A stretch of 38,640 nt of DNA from a virus (taxonomy: Duplodnaviria; Heunggongvirae; Uroviricota; Caudoviricetes), in IMG/VR virus record IMGVR_UViG_2724679239_000008. One strand, written 5' to 3'. A program made the translations under genes and the position numbers. Within the stretch, counting starts at the first letter, position 1, and the number at the start of each line of letters is the position of its first letter. Under the pieces are notes generated by a model, which was given only the letters and a program-made list of their open reading frames with translations, did not search any database and was not told the DNA's origin. This document shows, in pieces, positions 1 through 38,640 of this stretch.

Positions 1-672
1 TCAGCGACCAATCACCACAACCTGACCACCGTCCCCCTCGTCTGCCGTGCTGATCTCCTGAGAGACCACACGTGACCCCACGCGCATTTCACCGTACAGA
101 ACAGGCAGAACATTGCCCTGGGCAACCATGTTATCCAGTGAGGAGAAATAGGTGTTCTGCTTACCGTTATCCGTTGTTTGTGTGCGGGGAGTTCTGGGTT
201 TAGGGGCCAGCATCTGCGCCACACCACCGAGCACCATACTGGCACCGAGAGAAAACAGGATGCCGGTCATACCACCGGCCCCAATGGCTGCCCCCCATGC
301 TGCAAGGGTGGCTCCGGCGGTAAAGAATGATCCGGCAATGGCGGCTGCTCCCAGGACAATCTGGAATACACCACCTGACTTGGCCCCGGCGACTCTGGGA
401 ACAATATGAATCACAGCGCCATCAGGCAGGGCCTCATGTAACTGCGCCGTTAATCCGGACGTGCTGACATCCTGCCCGGCAATCCGTACCTGATACCAGC
501 CGTCGCTCAGTTTCTGACGAAACGCCGGGAGCTGTGTGGCCAGTGCCCGGATGGCTTCAGCCCCCGTTTTCACACGAAGGTCGATGCGGCGGCCAAATCG
601 TTGTAAATCCCCGTAAAGGCAGATGCGTGCCATGCCCGGTGACGCCAGAGGGAGTGTGTGCGTCGCTGCCAT
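1..672 (-). CDS. I: tail assembly protein I (lambda gpI-like); complete, stop codon at window positions 1-3
   Basis: 223-aa ORF recognised as lambda-type gpI (MAATHTLPLASPGMARICLYGDLQRF...VVVIGR); last gene of the M-L-K-I block. Confidence 0.8.
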   Translation of the reverse strand: MAATHTLPLASPGMARICLYGDLQRFGRRIDLRVKTGAEAIRALATQLPAFRQKLSDGWYQVRIAGQDVSTSGLTAQLHEALPDGAVIHIVPRVAGAKSGGVFQIVLGAAAIAGSFFTAGATLAAWGAAIGAGGMTGILFSLGASMVLGGVAQMLAPKPRTPRTQTTDNGKQNTYFSSLDNMVAQGNVLPVLYGEMRVGSRVVSQEISTADEGDGGQVVVIGR

Positions 673-1313
673 TTGTCGGTATACCTCTCTCGTTTGCTCA
701 GTTGTTCAGGAATATGGTGCAGCAGCTCGCCATCACCACAGTAAATGGCGGCATGATTCGGCACCGATGAACCAAAACAGCACAGCAGCACATCGCCCGG
801 CTGCGCCGCTGACAACGGCACCTGATACAGCCCTGTGGCCTCCAGATTATCCAGATAGAGATTCTGACCGTTACGCCACCAGTCATCCCCGCGGTGAAAA
901 TCCGGCATCTCAATTCCCGCCAGATGGTAAGCGTCCCGGAACAGCGTGTAACAGTCCGTCACCCCGTGCTCAAAGTGCCGCCCGGTGAGATGCGGCACAC
1001 AGCGGAATTTATGAATCTCACCCCGGCAGACCAGCCACCACGGCAAATCACTCTGCACCTGCAGCCGCCTGTCGGCCTCACTCAGCCAGGGCAGACCACC
1101 GGGGTGGCTGTGGACCAGCGCCACAATTTCACCCTGCGTTTCTGCCTGCAGCCAGTCTTCCGGCGACATACGGAAATAATCCTCCGGCTCACCGGAGATA
1201 TTCTCGCAGGGAAAATATCGTTCCCCCTCCGGCGTTCTCACCACGAAGCCGCACGACTCCGCTGGCGCACATCGCCGGGCATGCGCCAGAATCGCTGATT
1301 CTGTCTGTGTCAT
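570..1313 (-). CDS. K: tail assembly protein K (lambda gpK-like; JAMM/NlpC-P60 type)
   Basis: 247-aa ORF starting MTQTESAILAHARRCAPAESCGFVV, HSHPGG metal-binding-like motif, position between L and I; 3' end overlaps I in another frame. Confidence 0.8.
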   Translation of the reverse strand: MTQTESAILAHARRCAPAESCGFVVRTPEGERYFPCENISGEPEDYFRMSPEDWLQAETQGEIVALVHSHPGGLPWLSEADRRLQVQSDLPWWLVCRGEIHKFRCVPHLTGRHFEHGVTDCYTLFRDAYHLAGIEMPDFHRGDDWWRNGQNLYLDNLEATGLYQVPLSAAQPGDVLLCCFGSSVPNHAAIYCGDGELLHHIPEQLSKRERYTDKWQRRTHSLWRHRAWHASAFTGIYNDLAAASTFV

Positions 1314-1318
1314 GAGAT

Positions 1319-2017
1319 TTACTGCGAAAGTTTGTTGATGGACAGAAAACCGCCAAAGTTGGCGACGTTATTACGGAGCTTACAGCCGCTCAGGCATTTG
1401 CTGCATTTATCCTTCGTGATATCGGACGTCGGCTGGTCATATTCATCCGCGACCGCCGGACCGTGATAACCGCACTCATCACCGCGATAGGTCCAGGTGC
1501 AGGTGTTGGCCAGCATGATACGCCCCGGAAAAACAGCGCCATCCGTTTCCGTCGGCGTGGACAGTACAAAAGAGGCGCTCACCGCGCTCAGTTCGCTGCA
1601 CTGCTCGATGCGCCATCGGCTGATCACCTCCTGCTCCGGGTCTGCCTCGATGTTTCCGTTGACGAAGTTCACCGCATCCAGAAAACGGGCGTAAACCTTA
1701 CGCCGGACCACCGTTCCGCCGACCAGACTCTGCATATCTTCCACCATGCCGGTGACCATACCGTACAGGTTAGAAACCGTCAGCGTGGGGCGCGTACTGG
1801 TGCCTTTGCCATTCAGTTCAAAACCACTCCCCTGAATGGGATACGGCTGATACTGTCGCCCCTGCCAGGTGACTGGTTCGCCTTTTTCGTTCTGCTCATT
1901 ACAGAAAAAATAACGCTCTCCGCCGACCTCTGTCAGATCGACTTCCCAGAGCACGACCAGCGCGGATTGCTCCGCTTTTGTACACTCATTCAGTGTTTCC
2001 TGCCGGATATCCTGCAT
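1319..2017 (-). CDS. L: minor tail protein L
   Basis: 232-aa ORF ([28 protein letters not shown]...) recognised as lambda gpL family, Cys-rich C-terminus; synteny. Confidence 0.8.
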   Translation of the reverse strand: MQDIRQETLNECTKAEQSALVVLWEVDLTEVGGERYFFCNEQNEKGEPVTWQGRQYQPYPIQGSGFELNGKGTSTRPTLTVSNLYGMVTGMVEDMQSLVGGTVVRRKVYARFLDAVNFVNGNIEADPEQEVISRWRIEQCSELSAVSASFVLSTPTETDGAVFPGRIMLANTCTWTYRGDECGYHGPAVADEYDQPTSDITKDKCSKCLSGCKLRNNVANFGGFLSINKLSQ

Positions 2018-2349
2018 CAGATCACCACTTCATCAAACTGACACGAAAAATCGGTATAGGTGATATGTTCTGTAGCTGACCACGTTCGACACACCACTCT
2101 GATTTTTCTGTTAACACCCGGTGGACGCCAAAAAAAAGATTTATAGCCTTCATGCCGTGCTAAAAAATTTTCGAATGAATCACGTTCATTCGCCTCAACC
2201 TTGAAATCACAGGTGAAAACACGTAGAGAATGATTAAGTCCATTTGGACTTCGTTGCTCATAACCATCGCCAAATCTTACAGTTTTTATCGATGGTTTAT
2301 TTTCTGTTTTCATTCCATCCTCTGGTAACCAGTGGAATTCTTCAGCCAC
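2017..2349 (-). CDS. M: minor tail protein M
   Basis: 110-aa ORF with [10 protein letters not shown] and KSFFWRPP motifs typical of gpM family; stop/start overlaps L and H. Confidence 0.7.
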
Positions 2350-5300
2350 TTAACATTCCTCCATCACGTCGCATATTTAACAGAGTGCCCTGCACTCGCT
2401 GATCAACCATTCCCATAAGTGTCCTAATTGCCTGAGGGCCAATCTCTCCATTCTGTCCGTCATTTTTGATAGTAATTTGATATACAGGAGAGTAATTAAT
2501 GTCTCCGCCTCCATTACCGTCTTTATTATTAATCGCCCTGACACCAAGAGAACCATCGGAAGTTCGTGTTAATGGCATAATAGCTTCCGGTCCAGCCTCA
2601 CCAAAAACACCAGCACCTTTTGCAAAAGCAAAAAATTGCGGGAAATCATAAATACCGTTTGAATATGTACTCAATGATGGAGACTCATAAATACCGCCCT
2701 TTGCATTAGGAATAAATTTACTAACAGCACTTCCGATAGTTCCTAAAATCCCCCCAGAAGAACTGTTGCTAATGCTGTCGAAAATCCCGGTAATTGAAGC
2801 CTTTAATGCTATTCTGCTAAGATCTGAAATCACGGAGGTAGCGAAAGAACGAAAATTTGCCTTGCCTGTCGTGACAAAATCACCAAGCGCATCTGTCATC
2901 CCATCAAACATCTGAGTCGTGGTTGATTTTATCTGCCCGCTGATATCCTTAGTGTTATCCAACCAGTTATTGAATCCTTGGGACGCCCCACTTACCCAGT
3001 CTCCTGCCTGAATATCGAGCTGCTCATTTTTCTGCCTGATAATTTCTTTTTCCCGCTCCACAGCATCATTCAGGGCCTGTATTTTTTCCTGAAAAACACG
3101 TTCAGACATTCCACGAGATTTATCCGCATAGTCACGTTCAAGTTGCAGACGCTGGTTGTTATATTCACGTTCAATCCGCAGTAACTCCTGCTGACGTTGC
3201 TGATTTTTATCGCCAAGTCCATAACCAGCAATCTGAATGTCATACCCCTGCTGATGATTATCAATAGAAGCCTGCAATGAACTACGCCATGCGGCTATTT
3301 CGGCTGACTCCTTGATTAGCCTGTTATTTTTTTCAATCGCAACATTTTTCTCCATCAACGCGGTTATTTCTTCCCGGTGTAAGAGAAGCGATTTCTGATC
3401 CTTAGTTAATTTTGATGTCGGACGAGATTCAAGATCGACTATTTGCTGGCGCCACTTAACCAGTTCCTGCTCAGAGGAACTTAATTTAACTGTCAATTCA
3501 GCTTGTGAACTTAGTAACGCATTCTGTTGATTCAGATGGTCAATCATTCGTTGGGCGGCATCATCTGAATAATTCCGTGTTTTTGGTGATTTTGGATCTT
3601 TATATAATTCATTAATACGAGAAATATTATTATTATATTGCTCTTCACTAATAGCCCCTGCATCCAAAAACTTCTTCTGCTGCCTGATTGCTTTACTTCT
3701 TTTTTCTGCATTAGTCAGATACTGTTGGTTAACACGATCGGCCTCCTGTTGAGTCTGAATTCGTTCTTGCTCAGCTTTACTTGCTGCAGAAATGGCCCCA
3801 GTAATATCTGCCTGAGCCGCCATAGTTAGCTGAAGAATGTTTAACTCTTGCTCAAGCTCTTTTCGACGTGAGGAAAAAACAGTTTTTCCACCGACAGCGT
3901 TATCAATCCAATCAAGCTCCTTGCGGATTTGAGTGATACGCTCATTTCCACCAGACACACGACCAACATCAAGCATTGCATCCCAAGCTTTTTTCGCTGT
4001 ACCAGCTAAACCATCCCAGGCTTTTTCAAGAAGCCCAAGATTTTGCTGGATTTCTGATGTACGCTGCTGTAAAGCCTGAGAATAAACGTCAGAAGCTACC
4101 CTAGCCGCCTCCTGCTGGTTCCCTTCATCCTGTAGCGCCTTAATCTGGTTATAAGTCGCCAGTGTCAGAAAATGGTACTGATCATTAAGTTTTGATATGG
4201 CACTGACAGGATCCTTTGCAATTTCATTGAAATCATTAACCAGTTGATCGGTCGATATTCCAGTTAATTCGCTCGTTTTTACTATCGCTGTCGTCACCTG
4301 CTCCAGCGAACTGCTCGCGACCTTTCCTGAACGTACAAGCTGGTTTAATACTGCCGCCGCAGCGCCAGTTGTCGAATCAGCAGCATCCCCGGCACGTTGA
4401 GCTATATCGGCTAATTGCCCGCTGGTTGTCCCCAACTGATTTCCGGTAAGAATAAGTGATTTATTAAATTCGTCATGCTCCTGAGAGCCTTTATAGTAAG
4501 CTAGCCCCAAGGCGCCAACGGCTGCTGCGGCCAGGGTAAAAGGATTAATTAATCCCAGCACATAAGAACCAACACCTTTGATCGCCGGACCAATCCCACC
4601 GAACATATCTTTTAGCTGGCCGCCCTGCTGCATTAACACCATAAATGGCGACTGACCAGTGGACAACCCAACAACAATATCCGTCATTTGTGCAGGCAAC
4701 ATGCGCATAGCAAAAGCCGTTTGTTTTGCTGACATTCCTGTTTTGCTGAGTTGCGATTGAGTAGCCTCAAGCTCACTCCGCATAGCACGGAGTTTTCCTG
4801 AAAGCTCCTCATACATTTCAGGAGAAAGCATCCCCTTGGCTTTTGCTTCGCTGAGTTGCTTTTGCTGCTCTGTCAGGCGGTTAAAAGCTGTTCCGACAGG
4901 ATCGAGTTGAGCAATCAGACGTTGCAAAGCAGCAACTTGTTCATCATGCGCTTTTGCAGCTTCCCGTTCTGCCTGAGCCTCTCCTGTTAGCTCTCGCCGC
5001 GTTTCCTGTATTTTTCGGCTGTAATTATCAAACTGAGAGCCATTTATTTTCCCGGAAGAAAGTGCAGCATTAAGTTCATCCTGCTGTTGATCAAGATTTC
5101 TTAGCGCCGCAGTCAGAGGGTCGATCTTGTCCAGCATTCTTTGAAAGGCCTGAGCCTGCGCTTCCTGCTGGGCGGCAGCAAGTTTTCCGGCCTTCTCGGC
5201 TTCTCTCTGCGCTTGCGCAACCCCGCTCAATTCCTCTGTAGTTTCATTAAGTTTACGGGCAAGAAATTCATATTCTTCTTTATCAATAAGCCCTTTATCG

Positions 5301-5551
5301 AAATATTTCTTTAATTCAGAATAGCGTCGACCGACAGTATCAATTGCGGCACCAACTGGATCAATAGCTGCTTTTAATTTTGCGAGCGCGTTCTTCTCAT
5401 CTTCTGTTGCCTTAGTCACTTTCCCTGCGCTATTTGCAGCAGTTTCCCCGGCCTGCGTCATCTTAACTAATGAGGAGGTCAGATTGTCAGCATTATTTTT
5501 TGCTCCAGTGCTATCAATAATTATTGCGAGACGCGAGGTTTGCTCTGCCAT
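2342..5551 (-). CDS. H: tail length tape measure protein
   Basis: 1069-aa ORF, long coiled-coil-rich N-terminal two thirds with repeated IDPVG/IDPLT segments, Gly-rich C-terminus; lies between G/T chaperones and M; AGGAG-like RBS (GGAG 10 nt upstream of ATG at 5551). Confidence 0.85.
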
Positions 5552-5571
5552 TTATTAAAACTCCTTACAAC

Positions 5572-5591
5572 AAAAAACCCACCGAAGTGGG
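5572..5591 (-). terminator. putative rho-independent terminator (minus strand) in the T-H gap
   Basis: minus-sense hairpin CCCAC-UUCG-GUGGG followed by UUUUUU GUUGU; plus strand shows AAAAAA CCCAC CGAA GTGGG. Confidence 0.45.
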
Positions 5592-5714
5592 TTTCAGGCG
5601 ACATAATAGTAGATATAGCGATTACGAAGCCACGCAATGCTTTTCTCCAGGAGCATCATCGATTTAATTAAAGACACTATCACATCTCTGTAACAGAGTG
5701 TACGTAATTAACAA

Positions 5715-5948
5715 CTACACACACTGCTCCTGAAAATACTGGTCATCCAGTGCAAAGATCACTGCTTCAAATTCATCGCGCTCAATCAATACCGGATGAG
5801 TGGCTAAATATTCATTTATCTCTGACAGAGATAAAGGCAAAGGCACCCCAGCCATTCCAGCATAACGCCGGGCACGGGATATCACCGAATAGGCGTACAA
5901 CAATTCCCTAATAACCGGGTCTATTTCTGGCTCCGGGAGCGGCGGCAA
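5715..5948 (-). CDS. tail assembly chaperone, T-like extension frame (expected to be expressed as a G-T fusion by -1 frameshift)
   Basis: 77-codon frame overlapping the 3' end of the G-like ORF in the -1 frame, no own ATG (track start is TTG); position between major tail and tape measure. Confidence 0.5.
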   Translation of the reverse strand: MPPLPEPEIDPVIRELLYAYSVISRARRYAGMAGVPLPLSLSEINEYLATHPVLIERDEFEAVIFALDDQYFQEQCV

Positions 5949-6472
5949 CCTGAGCTTTTCTCGTTTCCACCTTGCCTTTTCACCCTTTTCTCCCCCGAAC
6001 TCCGATATCCACCGCTGGGCGGCAATGGCTTTTTTATCGTATCCTGCTTTTGCTGCTCTTTTCCCTGGGCGATTCTGGCGGCTTCTGCAAGGATTTGCCA
6101 GTACAACTCTGGATTCTGCTTGAGCAGCGCAGCACCTCTTTCTGGTGTATATTCCAGCGCGACCTCAACACCATCTACCAACTCTCCAACCCCTTTCCAG
6201 TCTTTCAGCAGATAACGAGCGGCGTTATCAATGAGTAAATCATCAACAGAGTCCACCTCGACGACCTTTGCAATATCAAACGCCTTCGTTCCGACATGCA
6301 AACTGGCATCCATTTTCTCAATGTGGCGACGGATTAATGCATTACGGGAGCGATACTGATCATTATCACTGCTTGCCACCAACAGTTGTAACCCAGCAAT
6401 AGGTTCTAAGTCCTTCATTGGCGTAAACCAGCGTTCTCCACCGATGATAGTTTTCTGTTCAAGAATAAACAT
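5921..6472 (-). CDS. tail assembly chaperone (lambda gpG-like)
   Basis: 183-aa acidic ORF directly downstream of major tail gene and upstream of tape measure; -1 frame overlap with T-like ORF. Confidence 0.6.
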   Translation of the reverse strand: MFILEQKTIIGGERWFTPMKDLEPIAGLQLLVASSDNDQYRSRNALIRRHIEKMDASLHVGTKAFDIAKVVEVDSVDDLLIDNAARYLLKDWKGVGELVDGVEVALEYTPERGAALLKQNPELYWQILAEAARIAQGKEQQKQDTIKKPLPPSGGYRSSGEKRVKRQGGNEKSSGCRRSRSQK

Positions 6473-6532
6473 CTATAACCTCATTCAAAACGCCACCCTG
6501 TAGCGCAATACCACAGGGGGAATAACGGAAAA

Positions 6533-7495
6533 TCAACTAATCGACTCAGCACTGGCTTTTGCAATCACTGCAGCCGGGGAAGCTTTTTTTCTGGTGATAG
6601 TTGGCGCTTCGTCAGCAGCGGTAATACTCAACTGGACCTGGATAATATCGGTATTACCGCCGTCAGGCCATTCACCTGATATCTGAACCTTCGGGAAACT
6701 GAAAGTATATGCCCCCTCTCCATTCGAAAGCGTGAAGCTGAACGGAACTGTTTCTCCAGTTAATGTTTTACTCCAGATTTCCCACGCGGCTTTAGACCAT
6801 GAAAGCGTCACCGTACCGGACGGTGTAAAAGTAGTCGGAATATTTGCTCCTGCATAAGGAGAACCAGTCCCGACACAACGCTGGGTCTGAAGTTTGTTAT
6901 CGAACTGGATATCAAAGCTGTCGATACAAAAACCGTTACCTCCGGCAACACCATTCAGACTTACTGCTGAAACTTCCTTAAACGAATAACGTAACTTTCC
7001 TGCACTATCTACAGGCTCGCCTTTGATAAAATTTGTATCATCGGCCTTTGATTCCCAGTCCAGCCCGGCAAAAGTGACTGTCGCAGTAATATCACCGTCG
7101 TTAGGAATCTGCATTTTCCACGATCCAACCTGTGCCCCCCTGACGACAGAGGCAATTCCTACATCTGACGCATATGTTGCCAGAGAAAATGTTATTCGCT
7201 CATTCCCCATAGTCAGAGAATCTCCTGACCATTCCGCGCCGAAACAGGATGCAAGGAAATCATCATGTTGGCCCCAGCGAAATTTGGTACCAACATCACC
7301 GCCGACATCCACAGTGCCAGGCGTCGCCCCCTGAGCCATACGAGAACCACCGATCTCATTATTTTCGCCTTTATTCTGGGTTGGTTTTACTCCCCAGCTT
7401 GTGCGCTTTAATAAACTCCAGTCACCACTAGCTGGCGTGGTGCCTGCAATTGTCTCCCGGATAAATGCCGAGATAACCTTTGCACCTGAACTCAC
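6533..7495 (-). CDS. major tail (tube) protein, probably with C-terminal Ig-like domain
   Basis: 320-aa ORF in the position of lambda V; C-terminal region resembles surface Ig-like extension; synteny-based. Confidence 0.6.
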   Translation of the reverse strand: MSSGAKVISAFIRETIAGTTPASGDWSLLKRTSWGVKPTQNKGENNEIGGSRMAQGATPGTVDVGGDVGTKFRWGQHDDFLASCFGAEWSGDSLTMGNERITFSLATYASDVGIASVVRGAQVGSWKMQIPNDGDITATVTFAGLDWESKADDTNFIKGEPVDSAGKLRYSFKEVSAVSLNGVAGGNGFCIDSFDIQFDNKLQTQRCVGTGSPYAGANIPTTFTPSGTVTLSWSKAAWEIWSKTLTGETVPFSFTLSNGEGAYTFSFPKVQISGEWPDGGNTDIIQVQLSITAADEAPTITRKKASPAAVIAKASAESIS

Positions 7496-7521
7496 AGGAG
7501 CCTCCTATGTCATTAATTGCG

Positions 7522-7914
7522 CTAGAGCGCTCGATATGGAATTTGAAGATTAAGCTGGAACCAGCCATTCTTTTCACCAACGGCTATTGAGGAAACAGCC
7601 TGGTAGCTGAGACGATCATCATCCTGAAATTCAAACAATTCTCGCAATTTATCCGCCGTCTCAGTAATAAGTTTTGAGCCAGAGCCTGCGGGAACAAATA
7701 ACTGAATAATAATTATACCCGTGCGATAAACAACCGGACCCGCACCAATTTCATTAGTCCCAGCCAGACCGGGGATATCACTTAACCGCGCCCAGATTAA
7801 CTTACCTGACGGATCGAATGTTGGCCCGTTTGGATATAATACATCTTTTCCATCAATAACCGTCTGTGCCGTCATTCTGGAAATAACAGCATTTCTGATT
7901 TCAGTAAAAGTCAT
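7522..7914 (-). CDS. tail terminator / tail completion protein (synteny-based)
   Basis: 130-aa ORF between head-tail joining genes and major tail gene, 4-nt overlap with upstream gene. Confidence 0.45.
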   Translation of the reverse strand: MTFTEIRNAVISRMTAQTVIDGKDVLYPNGPTFDPSGKLIWARLSDIPGLAGTNEIGAGPVVYRTGIIIIQLFVPAGSGSKLITETADKLRELFEFQDDDRLSYQAVSSIAVGEKNGWFQLNLQIPYRAL

Positions 7915-8291
7915 TTATAAATCTGCGAAACACCATTAAAAGCATTAGCATACACACCTGTTGGCGCTTGTTGAGAATGTCCATCCTCAATAGATTCGGC
8001 ATAAGGCAGGTTATTCTGGATGTAGATGATTCCGTAATTCGCCGCTTTTGAAATAACCCCGATTCCACGTTGAAGTGCAATCGTGCCATTCGGATCCACA
8101 TTATCAGATATACTAAAATCTGGGTGCTGTAACGATACCAGATTATTATTTCTGAAACGCCCGGTATCAACCGGAGCGGCAATATCAATAGCTGTAAGAA
8201 TCTGAATAGCGATGTAGCGAATTTTCAGTCCCACATCTTCCTCAATCATCCCAACAAATATTGACGGTTCCAGATCCCATGCCTTTGCCAT
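7911..8291 (-). CDS. head-tail joining protein (neck; synteny-based)
   Basis: 126-aa ORF in tightly coupled head-tail connector block. Confidence 0.45.
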   Translation of the reverse strand: MAKAWDLEPSIFVGMIEEDVGLKIRYIAIQILTAIDIAAPVDTGRFRNNNLVSLQHPDFSISDNVDPNGTIALQRGIGVISKAANYGIIYIQNNLPYAESIEDGHSQQAPTGVYANAFNGVSQIYK

Positions 8292-8678
8292 TTACTTTCT
8301 CCTTAACTGGATAGAATAAACCGATGCGGAAGGATCTACATGTACTGTAATTATCTCGTATCGTTGTAACTGCCTTGATACAGGATCATAAGTCTCAATA
8401 ATATGTCCGATAGCAGGTTTATCCGTAACCTCACAGGCCAGAGCAGTTAACTTAAGGTCGCCGTGCAAAATATTAATTCCATCAACTCTGCCAAGCTTAT
8501 AGCGTGCCAACACACCTCGTCCGGTATATGTTGTTGTAAGTTCGCGGCCTGTCTCCGTCACAGGCTCCCACCCCTGGTGCGTAACGTAAGAACCAGAAAA
8601 ATTATTCACCGCGTCAGCTAAATCACCATCAAAAGCAGCGGCAACCTCATCCTGAATCTCATCACGAATCCCCATCAT
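8292..8678 (-). CDS. head closure / head-tail adaptor protein (synteny-based)
   Basis: 128-aa ORF, coupled to flanking genes. Confidence 0.45.
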   Translation of the reverse strand: MMGIRDEIQDEVAAAFDGDLADAVNNFSGSYVTHQGWEPVTETGRELTTTYTGRGVLARYKLGRVDGINILHGDLKLTALACEVTDKPAIGHIIETYDPVSRQLQRYEIITVHVDPSASVYSIQLRRK

Positions 8679-9070
8679 CCCCCCCTCACAACCCTGACTT
8701 GTGAGTGACTCAGTCCGTACGGTTTCAGCAGCGCCAGCGCAAGCTGTAAATCGGGCTCAAGCAATGCAGTGCTGTTTGCTGATAATTCAGCAAATGATTT
8801 CGATACACTAACCCCATCAGCCGACACAGTTTTATTTATAACAACACCAGAATCATTTTTCTGCTGAAATAACTTACCTACAGAAGCGACTCTGGCAGCA
8901 TATGCTCCAGCGAGCTTTACCTCGTCAGGAATACTGGATGGATCAACCTTCAGACTAAAGTTATTCAACCAGGCATTGGCCATTAAAACCGCTTTATTTT
9001 TAACATCCTCATTCGCCCAGTTTTTCCCAAGCGTATTATCAACATCATCACAGGTAACGTAAGTGATCAT
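8675..9070 (-). CDS. head-tail connector / DNA packaging protein (gp6-like, synteny-based)
   Basis: 131-aa ORF immediately downstream of capsid gene block. Confidence 0.45.
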   Translation of the reverse strand: MITYVTCDDVDNTLGKNWANEDVKNKAVLMANAWLNNFSLKVDPSSIPDEVKLAGAYAARVASVGKLFQQKNDSGVVINKTVSADGVSVSKSFAELSANSTALLEPDLQLALALLKPYGLSHSQVRVVRGG

Positions 9071-9073
9071 GCG

Positions 9074-9298
9074 CTACTCCTGTGTTTTCCAGCCCAGCGC
9101 CTTCCAATTGTCAACTTCATCAGGATGAACATTAGCGATTGTTGGGGCACCGGGGAATATCTGATTCTCGGTCATCATAACTACCAACTTAATCGGTGTT
9201 TTTTGTGGTTCCCTGGTTTGCGCCGCCTTCCGCTCCGACACTGCATTTTTTTGCGCGGCATCACGCTGTGCTCTTTGATCTTTAGTCAATACAGCCAT
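9074..9298 (-). CDS. small hypothetical head-region protein
   Basis: 74-aa ORF between capsid terminator and connector gene. Confidence 0.4.
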   Translation of the reverse strand: MAVLTKDQRAQRDAAQKNAVSERKAAQTREPQKTPIKLVVMMTENQIFPGAPTIANVHPDEVDNWKALGWKTQE

Positions 9299-9310
9299 AT
9301 ACCCTCCATT

Positions 9311-9335
9311 AAAAAAGGGACCGAAGCCCCTTTTT
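9311..9335 (-). terminator. rho-independent terminator after major capsid gene
   Basis: minus-sense GGGGC-UUCG-GUCCC (UUCG tetraloop, one G-U pair) followed by UUUUUU. Confidence 0.55.
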
Positions 9336-9339
9336 GATT

Positions 9340-10479
9340 TTATCCAATAATCAGGCAGCTATGCGCAGGTTTCACTGACGAAACGCCCCATGCCAGCCCA
9401 ACTTCATAACGTACCTGACGATACTGACGATACAGTGCAATCTGAAATGTAATTCCCGAGATTGGGTCCGTAACATTCATTACATCATCAGCGCTATCGC
9501 CGCCCTCCGGCATTGCCGGGGTACGGGATGCCAACAGAAATGCGTTGCGATCGAACGCCATATTTGCAGTAAATGAGCCGACAACCGTGATTGCAGTATC
9601 ATCAGCCAGATCCTGACGTAGACCTGGTGCAGCAAGGGTAATCAGATTACTGGTTGCAGCAGCCACAACATACTGATTAGGATCGCCATCGAAAGTAACA
9701 ATCTGCCCTGCCGAAATATTCCCCGAACCAGTATCAATGGAAATAAGAACATCACCTTCTTTCTTCTCACCATTCACAAGATAACCAGTTGCAGTGGCTT
9801 TTGGTACTCGTTTTACACCTGCCGAACTGTGAATACTGAATCCCTCCAGGCGCCCCAACACCCCCTCGCGCAGTAGCTGCTCAGTGCCAGATTCATTCAC
9901 TTTAAACAATACGGACTGTTTTCCGCGCAAATTAGCAATAGCGGTGGAGCCAAGTACCATCTGTAAATCGGTTGTCGGTGCCCCGTTATCCTCCAGAATC
10001 TGACGAGCCAGAGCCGCATCAGAAAGATCATCTTTAACACCAAACGGCGTTGTCCCCGCGGTCCCAACAGCACGAGAAGCACCGAAATACAGTGCGCCAA
10101 GATCAGCCTCAACCTCGTTTGCAAGTGCTCGAAAAGCTTGCTTGAACTGATCAGCCAGAATGGTGTTGTAAGTCCCGGAAGGACCAAGCGCCAGTTGTTC
10201 TTCACCATTCCATTTAACTGGCGCCATTTTAGATTTAGTAATTTTTACATCAACAGTGCCAATATTTTGATCTCCAGTATTCGGAGCTGACGGGCCCGGT
10301 ACGATATCTTCAGTTTTCGCATCAGGCGCAACTGGCGCGGTTACCGTTTGATCTTTTGCTGCAGCGTCAGCTTTTGCGTTTTTTGCTACCGCAGGAATAA
10401 AACCTACCTGCTCACGGGATACAACATCCAGGGCGGTGTAAATAGTCGGGATCAACCCGGTCAGGGTATTTCCAGCCAT
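9340..10479 (-). CDS. major capsid protein
   Basis: large ORF downstream of scaffold gene; start chosen at ATG 10479 (MAGNTLTGL...) with AAGGA upstream rather than the RBS-less track start at 10572. Confidence 0.7.
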   Translation of the reverse strand: MAGNTLTGLIPTIYTALDVVSREQVGFIPAVAKNAKADAAAKDQTVTAPVAPDAKTEDIVPGPSAPNTGDQNIGTVDVKITKSKMAPVKWNGEEQLALGPSGTYNTILADQFKQAFRALANEVEADLGALYFGASRAVGTAGTTPFGVKDDLSDAALARQILEDNGAPTTDLQMVLGSTAIANLRGKQSVLFKVNESGTEQLLREGVLGRLEGFSIHSSAGVKRVPKATATGYLVNGEKKEGDVLISIDTGSGNISAGQIVTFDGDPNQYVVAAATSNLITLAAPGLRQDLADDTAITVVGSFTANMAFDRNAFLLASRTPAMPEGGDSADDVMNVTDPISGITFQIALYRQYRQVRYEVGLAWGVSSVKPAHSCLIIG

Positions 10480-10578
10480 AATTAAATATTCCTTAAAATT
10501 TTGCGTAATTGTAAATGAATTGAGTAGTGAGCTATCCAGCCCTGACGCCAGTCCCCATCCAGGAACTGGCAAAATGTG

Positions 10579-11343
10579 TTAGTCAACGATAGTGATACCG
10601 TCTTTCAGTGCGTTTTGCTTACCTGCAACATCCAGTGCATCAAAAGCTGATCGCTTCATCGTTTTCTGACCAATATCATGCTGTGTCGGACGGGAGCCGC
10701 CACCATTGTTGCCACTGGCTTTCAGGATGTAGTCTTTCTGAGGGTAATTTTCGACGAGGAACTCCAGCGCCTCATCAAACTGCGCCAGTTCGCCTGGCTT
10801 CGTGCGGGAGTAAATTTTGTTGCCGGAAGCGTCATAAGCAACGATCTTCCCTTCTTCCACTTTGAATGACTGTCCGAAGCGGGCCTGTAATAAATCTGCC
10901 GGGATCGCAATTTTATCGGCAATATATTTTGAACCAGCAAAACTACCGCCAATCATGGAATCGTAAAGCTGCTTCTCCAGCATCTGAGAGCGTTGCTTTT
11001 CTTCGTCTAATTGCTGCTGAAAATTTTTCGTAATTTCTGCTTTAACCTGGTCAACCTGTCCCGCATCAATCAGTTTTTTCTGGTCAATTTTGGACAGCAT
11101 TTCCAGCGCCTCAATCGCCTTTTTCGGGTCATCGATGGCAGCGAACCTGGCAAGTTTTTCCTCTGCGGCCTCTTTAGCCAGACGATGATTTTTCGCCTCG
11201 CCATTAAGTTCTGTAATTTTTCTGGCTGCCAGCGGTGCATCGAAGCCGATTTCTTTACCATCATCATGCACATAAACTGGCAGACCAGCAGTGTCGATTT
11301 CTGCGTATTTTTTTCCGTTAATCTCTACTGTTTTCAGTTTCAT
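10579..11343 (-). CDS. capsid scaffolding protein
   Basis: charged, coiled-coil-rich ORF upstream of capsid gene; start at ATG 11343 (MKLKTVEINGKKY) with AGGT 6 nt upstream. Confidence 0.6.
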   Translation of the reverse strand: MKLKTVEINGKKYAEIDTAGLPVYVHDDGKEIGFDAPLAARKITELNGEAKNHRLAKEAAEEKLARFAAIDDPKKAIEALEMLSKIDQKKLIDAGQVDQVKAEITKNFQQQLDEEKQRSQMLEKQLYDSMIGGSFAGSKYIADKIAIPADLLQARFGQSFKVEEGKIVAYDASGNKIYSRTKPGELAQFDEALEFLVENYPQKDYILKASGNNGGGSRPTQHDIGQKTMKRSAFDALDVAGKQNALKDGITIVD

Positions 11344-11403
11344 ATTAATACCTGATTTAAGTCTTCCGACTGTTACACTGCTCACTATCCAGATTGCAGC
11401 AAT

Positions 11404-11427
11404 AAAAAAGGCCACCCGAAGGTAGCC
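11404..11427 (-). terminator. rho-independent terminator after head morphogenesis gene
   Basis: minus-sense GGCUACC-UUCG-GGUGGCC followed by UUUUUUAUU. Confidence 0.55.
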
Positions 11428-11447
11428 TGTTGTAATAAATAATTAAT

Positions 11448-12563
11448 TTAAATCCCGGCTTTTCTGAATGCCTGAGCATCACGCTCACGGAGTTGTCCCA
11501 GCGTCAACCATTCACCTTTATCGGTGTAAAATTCATCTGGTGACATACCTCCATCACGAATCAGTTTTGCCCGTGTTTCTCCCACTATTTGTTTTTGCCT
11601 GGCATAAGACTGGCGCAAAAACCATTCCTTGTAAGTCGTATCTCCGGCTACAACCCCATCCATACTTGCCCTCTCGGCAGGAGAAACATCCCGAACATCA
11701 ATCCCCAGTTCCTTCGCAGATTTCAGAATAAACGTTTCTGTTGAACGGCAGCAGAAATGAATTTTTCCCGGCCCCTGTAAATAAGGCACTTTGTGACCAA
11801 TAGGTTTATTATCCAGCGTATATTTGAGGCGATCCCTGATTCGACACTGTGGTGTAGTACGATTATCAAGTGTGGATAACCATTGTTTGCCCTTTATCAA
11901 ATCATTGTTTGCCATGGCGAAACTCTCACGGGCAGTAGCAGCAAGATGCCCAACCGCTGTTTTTGCAATACTGGCCGCATTAGCTCGACTCATCTGCAAT
12001 GCACCATCCTGAAACCCCTTACTGACATGCCCACGAATTTTTCTTGCGATCTGCTCATTGGTATCACCCAGCAAAAAACCCTGACGTACCGTATTTGTAA
12101 TACGCCTGAGCCGATCTGCTTCAAGGTCTGAGGCCCATTCGTTGAGTAGTCTTCCCTGAAATGGACGCGCCATTGCAGCGGCATAAAGGGTGTCAGGTGA
12201 GATACCAATCAGAGGATGAATATCCGCCACAAAATCAGGAAGCAAAGAGTCAAACAGATTTAACTGATAGCTAGCCTCATATATCGCCAGCTCGTTTAAC
12301 TCTCCTGAGAGACGAGCAAACATACTGTTAATAGCAGTGCGGTTAACTTCCCTCACACTCACCAGAAGTGATTCCAGACGCGTAACGGTGAAACTCCCCG
12401 GCCCCAAATTATCCAGAGCCACCAGCAAACGAGCTGTAAGCTCTGCGTCGCTGTCGTTCAGCGTTTTCACCATTCTGGCCGCTACACCTGTGCTATAGCG
12501 AGATATCCAGATAGCATGGGCAATCGATTCATCACGCAGCCGTTCATTCACTGTTTGCATCAT
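11448..12563 (-). CDS. head morphogenesis protein (SPP1 gp7 / Mu F-like minor head protein)
   Basis: 371-aa ORF directly downstream of portal with family-typical conserved region (TTPQCRIRD, GPGKIHFCCRS); overlaps portal by 20 nt. Confidence 0.7.
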   Translation of the reverse strand: MMQTVNERLRDESIAHAIWISRYSTGVAARMVKTLNDSDAELTARLLVALDNLGPGSFTVTRLESLLVSVREVNRTAINSMFARLSGELNELAIYEASYQLNLFDSLLPDFVADIHPLIGISPDTLYAAAMARPFQGRLLNEWASDLEADRLRRITNTVRQGFLLGDTNEQIARKIRGHVSKGFQDGALQMSRANAASIAKTAVGHLAATARESFAMANNDLIKGKQWLSTLDNRTTPQCRIRDRLKYTLDNKPIGHKVPYLQGPGKIHFCCRSTETFILKSAKELGIDVRDVSPAERASMDGVVAGDTTYKEWFLRQSYARQKQIVGETRAKLIRDGGMSPDEFYTDKGEWLTLGQLRERDAQAFRKAGI

Positions 12564-13950
12564 TGATTCCCATCAGCGTTACGCCCTGATTTTTTAATTC
12601 ATCGATCACTTCCTCTGGACGGGAATCCTGATCGATAAATTTCAACGCCTGCAACACCCGAACCGCATCAATCTGACGTATATCACCACCCTGACGCAAT
12701 GACTGAACAGCCAGCGCGGAGGATGAGTCAAACACCTGGGCAGATACATCCAGCTCAGTGCGCACATCCACATTGCCGCCGCAACTCTCTCCGATCCATT
12801 CCGCCATTATCTGGAGAATATTATCGAGGGCATCTTCGAGGGAGTTCGCCATTGTATAAAGCGGCGAGTTTTCCTGCATCCGCTCTTCATTGGTCTGATC
12901 AACAGATTTGGTGGATGTATTTTCAGCCCGCAGAAGTTTAGCGCCGGCATGACGCATCTGATTTTCCAGTTTCTCCAGAGATGTTTCGCCAGACTCTATC
13001 GCGGCACCGCTATGCTCAACATATTCAAGGCCATTTTTTGCCCTGTCATCAAAAATCGTCGCGGTGGATGCGCCAACCGTCAGTTCTTCATTCCTGTCCA
13101 GACCGTAGGCCACCAGCAATGGGACGCGGGCAACATGCAAAATATTGTCCTGCTCACTCTGGCTTTGCCAGTGCTTGATATTCAGCAAACCAAGATTAAG
13201 CAATGGCGGTGTACCACGCATAAACCCTGTTTTCTTCGTATACAGTGTTACCAGAGGAATATCATCACGACTGGTATTCCATGACTCGTGAAGCGTCCAG
13301 ACAGATTCGCCATTAGTACCTTCACTGCGCCGATAAATTTCAACGCGACGGGGCATAATATGGCGGATCTGCTCCACCTTCTTCTGCCAGAAATCATCAC
13401 CATCAATAATGATGACCTCTTTTATACGCAAATCAGTGAGAACAACTTTCCCTTTTTCAACTTTCGATTTCCATCCAATAACCTGGCGTGGATTCAGCAT
13501 CGTAACGTACGGGCGACCACCGGCCGCGTTTTCATCGGCTTTTGTCCGAATCTCTTTCATATCCGTTCGTGGATAGTCTACCAGCGCATGCGCCACACCA
13601 TACTGAAATGCGAGACTGAAAAATTGCTGCGCCCACACATCCAGTCGGCTCCCCTCCATATCGATATTTTCTGCATATTCCCTGATTTTTTCCGGCGTCT
13701 CTTCACTCAGCACTGTCGGCTCTGCAAATATGCGCCCAATATTTTGCTTAATACTTTCTTCATACACAGGAAGTAGCGTAGCCACAGACAAGCGTTTTTT
13801 ATATGTGTCTTCATCTTCATTAGGCCATTTAGGGAGATAATTTTCCCCCTGCCTACGCATTTCAAGCGTGCCACCCATCAGTGCATCGTTAATATCCCAC
13901 GCCTCCAGCATATCGTTATAGTCGAGGTTGGGTGTTGATATATCAGCCAT
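12544..13950 (-). CDS. portal protein
   Basis: 468-aa ORF immediately downstream of terminase large subunit, acidic C-terminus. Confidence 0.8.
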   Translation of the reverse strand: MADISTPNLDYNDMLEAWDINDALMGGTLEMRRQGENYLPKWPNEDEDTYKKRLSVATLLPVYEESIKQNIGRIFAEPTVLSEETPEKIREYAENIDMEGSRLDVWAQQFFSLAFQYGVAHALVDYPRTDMKEIRTKADENAAGGRPYVTMLNPRQVIGWKSKVEKGKVVLTDLRIKEVIIIDGDDFWQKKVEQIRHIMPRRVEIYRRSEGTNGESVWTLHESWNTSRDDIPLVTLYTKKTGFMRGTPPLLNLGLLNIKHWQSQSEQDNILHVARVPLLVAYGLDRNEELTVGASTATIFDDRAKNGLEYVEHSGAAIESGETSLEKLENQMRHAGAKLLRAENTSTKSVDQTNEERMQENSPLYTMANSLEDALDNILQIMAEWIGESCGGNVDVRTELDVSAQVFDSSSALAVQSLRQGGDIRQIDAVRVLQALKFIDQDSRPEEVIDELKNQGVTLMGINDANSE

Positions 13951-13952
13951 AA

Positions 13953-16271
13953 TTAAATCCGAAGTGATGTAACTCTTCCGGTCGGTTTGACAATAGGGAA
14001 TTGCTTAACAATAAAATAACCTCCGGCATCATTCGGGTGATCGTTGCCAGATTTTTTATCAGGCTCACCCTTATCATCCCAAACCTGTTGCTCCAGAGAT
14101 TCGGCATATACCGGACAACGCTTCACATTAACTTTATAGCGACGCTCACCATTGGCATTGCAGAACATTGCATTCATTGAGTTAACGCGATCTTTTACTG
14201 GCGGGTTCGAACTGTTTACAACAACGTTAAAACCAGCCTGTTTAAGCTGAGCAATATCCGTCGCACTTGCGTTATTTGATTTTCTGGAATCCCCGGATGC
14301 ATCAGGATAAATATAAATTTCCCTTACTTTCCGATAATCATTCCCGTCATATAACCAGAAGCGCTCTTTAATAATACGGATCATATCTGGTGTATCGTAA
14401 GCGTTAATGATTTCAGTTACTGCGCATGGAAGCCCAAAACGTAACACATGAACGACTCCAGCCATTTTTCCGACGTTAAAATCCATCCCGATATATATCG
14501 GCTCACCTGGCTGTTCCTCTTCTTCGCAATTATTCAGTTTTCGGTCAAACTGATGGTAAACAGTACCACTTGTCAGGTTAGTAAACTGTCCTCGAAGATA
14601 GGCTTTAATCAGCTCTGGAGGATATGACTCAAGGAGCGAGGGAATGTAATCTGCTGGCAAATTCTTTTCATTATCGAAAGTAGATGCCTGTACCAGACCA
14701 TACAGTGAGACCAGCTCTGTTTTTTCACGTACGGCTTTAACAAACTGCTCGTAGACAAATTTGAATCCTTCCGGCGTGGTTGTAACGTCAATACCGTTGC
14801 GAAGTCCATCAACCTTATAACGCATACGCGCAATTATCTTGCGCCACGCTGTTCTGGCTTTTTCCTTCGGCAAAATGTCCAGTTCATCCACCAGCGCATT
14901 ACCAATTTTGAAACCGACGATCGTTTGCGGCTTCTCCATCGATCTGCAGATAGTGGTTCCCCGATACTGACGTCCGTAATAAAAATGAACTTCTTTATTT
15001 CCCTCGTTAATTTTTACATTTAGCCCCCAGTCGGCAGCAACTTCTTCAACTGTGGGATAAAAAATATCGCGAATTTGTGGATATGTAGGCGCAAAATATC
15101 CCTGATTGATACCCGGATGCTCCCAAATCCCCTTACATATGCCACCACACCCAACCCATGTTTTACCGCTATTGTGATGAATCGTCCCATCAGCAGTTAC
15201 GTAGCAGTTATTATCCAATACCTGGAGGTCATAATATGGCTCGGCCTTCTGCAACAGTGTTACACTCAATATGTTGCAGGTTTCGATTAAGGAGTTTGGT
15301 TTTGACGCCTCTTGACCGTTTAATTTGTGATTTAGCACATCCAGAACGTACCGTTTCAGAAGTTGCTTCTCTGGCAGGTTGTGACCGCAGTCATGTTTAT
15401 CGTTGCATATCTCGTTATGGGTTAACGCTGAAACAACACCAGAAGCCTGTCCCTCGAGAAAGTGCGAAGGACAGAATCCTCGCTCTTGCTGATGGTCACC
15501 GTACGTCGGCAGAGATCGCGGCGGAAGTTGGTTGCACAGAAAAGCACGTTCAAAATATTCTCCGAATTCACAACGCCAACCGGCTACCCTGTGGCGCCAG
15601 AAAGGGTGAGTTGAACCCCAGCTTTCGTGGTGGTCGAATTGTTGATCTGGATGGATATGCCGTTGTTCCAGCGCCTGCTGACCATCCATATATGCGCAGA
15701 ACAGGCATGATGTTTGAACATCGTTTGATCGCTGAAAAGAAGCTGGGGCGTTATCTGCTGCCATCAGAAGTTGTTGACCATATCGACGGGCTTCATCTGC
15801 ATAACACCCCAAGTAATCTGCGAGTTTTTGATTCAAACGTGGATCACCTGCGTGCAACGATTTCGGGACGGCGGCCAAACTGGTCAGAAGAAGGTTTTGC
15901 GAAGATGCAAATACCTTCACCGATTCGTCCAGACTATCCACAGATCGATAGCTACCGTCAGCGCAAAAAACGCGGTGATGTCCGCTTGCTACAAATTCTC
16001 CTCGCTGCGTCACTACTCGGTATAGATTCGCCACACCTTTTGGGTACGCACCACCACTTAGCGAAAGCTCAAATCGATTATTCTCATCCGACCAAGATAA
16101 AACGCGCATTGGTCGAGTTATTTCCTGAATGGGTAGAATCCCATTCTCTGTAACCACAGGCGTACTTCCCCTCAGGCAACCAAAACCAGCAACATAGGCT
16201 TTAAATTTATGAGGCATAGAAAGAAATCGCGCCTGAGGCACATTAAGCGTCGGAGAGATCATCTTCATCAC
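13953..16271 (-). CDS. terminase large subunit precursor containing an intein in the Walker A P-loop
   Basis: 772-aa ORF; N-extein ends KFKAYVAGFG, C-extein starts SGKTWVG (reconstitutes a P-loop); C-extein about 400 aa with nuclease-type C-terminus; coupled to small subunit and portal. Confidence 0.85.
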   Translation of the reverse strand: MMKMISPTLNVPQARFLSMPHKFKAYVAGFGCLRGSTPVVTENGILPIQEITRPMRVLSWSDENNRFELSLSGGAYPKGVANLYRVVTQRGEFVASGHHRVFCADGSYRSVDSLDESVKVFASSQNLLLTSLAAVPKSLHAGDPRLNQKLADYLGCYADEARRYGQQLLMAADNAPASFQRSNDVQTSCLFCAYMDGQQALEQRHIHPDQQFDHHESWGSTHPFWRHRVAGWRCEFGEYFERAFLCNQLPPRSLPTYGDHQQERGFCPSHFLEGQASGVVSALTHNEICNDKHDCGHNLPEKQLLKRYVLDVLNHKLNGQEASKPNSLIETCNILSVTLLQKAEPYYDLQVLDNNCYVTADGTIHHNSGKTWVGCGGICKGIWEHPGINQGYFAPTYPQIRDIFYPTVEEVAADWGLNVKINEGNKEVHFYYGRQYRGTTICRSMEKPQTIVGFKIGNALVDELDILPKEKARTAWRKIIARMRYKVDGLRNGIDVTTTPEGFKFVYEQFVKAVREKTELVSLYGLVQASTFDNEKNLPADYIPSLLESYPPELIKAYLRGQFTNLTSGTVYHQFDRKLNNCEEEEQPGEPIYIGMDFNVGKMAGVVHVLRFGLPCAVTEIINAYDTPDMIRIIKERFWLYDGNDYRKVREIYIYPDASGDSRKSNNASATDIAQLKQAGFNVVVNSSNPPVKDRVNSMNAMFCNANGERRYKVNVKRCPVYAESLEQQVWDDKGEPDKKSGNDHPNDAGGYFIVKQFPIVKPTGRVTSLRI
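15171..16178 (-). other. intein (336 codons) within terminase large subunit
   Basis: starts with Cys (CLRGSTPVVTENGILPIQEI), block B-like GEFVASGHHRVF, ends YDLQVLDNNCYVTADGTIHHN followed by Ser; codon boundaries verified on the sequence (gca at 16176-16178 = Cys, att at 15171-15173 = Asn). Confidence 0.75.
15236..16153 (+). CDS. HNH endonuclease (HNH_3-type with N-terminal HTH segments), encoded antisense inside the intein
   Basis: plus-strand ORF; ATG 15236 preceded by GGAGG (15224-15228); translation verified: GYAVVPAPADHPYMRRTGMMFEHRLIAEKKLGRYLLPSEVVDHIDGLHLHNTPSNLRVF; the track ORF starts further upstream at ATG 15158 without RBS. Confidence 0.65.
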   Translation: MARPSATVLHSICCRFRLRSLVLTPLDRLICDLAHPERTVSEVASLAGCDRSHVYRCISRYGLTLKQHQKPVPRESAKDRILALADGHRTSAEIAAEVGCTEKHVQNILRIHNANRLPCGARKGELNPSFRGGRIVDLDGYAVVPAPADHPYMRRTGMMFEHRLIAEKKLGRYLLPSEVVDHIDGLHLHNTPSNLRVFDSNVDHLRATISGRRPNWSEEGFAKMQIPSPIRPDYPQIDSYRQRKKRGDVRLLQILLAASLLGIDSPHLLGTHHHLAKAQIDYSHPTKIKRALVELFPEWVESHSL

Positions 16272-17196
16272 TCCTCACTCTGGCATCAACCACATTAATA
16301 TTGATCGCCACAGGCTGGGGATGTTCATTACCCTCCACCGTTTCGATCTCTTTGCGCAGTTTCTGGTTTTCCATTCTGCGCCGTTCAATTTCCAGTTCCT
16401 GTAGTCGCTTATCTGCACATAATGCCCCGCCAGCGGAAAGCAAACGCAATAATTCACGCCGGGCGGCAGCTTTATTCTCCAGCAGGATCTCAACGCCGAA
16501 TTTTCCGAGCTTTGCTCCTGCATACAATTGCCGCGCATTTCCATCAAGCAAAGTGGTATCAGCCATATAAAGCTGACCTGTACCTTCTCCACCGCATTTC
16601 GGACAGTCTGGATTTGGTATGGCGCTATCAACGAAACCGAGGCCACCATATTCAGGTTCTGGTTTACCATCTTTGGATGCCTGCGCGGCAGCCCTGTCAA
16701 ATTCTGCTATATCGCGCCACTGATAGAGGTGATTCTCCCCCCAGCAATAGCGACAGTTAACACGGCGAAATTGCGCAAGCTGATTGGGATCAGCCTGCAC
16801 GATGGCCATCAACTGACTCACCAGTAAATCCAGGTCTGCGGTATAGCGTTTCTGGTAATGATTGCGAAAGTAGCTGATGGCACGAAAAACCCTGGCATTT
16901 CTAAGCATACGACTGGCATTGCTGTTTGCTGTCGCACCTTGCCCCTCGTAACCAGCCAGGCGGTATGCCTCTGTCGGCTTTTTCCCCTGAGCAACCAACA
17001 TGGCGAATTTTGCCTGCTGGTCAGAAATACCGAATTCATCGGGGCAGAACGAAATTTCTTCCGTGTCCCCCTCAATCAGGAGTGCATCGGATACAGCCTT
17101 TTTTTTCTGAGATTTTCCGTTTTGCTTTTGCGCAGTCTGCGCAGTTTTTTTTTCGCGCACTTTTTTGCGCAGTTTTGCGCACTTCTGTCTGCGCAT
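16243..17196 (-). CDS. terminase small subunit (Terminase_2-like HTH), start uncertain
   Basis: 317-aa ORF with AKFAMLVAQGKKPTEAYRLAGYEGQGATANSNASRMLRN motif, Cys-rich and coiled-coil C-terminus; overlaps large subunit start; its ATG 17196 has no Shine-Dalgarno. Confidence 0.65.
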   Translation of the reverse strand: MRRQKCAKLRKKVREKKTAQTAQKQNGKSQKKKAVSDALLIEGDTEEISFCPDEFGISDQQAKFAMLVAQGKKPTEAYRLAGYEGQGATANSNASRMLRNARVFRAISYFRNHYQKRYTADLDLLVSQLMAIVQADPNQLAQFRRVNCRYCWGENHLYQWRDIAEFDRAAAQASKDGKPEPEYGGLGFVDSAIPNPDCPKCGGEGTGQLYMADTTLLDGNARQLYAGAKLGKFGVEILLENKAAARRELLRLLSAGGALCADKRLQELEIERRRMENQKLRKEIETVEGNEHPQPVAININVVDARVRSDEDDLSDA

Positions 17197-17338
17197 TTTT
17201 CGGAGGTTTTTTGATGTAACGACGGGCTGTTGCGTAATTCAGTCCCTTTGCTTCACACCACGCCACCGGAGACACACCGGAGCGGGTGTATTCAGCAATA
17301 TATTCCTGCTGCAACGTCCCCCAGTCCGGTCTGCTCAT
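17072..17338 (-). CDS. small HTH protein, or frameshifted N-terminal part of the terminase small subunit
   Basis: 88-aa ORF with AGGA RBS, HTH-like YIAEYTRSGVSPVAWCEAKGLNYATARRYIK, lysine-rich tail; overlaps the next ORF by 125 nt in another frame. Confidence 0.4.
   Translation of the reverse strand: MSRPDWGTLQQEYIAEYTRSGVSPVAWCEAKGLNYATARRYIKKPPKNAQTEVRKTAQKSARKKNCADCAKAKRKISEKKGCIRCTPD
17129..17195. repeat. six spaced TGCGCA/CGCGCA motifs separated by T-runs (candidate pac or terminase-binding repeats)
   Basis: motif starts at 17129, 17138, 17154, 17166, 17176, 17190; T8 at 17099-17106 and T9 at 17145-17153. Confidence 0.35.
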
Positions 17339-17341
17339 CAG

Positions 17342-17593
17342 TTAGTCCTGATTTTTATCCACCCTGAGTAATGCACGCAGAGCAAAGGCATCCCCTTTTC
17401 TGGCAAGCTTAAACAATGCCGCCCGTAGCTCGGCTTCACCTTTCGCTCTGCCCTTACGGATGGACGCATAAAAATTTGTCATTGCTTCCCGATTTTCTTT
17501 CAGTCTGTTCAGATCAACATCCAGAACGTCAGCGATTTGTTGTGCAGTCATCCGGCACGCTGCCAGAGACTCGACTTTCGAATACGGAATCAT
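17342..17593 (-). CDS. hypothetical small DNA-binding protein
   Basis: 83-aa ORF with GGGGGTGA RBS, HTH-like CRMTAQQIADVLDVDLNRL. Confidence 0.45.
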   Translation of the reverse strand: MIPYSKVESLAACRMTAQQIADVLDVDLNRLKENREAMTNFYASIRKGRAKGEAELRAALFKLARKGDAFALRALLRVDKNQD

Positions 17594-17972
17594 TTATCAC
17601 CCCCATTGATATGCAGGGTGTCTTCTTCCTGTATTTTTCGTGAAGGATTTTTACTGCAGCGTTGTTCCAGGTGACCTGATGGTGAATGCGTTTATGGCTG
17701 GCGCCCATCAGTGAGATTTTTACGCACGACGGCGCATACATGACGGAGTAAAAACTTTTAACGTAGGTGCCGGAATCCAGATACAGTTCGGTCATTCCGC
17801 CGCTGTTTTTCTGCGTTTGCTTCTGCCCTAACTGGACAGCGCCAATCGTCAAAAACAATTCACCACGACGACCGAGATTCGTGTATGTATTCACATCCTC
17901 GTTAATACGCCCCATAAATGAGAATGGTCGGTCAACAGAACAAATAAAGCTGTTCATTGCTTTGCGTTTCAC
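17529..17972 (-). CDS. hypothetical protein; probable C-terminal part of a gene split at a G9 tract
   Basis: 147-aa frame starting at GTG with no RBS, continuous with upstream ORF after a 1-nt frame change. Confidence 0.4.
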   Translation of the reverse strand: MKRKAMNSFICSVDRPFSFMGRINEDVNTYTNLGRRGELFLTIGAVQLGQKQTQKNSGGMTELYLDSGTYVKSFYSVMYAPSCVKISLMGASHKRIHHQVTWNNAAVKILHEKYRKKTPCISMGVINDSVFESRVSGSVPDDCTTNR

Positions 17973-17994
17973 CCATGCAGCATGACCACCATTA

Positions 17995-18462
17995 TCACCA
18001 AGAAAGTCCCCCCCCCTGCGCCATAGCGATGGAAAGCGCAGGAATTGATTCGTAATACGCCAGCATTTCAGAAAGGATCGAGTCCAGTTTCCTTATCGGA
18101 AAATAAGCCTGGTCATAGTTGCGATCTACCCGAAACTGAAACTCGTGATAGTCGTCATCAAGCTGGATGTAGTATTTACACCCAACCTTTTTTGCCAGGC
18201 CCAGACAGGCATTCCTGGCATAAAAGATTGAACGTCGATCGCCAAAGTTGTCGGCTTCATCAAAACGACTGGCGATATCGGCTTTGGAAAACACCAGCAC
18301 CTGTTCACCAAATTCTGCTACGTACTGATGCCGGGTTTTATCTTCATCATCAACAACGATAAAAATTTTCCCGGTATAGCCAGCACGACGCAACGTCCGG
18401 TAAGTCAGAACTTTGTCCGGTCGCCCGTGAGTCAGAATAAAGGCGCAAAAATCATCACGCAT
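17995..18462 (-). CDS. hypothetical protein with DxD-like motifs; N-terminal part of split gene
   Basis: start at ATG 18462 (MRDDFCAF) with GAGGAGGA RBS; IVVDDED and QLDDDY motifs; ends three codons after a G9 run. Confidence 0.5.
   Translation of the reverse strand: MRDDFCAFILTHGRPDKVLTYRTLRRAGYTGKIFIVVDDEDKTRHQYVAEFGEQVLVFSKADIASRFDEADNFGDRRSIFYARNACLGLAKKVGCKYYIQLDDDYHEFQFRVDRNYDQAYFPIRKLDSILSEMLAYYESIPALSIAMAQGGGLSW
18008..18016. repeat. homopolymer tract (C9 on plus, G9 in coding sense)
   Basis: counted directly in sequence; lies at the junction of the two ORF fragments. Confidence 0.9.
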
Positions 18463-18463
18463 A

Positions 18464-19243
18464 TTACTCCTCCTCGCCATGCATGATCTCCACCATGCGC
18501 TGCGTCATCCTGACAAACCCATTTTCAATTGCCTGCTGATAATCAATGATCACCAGAGCCGATTCCTCAAAAAAGCTCTGAATTTCAGCGGGGGCGTGAG
18601 CGTAATAGTCCGCGATTCTGCTGAAATTAAACACCGTGTGACGTTCTGCCGCGCACAGAAGGAATTTCTCAATATCAGGATCAAGGGACACCGAACGTAT
18701 CCGGCTGATCAGCTCCTGAGTTTTCGTATCGTCGTACAGTTCACAGATATCCGGTTTATCGCCTGACGGCTCATAAACAGGCGTATCAATTTTCGTCGTA
18801 TACGGCTCCTCCTCATTTCCTGTACCAGGCAAAATATCCGTCAACAGTTCATCAATTTCTGTCGGGCTGAAGCCTGTCAGGGAGACATCAAAATCAGCAT
18901 TAATTAGGTCCGACAGCTCCATCCGTAACAGATCTTCATCCCAGCCAGCATTCATCGGCAGGCGATTATCTGCCAGACGGTACGCCTTTTTCTGATCATC
19001 CGTCAGACCAGACAGAACGATGACCGGAACGAAATCCATTTTGAGCACTTCAGCCGCCATAACGCGACCGTGACCCGCAATAACTTCGCCCTTTTCATCA
19101 ATCAGCACCGGATTAGTCCAGCCAAATTGCTTAATGCTTTCTACCAGTTGCGTCACCTGCTCAGGGCTGTGTGTCCTGGCATTGTGTGCATACAGAGACA
19201 GCTCTTGTAACGGGCGATAGACGATCTTCAATTTCTCGCTCAT
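18464..19243 (-). CDS. ParB-like nuclease domain protein
   Basis: 259-aa ORF with ParB N-terminal-type motifs (YAHNARTH, VIAGHGRVMAA); GAGG RBS. Confidence 0.7.
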   Translation of the reverse strand: MSEKLKIVYRPLQELSLYAHNARTHSPEQVTQLVESIKQFGWTNPVLIDEKGEVIAGHGRVMAAEVLKMDFVPVIVLSGLTDDQKKAYRLADNRLPMNAGWDEDLLRMELSDLINADFDVSLTGFSPTEIDELLTDILPGTGNEEEPYTTKIDTPVYEPSGDKPDICELYDDTKTQELISRIRSVSLDPDIEKFLLCAAERHTVFNFSRIADYYAHAPAEIQSFFEESALVIIDYQQAIENGFVRMTQRMVEIMHGEEE

Positions 19244-19528
19244 ACAGCCTCGCTTTATTAATAAAAAAGCCCGCTATCGGCCAGTGCGCAGGGTGCGCGG
19301 CGGGTGCAGATAACGAGCTTTGACATTATCGAAGCCCCCTATCAAAGGAGCTTCTGTAATGTCAGTCCAGAACGAACGTAACCTTTGTATTTGTCGCTCG
19401 CCGTACAAGACGCGCTGCTTCGCGTTGCATTTCATCGATAACTTTTGGCGTCATCGGCTAATGCGCATATTTACATTCAATCACTGCAAAAAATCCCGTT
19501 CATCGTTTCGCTGTCTGGTGGGATAACT

Positions 19529-19873
19529 TCAACGTTTAATCGTGCCATTGGTTTGTGCTGCCCTGTTTTTCTCAAAAGTCCTGATATCAGCCTTATCCCT
19601 GTTGCACTGTGCTAACGCTGACAACAATGCAACATTCAGGTTAAGGCTTGCCCCCCACGTAAACGGGTCGGGTAAATCTGGCTGGGGTGTTTCAGCCGTC
19701 AGACTGGCTGGTAACGGAACCACCGGCACCGACACGTATACCGTTCGCGTATTCGTGCAACCGCTTAACTGCGCCAGAAGGAACGATACGAACAGCGCAA
19801 TCATCATCCGCAACAGCCACTTTGATATCTTTCTGGATTCTCTGTGACTCCAGTGCGATCTGCTGTTTTGCAT
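19529..19873 (-). CDS. o-spanin (Rz1-like outer membrane lipoprotein); real start probably near 19807
   Basis: lipobox LAQLSGC after hydrophobic stretch, Pro-rich mature part; overlaps Rz 3' end in another frame. Confidence 0.55.
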   Translation of the reverse strand: MQNSRSHWSHRESRKISKWLLRMMIALFVSFLLAQLSGCTNTRTVYVSVPVVPLPASLTAETPQPDLPDPFTWGASLNLNVALLSALAQCNRDKADIRTFEKNRAAQTNGTIKR

Positions 19874-20084
19874 GCTGGTTAGCCTCTATAACTGTGTTGA
19901 TGATTTGCAGTGATTGCAGGACGTTACGGGTAATGGCTGTTGCTGATTCAGCATTTCGTACAGCCTCATCAGCGCGCTCCTTTTCGTGTTGATATTTGCT
20001 GTAGTAATGCCCGGCATACCAGATAAAAGAACCGATGACGGTAACAAAGAAGGCAACAATAACCAGCTTATATCTCAGCTTCAT
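19692..20084 (-). CDS. i-spanin (Rz-like)
   Basis: 130-aa ORF with N-terminal transmembrane helix then coiled-coil, directly after endolysin. Confidence 0.6.
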   Translation of the reverse strand: MKLRYKLVIVAFFVTVIGSFIWYAGHYYSKYQHEKERADEAVRNAESATAITRNVLQSLQIINTVIEANQHAKQQIALESQRIQKDIKVAVADDDCAVRIVPSGAVKRLHEYANGIRVGAGGSVTSQSDG

Positions 20085-20544
20085 TTACCACCCCACCAGC
20101 TTCTTTAAATCGGGCAATCAGGTCACCGATTCTATGTTCATACTGACCGTAACCAGCGCCCGGCAACGAAGCCCAGATATTGCTGCAACGGTCGATTGCC
20201 TGACGAATATCGCCGCGGTCAATCATCGGTAATGCGCCACGCTCTTTAATCTGCTGCAGCGCTACAGCATCCTGACTTTCTGGAGAAAAATCTTTCAGGC
20301 CAAGTTGCTTGCGGTAGGCATCCCACCAGCGTGAAAGAAGCTGGTAACGTCCGGCGGCTGTTGATTTGAGTTTCGGATTTAGCGTGACAAGTTTGCGGGG
20401 GTGATCGGAGTAATCAGTGAACAGTTCGCCACCGACAATAACATCATAACCGTGATTTCTGGTTTTCTGCCGTCCGTTATCCGTTCCTTCTGACCATGCC
20501 ACCATATCAAGGAAAGCTTTACGCTGGGAATTCAGTGTCTGCAT
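20068..20544 (-). CDS. R: endolysin, lambda R-type lytic transglycosylase
   Basis: 158-aa ORF recognised as near-identical to lambda R (QRKAFLDMVAWSEGTDNGRQKTRNHGYDVIVGGELFTDYSDHPRKLVTLNPKLKST). Confidence 0.9.
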   Translation of the reverse strand: MQTLNSQRKAFLDMVAWSEGTDNGRQKTRNHGYDVIVGGELFTDYSDHPRKLVTLNPKLKSTAAGRYQLLSRWWDAYRKQLGLKDFSPESQDAVALQQIKERGALPMIDRGDIRQAIDRCSNIWASLPGAGYGQYEHRIGDLIARFKEAGGVVNEAEI

Positions 20545-20547
20545 TAA

Positions 20548-20883
20548 TTACTCCTTATGGGCACCAAACTTGTTACCGATGACCCTCATTGCCGCACCAC
20601 GAATAGCATCAACACCAATCAGCCCCACCCCACCACCAATGGCAACAGAAAGTGATTTAGGCCATCCGACATACTCAAGCGCGGATGCAAAAGTCAACGT
20701 CAGAGCACCACAGAGCAAAATCTCAAGCGTTTTTCGTTTCCAGCCCCCACCACCGCCAAAATAGGCGATGCGCAAACCAGCCATAACGATCGACATAATC
20801 ACTGCACCCAGCGGTGTATCTCCACGCCACCAGCTCTGAAACAACTCCAGCCAGTCCGGCCAGGTATTTGGGTTATGAGGCAT
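20548..20883 (-). CDS. putative holin
   Basis: three predicted TM segments, charged C-terminus, immediately upstream of endolysin; start at ATG 20883 with GAGGTGA upstream (track start 20907 lacks RBS; dual start possible). Confidence 0.6.
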   Translation of the reverse strand: MPHNPNTWPDWLELFQSWWRGDTPLGAVIMSIVMAGLRIAYFGGGGGWKRKTLEILLCGALTLTFASALEYVGWPKSLSVAIGGGVGLIGVDAIRGAAMRVIGNKFGAHKE

Positions 20884-21004
20884 TTCATCATCTCTCACCT
20901 CGCACATATCGCGGGTGCAAATTGAGGGAATAAAAAATCCCCGAATATTCCGGGAGCGGAAACGGGGAAAGGCGTTGCACTAAATGGGCCTGTCTGCGGC
21001 CTTA

Positions 21005-21031
21005 AATAAAAAACCCCGGCAAATGCCGAGG
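21005..21031 (-). terminator. putative rho-independent terminator in late leader
   Basis: minus-sense CCUCGG-CAUUUG-CCGGGG followed by UUUUUUAUUU. Confidence 0.4.
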
Positions 21032-21252
21032 TCAGTTAATCGTTGCCGCTGTTAGTGCCGCGGTGCACTATCTCTTTATCAGGCTACTTACGCGTTAAAA
21101 CGGGTGCCAACCGTAACTCAGTGATGCTTTACGCTTCCTCTCCTTCACTACGTCGCCATGGGAGCCCGACCAGATTAACGCTGTCGTCACGTTGCCAAAA
21201 TATGGCATCCAATGAATTCTTTTTATTTAGCTATTTCATTTTTCTATCCGTC

Positions 21253-21281
21253 AGAAACAACAAAACCCGCTCGGTGGCGGG
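21253..21281 (-). terminator. tR'-like terminator downstream of Q
   Basis: minus-sense CCCGC-CACCGA-GCGGG followed by UUUUGUUGUUUCU, about 100 nt downstream of Q stop. Confidence 0.5.
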
Positions 21282-21380
21282 TTCTATTAAAGTTCAATTG
21301 CACTTGGTTCGCCTCGCGATACAGCTTTGCGAAGCGTAGCTGAATTGAATCAGTTTATTGGCAAAAATGCAATAACTTTT

Positions 21381-21923
21381 TTATTGGCTTTCTCCGCATA
21401 ACGCTAATTTCATTGGTATATACAGAATGTGCTCAGCAACACTCAACCATGCGTCAATGCGATTTCTGCAAGTTTTCAAGCTCCAGCCAGGGCGATACTC
21501 ATTTAACTGTTGTGCCATTTTCAGCTTACTCATCCCCCGTCCCTCATACCGTTGTCGAAGGACGCTAATCAATCCCGGATGTTCTGTCAGCACCTCACTT
21601 ATAACCCGATCAATACATAACGCCTCTGCATCAGTACAATGCGCCAGCCAGCTCTTTTGCTTCCCGTTGATCATCTCACGTAAAAATGCTTCCAGCTCCG
21701 GCTTCTCTATTCCCGCTTTTTTAATCCTGCGCAGGGCTTCATTGACGGCTGTTTTCGTCAATTTTTTGGATGCCAGCAACTGGTTAAACATATTTCCCAT
21801 CTTACCGCCGCCAATATACGACCAGCGCCCCCACATGCGCAGTTTTCCCTGAATCCAGACACTTTCCAGCGTGGTGAGACGAAGGTGTTCCCCGCTTTTG
21901 CCTGTATTTGTTGGGTAAATCAT
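21381..21923 (-). CDS. Q: late antiterminator Q-like protein
   Basis: 180-aa ORF directly upstream of late leader and lysis genes; Q-family size and position. Confidence 0.65.
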   Translation of the reverse strand: MIYPTNTGKSGEHLRLTTLESVWIQGKLRMWGRWSYIGGGKMGNMFNQLLASKKLTKTAVNEALRRIKKAGIEKPELEAFLREMINGKQKSWLAHCTDAEALCIDRVISEVLTEHPGLISVLRQRYEGRGMSKLKMAQQLNEYRPGWSLKTCRNRIDAWLSVAEHILYIPMKLALCGESQ

Positions 21924-22210
21924 AAATAACCTTCCTTTCTCCAGATTTCTGGTGTGCGAAAAACACCTTCTGCATGCATCAGGCGCAATTCTTCTTTGGT
22001 GTAATCACTGGTTTTTACCCGCCCGTCGATTAAATCGTGGCACGAGCTACAGGCAATCGCTGCCTGCATATCATGTGGCTTTATCGCTGTTCCGCACGTT
22101 CCCGCCAGTCGGTAATGCGCCAGCACAGACGTTTCGGGATTGTGATTGCAGTAGCCAGGGATTCTGACCTGGCACATCTGGCCCCGCGCTGCTTTACGTA
22201 AACTCACCAT
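21920..22210 (-). CDS. nin-region Cys-rich protein (YbcO/DUF1364-like)
   Basis: 96-aa ORF with several Cys/His (CNHNPETSVLAHY, CSSCHDLIDG); TAATG coupling with upstream gene. Confidence 0.45.
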   Translation of the reverse strand: MVSLRKAARGQMCQVRIPGYCNHNPETSVLAHYRLAGTCGTAIKPHDMQAAIACSSCHDLIDGRVKTSDYTKEELRLMHAEGVFRTPEIWRKEGYL

Positions 22211-22809
22211 TACGCAAACTCTAGTAGCTGCGCGGCCACATTTTCGACTTCCTCCAGAGAGGAGAATTTACGGAACAGGATCCAGTTCCACAGGACGTTA
22301 AGTACAGCTTTATAAACCTGTTGAAATTCAGTTTCGTCCATATTCGCAAAAGCAATGGACTTCGCCCGACGCCCGCGGCTACCGTCTGGATAAAAATGCT
22401 CGGTGTAGAAGCCGGCCTGAATGGTCACCCACTCGCGGAAAGCGTCAAATGATTTGAGCAATGCCATATCCTGGGTTCTGCGTGTCGCAACGGTATTCAG
22501 ATATTGTTCCGCGGCATCACTCAGAGCTGGCGTATGTTCCCTGCCTACTGATTCACACAGGTAATCAACGAAGCCGAACACCATTTCTCGTTCGCGAGGT
22601 GTGATCGCCCCACCGACCGGAGTCCAGTAATCGAATCCAAGTTGCAGAAGTTTGAAAAAACGCTTGTGAAATGCATAGTTACGCACACGCTTAAAATCAG
22701 CATGTATCCACTCGCCTATTTTGATTTGATGCAGAAAATCGCAACTCTCCGGCGTCGCCGGAAGAAGTAAACCAGAAGAAGTTTGTTTGACCAGTTGTAT
22801 ATGCGCCAT
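22210..22809 (-). CDS. nin-region hypothetical protein (DUF1367-like)
   Basis: start at ATG 22809 (MAHIQLVKQ) with GGAG upstream. Confidence 0.45.
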   Translation of the reverse strand: MAHIQLVKQTSSGLLLPATPESCDFLHQIKIGEWIHADFKRVRNYAFHKRFFKLLQLGFDYWTPVGGAITPREREMVFGFVDYLCESVGREHTPALSDAAEQYLNTVATRRTQDMALLKSFDAFREWVTIQAGFYTEHFYPDGSRGRRAKSIAFANMDETEFQQVYKAVLNVLWNWILFRKFSSLEEVENVAAQLLEFA

Positions 22810-22868
22810 TGCTATCTCCAATGGCGCTGTAGGTTGCCAGTTGTTCAGGCTGGCTTACGAATTATAAC

Positions 22869-23042
22869 TCATTCCCGAACCACCTTGAAACCGAGCCTTT
22901 CCAGGTATTCAATGAACGCCTCGATAGATAAAATCACATGATCATCAGGAATTAACGTTGTGTAGATAACGTCTCCATTCTCAACGCGCACAGCATAGAG
23001 GCCATTTTCACTAAAAATTTCACGCAATTCTTCGATTTTCAT
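22869..23042 (-). CDS. small hypothetical protein (57 aa), below the ORF-track cutoff
   Basis: hand translation MKIEELREIFSENGLYAVRVENGDVIYTTLIPDDHVILSIEAFIEYLERLGFKVVRE; GGAAGGA 8 nt upstream of ATG. Confidence 0.35.
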   Translation of the reverse strand: MKIEELREIFSENGLYAVRVENGDVIYTTLIPDDHVILSIEAFIEYLERLGFKVVRE

Positions 23043-23188
23043 CTTCAGAATCCTTCCAGATAAATAGCTCTTCCCTTCTCAGGGTCCATCCCTCTTATCC
23101 CTGCGCGCTACTTAAGTGCATCGATTCTAGTCAGGCATACCCGCTTATCAACAAACGAAGGTCGGTTTAATGGAGGAGTCGGCTAAAA

Positions 23189-23214
23189 CTTGATCTGTAA
23201 AAGTAAAAAACCCG
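23189..23214 (-). terminator. rho-independent terminator downstream of hok
   Basis: minus-sense CCCGC-UUCG-GCGGG followed by UUUUUUACUUUU. Confidence 0.55.
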
Positions 23215-23294
23215 CCGAAGCGGGTTAGGTGCGGGTGCGTTGAGGATGCCTGACTCATCAGAGGTGGCGAGGGATTTCTCCCTCGCCTGGTCTC

Positions 23295-23450
23295 TTACTC
23301 CTCAGGTTCGTAAGCTGTGAAGACAGCGACCTCCGTCTGACCGGTTCGGATTCGTACCTCGCAGAGGTCTTTCCTCGTTACCAGTGCCGTAACAATGACG
23401 GTTAAACAGATGACGATCAGGGCGACTAACATCGCCTTTTGCTGCTTCAT
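23295..23450 (-). CDS. hok: Hok-family type I toxin
   Basis: MKQQKAMLVALIVICLTVIVTALVTRKDLCEVRIRTGQTEVAVFTAYEPEE matches Hok/Gef family pattern; AGGAG RBS 9 nt upstream. Confidence 0.8.
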   Translation of the reverse strand: MKQQKAMLVALIVICLTVIVTALVTRKDLCEVRIRTGQTEVAVFTAYEPEE

Positions 23451-23507
23451 AGCCTGCTTCTCCTTGCCTTTCGGCACGTAAGAGGCTAACCTACATGTGT
23501 TCAGCAT
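23295..23507 (-). CDS. mok: Mok-like in-frame N-terminally extended reading frame
   Basis: in-frame ATG 19 codons upstream (MLNTCRLASYVPKGKEKQA...), same arrangement I recall for mokC/hokC. Confidence 0.45.
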   Translation of the reverse strand: MLNTCRLASYVPKGKEKQAMKQQKAMLVALIVICLTVIVTALVTRKDLCEVRIRTGQTEVAVFTAYEPEE

Positions 23508-23575
23508 GGATTGAGCCTCAGATTAATGTTAAGCGTCCTGCAAGACGCGTAATGTTAACTGGGGCTTTTCTCTAT
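23500..23575 (+). ncRNA. sok: possible Sok-like antisense RNA (inferred, boundaries approximate)
   Basis: plus-strand TTGCCT (23464-23469), 17-nt spacer, TAACCT (23487-23492) opposite the mok start; imperfect hairpin 23529-23556; by analogy with hok/sok loci. Confidence 0.25.
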
Positions 23576-23877
23576 CTGCCTTTTGGTGTTCATGCCTGAG
23601 ACAGATAGCCTCAAGCACCCGCAGCGATTTTTACTTAACTCTTCTTTTCACGCAAACCGTTTTTATCCTCAACGTAAATTTTACCAATATCGCCTAACAC
23701 ATCTCCCCTGCCCTGACGATGCTTACCTCTTTACACAGCCCCCTATTTATGTATTATCTTTTACAAACAACCAGTTAAGAGCTATCGGTGGGTGAGTTCG
23801 CCCTGCGGTAGCTTTTCCTTTATACATTGCATCTATTTATGTTCTAGTATATTCCTATATGTTCAAAAGGACTTTTC

Positions 23878-24810
23878 ATGCACAGCGTTAATTTCTATTC
23901 ATTCCGCGTATTGACCCATAAAGGCAGTCGAGCCAGCAAAAAGCTTAATGAATTGGGTTTAAGTAATAAAAAAACGGCATATGAACTTTTTGTTGATTAT
24001 TTTACTCTATATAAAAACACCCCCATCGAGTTTGGCGTATCCAAAACTAAAATATCTCTAGAACAACACGCTAAACTTCACTTTGATAACACAAAGAAAA
24101 TTATATATGGTTATATAAAAGTTGGGAAATATGGAGAAAGTAGTGAAATAAAGGATGTAAAACTCAAAAAAATCCACTACAGGACAACTGCTTATGATGT
24201 AACACTCAAAGAACGTTATATTTTAATATACCTACCAGACACCCTTGAAGAAGGAATTATTGCATTCCATTCTTGCGATAATATTTCTGCTCGAGGTGTC
24301 CTTTCTGATTCTATCACTGAATATCTAAAAAACAAATTTCAACTCGAAGCAAGAATCAATCCATTACATCATAAGAAAATCCCTCAATATATTCTCAATT
24401 CCGAATTAAAACAAATTAAGGCTCAAGGATATAAAGCACCAAAAGACATTGCTGATTCCTTTGGTCAAAACAAAACAAACATCAAGACAGACTTAATAAT
24501 AAAAGCAAACGATGGCATGTTCGGAAGTTTCAGGGATTTAAGAAACAAGAATATAGGAAACATCATTGAGATTATTGAAGATAAATGTGATGCAATAAAA
24601 GTAAGCTTACAGCTCGGCAGTCGGACTGTCGTTTTCAATTATGATACCATACTAAAAAAAGGAATTTCCGCAGAGTTAGATGATAATGATCTAAAAATCG
24701 ACCCATTAACAGGCATACCTGATCTAACAGCACTTCATGACACGATAAAAAACCTTTCTAATGATATATTGTTAGAACTGCATAGCGGAAACAAAGGGGT
24801 GATCATATGA
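23878..24810 (+). CDS. hypothetical soluble protein, first gene of AT-rich two-gene operon (candidate sensor of a Rex-like module)
   Basis: 310-aa ORF, clearly lower GC than flanks, AAGGA RBS; ATGA overlap with downstream gene. Confidence 0.6.
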   Translation: MHSVNFYSFRVLTHKGSRASKKLNELGLSNKKTAYELFVDYFTLYKNTPIEFGVSKTKISLEQHAKLHFDNTKKIIYGYIKVGKYGESSEIKDVKLKKIHYRTTAYDVTLKERYILIYLPDTLEEGIIAFHSCDNISARGVLSDSITEYLKNKFQLEARINPLHHKKIPQYILNSELKQIKAQGYKAPKDIADSFGQNKTNIKTDLIIKANDGMFGSFRDLRNKNIGNIIEIIEDKCDAIKVSLQLGSRTVVFNYDTILKKGISAELDDNDLKIDPLTGIPDLTALHDTIKNLSNDILLELHSGNKGVII

Positions 24811-25361
24811 ATAAAATAAATGTGCTGGGTGTAATAATAAAACACTACAAAACAATGTCAGATCAGCGTGGAACAATGTTGATGAGCGACATTATCGTAC
24901 ATTTTATTGTTCCGCTATCTCTTTCTTTCGTTCTGTGCTGGACATACGGAATAATGAAACCGGCAATTGCTTCCGTCTTCGTTAACTTCGGGGCTATTAC
25001 AACAGCACTATTAATGAGTGCAGTAATAATGATTTATGAACAAAAACAAAAAACCATTACTAAGATATCAGACATAATTGAAGGACACAAATCCCGAGAC
25101 AAATTGATATCATTAAACACTAACAAAACCATATATGAGCAGTTATGCCACAACGTCGCTTATGCAATATTAACTTCAATAGTATTGGTTATATTTTCAG
25201 TGATAATATATTTCCTGCCTGACAATGCAGTGGATTTAATGAAATGGTATTTTCGCGCACCTGCATATATTGTTAGCTTTTTAGCCTATACATCCTTTTT
25301 TATCACTGTTATAACGTTCTTAATGGTAATCAAAAGGTTTAGCACAATTTTAGATAATTGA
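24807..25361 (+). CDS. hypothetical membrane protein with four predicted TM helices (candidate effector)
   Basis: 184-aa ORF, four hydrophobic segments of about 20 aa each, translationally coupled to upstream gene. Confidence 0.6.
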   Translation: MNKINVLGVIIKHYKTMSDQRGTMLMSDIIVHFIVPLSLSFVLCWTYGIMKPAIASVFVNFGAITTALLMSAVIMIYEQKQKTITKISDIIEGHKSRDKLISLNTNKTIYEQLCHNVAYAILTSIVLVIFSVIIYFLPDNAVDLMKWYFRAPAYIVSFLAYTSFFITVITFLMVIKRFSTILDN

Positions 25362-25368
25362 ACAGCGG

Positions 25369-25391
25369 AACAGCCGCCCTTTCGGGCGGCC
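25369..25391. terminator. possible hairpin terminator after the AT-rich operon
   Basis: perfect GCCGCCC-TTTC-GGGCGGC hairpin but weak T-tract. Confidence 0.3.
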
Positions 25392-25494
25392 TCCTGATGT
25401 TTTGAGGGTGCAGGAACCCCTCCGGTTAAGGATTTAATAAAAATCACTTCTGATTTAAATTTTCAGTGTTTTGTTGTCAGGTGATTTATCGCCT

Positions 25495-25806
25495 TTACGC
25501 TTCAGCTTTATTTCGCAACCAGACACAAACCGGGCCATCTTCGGTGTCATGTATTGAACCAATAAACCATCCATCGCCCTCTGGTCGTTCCGGTTCCCAT
25601 GCAGAAATATCAGCATCACAAGCATCAAAGTCAGCACATCCTTCGTCTCTGAAGCAGAGGACGTATTGAAGTTTATTTTCCTCCATCCATGCGTTAAACT
25701 CTTCCGTTGAAATATGTTCTCTACCATCACAGAATTTTTCATATTCAGGATGCGTCCAGCAGCCATATTCATCACGTACTACTGGTATTTCTCTAATTTC
25801 TTTCAT
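25495..25806 (-). CDS. hypothetical acidic Cys-containing phage protein
   Basis: 103-aa ORF with protein-like composition; the overlapping 106-aa frame looks like a shadow ORF. Confidence 0.45.
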   Translation of the reverse strand: MKEIREIPVVRDEYGCWTHPEYEKFCDGREHISTEEFNAWMEENKLQYVLCFRDEGCADFDACDADISAWEPERPEGDGWFIGSIHDTEDGPVCVWLRNKAEA

Positions 25807-26056
25807 TTCTGTTCTCCCACGTTTTCAGACTTTCACCACAGAACGGGCAAAAACACATTGCAACACCACGACCGATATATTGCCCAGAGTGAATTTGAGC
25901 AATATCTATGCCTGACTCGCCGGTGTTTATGTTCACACGTTCCGGGATAAATATGCCTTTACTCTTGAATGTTGGATTTCCATATTCGAGAGATTTTGCC
26001 AAAGCCGCGCACGGTTCTATCTTGTTGCCATTAACCTGACATTTTGATGCGTTCAC
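25793..26056 (-). CDS. hypothetical protein with C-terminal zinc-ribbon-like CFCPFCG
   Basis: start reassigned to GTG 26056 with AGGAGG upstream and GTGA overlap with upstream stop. Confidence 0.4.
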   Translation of the reverse strand: MNASKCQVNGNKIEPCAALAKSLEYGNPTFKSKGIFIPERVNINTGESGIDIAQIHSGQYIGRGVAMCFCPFCGESLKTWENRNERN

Positions 26057-26469
26057 AGTACCACCTCCTGAAAATTTCCCTGATAGAAATCCAGTACACG
26101 CTGCATAGCTTCGCTCTGACGGCACTCGCGACAAATTATGTTCTGTCGTCTGTTGTAACAGCGTATTTCACCATCCGGCAATGAATAAATCAGCTCGGGG
26201 TCTCTCTTCTTTTTCGCTGTACCTTTCGACATCTCTTTACGGGCCTTTATCCAGTCCTTGCGCGCCTGCTCCGAAGGAAATATCCCGTGCCCCGAACCAT
26301 ATACTATGCCACTGCCCACCAGCTCTTTCGCCAGAACTTCTATCAGGTGTCTCGTTGCTCCGGTTTCATCTTCCAGTTGCTTACGCGTTTTCCTCCCGTC
26401 TCTGCGCACCAGTTCCACAATACGCGCCTTCAGTTGCTCCCGATATTCAGGTGTAAAAACGTTTCTCAT
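26053..26469 (-). CDS. hypothetical winged-helix-like protein
   Basis: start at ATG 26469 (MRNVFTPEY) with GTGAGG upstream. Confidence 0.45.
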   Translation of the reverse strand: MRNVFTPEYREQLKARIVELVRRDGRKTRKQLEDETGATRHLIEVLAKELVGSGIVYGSGHGIFPSEQARKDWIKARKEMSKGTAKKKRDPELIYSLPDGEIRCYNRRQNIICRECRQSEAMQRVLDFYQGNFQEVVL

Positions 26470-26476
26470 AAGCGCC

Positions 26477-27238
26477 TCACTTTTCCAACACAACGCGACT
26501 GGTGGAATCGACAATCTGTCGGACAATATCCCGGTGTTTATTCAGTTCCCGCAGTGCTGCGCAGACGCGCTCCCACTTCTGGACATGATTTTTCGCCCGG
26601 CGCAGTTCGCGGTTTGCCAGATGCAGCGATGGTAAAATCAGGTCATCCACCCGCGTTTCGGTGAACGATGGCAGCGACTGCACAATGTCCGCCACAGTTC
26701 CTGTTTTAATTTCTTCCTGTATTGCAGCTTCCTGTGCTGGTAACGCAACACCTGCTGGCTGAGGAAAGGCTTTACCATCAGTTTCCGTTACCAATGCAGC
26801 TTTCGGCTCTGCTGGTAAATTATCGTCCGGCATGCAGTAACGAAATTTACCGTTCTGATTTACGCGAATCAGGCGACCTTTGCTGATTGCCTGAGCCAAC
26901 GTTGAAGCCACTTTGCGTGATGTGATACCGAACAGCGTAGCCAGCTCATCAGCCGTTTGTGGTCCGCGTTGTTCAATCGTCGCGGTTAAATCGCACTCTG
27001 AGATTTTCGCTACTGTTGCCGTGGTAGTTTCTTCATAAAATTCAGCCCGGGATGCTTGTTCCTGCTGAGCATTGCTACCAGCCACACGCCAGGTGTACGC
27101 GGTTTTATCAACGAAACCAGATTTTTTCAGTTCCCACAGCTCATTCAGTACCTCTTCACGACTGATATCAAGTCGCGCAGCAAGTTCTATGGACGTGGCC
27201 TTTCCCATCGCTTTCAGTGCGTCAAAAACAGTCTCCAT
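26477..27238 (-). CDS. hypothetical early-region protein (ydaW/DUF1627-like)
   Basis: start at ATG 27238 (METVFDALK) with GGGAGG upstream; downstream of DnaC-like gene as in Rac. Confidence 0.45.
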
Positions 27239-27260
27239 TAAAATTTCCTCCCGGTAAAAA

Positions 27261-28007
27261 TCACTTCGTGATTCCTGGCTGGACGACATTCGGGCGCCAG
27301 CTTTCCCAGTTAAAATTCACCCAGCGCCCGCCGTTCATGGTCATGCGATCCATAATCCTCTCGCCGAGCAACGTTTTCATGGCCTCATAGTTCAGGTTTG
27401 TCAGCATCCCCATACTGCGCATCGATGCTGTCCGGCGATCAACAATCTGATGCAGCACCACCTGCTCGTTTTTCGTCTCACGCTGAATGCCAATTTCATC
27501 AAGAACCAGCAGATCCACTTCGCACAGTTCCCGCAAAAATTTTTCGCCTGACTGCCCGTCGTCATAGCTGGCGTGCAGGGCACTCATAACATCAGCCACA
27601 GTAACCACTATCACTGTCTGGCCGTCTTTCAGCAGGCGATTCCCGATAGCCGCCGCCAGATGGTTTTTTCCGGTTCCAGGTTTTCCGCTGAACGCGAAAT
27701 TTGTGCATCCGCTCATCAGTTCATCAGCGATGGATTTCGCCTGACTTAACGCGTATCGCTGGCCGTCGTTCTGTACATGGTAATTCGCAAACGAGCATTT
27801 ACGGTGCAACGGCTGGATGCCAGAGCGATTCAGGATTTTTTCCACCCGCAACTGACGATTCAGGCGGTTGATCTCCTCGCAACGTTTCTGGCCTTCTGCA
27901 AGTTGCCACTCGCGCCACTCCGCCACCGTTCTGAATGGGGCGGTTACATGTGGTGGGGTCATTCTGCGGATACGTTCAAGAACGCCGCCTGCCGCAATAT
28001 TTTTCAT
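27261..28007 (-). CDS. ydaV: DnaC-like helicase loader / replication ATPase
   Basis: Walker [16 protein letters not shown] and Walker B LLVLDEIG; 248 aa; follows replication initiator. Confidence 0.75.
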
Positions 28008-28013
28008 GGTTCG

Positions 28014-28790
28014 TTACCCCCTGAAGCCTGGCGGGATCGCACTGTCCGGCAACGAGACGGTGTTAACCTGCCGAGGCAACGTCTCCGGTCGAACGCCTTT
28101 CGGCGCGAACAAGCCCTGGTATTCGTTGGCGATGCTGTGTCGAATCACCTGCTCAGGGGTAAAACCCTGCTGGCGGAATTTTTCCAGTTCCCGTATCGCC
28201 CCGTTAGCGCCCTGCTCCGTTCGAATCGGTTTTCGCAATGCCTGCCTGAACCGAACCCACTCATGCCAGAGTGTTTCCGGCAACCAATCGGGCAACTCAA
28301 TAGCCTCCGGCTCGAATTTTTTAGATGCTCGTTTTTGGCGAGGGGGATTTAGGGGGAGATCAGTATTTATATCTTCCTCTGGTAACGCTTTTTGATCCGT
28401 TTGTGTAACGCTAGCAGCGTTACCTTTTCGTTTCAGTTCGCGTATTTTTGTAACTCTCTCGTTTGTAACCGCCCGTTTTTTAGAGCTTTTTCCGTTATGA
28501 CGTTCAAAGTTAGGTAGAGAAAGCCCACCGTCATTTTCGACCAGCCATCCAACCTGAATTAACGCATCAGCAAAACCAGCCATAAAAGTGATGCGATCTA
28601 TTGCACTTTTTGTAACGCCACGAGCGTTACAATCTGCGTTACCGTCTATCATTTGTTGATCCGCCCATGCCCAGAAGCGAATAACCTTCCCTAATGCGGC
28701 ATCTGGATCAATATTCAGAATCTCAGCAAGCCTGAATATTTCCGGCTTATCCGGCGTAATAACCTCGAGCTTTATCCAGTTTGAAGCCAT
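28014..28790 (-). CDS. ydaU: replication initiation protein (replisome organizer N-terminal domain type)
   Basis: 258-aa ORF with conserved N-terminal domain, basic middle; iteron-like palindromes inside and just upstream. Confidence 0.6.
   Translation of the reverse strand: MASNWIKLEVITPDKPEIFRLAEILNIDPDAALGKVIRFWAWADQQMIDGNADCNARGVTKSAIDRITFMAGFADALIQVGWLVENDGGLSLPNFERHNGKSSKKRAVTNERVTKIRELKRKGNAASVTQTDQKALPEEDINTDLPLNPPRQKRASKKFEPEAIELPDWLPETLWHEWVRFRQALRKPIRTEQGANGAIRELEKFRQQGFTPEQVIRHSIANEYQGLFAPKGVRPETLPRQVNTVSLPDSAIPPGFRG
28405..28423. repeat. 19-bp palindrome GTAACGCT-AGC-AGCGTTAC (iteron-like)
   Basis: read directly; inside replication gene. Confidence 0.8.
28612..28630. repeat. 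19-bp near-palindrome GTAACGCC-ACG-AGCGTTAC (iteron-like)
   Basis: read directly; additional GCGTTAC half-site at about 28637. Confidence 0.75.
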
Positions 28791-28803
28791 TTGTTTTCAC
28801 CTT

Positions 28804-28822
28804 GTAACGCTCGCAGCGTTAC
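28804..28822. repeat. 19-bp palindrome GTAACGCT-CGC-AGCGTTAC (iteron-like)
   Basis: read directly; 14 nt upstream of replication gene start. Confidence 0.8.
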
Positions 28823-28867
28823 ATTTAACTGATACCGAACAAAACAGTCCGGCACGATTAATTTCAA

Positions 28868-29290
28868 TCAATGCACTACGACAGAGTCGCCGGGCGACCC
28901 ACCACCGCTGAAATGTGCTTTCCGGTAAACGGCCTGGACTGCATCATCATGCGCATCAATTGCCGTACTCAACGCTTCCTGCGCCGCCAGTAATGCACGG
29001 CGTTCCAGGGTATCGAAGATGCAGAGTCGGTGACGCAGCTCGCGCGGAAGAATTGCCAGAATCGCAGGGAGCAGTTTCTGAATTTTTTCCCTTTGCGCTT
29101 TTGTTTCACCTTTCAACCAGCGGTGATAGATGTTCTGCTGATTATTCCAGTCCTTGCCTGGTACCAGGGACAATTCGCCGCCCCCCTGGCGCAGATATTC
29201 TTCAGTAATTGCGTTAGCGACCCACGCCTGCCCTTTTTCGGCTGCCAGGGCTAACAGCACTGATTCGATGTGCTCATGCCTGATTTTCAT
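28868..29290 (-). CDS. ydaT: YdaT-like protein (Rac-type cII-position gene)
   Basis: 140-aa ORF, size and sequence pattern I associate with Rac YdaT; follows cro-like gene. Confidence 0.55.
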   Translation of the reverse strand: MKIRHEHIESVLLALAAEKGQAWVANAITEEYLRQGGGELSLVPGKDWNNQQNIYHRWLKGETKAQREKIQKLLPAILAILPRELRHRLCIFDTLERRALLAAQEALSTAIDAHDDAVQAVYRKAHFSGGGSPGDSVVVH

Positions 29291-29555
29291 GAATCAACTC
29301 CGGTGTATTTTGTGTGTTAGCCTTACATCCTACAGGTAAACCGTCGGTTGGATTCGGGTAGATATCAGGCCGGAGTTCATGAGGTGTAACCTCGAAATTC
29401 GTTACTTCAGCAACACGTAATGCTTTTTCAGGGCTGAATCTTTCATAGCCCCCCAGCACTCGACTTACATGCACCTGAGATAAACCCGTTAGCTTCCCAA
29501 ACTGTAACTGGGTGATATGTTTCTCTTTTAAATAGTCTCTTAAGTTCATAGCCAA
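29274..29555 (-). CDS. ydaS: Cro-like HTH regulator (YdaS-like)
   Basis: HTH QLQFGKLTGLSQVHVSRVLGG; divergent from repressor gene; TAATAT -10 and GAAGGT RBS upstream. Confidence 0.65.
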   Translation of the reverse strand: MAMNLRDYLKEKHITQLQFGKLTGLSQVHVSRVLGGYERFSPEKALRVAEVTNFEVTPHELRPDIYPNPTDGLPVGCKANTQNTPELIHENQA

Positions 29556-29657
29556 CCTTCTACGTTATGCCTCGAGCAAAATATTAGCCCCACTAATTTT
29601 AAAGATCAACAGCCAGACTATCTTTGATAATATTGGTAAAACAAATAAACTCTATGT
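29556..29657. promoter_or_regulatory. immunity-region divergent promoter/operator region
   Basis: 102-bp AT-rich intergenic region between back-to-back repressor and cro-like genes; candidate -35/-10 hexamers on both strands. Confidence 0.45.
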
Positions 29658-30119
29658 ATGAAAAAAACACGCGAAGTGATTGCAACTCCAGAAGCGAGCA
29701 AGAATTTAAAAGCCGCATGGAATGCAAGAAAAAAAGAGCTGAAGCTGACTCAAGAGCTGGCGGCTGAGTTGTTGGGATTCGAATCTCAAGGCACCGTTAG
29801 CCAGTATCTGAACGGCAAGATACCGGTAAATACCGACGCTGCGCTAAAATTTGCGGCTCTGTTAAAGGTAAAACCAGAGGACATTCGAGAAGACCTTAAA
29901 GACTTAATGAATTATGTAAGATCATCAGATACTTATGATGATAGTTTTTCAGGCAAAGGATGGAGACTGGTCAATGAAGAACAGGCAGAGTTACTTAACC
30001 TCTTCGAGATTCTACCTGCGTCAGAAAAAGCCAAACTCCTTAACCAGCTACGTGGACTAAACAAGCTCTACGAGGAAGCCTTCGAGAACATGCTGGCACT
30101 AAAGAAACGTAACCAGTAG
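29658..30119 (+). CDS. racR: prophage repressor, RacR-like (HTH XRE family)
   Basis: 153-aa ORF with HTH LTQELAAELLGFESQGTVSQYLNGK; divergent from cro-like gene. Confidence 0.65.
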   Translation: MKKTREVIATPEASKNLKAAWNARKKELKLTQELAAELLGFESQGTVSQYLNGKIPVNTDAALKFAALLKVKPEDIREDLKDLMNYVRSSDTYDDSFSGKGWRLVNEEQAELLNLFEILPASEKAKLLNQLRGLNKLYEEAFENMLALKKRNQ

Positions 30120-30145
30120 CCACCACTCACTACCCCATCCACAAC

Positions 30146-30175
30146 AAAAAAACCGACGTCTTAGTCGGTTTTTTT
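30146..30175. terminator. bidirectional rho-independent terminator
   Basis: A7 - CCGAC - GTCTTA - GTCGG - T7, symmetric. Confidence 0.6.
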
Positions 30176-30272
30176 GTGCCATAACTTCTGCAAATCAGCT
30201 GTATAACTAATATTTTTCCATTGAAAAAACATTTACATAGTTACTAAATCAAAAATATCATACGCCATGCTG

Positions 30273-30301
30273 TTGACTTAAAATATCCGCGTTACTAATA
30301 T
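30273..30301 (+). promoter_or_regulatory. sigma70-like promoter for the small plus-strand genes
   Basis: TTGACT (30273-30278), 17-nt spacer, TAATAT (30296-30301). Confidence 0.5.
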
Positions 30302-30368
30302 TTATATCAAGAACAGCACGGCGCTGTAGGTTTTAGTTCCGCCACCCGGCGTTAAAGGGAGAGATAAA

Positions 30369-30503
30369 ATGGTGCATTACGAAGTAGTTCAGTATTTGAT
30401 GGATTGTTACGGTATCACTTATAGCCAGGCTGTACAGGCTCTACGCAGCAACGACTGGGATCTCTGGCAGGCAGAAGCCGCTATACGCAGCAACAAGATG
30501 TGA
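30369..30503 (+). CDS. small protein (44 aa), YdaG-like by size and position
   Basis: hand translation MVHYEVVQYLMDCYGITYSQAVQALRSNDWDLWQAEAAIRSNKM; GGGAG RBS. Confidence 0.45.
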   Translation: MVHYEVVQYLMDCYGITYSQAVQALRSNDWDLWQAEAAIRSNKM

Positions 30504-30513
30504 GATTCGCAAA

Positions 30514-30669
30514 ATGCAAAAAATCGACCTCGGCAACAACGAATCCCTGGTGTGCGGCATGTTACCCAACCAGGACGGTACGTTCACCGCGATGACGTAT
30601 ACCAAAAGCAAAACATTTAAAACCGAAACTGGTGCGCGCCGATGGTTGGAGAAGCACACAGTAAGCTAA
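30514..30669 (+). CDS. small protein (51 aa), YdaF-like by size and position
   Basis: hand translation MQKIDLGNNESLVCGMLPNQDGTFTAMTYTKSKTFKTETGARRWLEKHTVS. Confidence 0.45.
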   Translation: MQKIDLGNNESLVCGMLPNQDGTFTAMTYTKSKTFKTETGARRWLEKHTVS

Positions 30670-31121
30670 CGATTAAAACGTCTACTCCTGCTGTTCCAGA
30701 ATAACTTCATAAAATGGGAGTATTTTTCGGTGACGAGATAATAAGAACAGTTTGCGCTATCACTCTGATGTTGAATGATGCCCTTCCGTTCTAATTTTTT
30801 CATAACCGGGTTACGGCAAGGAGAAGTGATAATAAGATTTCCTGTTTTAAGGAAATCTTTAAATACAGCGATTTCTTTCTCAGATAAACGAAGCAATACT
30901 CGTTGCTCTGGTAGTAATGAATAATGCTTTTGAATATGTGCTCGCAATCTTGAGAAGGAAATGGCGACCACAAAAGAAAAGGCAAAAACGATAATCTGAA
31001 ACAGCCAGGGTATTTCAGTATAAGTATTGAATGCGACAACAAACTCTTTCGGCATCAACCAGAGAGTGAGGCCAAAAATAATAATCGTGTACATAAGTCT
31101 TTCGATGTGGCTCATTAGCAA
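30666..31121 (-). CDS. sieB: superinfection exclusion protein B-like membrane protein
   Basis: 151-aa ORF with two N-terminal TM segments; position matches sieB in Rac-like early regions. Confidence 0.5.
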   Translation of the reverse strand: MLMSHIERLMYTIIIFGLTLWLMPKEFVVAFNTYTEIPWLFQIIVFAFSFVVAISFSRLRAHIQKHYSLLPEQRVLLRLSEKEIAVFKDFLKTGNLIITSPCRNPVMKKLERKGIIQHQSDSANCSYYLVTEKYSHFMKLFWNSRSRRFNR

Positions 31122-31594
31122 AAAGTTTCAACAATGGAGTAAATACATCCAACATATCAATAACTCTCGACTGTAAGGGTATTGAAATGTTAACACAAGC
31201 TCTTGCTGTAGGGGTATAGCAGAGACCACCGAAGCCCGGAGGTGGTGAAATAAAACCGGGCACAACACGAAGGCGCATTTCCGGTATCCATAAAGAGTCG
31301 GTCTTGTCTGTTAAATTTAAATGGTGGGAGTGCGCCTCCGGTTGTAAATAACGACATTGCTGTGTGTAGTCCTGGCGGCATCAGTTTTTTCTTGAAGTTT
31401 GGCTGATGTCCGCCCTTTTTAAAGTGAATTTTGTGATGCGGTGAATGCGGCTAAGCGCACGCGGAACAGTTAAAGCTAAAAACAGTGTTATGGGTGGATT
31501 CTCTGTATCCGGCGTTAATTGTTAACTGGTTAACGTCACCTGGAGGCACCAGGCACCGCATCGACAAAATTCATTTGTAAAAATGGAGATAATT

Positions 31595-31816
31595 ATGATT
31601 ACTCATCACTTCGGAACTGATGAAATACCACGTCAGTGTGTAACTCCTGGCGATTATGTTCTTCATGAAGGCCGGACATATATCGCCTCGGCAAACAATA
31701 TAAAAAAGCGAAAACTTTATATTCGTAGCCTGACCACAAAAACATGCATTTCTGACTGCATGGTTAAAGTCTTCCTCGGTAGTGATGGTTTACCTGTAAA
31801 AGCGGAGTCATGGTGA
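31595..31816 (+). CDS. kilR: KilR-like small protein (FtsZ-inhibitor family by recollection)
   Basis: 73-aa ORF from ATG 31595 with GGAGAT upstream ([40 protein letters not shown]...). Confidence 0.5.
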
Positions 31817-31986
31817 TGGATAAGAAAATAAAATGTGCTTACCACCTTTGCAAAAAAGACGTTGAAGAAAGCAAAACTATTGAAAGAATGCTTCATTTCA
31901 TGCACGGAACTTTATCAAAAGACGAACCGAGAAAATATTGCAGTGAAACTTGTGCCGAAAAAGACCAGATGGCACACGAACTTTAA
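31816..31986 (+). CDS. small zinc-binding protein (YdaE-like, 56 aa)
   Basis: hand translation [56 protein letters not shown]; start overlaps kilR stop (GTGATGG). Confidence 0.5.
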   Translation: MDKKIKCAYHLCKKDVEESKTIERMLHFMHGTLSKDEPRKYCSETCAEKDQMAHEL

Positions 31987-32060
31987 TTAACTGACTATTC
32001 GAAACTGAATTTATGCCAGCAATGGCAGGGATTCGCTCAACCTTAATTAAGGAGAAAAAC

Positions 32061-32336
32061 ATGATTACCAATTATGAAGCCACTGTTGTAACTACTGATG
32101 ACATTGTTCACGAGGTCAATCTGGACGGAAAGCGTATTGGCTACGTGATTAAAACAGAAAATAAAGAAACCCCATTCACTGTGGTTGATATCGACGGTCC
32201 ATCAGGCAACGTTAAAACACTTCACGAAGGCGTCAAAAAAATGTGCCTGGTGCACATTGGAAATAATCTGCCAGCAGAAAAAAAAGCTGAGTTTCTGGCA
32301 ACTCTGATTGCAATGAAATTAAAAGGTGAAATTTGA
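32061..32336 (+). CDS. racC: RacC-like protein (91 aa)
   Basis: start at ATG 32061 (MITNYEATVV) with AAGGAG upstream; immediately upstream of recE. Confidence 0.45.
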   Translation: MITNYEATVVTTDDIVHEVNLDGKRIGYVIKTENKETPFTVVDIDGPSGNVKTLHEGVKKMCLVHIGNNLPAEKKAEFLATLIAMKLKGEI

Positions 32337-32437
32337 AAAAAAAGAAAGCCTGCACAGTGTACAGGCCTGAGTGAAAAACCTGGGACATTTATTCATCACT
32401 CGCACTAAATTTTAATCTGAGTTGAGGTTAAAAAACA

Positions 32438-35400
32438 ATGAGCACTGACAAACAAAATTTTGCGTTACATTGCGACGCGAAAAATGAGGGCGCAAGAAAA
32501 CGCCTCGGCATCAAAGGCGGCTTCTTCTGGACAGAGGCAAAAAAACTTTCTGTTGCGGTTTCACGCTGCATTGCTGCAATGGACGATGCAGGCTACGACG
32601 AAGATGATTTTAAAAAACCTGTTCGCGTAAATTTGCCCGTTGTTGATGACCTTCCGCCAGAAGGCGTATTTGATACGGAATTCTGCAACCGTTACGAAAA
32701 AGGCGGTGAAGATGGCATTACAATGGTATTTATCGCGCCATCACACTCTGTTCAGGACAAACCAGCCAGCACTGACAACACCAACGTCAACGGCGAAGAT
32801 ATGACTGAGATTGAGGAGAATATGCTACTCCCGATTTCAGGTCAGATTCTGCCTGTTCGCTGGCTGGCACAGCACAGCAGCGAAAAACCGGTAACGCACG
32901 TTTCACGGGAAGAACTGCGCGCATTACATAACGCACAGGATGAAAAACTTCCCGCAGTTACAGCGCTGGCCATCTCAAATAAAGCAGCGCAACTCGAACC
33001 GCTGGAGATTCGCGATCTCCACAAACTGGTTCGTGACACTGACAAAGTTTTCCCTAATCCTGGTAATTCAGATCTGGGACTGATGACTGCTTTTTTCGAA
33101 GCATACCTGGGCACCGACTACACCGATCGAGGTCTGCTGACAAAAGAGTGGATGAAAGGGAATCGTGTTTCACGCATCACCCGCACGCCCTCCGGTGCTA
33201 ATGCTGGCGGCGGGAACAAAACTGATCGCGGTGAAGATTTCGTCCACGATCAGGCTTCGCTGGCACGCGATGTTGCGACTGGCATTCTGGCCCGTTCAAT
33301 GGATGTTGATATTTATAACCTTCATCCGGCACACGCTAAACGTATTGATGAAATCATCGCAGAGAATAAGCCGCCCTTTTCTGTTTTCCGTGACATATTC
33401 ACTGCTATGCCTGGGGGATTGGATTATTCCCGCGCCATCGTGGTTGCATCCGTGAAAGAAGCACCTATCGGTATTGAGGTTATTCACGCGCACGTCACTG
33501 AATATCTGAACAAGGTGCTGATTGAAACCAATCACGCCAATCCTGATCAGGAAATCGTGGATATTGCTTGCGGCCGTTCCTCAGCCCCAATGCCACAGCG
33601 TGATACAGAAGAAGGAAAACAAGGTGAAGAAAAACCACAACCATCTGGCGCAATGGCAAATGAACAGGCAACGCCTGAAACAGTGGAACCGGATACAACT
33701 GAACATCATCAGAACACGCAGTCGATGGATGCTCAGCCACAGGTAAATTCTGTTGATGCGAAATATCAGGAACTGAGGGCAGAACTCCATGAAGCCCGGA
33801 AAAACATTCCGCCCCAAAATCCTGTCGATGCAGACAAATTACTGGCTGCCTATCGCGGAGAATTTGTTGAAGGGATTAGCGACCCGAATGATCCGAAATG
33901 GGTTAAGGGGATCCAGACTCGCGATTCTGTGTACCAGCATCAGCCAGAAACGGAACAGAACGACCAGAAAGCTGAACAGAACAGCCCAAATACGCAACAA
34001 AACGAGCCAGAAACGAAACAGTCTGAGCCAGTAGTGCAACAACAGGAAACGGAGAAAGTTTGCACCGCCTGCGGTCAGGCTGGAGGAAATAGCTGCCCTG
34101 ACTGTGGTGCAGTGATGGGAGACGCAACGTATCAGGAAACCTTTAATGAAGAAAATATGGATGAATCTCAGGAAAAAGATTCGGAGAAAATGGAAGACGA
34201 TAAACATCCGCACAAGGAAAACACTGGCAACCATCCGCATCACAATTGCAGTGATGAAACTGGTGAAGCGTCAGCTCCTGTAGCAACTGAAATCATGTGG
34301 CCGTCATATTTCGAGCCTGGTCGCTATGAAAACCTCCCGAACGAGGTTTATCACGCCGCCAACGGAATAAGCAGCACGATGATGAAGAATGCCCGTATCA
34401 GTTTGATGTATTACCACGGGCGGCACATTGCCGGAACTATTCCGTGTGAAGAAAGTGATGCATTGCTACGTGGGCGGATCATTCACAGCTATGTTCTGGA
34501 AACGGATAAATTCTCTGATGAATATGCCATTCCGGTACCGGTTCCTGAAGATGTGGTTGCCACTTCTCAAGAACTGATCGCCATTATTAAAAAACACAAT
34601 GCCAGTTTGCCAGCACTGATGACGCCAGAGCAGATAAAAGAGTGGATCGAAAACTACAACAGCACTCTTATTCAGCCACTGTCGGTAAGTGCTGGAGCCG
34701 AAGAAACAGGCATTCTTTACGGCTCGCTCCCGGAGGAATTCCGGCGTATTCCAGAAGGAGAAAAACACACTGCATCAGCAATGAAAGCCTGTATTAAAGA
34801 ATACAACGCAAGCCTCCCCTCTCTACTGAAAACCAGTGGAACACGGGAGCAACTTCTGGAGCAAATTGAAACTGTAGATCCAGAACTGGCAAAAAAAGAA
34901 CGGGCTAAATCTTTGCCTTACAACATCAGTGGTACAAAAGAGCAATTAACCGAAATCGCCCGGAAAATTCGCCCGGAACTGGTAACACTGGAGGACTGGC
35001 AAAAACGCCAGCAAGAAGAAAATGCAGGAAAAACGTTTATCAGTCCAGATATGTATGAACAGGCAAAAAATATTCACGCGGCACTGCAAAACAATACTGA
35101 CGCGGCAAGACTACTCAACCACCCGGATCGCAAATCTGAAATCAGCTATTTCGGGTTTGATGAAGAAACCGGGCTGGAAATCAGGGTCCGCCCTGATATC
35201 GAAATCCGACTGCCATACGAAAGCATCTGCGCCGACGTGAAATCAGTAAGCTTCGGTTATGTGCGGCAAGAACGACTAAAAGATCGCTTACACCGTGAAA
35301 TTATTGAACGTGATTATCACCTGAGCGCCGCAATGTACTGCGATGTGGCAAACCTGGATAAATTTTTCTGGGTCTTCGTCAATAAGGATGCTGGCTATCA

Positions 35401-35584
35401 CTGGGTGGCAGTTGTGGAAGCTTCGCAGGAACTCCTTGAACTTGGTCGCCAGGAGTATCGCCGGACGCTACGCCAGATAAACGAAGCTCTGGAGACAAAC
35501 AACTGGCCAGCACCAATTACCGAAAGTTATACCGACGAATTAAACGACTTTGATCTTCGTCGTCTTGAAGCACTGAGCATCTGA
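32438..35584 (+). CDS. recE: exonuclease VIII (RecE), full length
   Basis: 1048-aa ORF; segments recognised as RecE ([76 protein letters not shown]); acidic Q/E-rich linker; C-terminal nuclease region. Confidence 0.8.
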
Positions 35585-35595
35585 GGAAGGACACA

Positions 35596-36648
35596 ATGAA
35601 CGAATTAACTCAACAAGAAAATATTAACTCTAACGTTGCGGTTTTCAGCCCTCAGTCCCTGGCTGCAATTCAGACATTTTCTCAGGTAATGGCTTCCGGC
35701 ATGGCTACTGTACCGGAACACCTCCGGGGAAATCCATCAGACTGTATGGCCATCACCATGCAGGCGATGCAGTGGCAAATGAACCCTTACGCAGTAGCTC
35801 AGAAAACTTTCGTTGTGAATGGTGTGCTCGGATATGAAGCGCAACTGGTTAATGCCGTAATCAGTACCCGTGGACCGCTAACCGGGCGTATTGAATATGA
35901 CTGGTTCGGACCGTGGGAAAAAATTATCGGGAAATTTGAAATCAGGAAGAACGATAAAGGGAAAGAATATCGCGTACCTGGATGGAAGCTGGCCGATGAA
36001 AACGGGATCGGAGTTCGTGTCCAGGCAACGCTACGTGGAGAGAGCAAACCACGCGTGCTTGAGTTACTTCTGGCGCAGGCCAGAACACGTAACTCAACGT
36101 TATGGGCCGATGATCCTCGCCAGCAACTTGCCTATCTGGCACTAAAACGCTGGGCACGCCTTTATTGCCCTGAAGTGATTCTTGGAGTGTACACCCGGGA
36201 CGAACTGGACGAACCACAGGAAAAAATCATTAATCCGGTTCAGGAACATAAAAACACATCCGCCTGCCGTGCGGAACGTGAAACAACAATTATTGAGCAG
36301 GATGCCGGGGAAAACTGGATCGATGCTTTCCGTGAACGTATTGAGCAAGCACAAAGCACCGAAGAAACAACGGCACTTCGCCAGGAAGTAGAAGCTCATA
36401 AAAATACACTTGGTGCTCTCTACACAGAACTTAAAGGAAAAGTGGTTCAGCGTCATCACCGTCTTAATGCTATTGCCCGTATTGAGAAGATGATAAATGA
36501 CCTGCCTTCATCAGGTGATCCAGAAGCAGAACAAAAATTTACGGCTCTGGAAAACACGCTGAATGCTGTACGACCACATTTAGGAGAATTATATGAGGCG
36601 TATAAAACGACACTGACAGACCTGAAACCAGAATATATCGGCTCCTGA
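35596..36648 (+). CDS. putative single-strand annealing recombinase (RecT/Red-beta superfamily-like)
   Basis: 350-aa ORF immediately after recE with AGGAAGG RBS; weak family-like pattern (MNPYAVAQKTF, LWADDPRQQLAYLALKRWARLYCPEV); mainly positional. Confidence 0.45.
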   Translation: MNELTQQENINSNVAVFSPQSLAAIQTFSQVMASGMATVPEHLRGNPSDCMAITMQAMQWQMNPYAVAQKTFVVNGVLGYEAQLVNAVISTRGPLTGRIEYDWFGPWEKIIGKFEIRKNDKGKEYRVPGWKLADENGIGVRVQATLRGESKPRVLELLLAQARTRNSTLWADDPRQQLAYLALKRWARLYCPEVILGVYTRDELDEPQEKIINPVQEHKNTSACRAERETTIIEQDAGENWIDAFRERIEQAQSTEETTALRQEVEAHKNTLGALYTELKGKVVQRHHRLNAIARIEKMINDLPSSGDPEAEQKFTALENTLNAVRPHLGELYEAYKTTLTDLKPEYIGS

Positions 36649-36697
36649 TATTTACCATGGCGGTGTAGCCTCGCCGCCATCGCAAAATTATATATTT

Positions 36698-36907
36698 ATG
36701 AGAGAAAAGACAATGCGATATGAAAAAGTTAAGCCATGTCCGTTTTGTGGTTGTCCATCTGTAACAGTGAAAGCCATTTCAGGGTATTACCGGGCAAAAT
36801 GCAACGGCTGTGAATCCCGAACTGGCTATGGTGGAAGTGAGAAAGAAGCCCTCGAAAGATGGAATAAACGAACCGCTGAAAATATTAATGGAGGCATCTA
36901 TGTATAA
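36698..36907 (+). CDS. lar: Lar/RalR-like restriction alleviation protein (start may be ATG 36713)
   Basis: MRYEKVKPCPFCGCPSVTVKAISGYYRAKCNGCESRTGYGGSEKEALERWNKR zinc-ribbon; position after recombination genes. Confidence 0.55.
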   Translation: MREKTMRYEKVKPCPFCGCPSVTVKAISGYYRAKCNGCESRTGYGGSEKEALERWNKRTAENINGGIYV

Positions 36908-37088
36908 AATTACCGCCACAATTGAAAAGGAAGGTGGTACTCCTACTAACTGGACAAGATATTCAAAATCTAAACTAACGAAATCAGAATGCGAAAAAAT
37001 GCTCTCAGGGAAAAAAGAAGCAGGCGTTTCCAGAGAGCAAAAAGTAAAACTGATGAATTTTAATTGCGAGAAACTTCAGTCCTGGTAA
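36900..37088 (+). CDS. small hypothetical protein (62 aa)
   Basis: ATG 36900 with GGAGG upstream (MYKITATIEKEGGTPTNW...); track ORF 36810..37088 probably starts too early. Confidence 0.4.
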   Translation: MYKITATIEKEGGTPTNWTRYSKSKLTKSECEKMLSGKKEAGVSREQKVKLMNFNCEKLQSW

Positions 37089-37187
37089 GTTGCATTGTAT
37101 TCAAATTAAAACTTCATAGCTGATTATTAATAATCAACGCCGGGCGTCAATTTCTGTCTAATATTGTCGCCCGCCAGAGGTGATGCG

Positions 37188-37403
37188 ATGGCACAAGTGA
37201 TCTTTAATGAAGAGTGGATGGTTGAATACGGTCTGATGCTTCGTACTGGTCTGGGGGCCAGACAAATTGAAGCATATCGCCAGAACTGTTGGGTGGAAGG
37301 CCTCCACTTCAAACGAGTATCTCCTTTAGGTAAGCCAGACAGCAAGCGAGGGATTATCTGGTACAACTATCCGAAGATAAATCAGTTTATCAAAGACTCA
37401 TAA
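37188..37403 (+). CDS. xis: excisionase
   Basis: 71-aa ORF from ATG 37188 with GAGGTGA upstream, immediately upstream of and overlapping integrase. Confidence 0.6.
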
Positions 37404-37404
37404 T

Positions 37405-38640
37405 ATGTCTAAATTACCAACAGGTGTCGAGATTCGAGGTAAATACATTCGCATCTGGTTCATGTTTCGAGGGAAACGATGTCGGGAAACATTGAAAGGC
37501 TGGGAGGTTACTAACAGTAACATTAAAAAGGCCGGGAGTTTAAGAGCATTGATAGTTCACGAAATAAATTCCGGCGAGTTCGAGTATTTAAGACGTTTTC
37601 CCCAGTCCAACACCGGGGCAAAAATGGTGACAACGAGGGTCATAAAAACATTCGGAGAGCTTTGTGATATCTGGACAAAAATTAAAGAGACAGAGTTAAC
37701 AACAAACACAATGAAGAAAACAAAATCACAATTAAAAACCCTCAGGATAATCATTTGCGAGAGTACCCCAATATCACATATTCGTTATAGCGATATCTTA
37801 AGCTACCGAAATGAACTGCTGCATGGAGAAACGCTTTACCAGGATAATCCAAGAGTCAACAAAAAAGGAAGAACCGTGCGCACAGTTGATAACTATATCG
37901 CCCTGCTATGTTCGTTGTTACGTTTTGCGTATCAGTCGGGATTTATATCAACCAAACCATTTGAAGGAGTAAAAAAATTACAGCGAAACAGAATAAAGCC
38001 TGATCCGTTATCTAAAACAGAATTCAATGCATTAATGGAAAGAGAAAAAGGACAGAGTCAAAACTTGTGGAAATTTGCTGTTTACTCCGGGCTTCGTCAC
38101 GGGGAACTGGCAGCCCTGGCGTGGGAGGATGTGGATTTCGAGAAGGGAATTGTGAATGTCAGAAGAAACCTGACGATACTTGATATGTTCGGTCCTCCAA
38201 AAACAAATGCCGGGATCCGAACGGTAACATTACTGCAGCCTGCTCTTGAAGCACTGAAGGAGCAATACAAACTGACCGGACATTATCGCAAAAGCGAAAT
38301 CACCTTTTATCATCGGGAGTATGGCAGAACCGAAAAGCAAAAACTGCATTTTGTTTTCATGCCCAGGATGTGTAACGGAAAACAGAAACCTTATTACTCG
38401 GTAAGCAGTTTGGGGGCGAGATGGAATGCAGCAGTAAAACGTGCTGGTATTCGCCGCCGTAATCCGTACCATACGCGACATACTTTTGCCTGCTGGCTGT
38501 TGACGGCAGGAGCGAACCCGGCATTTATAGCCAGCCAGATGGGGCATGAAACTGCGCAGATGGTGTATGAAATTTACGGTATGTGGATTGATGACATGAA
38601 CGACGAACAGGTAGCCATGTTGAATGCGCGGTTATCGTAG
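37405..38640 (+). CDS. int: tyrosine integrase, complete; stop codon is the last triplet of the window
   Basis: 411-aa ORF; catalytic-domain motifs (R...HTRHTF...Y: NPYHTRHTFACWLLTAGANP, MVYEIYG). Confidence 0.9.
   Translation: MSKLPTGVEIRGKYIRIWFMFRGKRCRETLKGWEVTNSNIKKAGSLRALIVHEINSGEFEYLRRFPQSNTGAKMVTTRVIKTFGELCDIWTKIKETELTTNTMKKTKSQLKTLRIIICESTPISHIRYSDILSYRNELLHGETLYQDNPRVNKKGRTVRTVDNYIALLCSLLRFAYQSGFISTKPFEGVKKLQRNRIKPDPLSKTEFNALMEREKGQSQNLWKFAVYSGLRHGELAALAWEDVDFEKGIVNVRRNLTILDMFGPPKTNAGIRTVTLLQPALEALKEQYKLTGHYRKSEITFYHREYGRTEKQKLHFVFMPRMCNGKQKPYYSVSSLGARWNAAVKRAGIRRRNPYHTRHTFACWLLTAGANPAFIASQMGHETAQMVYEIYGMWIDDMNDEQVAMLNARLS

Follow-up and report, generated by a model that had tools for sequence, protein, structure and literature searches.

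Three 19-bp palindromes in and just ahead of a replication initiator gene are probably the cognate sites of the initiator that this gene encodes, and together with an adjoining melting tract they likely constitute the replication origin of a Rac-like prophage, laid out on the plan of phage lambda. The window in which we analyzed them is a 38,640-nucleotide (38.6-kb) stretch of DNA, and all coordinates refer to it. The assignment provides a testable origin and initiator site for a module that roughly one of every eight complete E. coli genomes carries. The large initiator family involved lacks a name.

The palindrome, GTAACGC-N5-GCGTTAC, occurs in three copies in the whole window, at 28405-28423 (GTAACGCTAGCAGCGTTAC), 28612-28630 (GTAACGCCACGAGCGTTAC), and 28804-28822 (GTAACGCTCGCAGCGTTAC), exactly where a preliminary description of this DNA had placed them. 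That description proposed searching the rest of the prophage for the motif, and the 38.6-kb window holds no further match to the 19-mer with up to two mismatches. The six strand matches compare with 0.04 expected, and 0 of 100 shuffles contained as many as six. The window contains 14 copies of the 7-mer half-site (GCGTTAC/GTAACGC) where 2.9 would be expected, eight of them within 28382-28822. The additional half-sites reported earlier were borne out: that at 28382-28388 is a full GTAACGC and that noted at about 28637 is a full GCGTTAC (28636-28642); those at 28449 and 28464 are GTAAC pentamers only (GTAACTC and GTAACCG). Within the replication module (26000-30300), this palindrome ranks first among the repeat families, and no other iteron-like array was found there; nor does the palindrome show the many scattered intergenic copies, tied to no one gene, of a REP-like element. 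An exact 12-mer repeat in ydaV (TTTCGCCTGACT, at 27542 and 27735) is at chance level, with an estimated ~0.5 pairs expected per 4.3 kb.

The initiator gene, correctly assigned in the preliminary description, occupies 28014..28790 on the minus strand and encodes 258 amino acids; given this frame, the copy at 28804-28822 falls in the leader, 14 to 32 nt ahead of the ATG start codon, and the remaining copies are intragenic, at gene nt 161-179 and 368-386. The leader palindrome, O (GTAACGC-TCGCA-GCGTTAC, 28804..28822), lies directly 5' of the AAGGTGA ribosome-binding site. It is a candidate autoregulatory operator and/or third origin element, the operator role being a probable one. Cluster A (28612..28642) consists of the 28612-28630 palindrome and the GCGTTAC at 28636-28642, a row of three half-sites set 12 bp apart; it covers gene nt 149-179 and encodes G-N-A-D-C-N-A-R-G-V-T (aa 50-60). 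Cluster B (28382..28423) joins the 28405-28423 palindrome to the lone half-site GTAACGC at 28382-28388, 23 bp off; it covers gene nt 368-409 and encodes G-N-A-A-S-V-T...Q-K-A-L-P (aa 123-137) of the interdomain linker. The two degenerate GTAAC pentamers between clusters A and B (28449-28453 and 28464-28468) are not significant alone and are possibly weak, vestigial half-sites; a full GCGTTAC sits ~10 nt from this region, at gene nt 335, in relatives L009, L012, L013, L015, and L018. With spacings of 192 and 207 bp between clusters and two to four half-sites per cluster, 12 or 23 bp apart, the sites are not the iteron array that had been proposed: they are not tandem but fall into three clusters ~200 bp apart with half-sites in 12-bp register, and they do not form the lambda-type tandem array of at least four iterons at ~20-bp spacing.

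The structure model of the initiator predicts a single winged-helix-like N-terminal domain (aa 1-97, 28500-28790), a disordered basic/acidic linker (aa 98-156, 28323-28499), and a helical C-terminal domain (aa 157-258, 28014-28322), all encoded on the minus strand. Both in-gene clusters map to low-confidence loop or linker segments of this model, cluster A coding for a loop with pLDDT <50 at residues 52-57. Neither Pfam (E <= 0.01) nor NCBIfam returned a family for the window initiator, and variants with a 115-aa insertion (P0012) had no Pfam match. PHROG 678, "replication initiation O-like," matches residues 95-239 only (linker and C-terminal domain), and searching PDB sequences with a profile produced no significant hit, only a weak DnaT-like C terminus (E 0.4). 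The protein family spans 6925 sequence clusters at E <= 0.001 and is without a Pfam model. Directly downstream lies a DnaC-like, ydaV-type helicase loader (27261..28007, minus strand; NCBIfam PRK12377, 6e-152; DnaC equivalog, 5e-91; Pfam IstB_IS21). Upstream are a ydaT/CII-like gene (28868..29290, minus strand; Pfam YdaT_toxin, phrog_163 CII-like), a ydaS-like gene (29274..29555, minus strand; Pfam YdaS_toxin/HTH_3), and a divergent racR-like repressor (29658..30119, plus strand; Pfam HTH_3), neighbors that place the initiator in an early rightward-type operon.

As judged from aligned codons, selection at the sites acts on the nucleotide sequence and not on the peptide. We compared about 150 related loci and analyzed codons in 21 non-redundant relatives picked by protein similarity; the relatives share phylogeny, and per-locus counts are not independent events. 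In cluster A, N55 is encoded by AAC in 21/21 relatives, S58 by AGC in 17/17, and V59 by GTT in 19/19; in cluster B, the counts are 18/18 for N124 (AAC), 19/19 for L136 (TTA), and 20/21 for P137 (CCA). Codon entropy is thus zero at N55, S58, V59, N124, and L136 and near zero at P137 and at G50 (GGT), and the remaining conserved V, L, G, P, R, and A columns, with 1.3 to 2.5 bits across the 21 relatives, are saturated. With the exception of Met/Trp codons and one Lys codon, third positions conserved at >=90% occur only in half-sites or in the block surrounding the lone half-site. The residue preceding Asn may be Gly, Cys, or Ser, and its codon is always NGT. Three relatives (L003, L004, and L017) carry the cluster-B palindrome in another frame, where it reads K-V-T-L-A-A-L instead of GNAxSVT. 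The distance between adjacent half-sites is exactly 12 bp in 77 pairs and 23 bp in 11, and gains and losses of half-sites proceed by multiples of 12 nt, with cluster-B gains in L013 and L014. The 184 distinct sites contain 105 different 5-nt spacers, biased in the outer spacer positions only (T 66%, A 70%). Frozen synonymous sites, a frame switch, and 12-nt indels make this a clean case of coding sequence molded by a DNA-binding-site constraint.

The universally conserved copies are those of the two intragenic clusters; the leader copy is optional. It is found in the window and in L001, L005, L007-L011, L014, L015, L018, L020, and L021, with a left arm of GTAACGT, not GTAACGC, in L009 and L015, and among the matches listed it stands at -31/-32 in 15 viral contigs. 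It is restricted to relatives with a non-coding leader and is missing where the upstream gene abuts.

The sole constant partner of the motif is the N-terminal domain of the initiator. Enterobacterales, phages of Xanthomonas and Pseudomonas, and MAG contigs labeled Planctomycetota, Ignavibacteriae, and Saccharibacteria all carry this motif at the same positions in the gene, and it is kept despite differing C-terminal domains and neighbors (DnaC-like, DnaB, and DUF1064). When viral contigs were searched in reverse for the exact palindrome, the N-terminal domain was encoded in 102 of 120 (85%) among the matches listed, and in these 102 contigs the palindromes lie, with two exceptions among those matches, at gene nt -43 to -31, 140-166, or 338-437. 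The suspicion that the repeats would turn out to be widespread unrelated palindromes fails on these data: in the window the palindrome is confined to these sites, and elsewhere it mostly travels with this domain. More diverged relatives have other palindromes (of the GTAGACG, GTCCGC, and CTAACGC types) at equivalent places. Two Planctomycete-labeled loci carry CTAACG[CG]/GCGTTAG at both clusters, Raharianne has two copies of GTAGACG-N6-CGTCTAC, and epsilon15 and phiPSA1 have two copies each of (T)GTCCGC-N7-GCGGAC(A). In vB_EcoS-683R6, whose N-terminal domain is DUF1376, no GTAACGC sites were found. Across these comparisons of loci, then, the sites are found together with the N-terminal domain and change along with it.

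Cluster B is followed directly, on its 3' side, by the least stable 40-bp duplex segment of the region (28346..28385; gene nt 406-445), which reads on the coding strand as a purine-rich (GAG/GAA)n tract and is a candidate DNA-unwinding element. Its nearest-neighbor dG is -46.9 versus a mean of -54.7 (sd 3.5), a departure of 2.2 sd with modest AT-richness; GC content is 35 to 45% over 28360-28520, and no comparably unstable tract was found elsewhere in 26000-30300. In 17 of 20 non-redundant relatives the 40-bp segment of lowest stability adjoins cluster B on its 3' side, and it is likewise placed in all seven further-diverged genes tested (CP2, PAN70, Raharianne, epsilon15, phiPSA1, Vibrio 1.211.A, and K-12 ydaU), reaching 3.9 sd in high-GC phages. 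The layout of site cluster plus low-stability tract persists in sub-families with a changed motif. Conservation of the tract could stem from the protein, since a conserved acidic/basic linker (poly-Glu, REEKRRE) is encoded by the same stretch; the window tract is 12 nt shorter than that of Rac 442/2, the difference having been lost in the window copy. The preliminary description's central proposal, an origin formed by initiator-binding repeats inside the initiator gene, with dimers as the bound form and autoregulation as a possibility, finds support in the nucleotide-level selection, the tie to the N-terminal domain, the co-variation, and this tract, all of which point to such an origin.

The Rac prophage of K-12, suggested earlier as the source of an orthologous ydaU region, is a homolog in part only. 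Its module has the same gene order (racR / ydaS-ydaT-ydaU-ydaV-ydaW) and the same loader, and the C-terminal 121 residues of K-12 YdaU are 82% identical to the window initiator (aa 138-258 aligned). Only these residues are common to the two proteins: the N-terminal domain of K-12 YdaU is DUF1376 (PF07120, 2.7e-26) and unrelated to that of the window, and K-12 ydaU has no GTAACGC palindromes but a mid-gene repeat array, A(A/G)CAGATGTTCAA (L032, 2972-3063). As in the window gene, the repeat array is followed by the least stable tract. The swap junction between the two N-terminal domains lies right after cluster B. The window palindromes are common to Rac-like prophages such as MN652886, and the window-type gene, mostly annotated "hypothetical protein," is carried by 687 of 5426 complete E. 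coli genomes; the label "ydaU" in Rac-like prophages accordingly spans two unrelated origin specificities. A full-text literature search for oriJ yielded no sequence-level map of the K-12 origin. The only sequence-level pointer in the papers covered was a pair of qPCR primers said to frame oriJ; this pair maps inside ydaV and not ydaU, and K-12 oriJ was for that reason dropped as an anchor for the window origin.

In phage lambda, the origin lies within the O gene, where ~19-bp dyad sites are bound by O dimers via the N-terminal domain; an easily melted tract adjoins the sites, the helicase-loader gene follows directly downstream, and specificity follows the N-terminal half of the protein. The window resembles lambda and the Stx phages in its ~19-bp dyad sites within the initiator gene, the melting tract adjoining them, and the loader gene downstream. 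Further features in common with lambda-type origins are a repeat sequence that is particular to the N-terminal domain of the initiator and changes with it, extra sites that add residues to the protein, origin specificity that goes with the N-terminal half of the protein, and an easily unwound tract beside the repeats. The N-terminal domain of the window initiator is not a lambda O homolog (it has no match to Pfam Phage_rep_O), the loader is DnaC-like whereas that of lambda is P, and the four to six tandem iterons of lambda are replaced here by two or three clusters, ~200 bp apart, of half-sites in 12-bp register. Also unlike lambda, cluster A lies inside the coding region of the initiator's own DNA-binding domain, and there is an optional leader copy. 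In iteron plasmids, the Rep proteins (pPS10 RepA, F RepE, and R6K pi) are winged-helix initiators whose dimers autorepress on an inverted repeat near the rep start, and the origins place repeated sites beside an AT-rich tract. These proteins have two winged-helix domains, and their monomers bind 17- to 22-bp tandem direct iterons outside the coding sequence, whereas the window initiator has a single winged-helix domain in the model and palindromic, intragenic sites. Initiator-binding repeats also occur within the initiator's own coding sequence in SPP1 gene 38 (oriL), the TP901-1 and Tuc2009 rep genes, and P22 gene 18, whose initiator families and repeats are not known to be related to those described here. 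At lambda-type origins, extra iterons add residues to O, and two iterons plus an AT-rich tract suffice for unwinding (PMC7466680).

We infer physical binding, dimer stoichiometry, looping, the unwinding site, helicase recruitment, and autoregulation as follows. The N-terminal winged-helix domain would bind each 7- to 8-bp half-site, (T/G)GTAACGC(T), so that each 19-bp palindrome would hold two initiator subunits as a dimer and the flanking half-sites in 12-bp register would take up additional subunits. Complexes at A and B, 207 bp apart, and at O where present, may assemble into a higher-order nucleoprotein structure that would destabilize the adjacent tract at 28346-28385, and the C-terminal domain would then recruit the neighbor-encoded DnaC-like loader with host DnaB. 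The leader copy, abutting the ribosome-binding site, would most likely allow the initiator to limit its own expression. No sigma-70-like promoter was found in the ydaT-ydaU leader, and the leader palindrome therefore cannot be placed over one. Across relatives the A-B distance varies from 189 to 300 bp with no conserved helical phase; because the sites are dispersed and their distance varies in this way, a defined looped structure is speculative, and a fixed loop geometry between A and B was dropped.

The likeliest alternative is that the initiator does bind these sites but for autoregulation only, through a leader operator and intragenic roadblocks or a repression loop, with the true origin located at another place, such as within the DnaC-like gene or past it. 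The leader copy does abut the ribosome-binding site, iteron plasmids classically use inverted repeats occupied by initiator dimers as their autorepression operators, and the primers said to frame K-12 oriJ map in ydaV. We nevertheless consider this explanation unlikely. It is the intragenic clusters that are universal and the leader copy that is optional; 26000-30300 has neither another repeat array nor another tract as unstable; the layout of cluster and tract survives motif change in the sub-families; and the K-12 YdaU swap moves N-terminal domain and sites jointly, as expected of a module for origin specificity.

That the palindromes act instead as RNA hairpins in the early transcript, governing mRNA stability, translation of the initiator, or processing, is highly improbable. 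Each could pair into an 8- to 9-bp stem closed by a 3-nt loop, the fold of the leader RNA is a good one (-29.5 kcal/mol, z = -4.05) with the hairpin just upstream of the Shine-Dalgarno sequence, and L024 and L029 have exchanged G for C symmetrically at arm position 1, which a stem would tolerate as well. Yet half-sites with no partner (28382 in the window; gene nt 149 and 403/415/427 in relatives) are equally conserved and keep the 12/23-bp register, arm sequences hardly vary across phyla and show no G-U or compensatory drift, and the few deviations (GTAACGT, GTAACAC, and AACGTTAC) are one-sided and would break the stem. There is no Rfam match, and where the motif is changed it is changed at all sites of a genome together, which fits one shared reader protein. 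A terminator-like match at 28405-28433 on the plus strand is antisense and at chance level (1 found, 1.4 expected). We give equally little credence to a different reader, whether a host factor, the YdaT/CII-like protein, or the repressor, or to the sites being recombination joints for module exchange. Cluster B does sit at the mosaic boundary between N- and C-terminal domains, where conserved DNA blocks could favor recombination, but such joints would be at most a by-product and would leave cluster A and the co-variation unexplained. A host-specific factor is ruled out by the conservation of the motif across phyla. The motif is also kept in loci without ydaT, ydaS, or racR homologs, the upstream genes vary (HTH_17, a Roi-like protein, a methylase, or unannotated), 28000-29000 contains no DnaA box even with one mismatch allowed, and the N-terminal domain is the one constant partner. 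Host transcription-factor sites of the TyrR, LacI/GalR, and GntR types were set aside for their different spacing.

Within the preferred reading, in which the palindromes and melting tract form the origin, we tentatively offer a more specific and rather doubtful variant. Unlike lambda's compact block, the origin might be split into two or three dimer sites ~200 bp apart joined by protein-mediated looping, with the leader site coupling autorepression to firing, and the block of site plus unwinding tract might double as a recombination joint for specificity modules, as between this prophage and K-12 Rac. One dimer site of such a split origin would fall within the sequence that encodes the DNA-binding domain. 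In this variant the DNA motif would be under enough constraint to dictate the peptide motifs [G/C/S]-N-A-x-x-V-T and Q-K-A-L-P from enterobacteria to contigs labeled Planctomycetota and Saccharibacteria.

The motif comes close to being diagnostic of the gene and could help in annotating the origins of prophages and phages, among them epsilon15-, CP2-, and PAN70-like ones. It could also predict incompatibility or cross-activation between co-resident prophages of equal specificity.

An uncharacterised winged-helix initiator is the predicted cognate protein of the three GTAACGC-N5-GCGTTAC palindromes at and inside its gene, and these sites very probably form the central part of an intragenic origin of the lambda style. 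The preliminary description had proposed these repeats as a candidate origin, and its proposal is supported by co-variation of motif and protein domain, by conservation at the level of DNA and by the adjoining least stable tract. The palindromes lie at 26-30 kb, in the module that serves immunity and replication in a Rac-like prophage. The module comprises a racR-like repressor gene (29658..30119, +), a divergent ydaS-like HTH gene (29274..29555, −), a ydaT/CII-like gene (28868..29290, −), the 258-aa initiator ORF (28014..28790, −), a DnaC-like helicase loader gene (27261..28007, −) and a DUF1627 ydaW-like gene (26477..27289). The full length of the 258-aa protein is covered by a match to PHROG 2509, "replication initiation protein" (4.6e-85); Pfam and NCBIfam hold no family for it.

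The 19-mers occupy 28405-28423, 28612-28630 and 28804-28822, exactly as first described. At up to two mismatches they yield 6 strand-matches in the 38.6-kb window versus 0.04 expected, with no further match, and the 7-mer half-site is 4.8-fold over-represented, with 8 of its 14 copies within 28382-28822. Two of the additional half-sites reported earlier are complete (28382-28388 and 28636-28642); those at 28449 and 28464 are GTAAC pentamers only. No other repeat family was found in the replication module. In gene sense, the leader palindrome, O, spans −31 to −13; cluster A (nt 149-179) holds three half-sites spaced by 12 bp; and cluster B combines a palindrome (nt 368-386) with a lone half-site (nt 403-409). 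On the strand opposite the initiator gene, palindrome B followed by CTTTTCGTTT (28405-28433, +) is scored as resembling an intrinsic terminator, which is within chance (1 found versus 1.4 expected).

Relatives were gathered by protein similarity, and thus independently of the motif, from 27 genome loci (Escherichia, Shigella, Yersinia, Serratia, Pantoea, Erwinia, Pectobacterium and others, plus metagenome-assembled contigs labelled Pirellulaceae, Novipirellula, Planctomycetota, Ignavibacteriae, Saccharibacteria and Gallionella), to which phage records were added. Most carry the palindrome at gene nt ~149-179 and ~338-430. Both intragenic palindromes are read as xGT-AAC-GCx-xxx-xGC-GTT-ACx, giving the peptide [G/C]-N-A-x-x-V-T. 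Among 21 non-redundant sequences, which are phylogenetically linked so that counts across loci are not independent, the entropy of codon choice is zero at N55 (AAC, 21/21), V59 (GTT, 19/19), N124 (AAC, 18/18), S58 (AGC, 17/17, despite six Ser codons) and L136 (TTA, 19/19, despite six Leu codons), and near zero at P137 (CCA, 20/21) and G50 (GGT, 17/19), versus 1.3-2.5 bits in other columns of Val, Leu, Gly, Pro, Arg and Ala that are conserved to the same degree. Met and Trp codons and one Lys codon aside, the third positions of the first 480 nt that reach at least 90% conservation all belong to half-sites or to the block CAAAAAGCGTTACCAGAGGAA that surrounds the lone one. The residue preceding Asn may be Gly, Cys or Ser, each with an NGT codon; three loci (L003, L004 and L017) carry the cluster B palindrome in another frame (AAA-GTA-ACG-CTG-GCT-GCG-TTA-C, K-V-T-L-A-A-L); and half-sites are gained in exact 12-nt, four-codon steps. 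With these three observations it is settled that conservation at the palindromes acts on the nucleotide sequence and not on the peptide. Adjacent half-sites lie exactly 12 bp apart in 77 pairs and 23 bp apart in 11, and L013 and L014 have three direct half-sites ahead of the inverted one. The 184 distinct sites contain 105 different spacers, biased only at the outer positions (T 66%, A 70%), and this bias yields the 8-bp arms GTAACGCT/AGCGTTAC of the preliminary description. Two loci, in Shigella flexneri and E. coli ECMA0423, have an initiator ORF cut to 633 nt by a premature stop and three intact palindromes, which suggests decaying prophages that retain the sites.

The motif accompanies the N-terminal domain regardless of the C-terminal domain; the C-domains diverge after a poly-Glu tract, and the downstream gene is DnaC-like (the window, L022, PAN70, phiPSA1), DnaB (L023, Raharianne) or DUF1064 (a Klebsiella phage). 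Exact copies of the palindrome were found in at least 120 contigs of a viral collection. Among the 120 matches listed, 102 encode the N-domain and place their palindromes, two stray copies aside, at gene nt −43 to −31, 140-166 or 338-437; this removes the scenario of widespread, unrelated palindromes. The other 18 listed contigs, without an N-domain homologue, have a single copy each, as expected of chance matches or contig ends. GTAACGC sites are retained in Xanthomonas phage CP2 and Pseudomonas phage PAN70 (~47-48% identity). Elsewhere the sites read CTAACG[C/G]/GCGTTAG at both clusters (two Planctomycete-labelled loci, L024 and L029), GTAGACG-N6-CGTCTAC at nt 154 and 370 (Ralstonia phage Raharianne, 41% identity), GTCCGC-N7-GCGGAC at nt 66 and 345 (Salmonella phage epsilon15) and TGTCCGC-N7-GCGGACA at nt 65 and 365 (Pseudomonas phage phiPSA1). 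A motif that changes at every site of a genome together while tracking one protein domain bears the signature of a recognition sequence belonging to that domain. Six contigs labelled Planctomycetota/Pirellulaceae, Ignavibacteriae and Saccharibacteria (L022, L023, L024, L026, L027 and L029) encode N-domains of 47-56% identity, and their palindrome is unchanged or shifted by one base; this suggests either a very wide phage distribution or mis-binned contigs.

YdaU of E. coli K-12 Rac and its counterpart in phage vB_EcoS-683R6, by contrast, have a DUF1376 N-domain unrelated to that of the window protein, and no GTAACGC palindromes were found in vB_EcoS-683R6. The K-12 gene has its own mid-gene array, four to five copies of A(A/G)CAGATGTTCAA (L032, the K-12 Rac locus, 2972-3063; gene nt 353-444) with inverted copies TGTTCAAACA/TGTTTGAACA, followed by the least stable tract of ydaU, and its copies are plausible candidates, at sequence level, for the iterons of oriJ. 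Only residues 138-258/165-285 (82% identity) are common to the window protein and K-12 YdaU; what is exchanged is therefore the N-domain with its sites, joined directly after cluster B. Primers described as "framing oriJ" (PMC3945230, supplementary table) amplify L032 3741-3895, inside the DnaC-like ydaV and not ydaU, equivalent to ~27596-27750 in the window. The forward primer overlaps the 12-mer TTTCGCCTGACT, which occurs twice in the window's ydaV (27542 and 27735), a chance-level occurrence.

In 17 of 20 non-redundant relatives, the nearest-neighbour profile (40-bp windows, −150 to +700) reaches its least stable segment immediately 3' of cluster B. That of the window is gene nt 406-445 (28346-28385; dG −46.9 versus a mean of −54.7, sd 3.5). 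The tract likewise follows cluster B-type sites in CP2, PAN70, Raharianne, epsilon15, phiPSA1, Vibrio phage 1.211.A and K-12 ydaU, with deviations of up to 3.5-3.9 sd in high-GC phages. Sites followed by such a tract reproduce the ori-lambda plan of iterons and then an AT-rich tract; the layout is dispersed and half-site-based, which is unusual for a lambda-style origin. The same stretch codes for a conserved charged linker, and its conservation may therefore be owed in part to the protein. Compared with close relatives, the window initiator lacks 12 nt of a (GAG/GAA)n tract at 28372-28385 (gene nt 406-419; EED versus EEEEEED, 258 versus 262 aa), which resembles slippage of the repeat within the candidate unwinding element.

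Palindrome O occurs only in those relatives whose leader is non-coding, 14-45 nt ahead of the ATG (one leader, in L018, holds four half-sites), and it is therefore accessory. Its position against the ribosome-binding site fits autoregulation; as the leader yielded no sigma-70-like promoter, any control through O would act on early-promoter read-through or on translation. O may also be part of the origin complex. That the sites serve regulation only, with no origin there, is nonetheless unlikely, as the intragenic clusters are universal while the leader copy is not, and a conserved unwinding tract neighbours them.

It is still less probable that the palindromes act as RNA hairpins, a reading that leaves the conserved lone half-sites unexplained and sits poorly with invariant arm sequence, one-sided arm deviations, the 12-bp register and the lack of an Rfam match. 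We give equally little credence to binding by another protein or to a pure recombination joint, given that the N-domain is the sole constant partner across phyla.

The initiator was modelled with AlphaFold from 29 sequences (mean pLDDT 67). The model is confident over the N-domain (helices at 16-25, 29-48, 61-68 and 73-80 followed by a beta hairpin at 84-91), which leads into a disordered segment (98-156) and a helical C-domain (157-233). Cluster A encodes a low-confidence loop (50-60) and cluster B the linker, so the model places the DNA sites where the protein tolerates an imposed sequence. The initiator family numbers 6925 clusters at 50% identity (E <= 0.001), and of 5426 complete E. coli genomes, 687 carry the window type, mostly annotated "hypothetical protein". 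Many E. coli and Salmonella copies (P0012 and related proteins, 374-380 aa) bear a ~115-aa insertion right after the poly-Glu tract, a position at the candidate unwinding element (alignment A1 columns ~175-305). The insertion has no Pfam match, contains ...GRIDIVVTDRNGVRCGIELD..., reminiscent of a PD-(D/E)xK nuclease motif, and could be a mobile or homing-type element. Elsewhere in the module, 25 nt past the stop codon of the racR-like gene, a perfect 14-bp inverted repeat with a 6-nt loop (30144-30177; ACAAAAAAACCGAC/GTCGGTTTTTTTGT), flanked on both sides by A-runs and T-runs, looks like a bidirectional intrinsic terminator.

Follow-up and report, generated by a model that had tools for sequence, protein, structure and literature searches.

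The 473-bp spacer between the divergent genes sieB and kilR of a Rac-like prophage, examined here within a window of 38,640 nucleotides (the whole stretch of viral DNA analysed), probably carries the small RNA KilS followed by a structured leader module that would be processed; on this reading, which we favour with good though incomplete confidence, the GTTAAC repeats in front of kilR are parts of an RNA hairpin, P4, and not a protein site. The spacer would act at the RNA level within an early-left operon (racR-type repressor, ydaG, ydaF, kilS, kilR, ydaE, racC, recE), into which sieB, along with some 80 bp from upstream of that gene, would have been inserted in reverse orientation. KilR is a host-toxic division inhibitor that is controlled by RacR, is subject to NusG/Rho-dependent silencing and takes part in an OxyS-NusG-KilR checkpoint (PMC5793797, PMC12482147). 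Every kilR transcript must run through the spacer RNA examined here. The result is partly corrective, in that a DNA feature resembling an operator is read as an RNA hairpin with a pseudoknot and the small RNA as the catalogued KilS. It is also modestly new, in placing the widely copied dicF-dicB/kilS-kilR leader structurally in the STnc100/PasD family, with a long closing helix that coincides with the known RNase III cut place in dicBF RNA.

Layout of the sieB-kilR spacer

The spacer separates sieB (minus strand, 30666-31121) from kilR (plus strand, 31595-31816), whose product matches phrog_294 ‘Kil protein’ (E = 1.5e-35). The original prediction described this region as structured and free of convincing ORFs, and both statements hold. 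Folding gave z-scores of -3.85 for KilS (-35 kcal/mol), -4.07 for the leader (-66.6 kcal/mol) and -3.61 for the upstream part, and the only ORFs listed are short, unconserved and on the minus strand. Part of the spacer is matched by 4,755 E. coli records; among the matches listed, in which the leader segment recurs, almost all have only sieB or nothing annotated underneath and one has a hypothetical protein. In the K-12 RefSeq record, the sole annotation in the spacer is the ncRNA kilS. An Rfam search of 29000-33000 and of the whole window, at a permissive E-value, matched the spacer only with DicF and STnc100, and with no C4, put-like or riboswitch family. The features of the spacer are as follows.

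31122..31200, minus strand: sieB-proximal part of the spacer, found only in the presence of sieB
31233..31260, plus strand: local hairpin GCCCGG/CCGGGC, which includes CCGGAGG, read from the sequence
31262..31345, plus strand: long imperfect hairpin from minimum free energy (MFE) folding and covariation, homologue of the hairpin upstream of DicF
31309..31317, plus strand: predicted extended -10 element of KilS, TGtTAAATT, read from the sequence
31324..31420, plus strand: KilS, from K-12 annotation and alignment, positional counterpart of DicF
31344..31373, plus strand: KilS seed CAUUGCUGUGUGUAGUCC, single-stranded in the predicted fold
31374..31420, plus strand: DicF-like intrinsic terminator of KilS, with stem 31374-86/31401-14, then C and UUUUU (31416-20)
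31416..31583, plus strand: structured kilR leader, a 165-nt STnc100-like ‘type II’ element, from fold and covariation
31585..31597, plus strand: kilR Shine-Dalgarno GGAG (31585-88) and start codon (31595-97), from the sequence

In prophages that lack sieB, such as that of phage 683R6 (racR-ydaG-ydaF-[spacer]-kilR), homology begins at window position 31201, and the sieB promoter is presumed to lie within 31122..31200. On the plus strand from ydaF to kilR we found no C-rich rut-like stretch, with GC skew either neutral or positive, and hence no location for the published Rho/NusG-dependent silencing. A weak minus-strand TTGTGT-17-TACAGT at 31198..31170 was spotted by eye only.

The segments CCGGAGG (31236-42) and CCTCCGG (31335-41), originally noted for their complementarity, are both present with 92 nt between them, but their mutual pairing is not the conserved one. 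By our own arithmetic about seven pairs of perfect 7-nt inverted repeats are expected in 473 nt, and 22 inverted pairs were found in 700 nt, so this repeat does not exceed chance. Comparative data assign the two segments to separate hairpins, and homologues that retain C[CT]TCCGG lack CCGGAGG. The local GCCCGG/CCGGGC hairpin is only partly formed in the MFE structure, where its CCGGGC arm (31255-60) pairs elsewhere, and Rac-SA53 and phiSTEC1589 either lack 31233..31260 or have other sequence in its place. CCTCCGG lies in the 3′ arm of the long hairpin, where its partner is CGAAGG (31268-73). Across 17 variants of this hairpin 98.3% of cells were paired, compared with 27-41% when partners were slid, and three pairs change on both sides. 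In Qin, an RNase III site in the 3′ arm of the hairpin upstream of DicF yields the 190-nt DicF, a cut position that we took from the published work (bioRxiv 10.1101/2023.04.14.536235) and transferred through alignment. By this homology, the long hairpin may be an RNase III substrate in transcripts arriving from upstream.

The small RNA KilS

A small RNA had been offered as an alternative to a promoter and operator in the spacer. As judged by orthology this reading is right, and the RNA is already known: the spacer holds the counterpart of KilS of K-12 (b4833). This sRNA, derived from the kilR 5′ UTR and detected by RIL-seq, was verified on northern blots by Bar et al. 2021 (PMC8175672), whose listing gives 1418502 as the transcription start site (TSS) and 1418471 as an RNase E site. 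K-12 positions 1418405-1418502 correspond to window 31324-31420, which puts the RNA in the sieB-kilR spacer, with the orientation of kilR and some 176 nt ahead of the kilR start codon. Compared with the 98-nt K-12 sequence it has one substitution and one 1-nt indel. Northern probe 2 (31345-31374) matches the window exactly, and probe 1 (31391-31413) spans the sole T/C difference from K-12, at 31400. Locus, strand, length, TSS position, terminator and probe-target sequences are all shared, and nothing substantive differs in the sRNA. In immunity the prophage is a variant of the Rac-SA53 type, and downstream of KilS it has the leader version of Qin instead of that of K-12 Rac.

By alignment with K-12, KilS would have both its own TSS and a Rho-independent terminator. 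The K-12 TSS corresponds to window 31324, 7 nt downstream of the predicted extended -10 element (CGtTAAATT at this position in Qin), and transcription from there would end at the DicF-type terminator, which would also attenuate transcription toward the toxic kilR. The K-12 RNase E site maps to about 31355; cleavage near this position, comparable with the formation of 190-nt and 53-nt DicF, would shorten KilS to about 65 nt, with the seed at its 5′ end. The sequence UGUGUGUAGUC is found again in KilS-type sRNAs of other contigs. A predicted KilS-yncL duplex of -20.8 kcal/mol was equalled or bettered by 67 of 1000 shuffles, seed pairing with the kilR and sieB initiation regions was weaker (-13.6 and -15.1 kcal/mol, respectively), and the window contains no second complement of the seed.

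The Rfam DicF model (RF00039) matched 31361-31415 with 37.6 bits (E = 8e-5), below its gathering score of 48. The Qin dicF locus (Faubladier 1990; Balasubramanian 2016; Ragunathan 2023) has the same order as the window, namely a DUF1391 gene, an sRNA with a GGCGG...CCGCC-U5 terminator, a leader and a division inhibitor. An RNase III hairpin homologous to the long hairpin precedes DicF, and the leader, about 97% identical to the Qin dicF-dicB spacer, has in Qin the RNase III site for the 72-nt DicF species. Synteny and alignments place KilS likewise inside an operon, upstream of the division inhibitor and flanked by counterparts of the RNase III hairpins. The two sRNAs differ in seed and loop sequence (UGCUGUGUGUAGUC in KilS versus UUUCUGGUGACGUUU in DicF): the DicF seeds for ftsZ, xylR and pykA are absent from KilS, whose 5′ and loop sequences cannot be aligned with DicF. 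KilS has its own predicted extended -10 promoter whereas DicF is reported from processing only, and the distance from hairpin to terminator is about 135 nt shorter at KilS than at Qin DicF.

The position of KilS also invites comparison with P22 sas, a 105-nt RNA antisense to sieB that toggles translation between SieB and Esc (PMC12197685). Both are RNAs of about 100 nt that adjoin sieB on the opposite strand, and the similar size and identical relative orientation would suit a sas-like cis-antisense RNA controlling sieB translation, provided that sieB has a long 5′ UTR beginning upstream of 31420 on the minus strand. We consider such a role highly improbable. Unlike sas, KilS does not overlap the sieB start, lying 170-200 nt upstream of the start codon candidates, and the KilS module is independent of sieB, being unchanged in prophages that lack the gene. 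Moreover, the sole promoter-like site upstream on the minus strand is not kept in K-12 Rac, and blastn detected no similarity to P22.

The kilR leader and the GTTAAC tandem

RNA that reads through the KilS terminator would, according to covariation, adopt an STnc100-like fold of several helices and a pseudoknot. Its parts, all on the plus strand, are as follows.

31435-43/31554-62: P1, from fold and covariation
31416-34/31564-83: P1 extension, from fold
31447-51/31457-62: P2, from fold and covariation
31511-18/31530-37: P4, from compensatory changes, with the fixed loop UUGUUAACUGG
31539-43/31549-53: P5, from fold and covariation
31467..31473: 5′ strand of the pseudoknot, CAGUUAA, which pairs with UUAACUG (31522-28) in the P4 loop (predicted -7.3 kcal/mol)
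31521..31534: GTTAAC-TG-GTTAAC, of which copy 1 is P4 loop and pseudoknot strand and copy 2 is the 3′ strand of P4

Across 26 variants of the leader, 88.9% of cells were paired compared with 31-40% when partners were slid, and 17 pairs change on both sides. P1, P2 and P5 were recovered independently by RNAalifold. For P4 and the pseudoknot, nine rows that are out of register in the MAFFT alignment dilute the formal pair counts, so cognate and non-cognate loop/J2-3 duplexes were compared instead. Cognate duplexes averaged -8.15 kcal/mol against -4.93 kcal/mol for non-cognate ones, and the cognate J2-3 partner was favoured in 9 of 9 loop families (Wilcoxon p = 0.002). The closing helix of 27-28 bp reaches 31583, which leaves 1 nt before the Shine-Dalgarno sequence of kilR. 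It spans 21-30 bp in 38 of the 50 type II flank combinations, its sequence comes in two unrelated forms (AAAGUGAAUUUUGU... and CAACAGACCUUGCAAUGC...), and the L084 copy carries a compensatory change from U-A to C-G.

The tandem GTTAAC-TG-GTTAAC (GTTAACTGGTTAAC) was correctly spotted in the original prediction, but lies at 31521-31534, 5 nt from the 31516..31529 given there, with its 3′ edge 61 nt from the kilR ATG. The window has one copy, where 100 shuffles gave an expectation of 0.00; for individual GTTAAC sites the count is 14 and the expectation 7.5. The tandem had been taken as a possible leftward early promoter and operator: in this account the spacer holds the early-left promoter, and the prophage repressor binds the repeat and controls kilR transcription. 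The uniqueness of the tandem palindrome in the window and its location 61-74 nt upstream of kilR fit such a role, as does a weak sigma-70-like site that includes it (TTAACA-16-GAGAAT, 31525..31498, 9/12 matches), but that site is on the minus strand. On the plus strand, from which kilR is transcribed, no sigma-70-like site was found in 31122-31594, overlapping the tandem or elsewhere, and better promoter candidates lie at 30232-30301, right after the gene for the 153-aa repressor at 29658-30119. As a promoter for sieB the minus-strand site was likewise rejected: K-12 Rac has sieB but not this -10, and Qin retains the -10 but has no sieB.

Comparison across prophages speaks against an operator more directly. 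The identical tandem stands beside three unrelated repressor types (the Rac-SA53-type repressor of the window, DicA, with 27% identity to it, and Tritos CI, with 25%) and does not vary with repressor specificity, which argues that it is not an operator. In K-12 Rac, the second GTTAAC is replaced by GUUGCA with compensating changes (GACUGUAA/UUGCAGUC) that preserve pairing and leave the loop unchanged. A stem that covaries around a fixed loop, within a conserved hairpin, is the signature of an RNA and not of a DNA site. We give the operator account very little weight; hairpin P4, with its loop and its 3′ strand, accounts for the ‘palindromes’, and they are no protein-binding site.

Proposed processing of the leader and its relation to STnc100

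The processing steps proposed for the window are inferred by transfer from K-12 Rac or Qin. The 72-nt DicF is a product of RNase III cutting full-length dicBF RNA (PMC5069750, PMC9438474). Taking the 3′ end of the 72-nt species as given in reviews, the 53-nt DicF end plus 19 nt falls in the 5′ strand of the closing helix. In the window this helix would join the region of the terminator U-tract to the sequence just before the kilR Shine-Dalgarno. RNase III, by analogy, may cut it near 31434 and near 31563-66, which would release KilS (+19 nt) and a core of about 130 nt, leaving the kilR mRNA with a leader of about 30 nt. The closing helix and its removal might then set the level of KilR translation, the weakest step of the proposal; a translation effect on kilR is uncertain because the Shine-Dalgarno itself is unsequestered when the terminator hairpin forms. 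The N-leader of phage lambda offers a parallel: there a large stem, processed by RNase III, sits right before the Shine-Dalgarno of the first early-left gene and modulates translation. The kilR leader may work in a comparable way, but it has no sequence relation to that RNase III site and no nutL/N system.

The STnc100 model (RF02076) matched the leader with 39.5 bits (E = 2.5e-5 for the whole window), below its gathering score of 47, as do the type II copies L005, L008 and L038; its 3′ hairpin aligns poorly and overlaps the kilR start. The leader is a sub-threshold relative of STnc100. It shares with STnc100 and PasD a closing helix GGUG/CACC followed by GAAU, P2, a P4 loop pairing with J2/3, the invariant P5 CCNGG-AGGCA-CCNGG and the overall P1/P2/P4/P5 architecture. 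It differs in its P2 type (GCGGCUAAGCGCACGC) and in being an element embedded in an mRNA with a closing helix of 21-30 bp, whereas STnc100 and PasD are free-standing genes with an 8-bp helix and their own promoter and terminator. No plus-strand promoter-like site for the leader was found in 31420-31594. Type II copies are recognised by three marks: P2 reads GCGGCUNAGCGCACGC, the P4 loop and J2/3 form a pseudoknot that covaries, and the closing helix has 21-30 bp.

We give a less than even chance to a further reading, in which the kilR/dicB leader is an undescribed ‘type II’ branch of STnc100/PasD and, at the same time, a cis-acting, RNase III-gated cassette. Such a cassette might separate DicF/KilS-type sRNAs from the downstream message, gate the translation of early genes that are toxic to the host (kilR, dicB and those for small membrane peptides), and free a stable core RNA, about 130 nt long, that has its own function. 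The notion that the leader always precedes a toxic gene was only partly true, as some copies lie before a phrog_995 transcriptional regulator or a ydaE-like protein.

A plain long hairpin is enough for RNase III, so the conserved core (P2, P4, pseudoknot and P5) implies some further function. The core could itself be the functional unit, excised or in cis, whether as a trans-acting STnc100/PasD-like sRNA, a ligand for a protein or RNA polymerase (put-like antitermination) or a decoy, with a closing helix that merely liberates or insulates it. We think this rather unlikely, less so than the two roles dismissed above. Function has been shown for no STnc100 member (PMC12370729), and the window copy has neither promoter nor terminator of its own. 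The anatomy of put RNA is different, with about 70 nt and two stem-loops (PMC9378689), and membership of the HK022 put antiterminators was rejected: the leader, of 130-165 nt, combines a pseudoknot with four helices, and whereas put precedes the terminators that it suppresses, the leader follows the KilS terminator and therefore cannot suppress it. On the other side, classical STnc100 copies, with their 8-bp closing helices, have the same core architecture; a promoter-like TTGAC(N)-17-TAAATT (by eye) precedes many of these copies, and they form tandem arrays next to tRNA genes. For PasD and STnc100, described as sRNAs, RIL-seq targets are reported (bioRxiv 10.64898/2026.05.13.724894), and in contigs of the L005 type the element is carried upstream of a KilS-like sRNA.

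KilS and the hairpin upstream of it

No ORF in the spacer between sieB and kilR is conserved or annotated in relatives, in line with the original prediction, which had seen no convincing ORF there. Its alternative proposal of a small RNA was borne out, since the spacer carries the orthologue of K-12 KilS (b4833), verified by northern blot (PMC8175672). This ncRNA (1418405-1418502, kilR strand) is the one feature annotated in the K-12 RefSeq kilR-sieB spacer; in the alignment of the window with K-12 Rac it corresponds to 31324-31420, differing by a single substitution plus a 1-nt indel, in the hairpin loop. Bar et al. 2021 predicted KilS by RIL-seq, listed yncL as its partner and judged an independent promoter possible from published TSS data; the TSS (1418502) and the RNase E site (1418471) listed in their supplement (PMC8175672) transfer by alignment to 31324 and about 31355, respectively. 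The two northern probes that they used fall within the window KilS, probe 2 as an exact match and probe 1 spanning the sole T/C difference from K-12. An extended -10, TGtTAAATT, can be read at 31309-31317 (+), which puts it exactly 7 nt before 31324. The Qin counterpart reads CGtTAAATT, which fits the report that DicF lacks a promoter of its own (Ragunathan et al.). KilS is predicted to end in a 13+5-bp hairpin at 31374-31414 with a C-UUUUU tail, a terminator that Rfam scores as DicF-like (37.6 bits; gathering score 48). The stretch CAUUGCUGUGUGUAGUCC separates the 5′ hairpin from the terminator, and KilS-type sRNAs from several unrelated contigs also contain the motif UGUGUGUAGUC. The predicted duplex of the KilS seed stretch with the yncL 5′ UTR (-20.8 kcal/mol) is not counted as support, because 67 of 1000 shuffled seeds were as good or better. 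Earlier work has described both KilS and the DicF-type processing scheme.

CCGGAGG and CCTCCGG, which had been proposed as a complementary pair, are both present (31236-42 and 31335-41), but their mutual pairing is not conserved. The + strand MFE fold pairs 31262-31283 with 31325-31345 in a long hairpin, where the partner of CCTCCGG is CGAAGG (31268-73), and CCGGAGG can be read as part of a local hairpin, GCCCGG/CCGGGC (31233-60). The CCGGAGG segment is replaced or absent in phages Rac-SA53 and phiSTEC1589, both of which retain the long hairpin, so the long-range pairing is not the conserved one. By our own arithmetic such a 7-nt inverted repeat is within chance, with ~7 pairs expected in ~470 nt; 22 inverted pairs are listed in 700 nt. 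Qin and many IMG/VR contigs have the same long hairpin upstream of dicF, in another sequence version (ACGCGAAAGCGCACGG.../...CCGUGCGCUUCCGGUUGU). Over 17 variants, 98.3% of cells were paired, against 27-41% with slid partners, and three pairs had changed on both sides (e.g. G-C to A-U, U-A to G-C). In Qin the 190-nt DicF owes its 5′ end to RNase III (Ragunathan et al., bioRxiv 10.1101/2023.04.14.536235); from the distance of 190 nt to the terminator, measured on the window/Qin alignment, we infer that this cut falls in the 3′ arm of the long hairpin.

The GTTAAC repeat and the fold of the kilR leader

The tandem GTTAAC motif, in a region originally suggested to hold the leftward early promoter and operator, is present as GTTAACTGGTTAAC, although at 31521-31534, shifted rightward by 5 nt from the position first assigned, ending 61 nt before the kilR ATG. 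It occurs once in the window (0.00 expected by shuffling). The description of the region as structured holds, with z-scores of -3.85, -4.07 and -3.61 for three + strand segments and at most 1 of 200 shuffles folding as well. The leader between KilS and kilR is predicted to fold as follows.

Predicted elements of the kilR leader
31435-43 with 31554-62, +, helix P1
31447-51 with 31457-62, +, helix P2
31511-18 with 31530-37, +, helix P4
31519-29, +, P4 loop (UUGUUAACUGG)
31539-43 with 31549-53, +, helix P5
CAGUUAA 31467-73 with UUAACUG 31522-28, +, pseudoknot

By these coordinates the first GTTAAC forms the P4 loop and a pseudoknot strand, and the second the 3′ strand of P4. Across versions the P4 loop is fixed and the stem variable: GGCGUUAA/UUAACGUC in the window and Qin, GACUGUAA/UUGCAGUC in K-12 Rac, and GAUACCAG/CUGGUAUC and GGCGGUAA/UUAUCGUC in contigs L038 and L084, respectively. 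The pseudoknot covaries between subfamilies (GACUGACA:UGUCAGUC, GAACUGGCA:UGCCAGUUC, AAGGUUG:CAACCUU and CUGGUGU:GACACCGG). Cognate loop/J2-3 duplexes averaged -8.15 kcal/mol versus -4.93 kcal/mol for non-cognate ones, and all nine distinct loop families favoured their own partner (Wilcoxon p = 0.002). Among 26 sequences of the type II group described below, 88.9% of cells in five defined helices were paired, compared with 31-40% for slid partners, with 17 pairs changed on both sides; the covariation score was 0.297 versus 0.146 in shuffles and was reached by none of 500 shuffles. RNAalifold independently recovered P1, P2 and P5.

A search for a + strand promoter-like site across the spacer found none. 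The identical tandem GTTAAC accompanies three unrelated repressors, namely that of the window and Rac-SA53, DicA (27% identity) and Tritos CI (25% identity), and two RacR-type prophages, K-12 Rac and 683R6, have a compensated GUUGCA version. Together these observations make an operator role for the repeat very unlikely; judged by sequence comparison, the GTTAAC "palindromes" belong to an RNA hairpin with a pseudoknot. The best early-left promoter candidates lie at 30232-30301, just past the terminator that follows the repressor gene. This terminator is a bidirectional hairpin resembling STnc370 (30141-30215), and beyond it come two sigma-70-like sites (+) at 30232-30261 (10/12 matches) and 30273-30301, which are better candidates than any site in the sieB-kilR spacer. 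kilR is silenced in a NusG/Rho-dependent manner (PMC5793797, PMC12482147); no C-rich tract was found on the + strand between ydaF and kilR, so this silencing could not be placed on the sequence.

The closing helix and STnc100 relatives

The Qin dicF-dicB spacer shares about 97% identity with window 31410-31575, as do many prophage and phage sequences, Tritos and mEp460 among them; upstream of terB, P7 and D6 carry a partial relative. Rfam STnc100 (RF02076) matches 31417-31602 with 39.5 bits (E = 2.5e-5 over the whole window), against a gathering score of 47. Scanning IMG/VR with the invariant P5 motif yielded at least 120 loci, with 116 distinct elements among the matches listed. A classical group passes the Rfam gathering score, and many of its copies form tandem arrays of 3-5 beside tRNA genes. 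Arrays directly adjoining tRNA genes are seen in L015 (2265-3380), L103 (4349-5513) and L031 (342-1038), and an isrI match adjoins the copies in L103 and L047. A second group (type II), with GCGGCUNAGCGCACGC as P2, is missed by Rfam at the gathering score and includes the window element. The conserved leader core comprises P2, the pseudoknot and the P5 loop AGGCA. From sequence and predicted fold we assign the kilR/dicB leader to a divergent branch of STnc100-type structures with a long closing helix, the sole modestly new element here. No demonstrated function is reported for any STnc100 member (PMC12370729; bioRxiv 10.64898/2026.05.13.724894).

Beyond P1, 31416-31434 are predicted to pair with 31564-31583, with G31563 bulged and a small internal loop at A31421/G31577-U31578. 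The resulting closing helix of 27-28 bp runs from the terminator U-tract to 1 nt before the kilR GGAG. In classical STnc100 it measures 4-11 bp (median 8), whereas in type II it reaches 21-30 bp in 38 of 50 flank combinations. The long helix is known in two unrelated sequence versions, and that of L084 shows a U-A to C-G compensation. L038, L043 and L097 have a closing helix of wholly different sequence (21-23 bp; CAACAGACCUUGCAAUGCAGUG); very small hydrophobic ORFs of 36-46 aa lie downstream, which have no PHROG match and may encode membrane toxins.

From the full-length dicBF RNA, RNase III makes a 72-nt DicF that exceeds the terminated 53-nt form by 19 nt (PMC5069750, PMC9438474). On the Qin sequence its end falls at about L004 2454, within the 5′ strand of the closing helix, and aligns to about 31434 in the window. 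Because of this location, and with ends transferred from K-12, RNase III would cut near 31434 and near 31563-66, splitting the transcript into KilS(+19), a ~130-nt core and a kilR mRNA whose leader measures ~30 nt. When the terminator hairpin is formed, the predicted fold leaves the kilR Shine-Dalgarno free. L005-type contigs have a type II element instead of the long RNase III hairpin upstream of the KilS-like sRNA, an arrangement that fits a role as a processing cassette. The type II STnc100-like element (UGCUGUGUGUAGUC...GGCGGUACCAG next) is immediately upstream of this sRNA in L005, L007, L020 and L053.

Module exchange and gene neighbourhood

The window represents an almost complete Rac-like prophage, reversed in orientation relative to K-12.

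Genes around the spacer
29274-29555, -, cro-like gene
29658-30119, +, 153-aa repressor
30369-30503, +, ydaG
30514-30669, +, ydaF
30666-31121, -, sieB
31595-31816, +, kilR (phrog_294 match, E = 1.5e-35)
31810-31986, +, ydaE
~32061-32336, +, racC
32438-35584, +, recE-like gene, 1048 aa

Compared across contigs (L137, L190, L018, L089, L163 and L084), the sRNA, leader and downstream gene appear as freely recombining modules: DicF, leader and kilR in L137; a KilS-type sRNA/terminator, leader and dicB in L190; and either sRNA type with the leader and a phrog_995 transcriptional regulator or ydaE-like (zinc protein) gene. The sRNA terminator hairpin loop is hypervariable among these contigs. By the same kind of comparison sieB is an insertion in the spacer module, since phage 683R6 has the order racR-ydaG-ydaF-[spacer]-kilR, without sieB, and homology with the window starts at 31201. 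Relative to K-12, sieB has an extra A near 31101 (-; region 31095-31160) that frameshifts the first 16 codons, and a C-to-T change makes an in-frame ATG at 31115; translation may therefore begin 14 residues further downstream, or else the gene may be damaged.

The window and phage Rac-SA53 have the same repressor (100% identity), which is unrelated to K-12 RacR (17% identity), and the RecE-like ORF (32438-35584) has 1048 aa here versus 866 aa in K-12. A hok/sok-type locus lies at 23205-23620 (-), with Rfam sok at 23445-23620 (118.9 bits) and, next to it at 23205-23286 (-), an isrK-like match whose 31 bits do not reach the gathering score. Between recT and the integrase gene, 36906-37084 (-) matches RalA (209 bits), the antitoxin sRNA of the type I toxin-antitoxin pair RalR/RalA.
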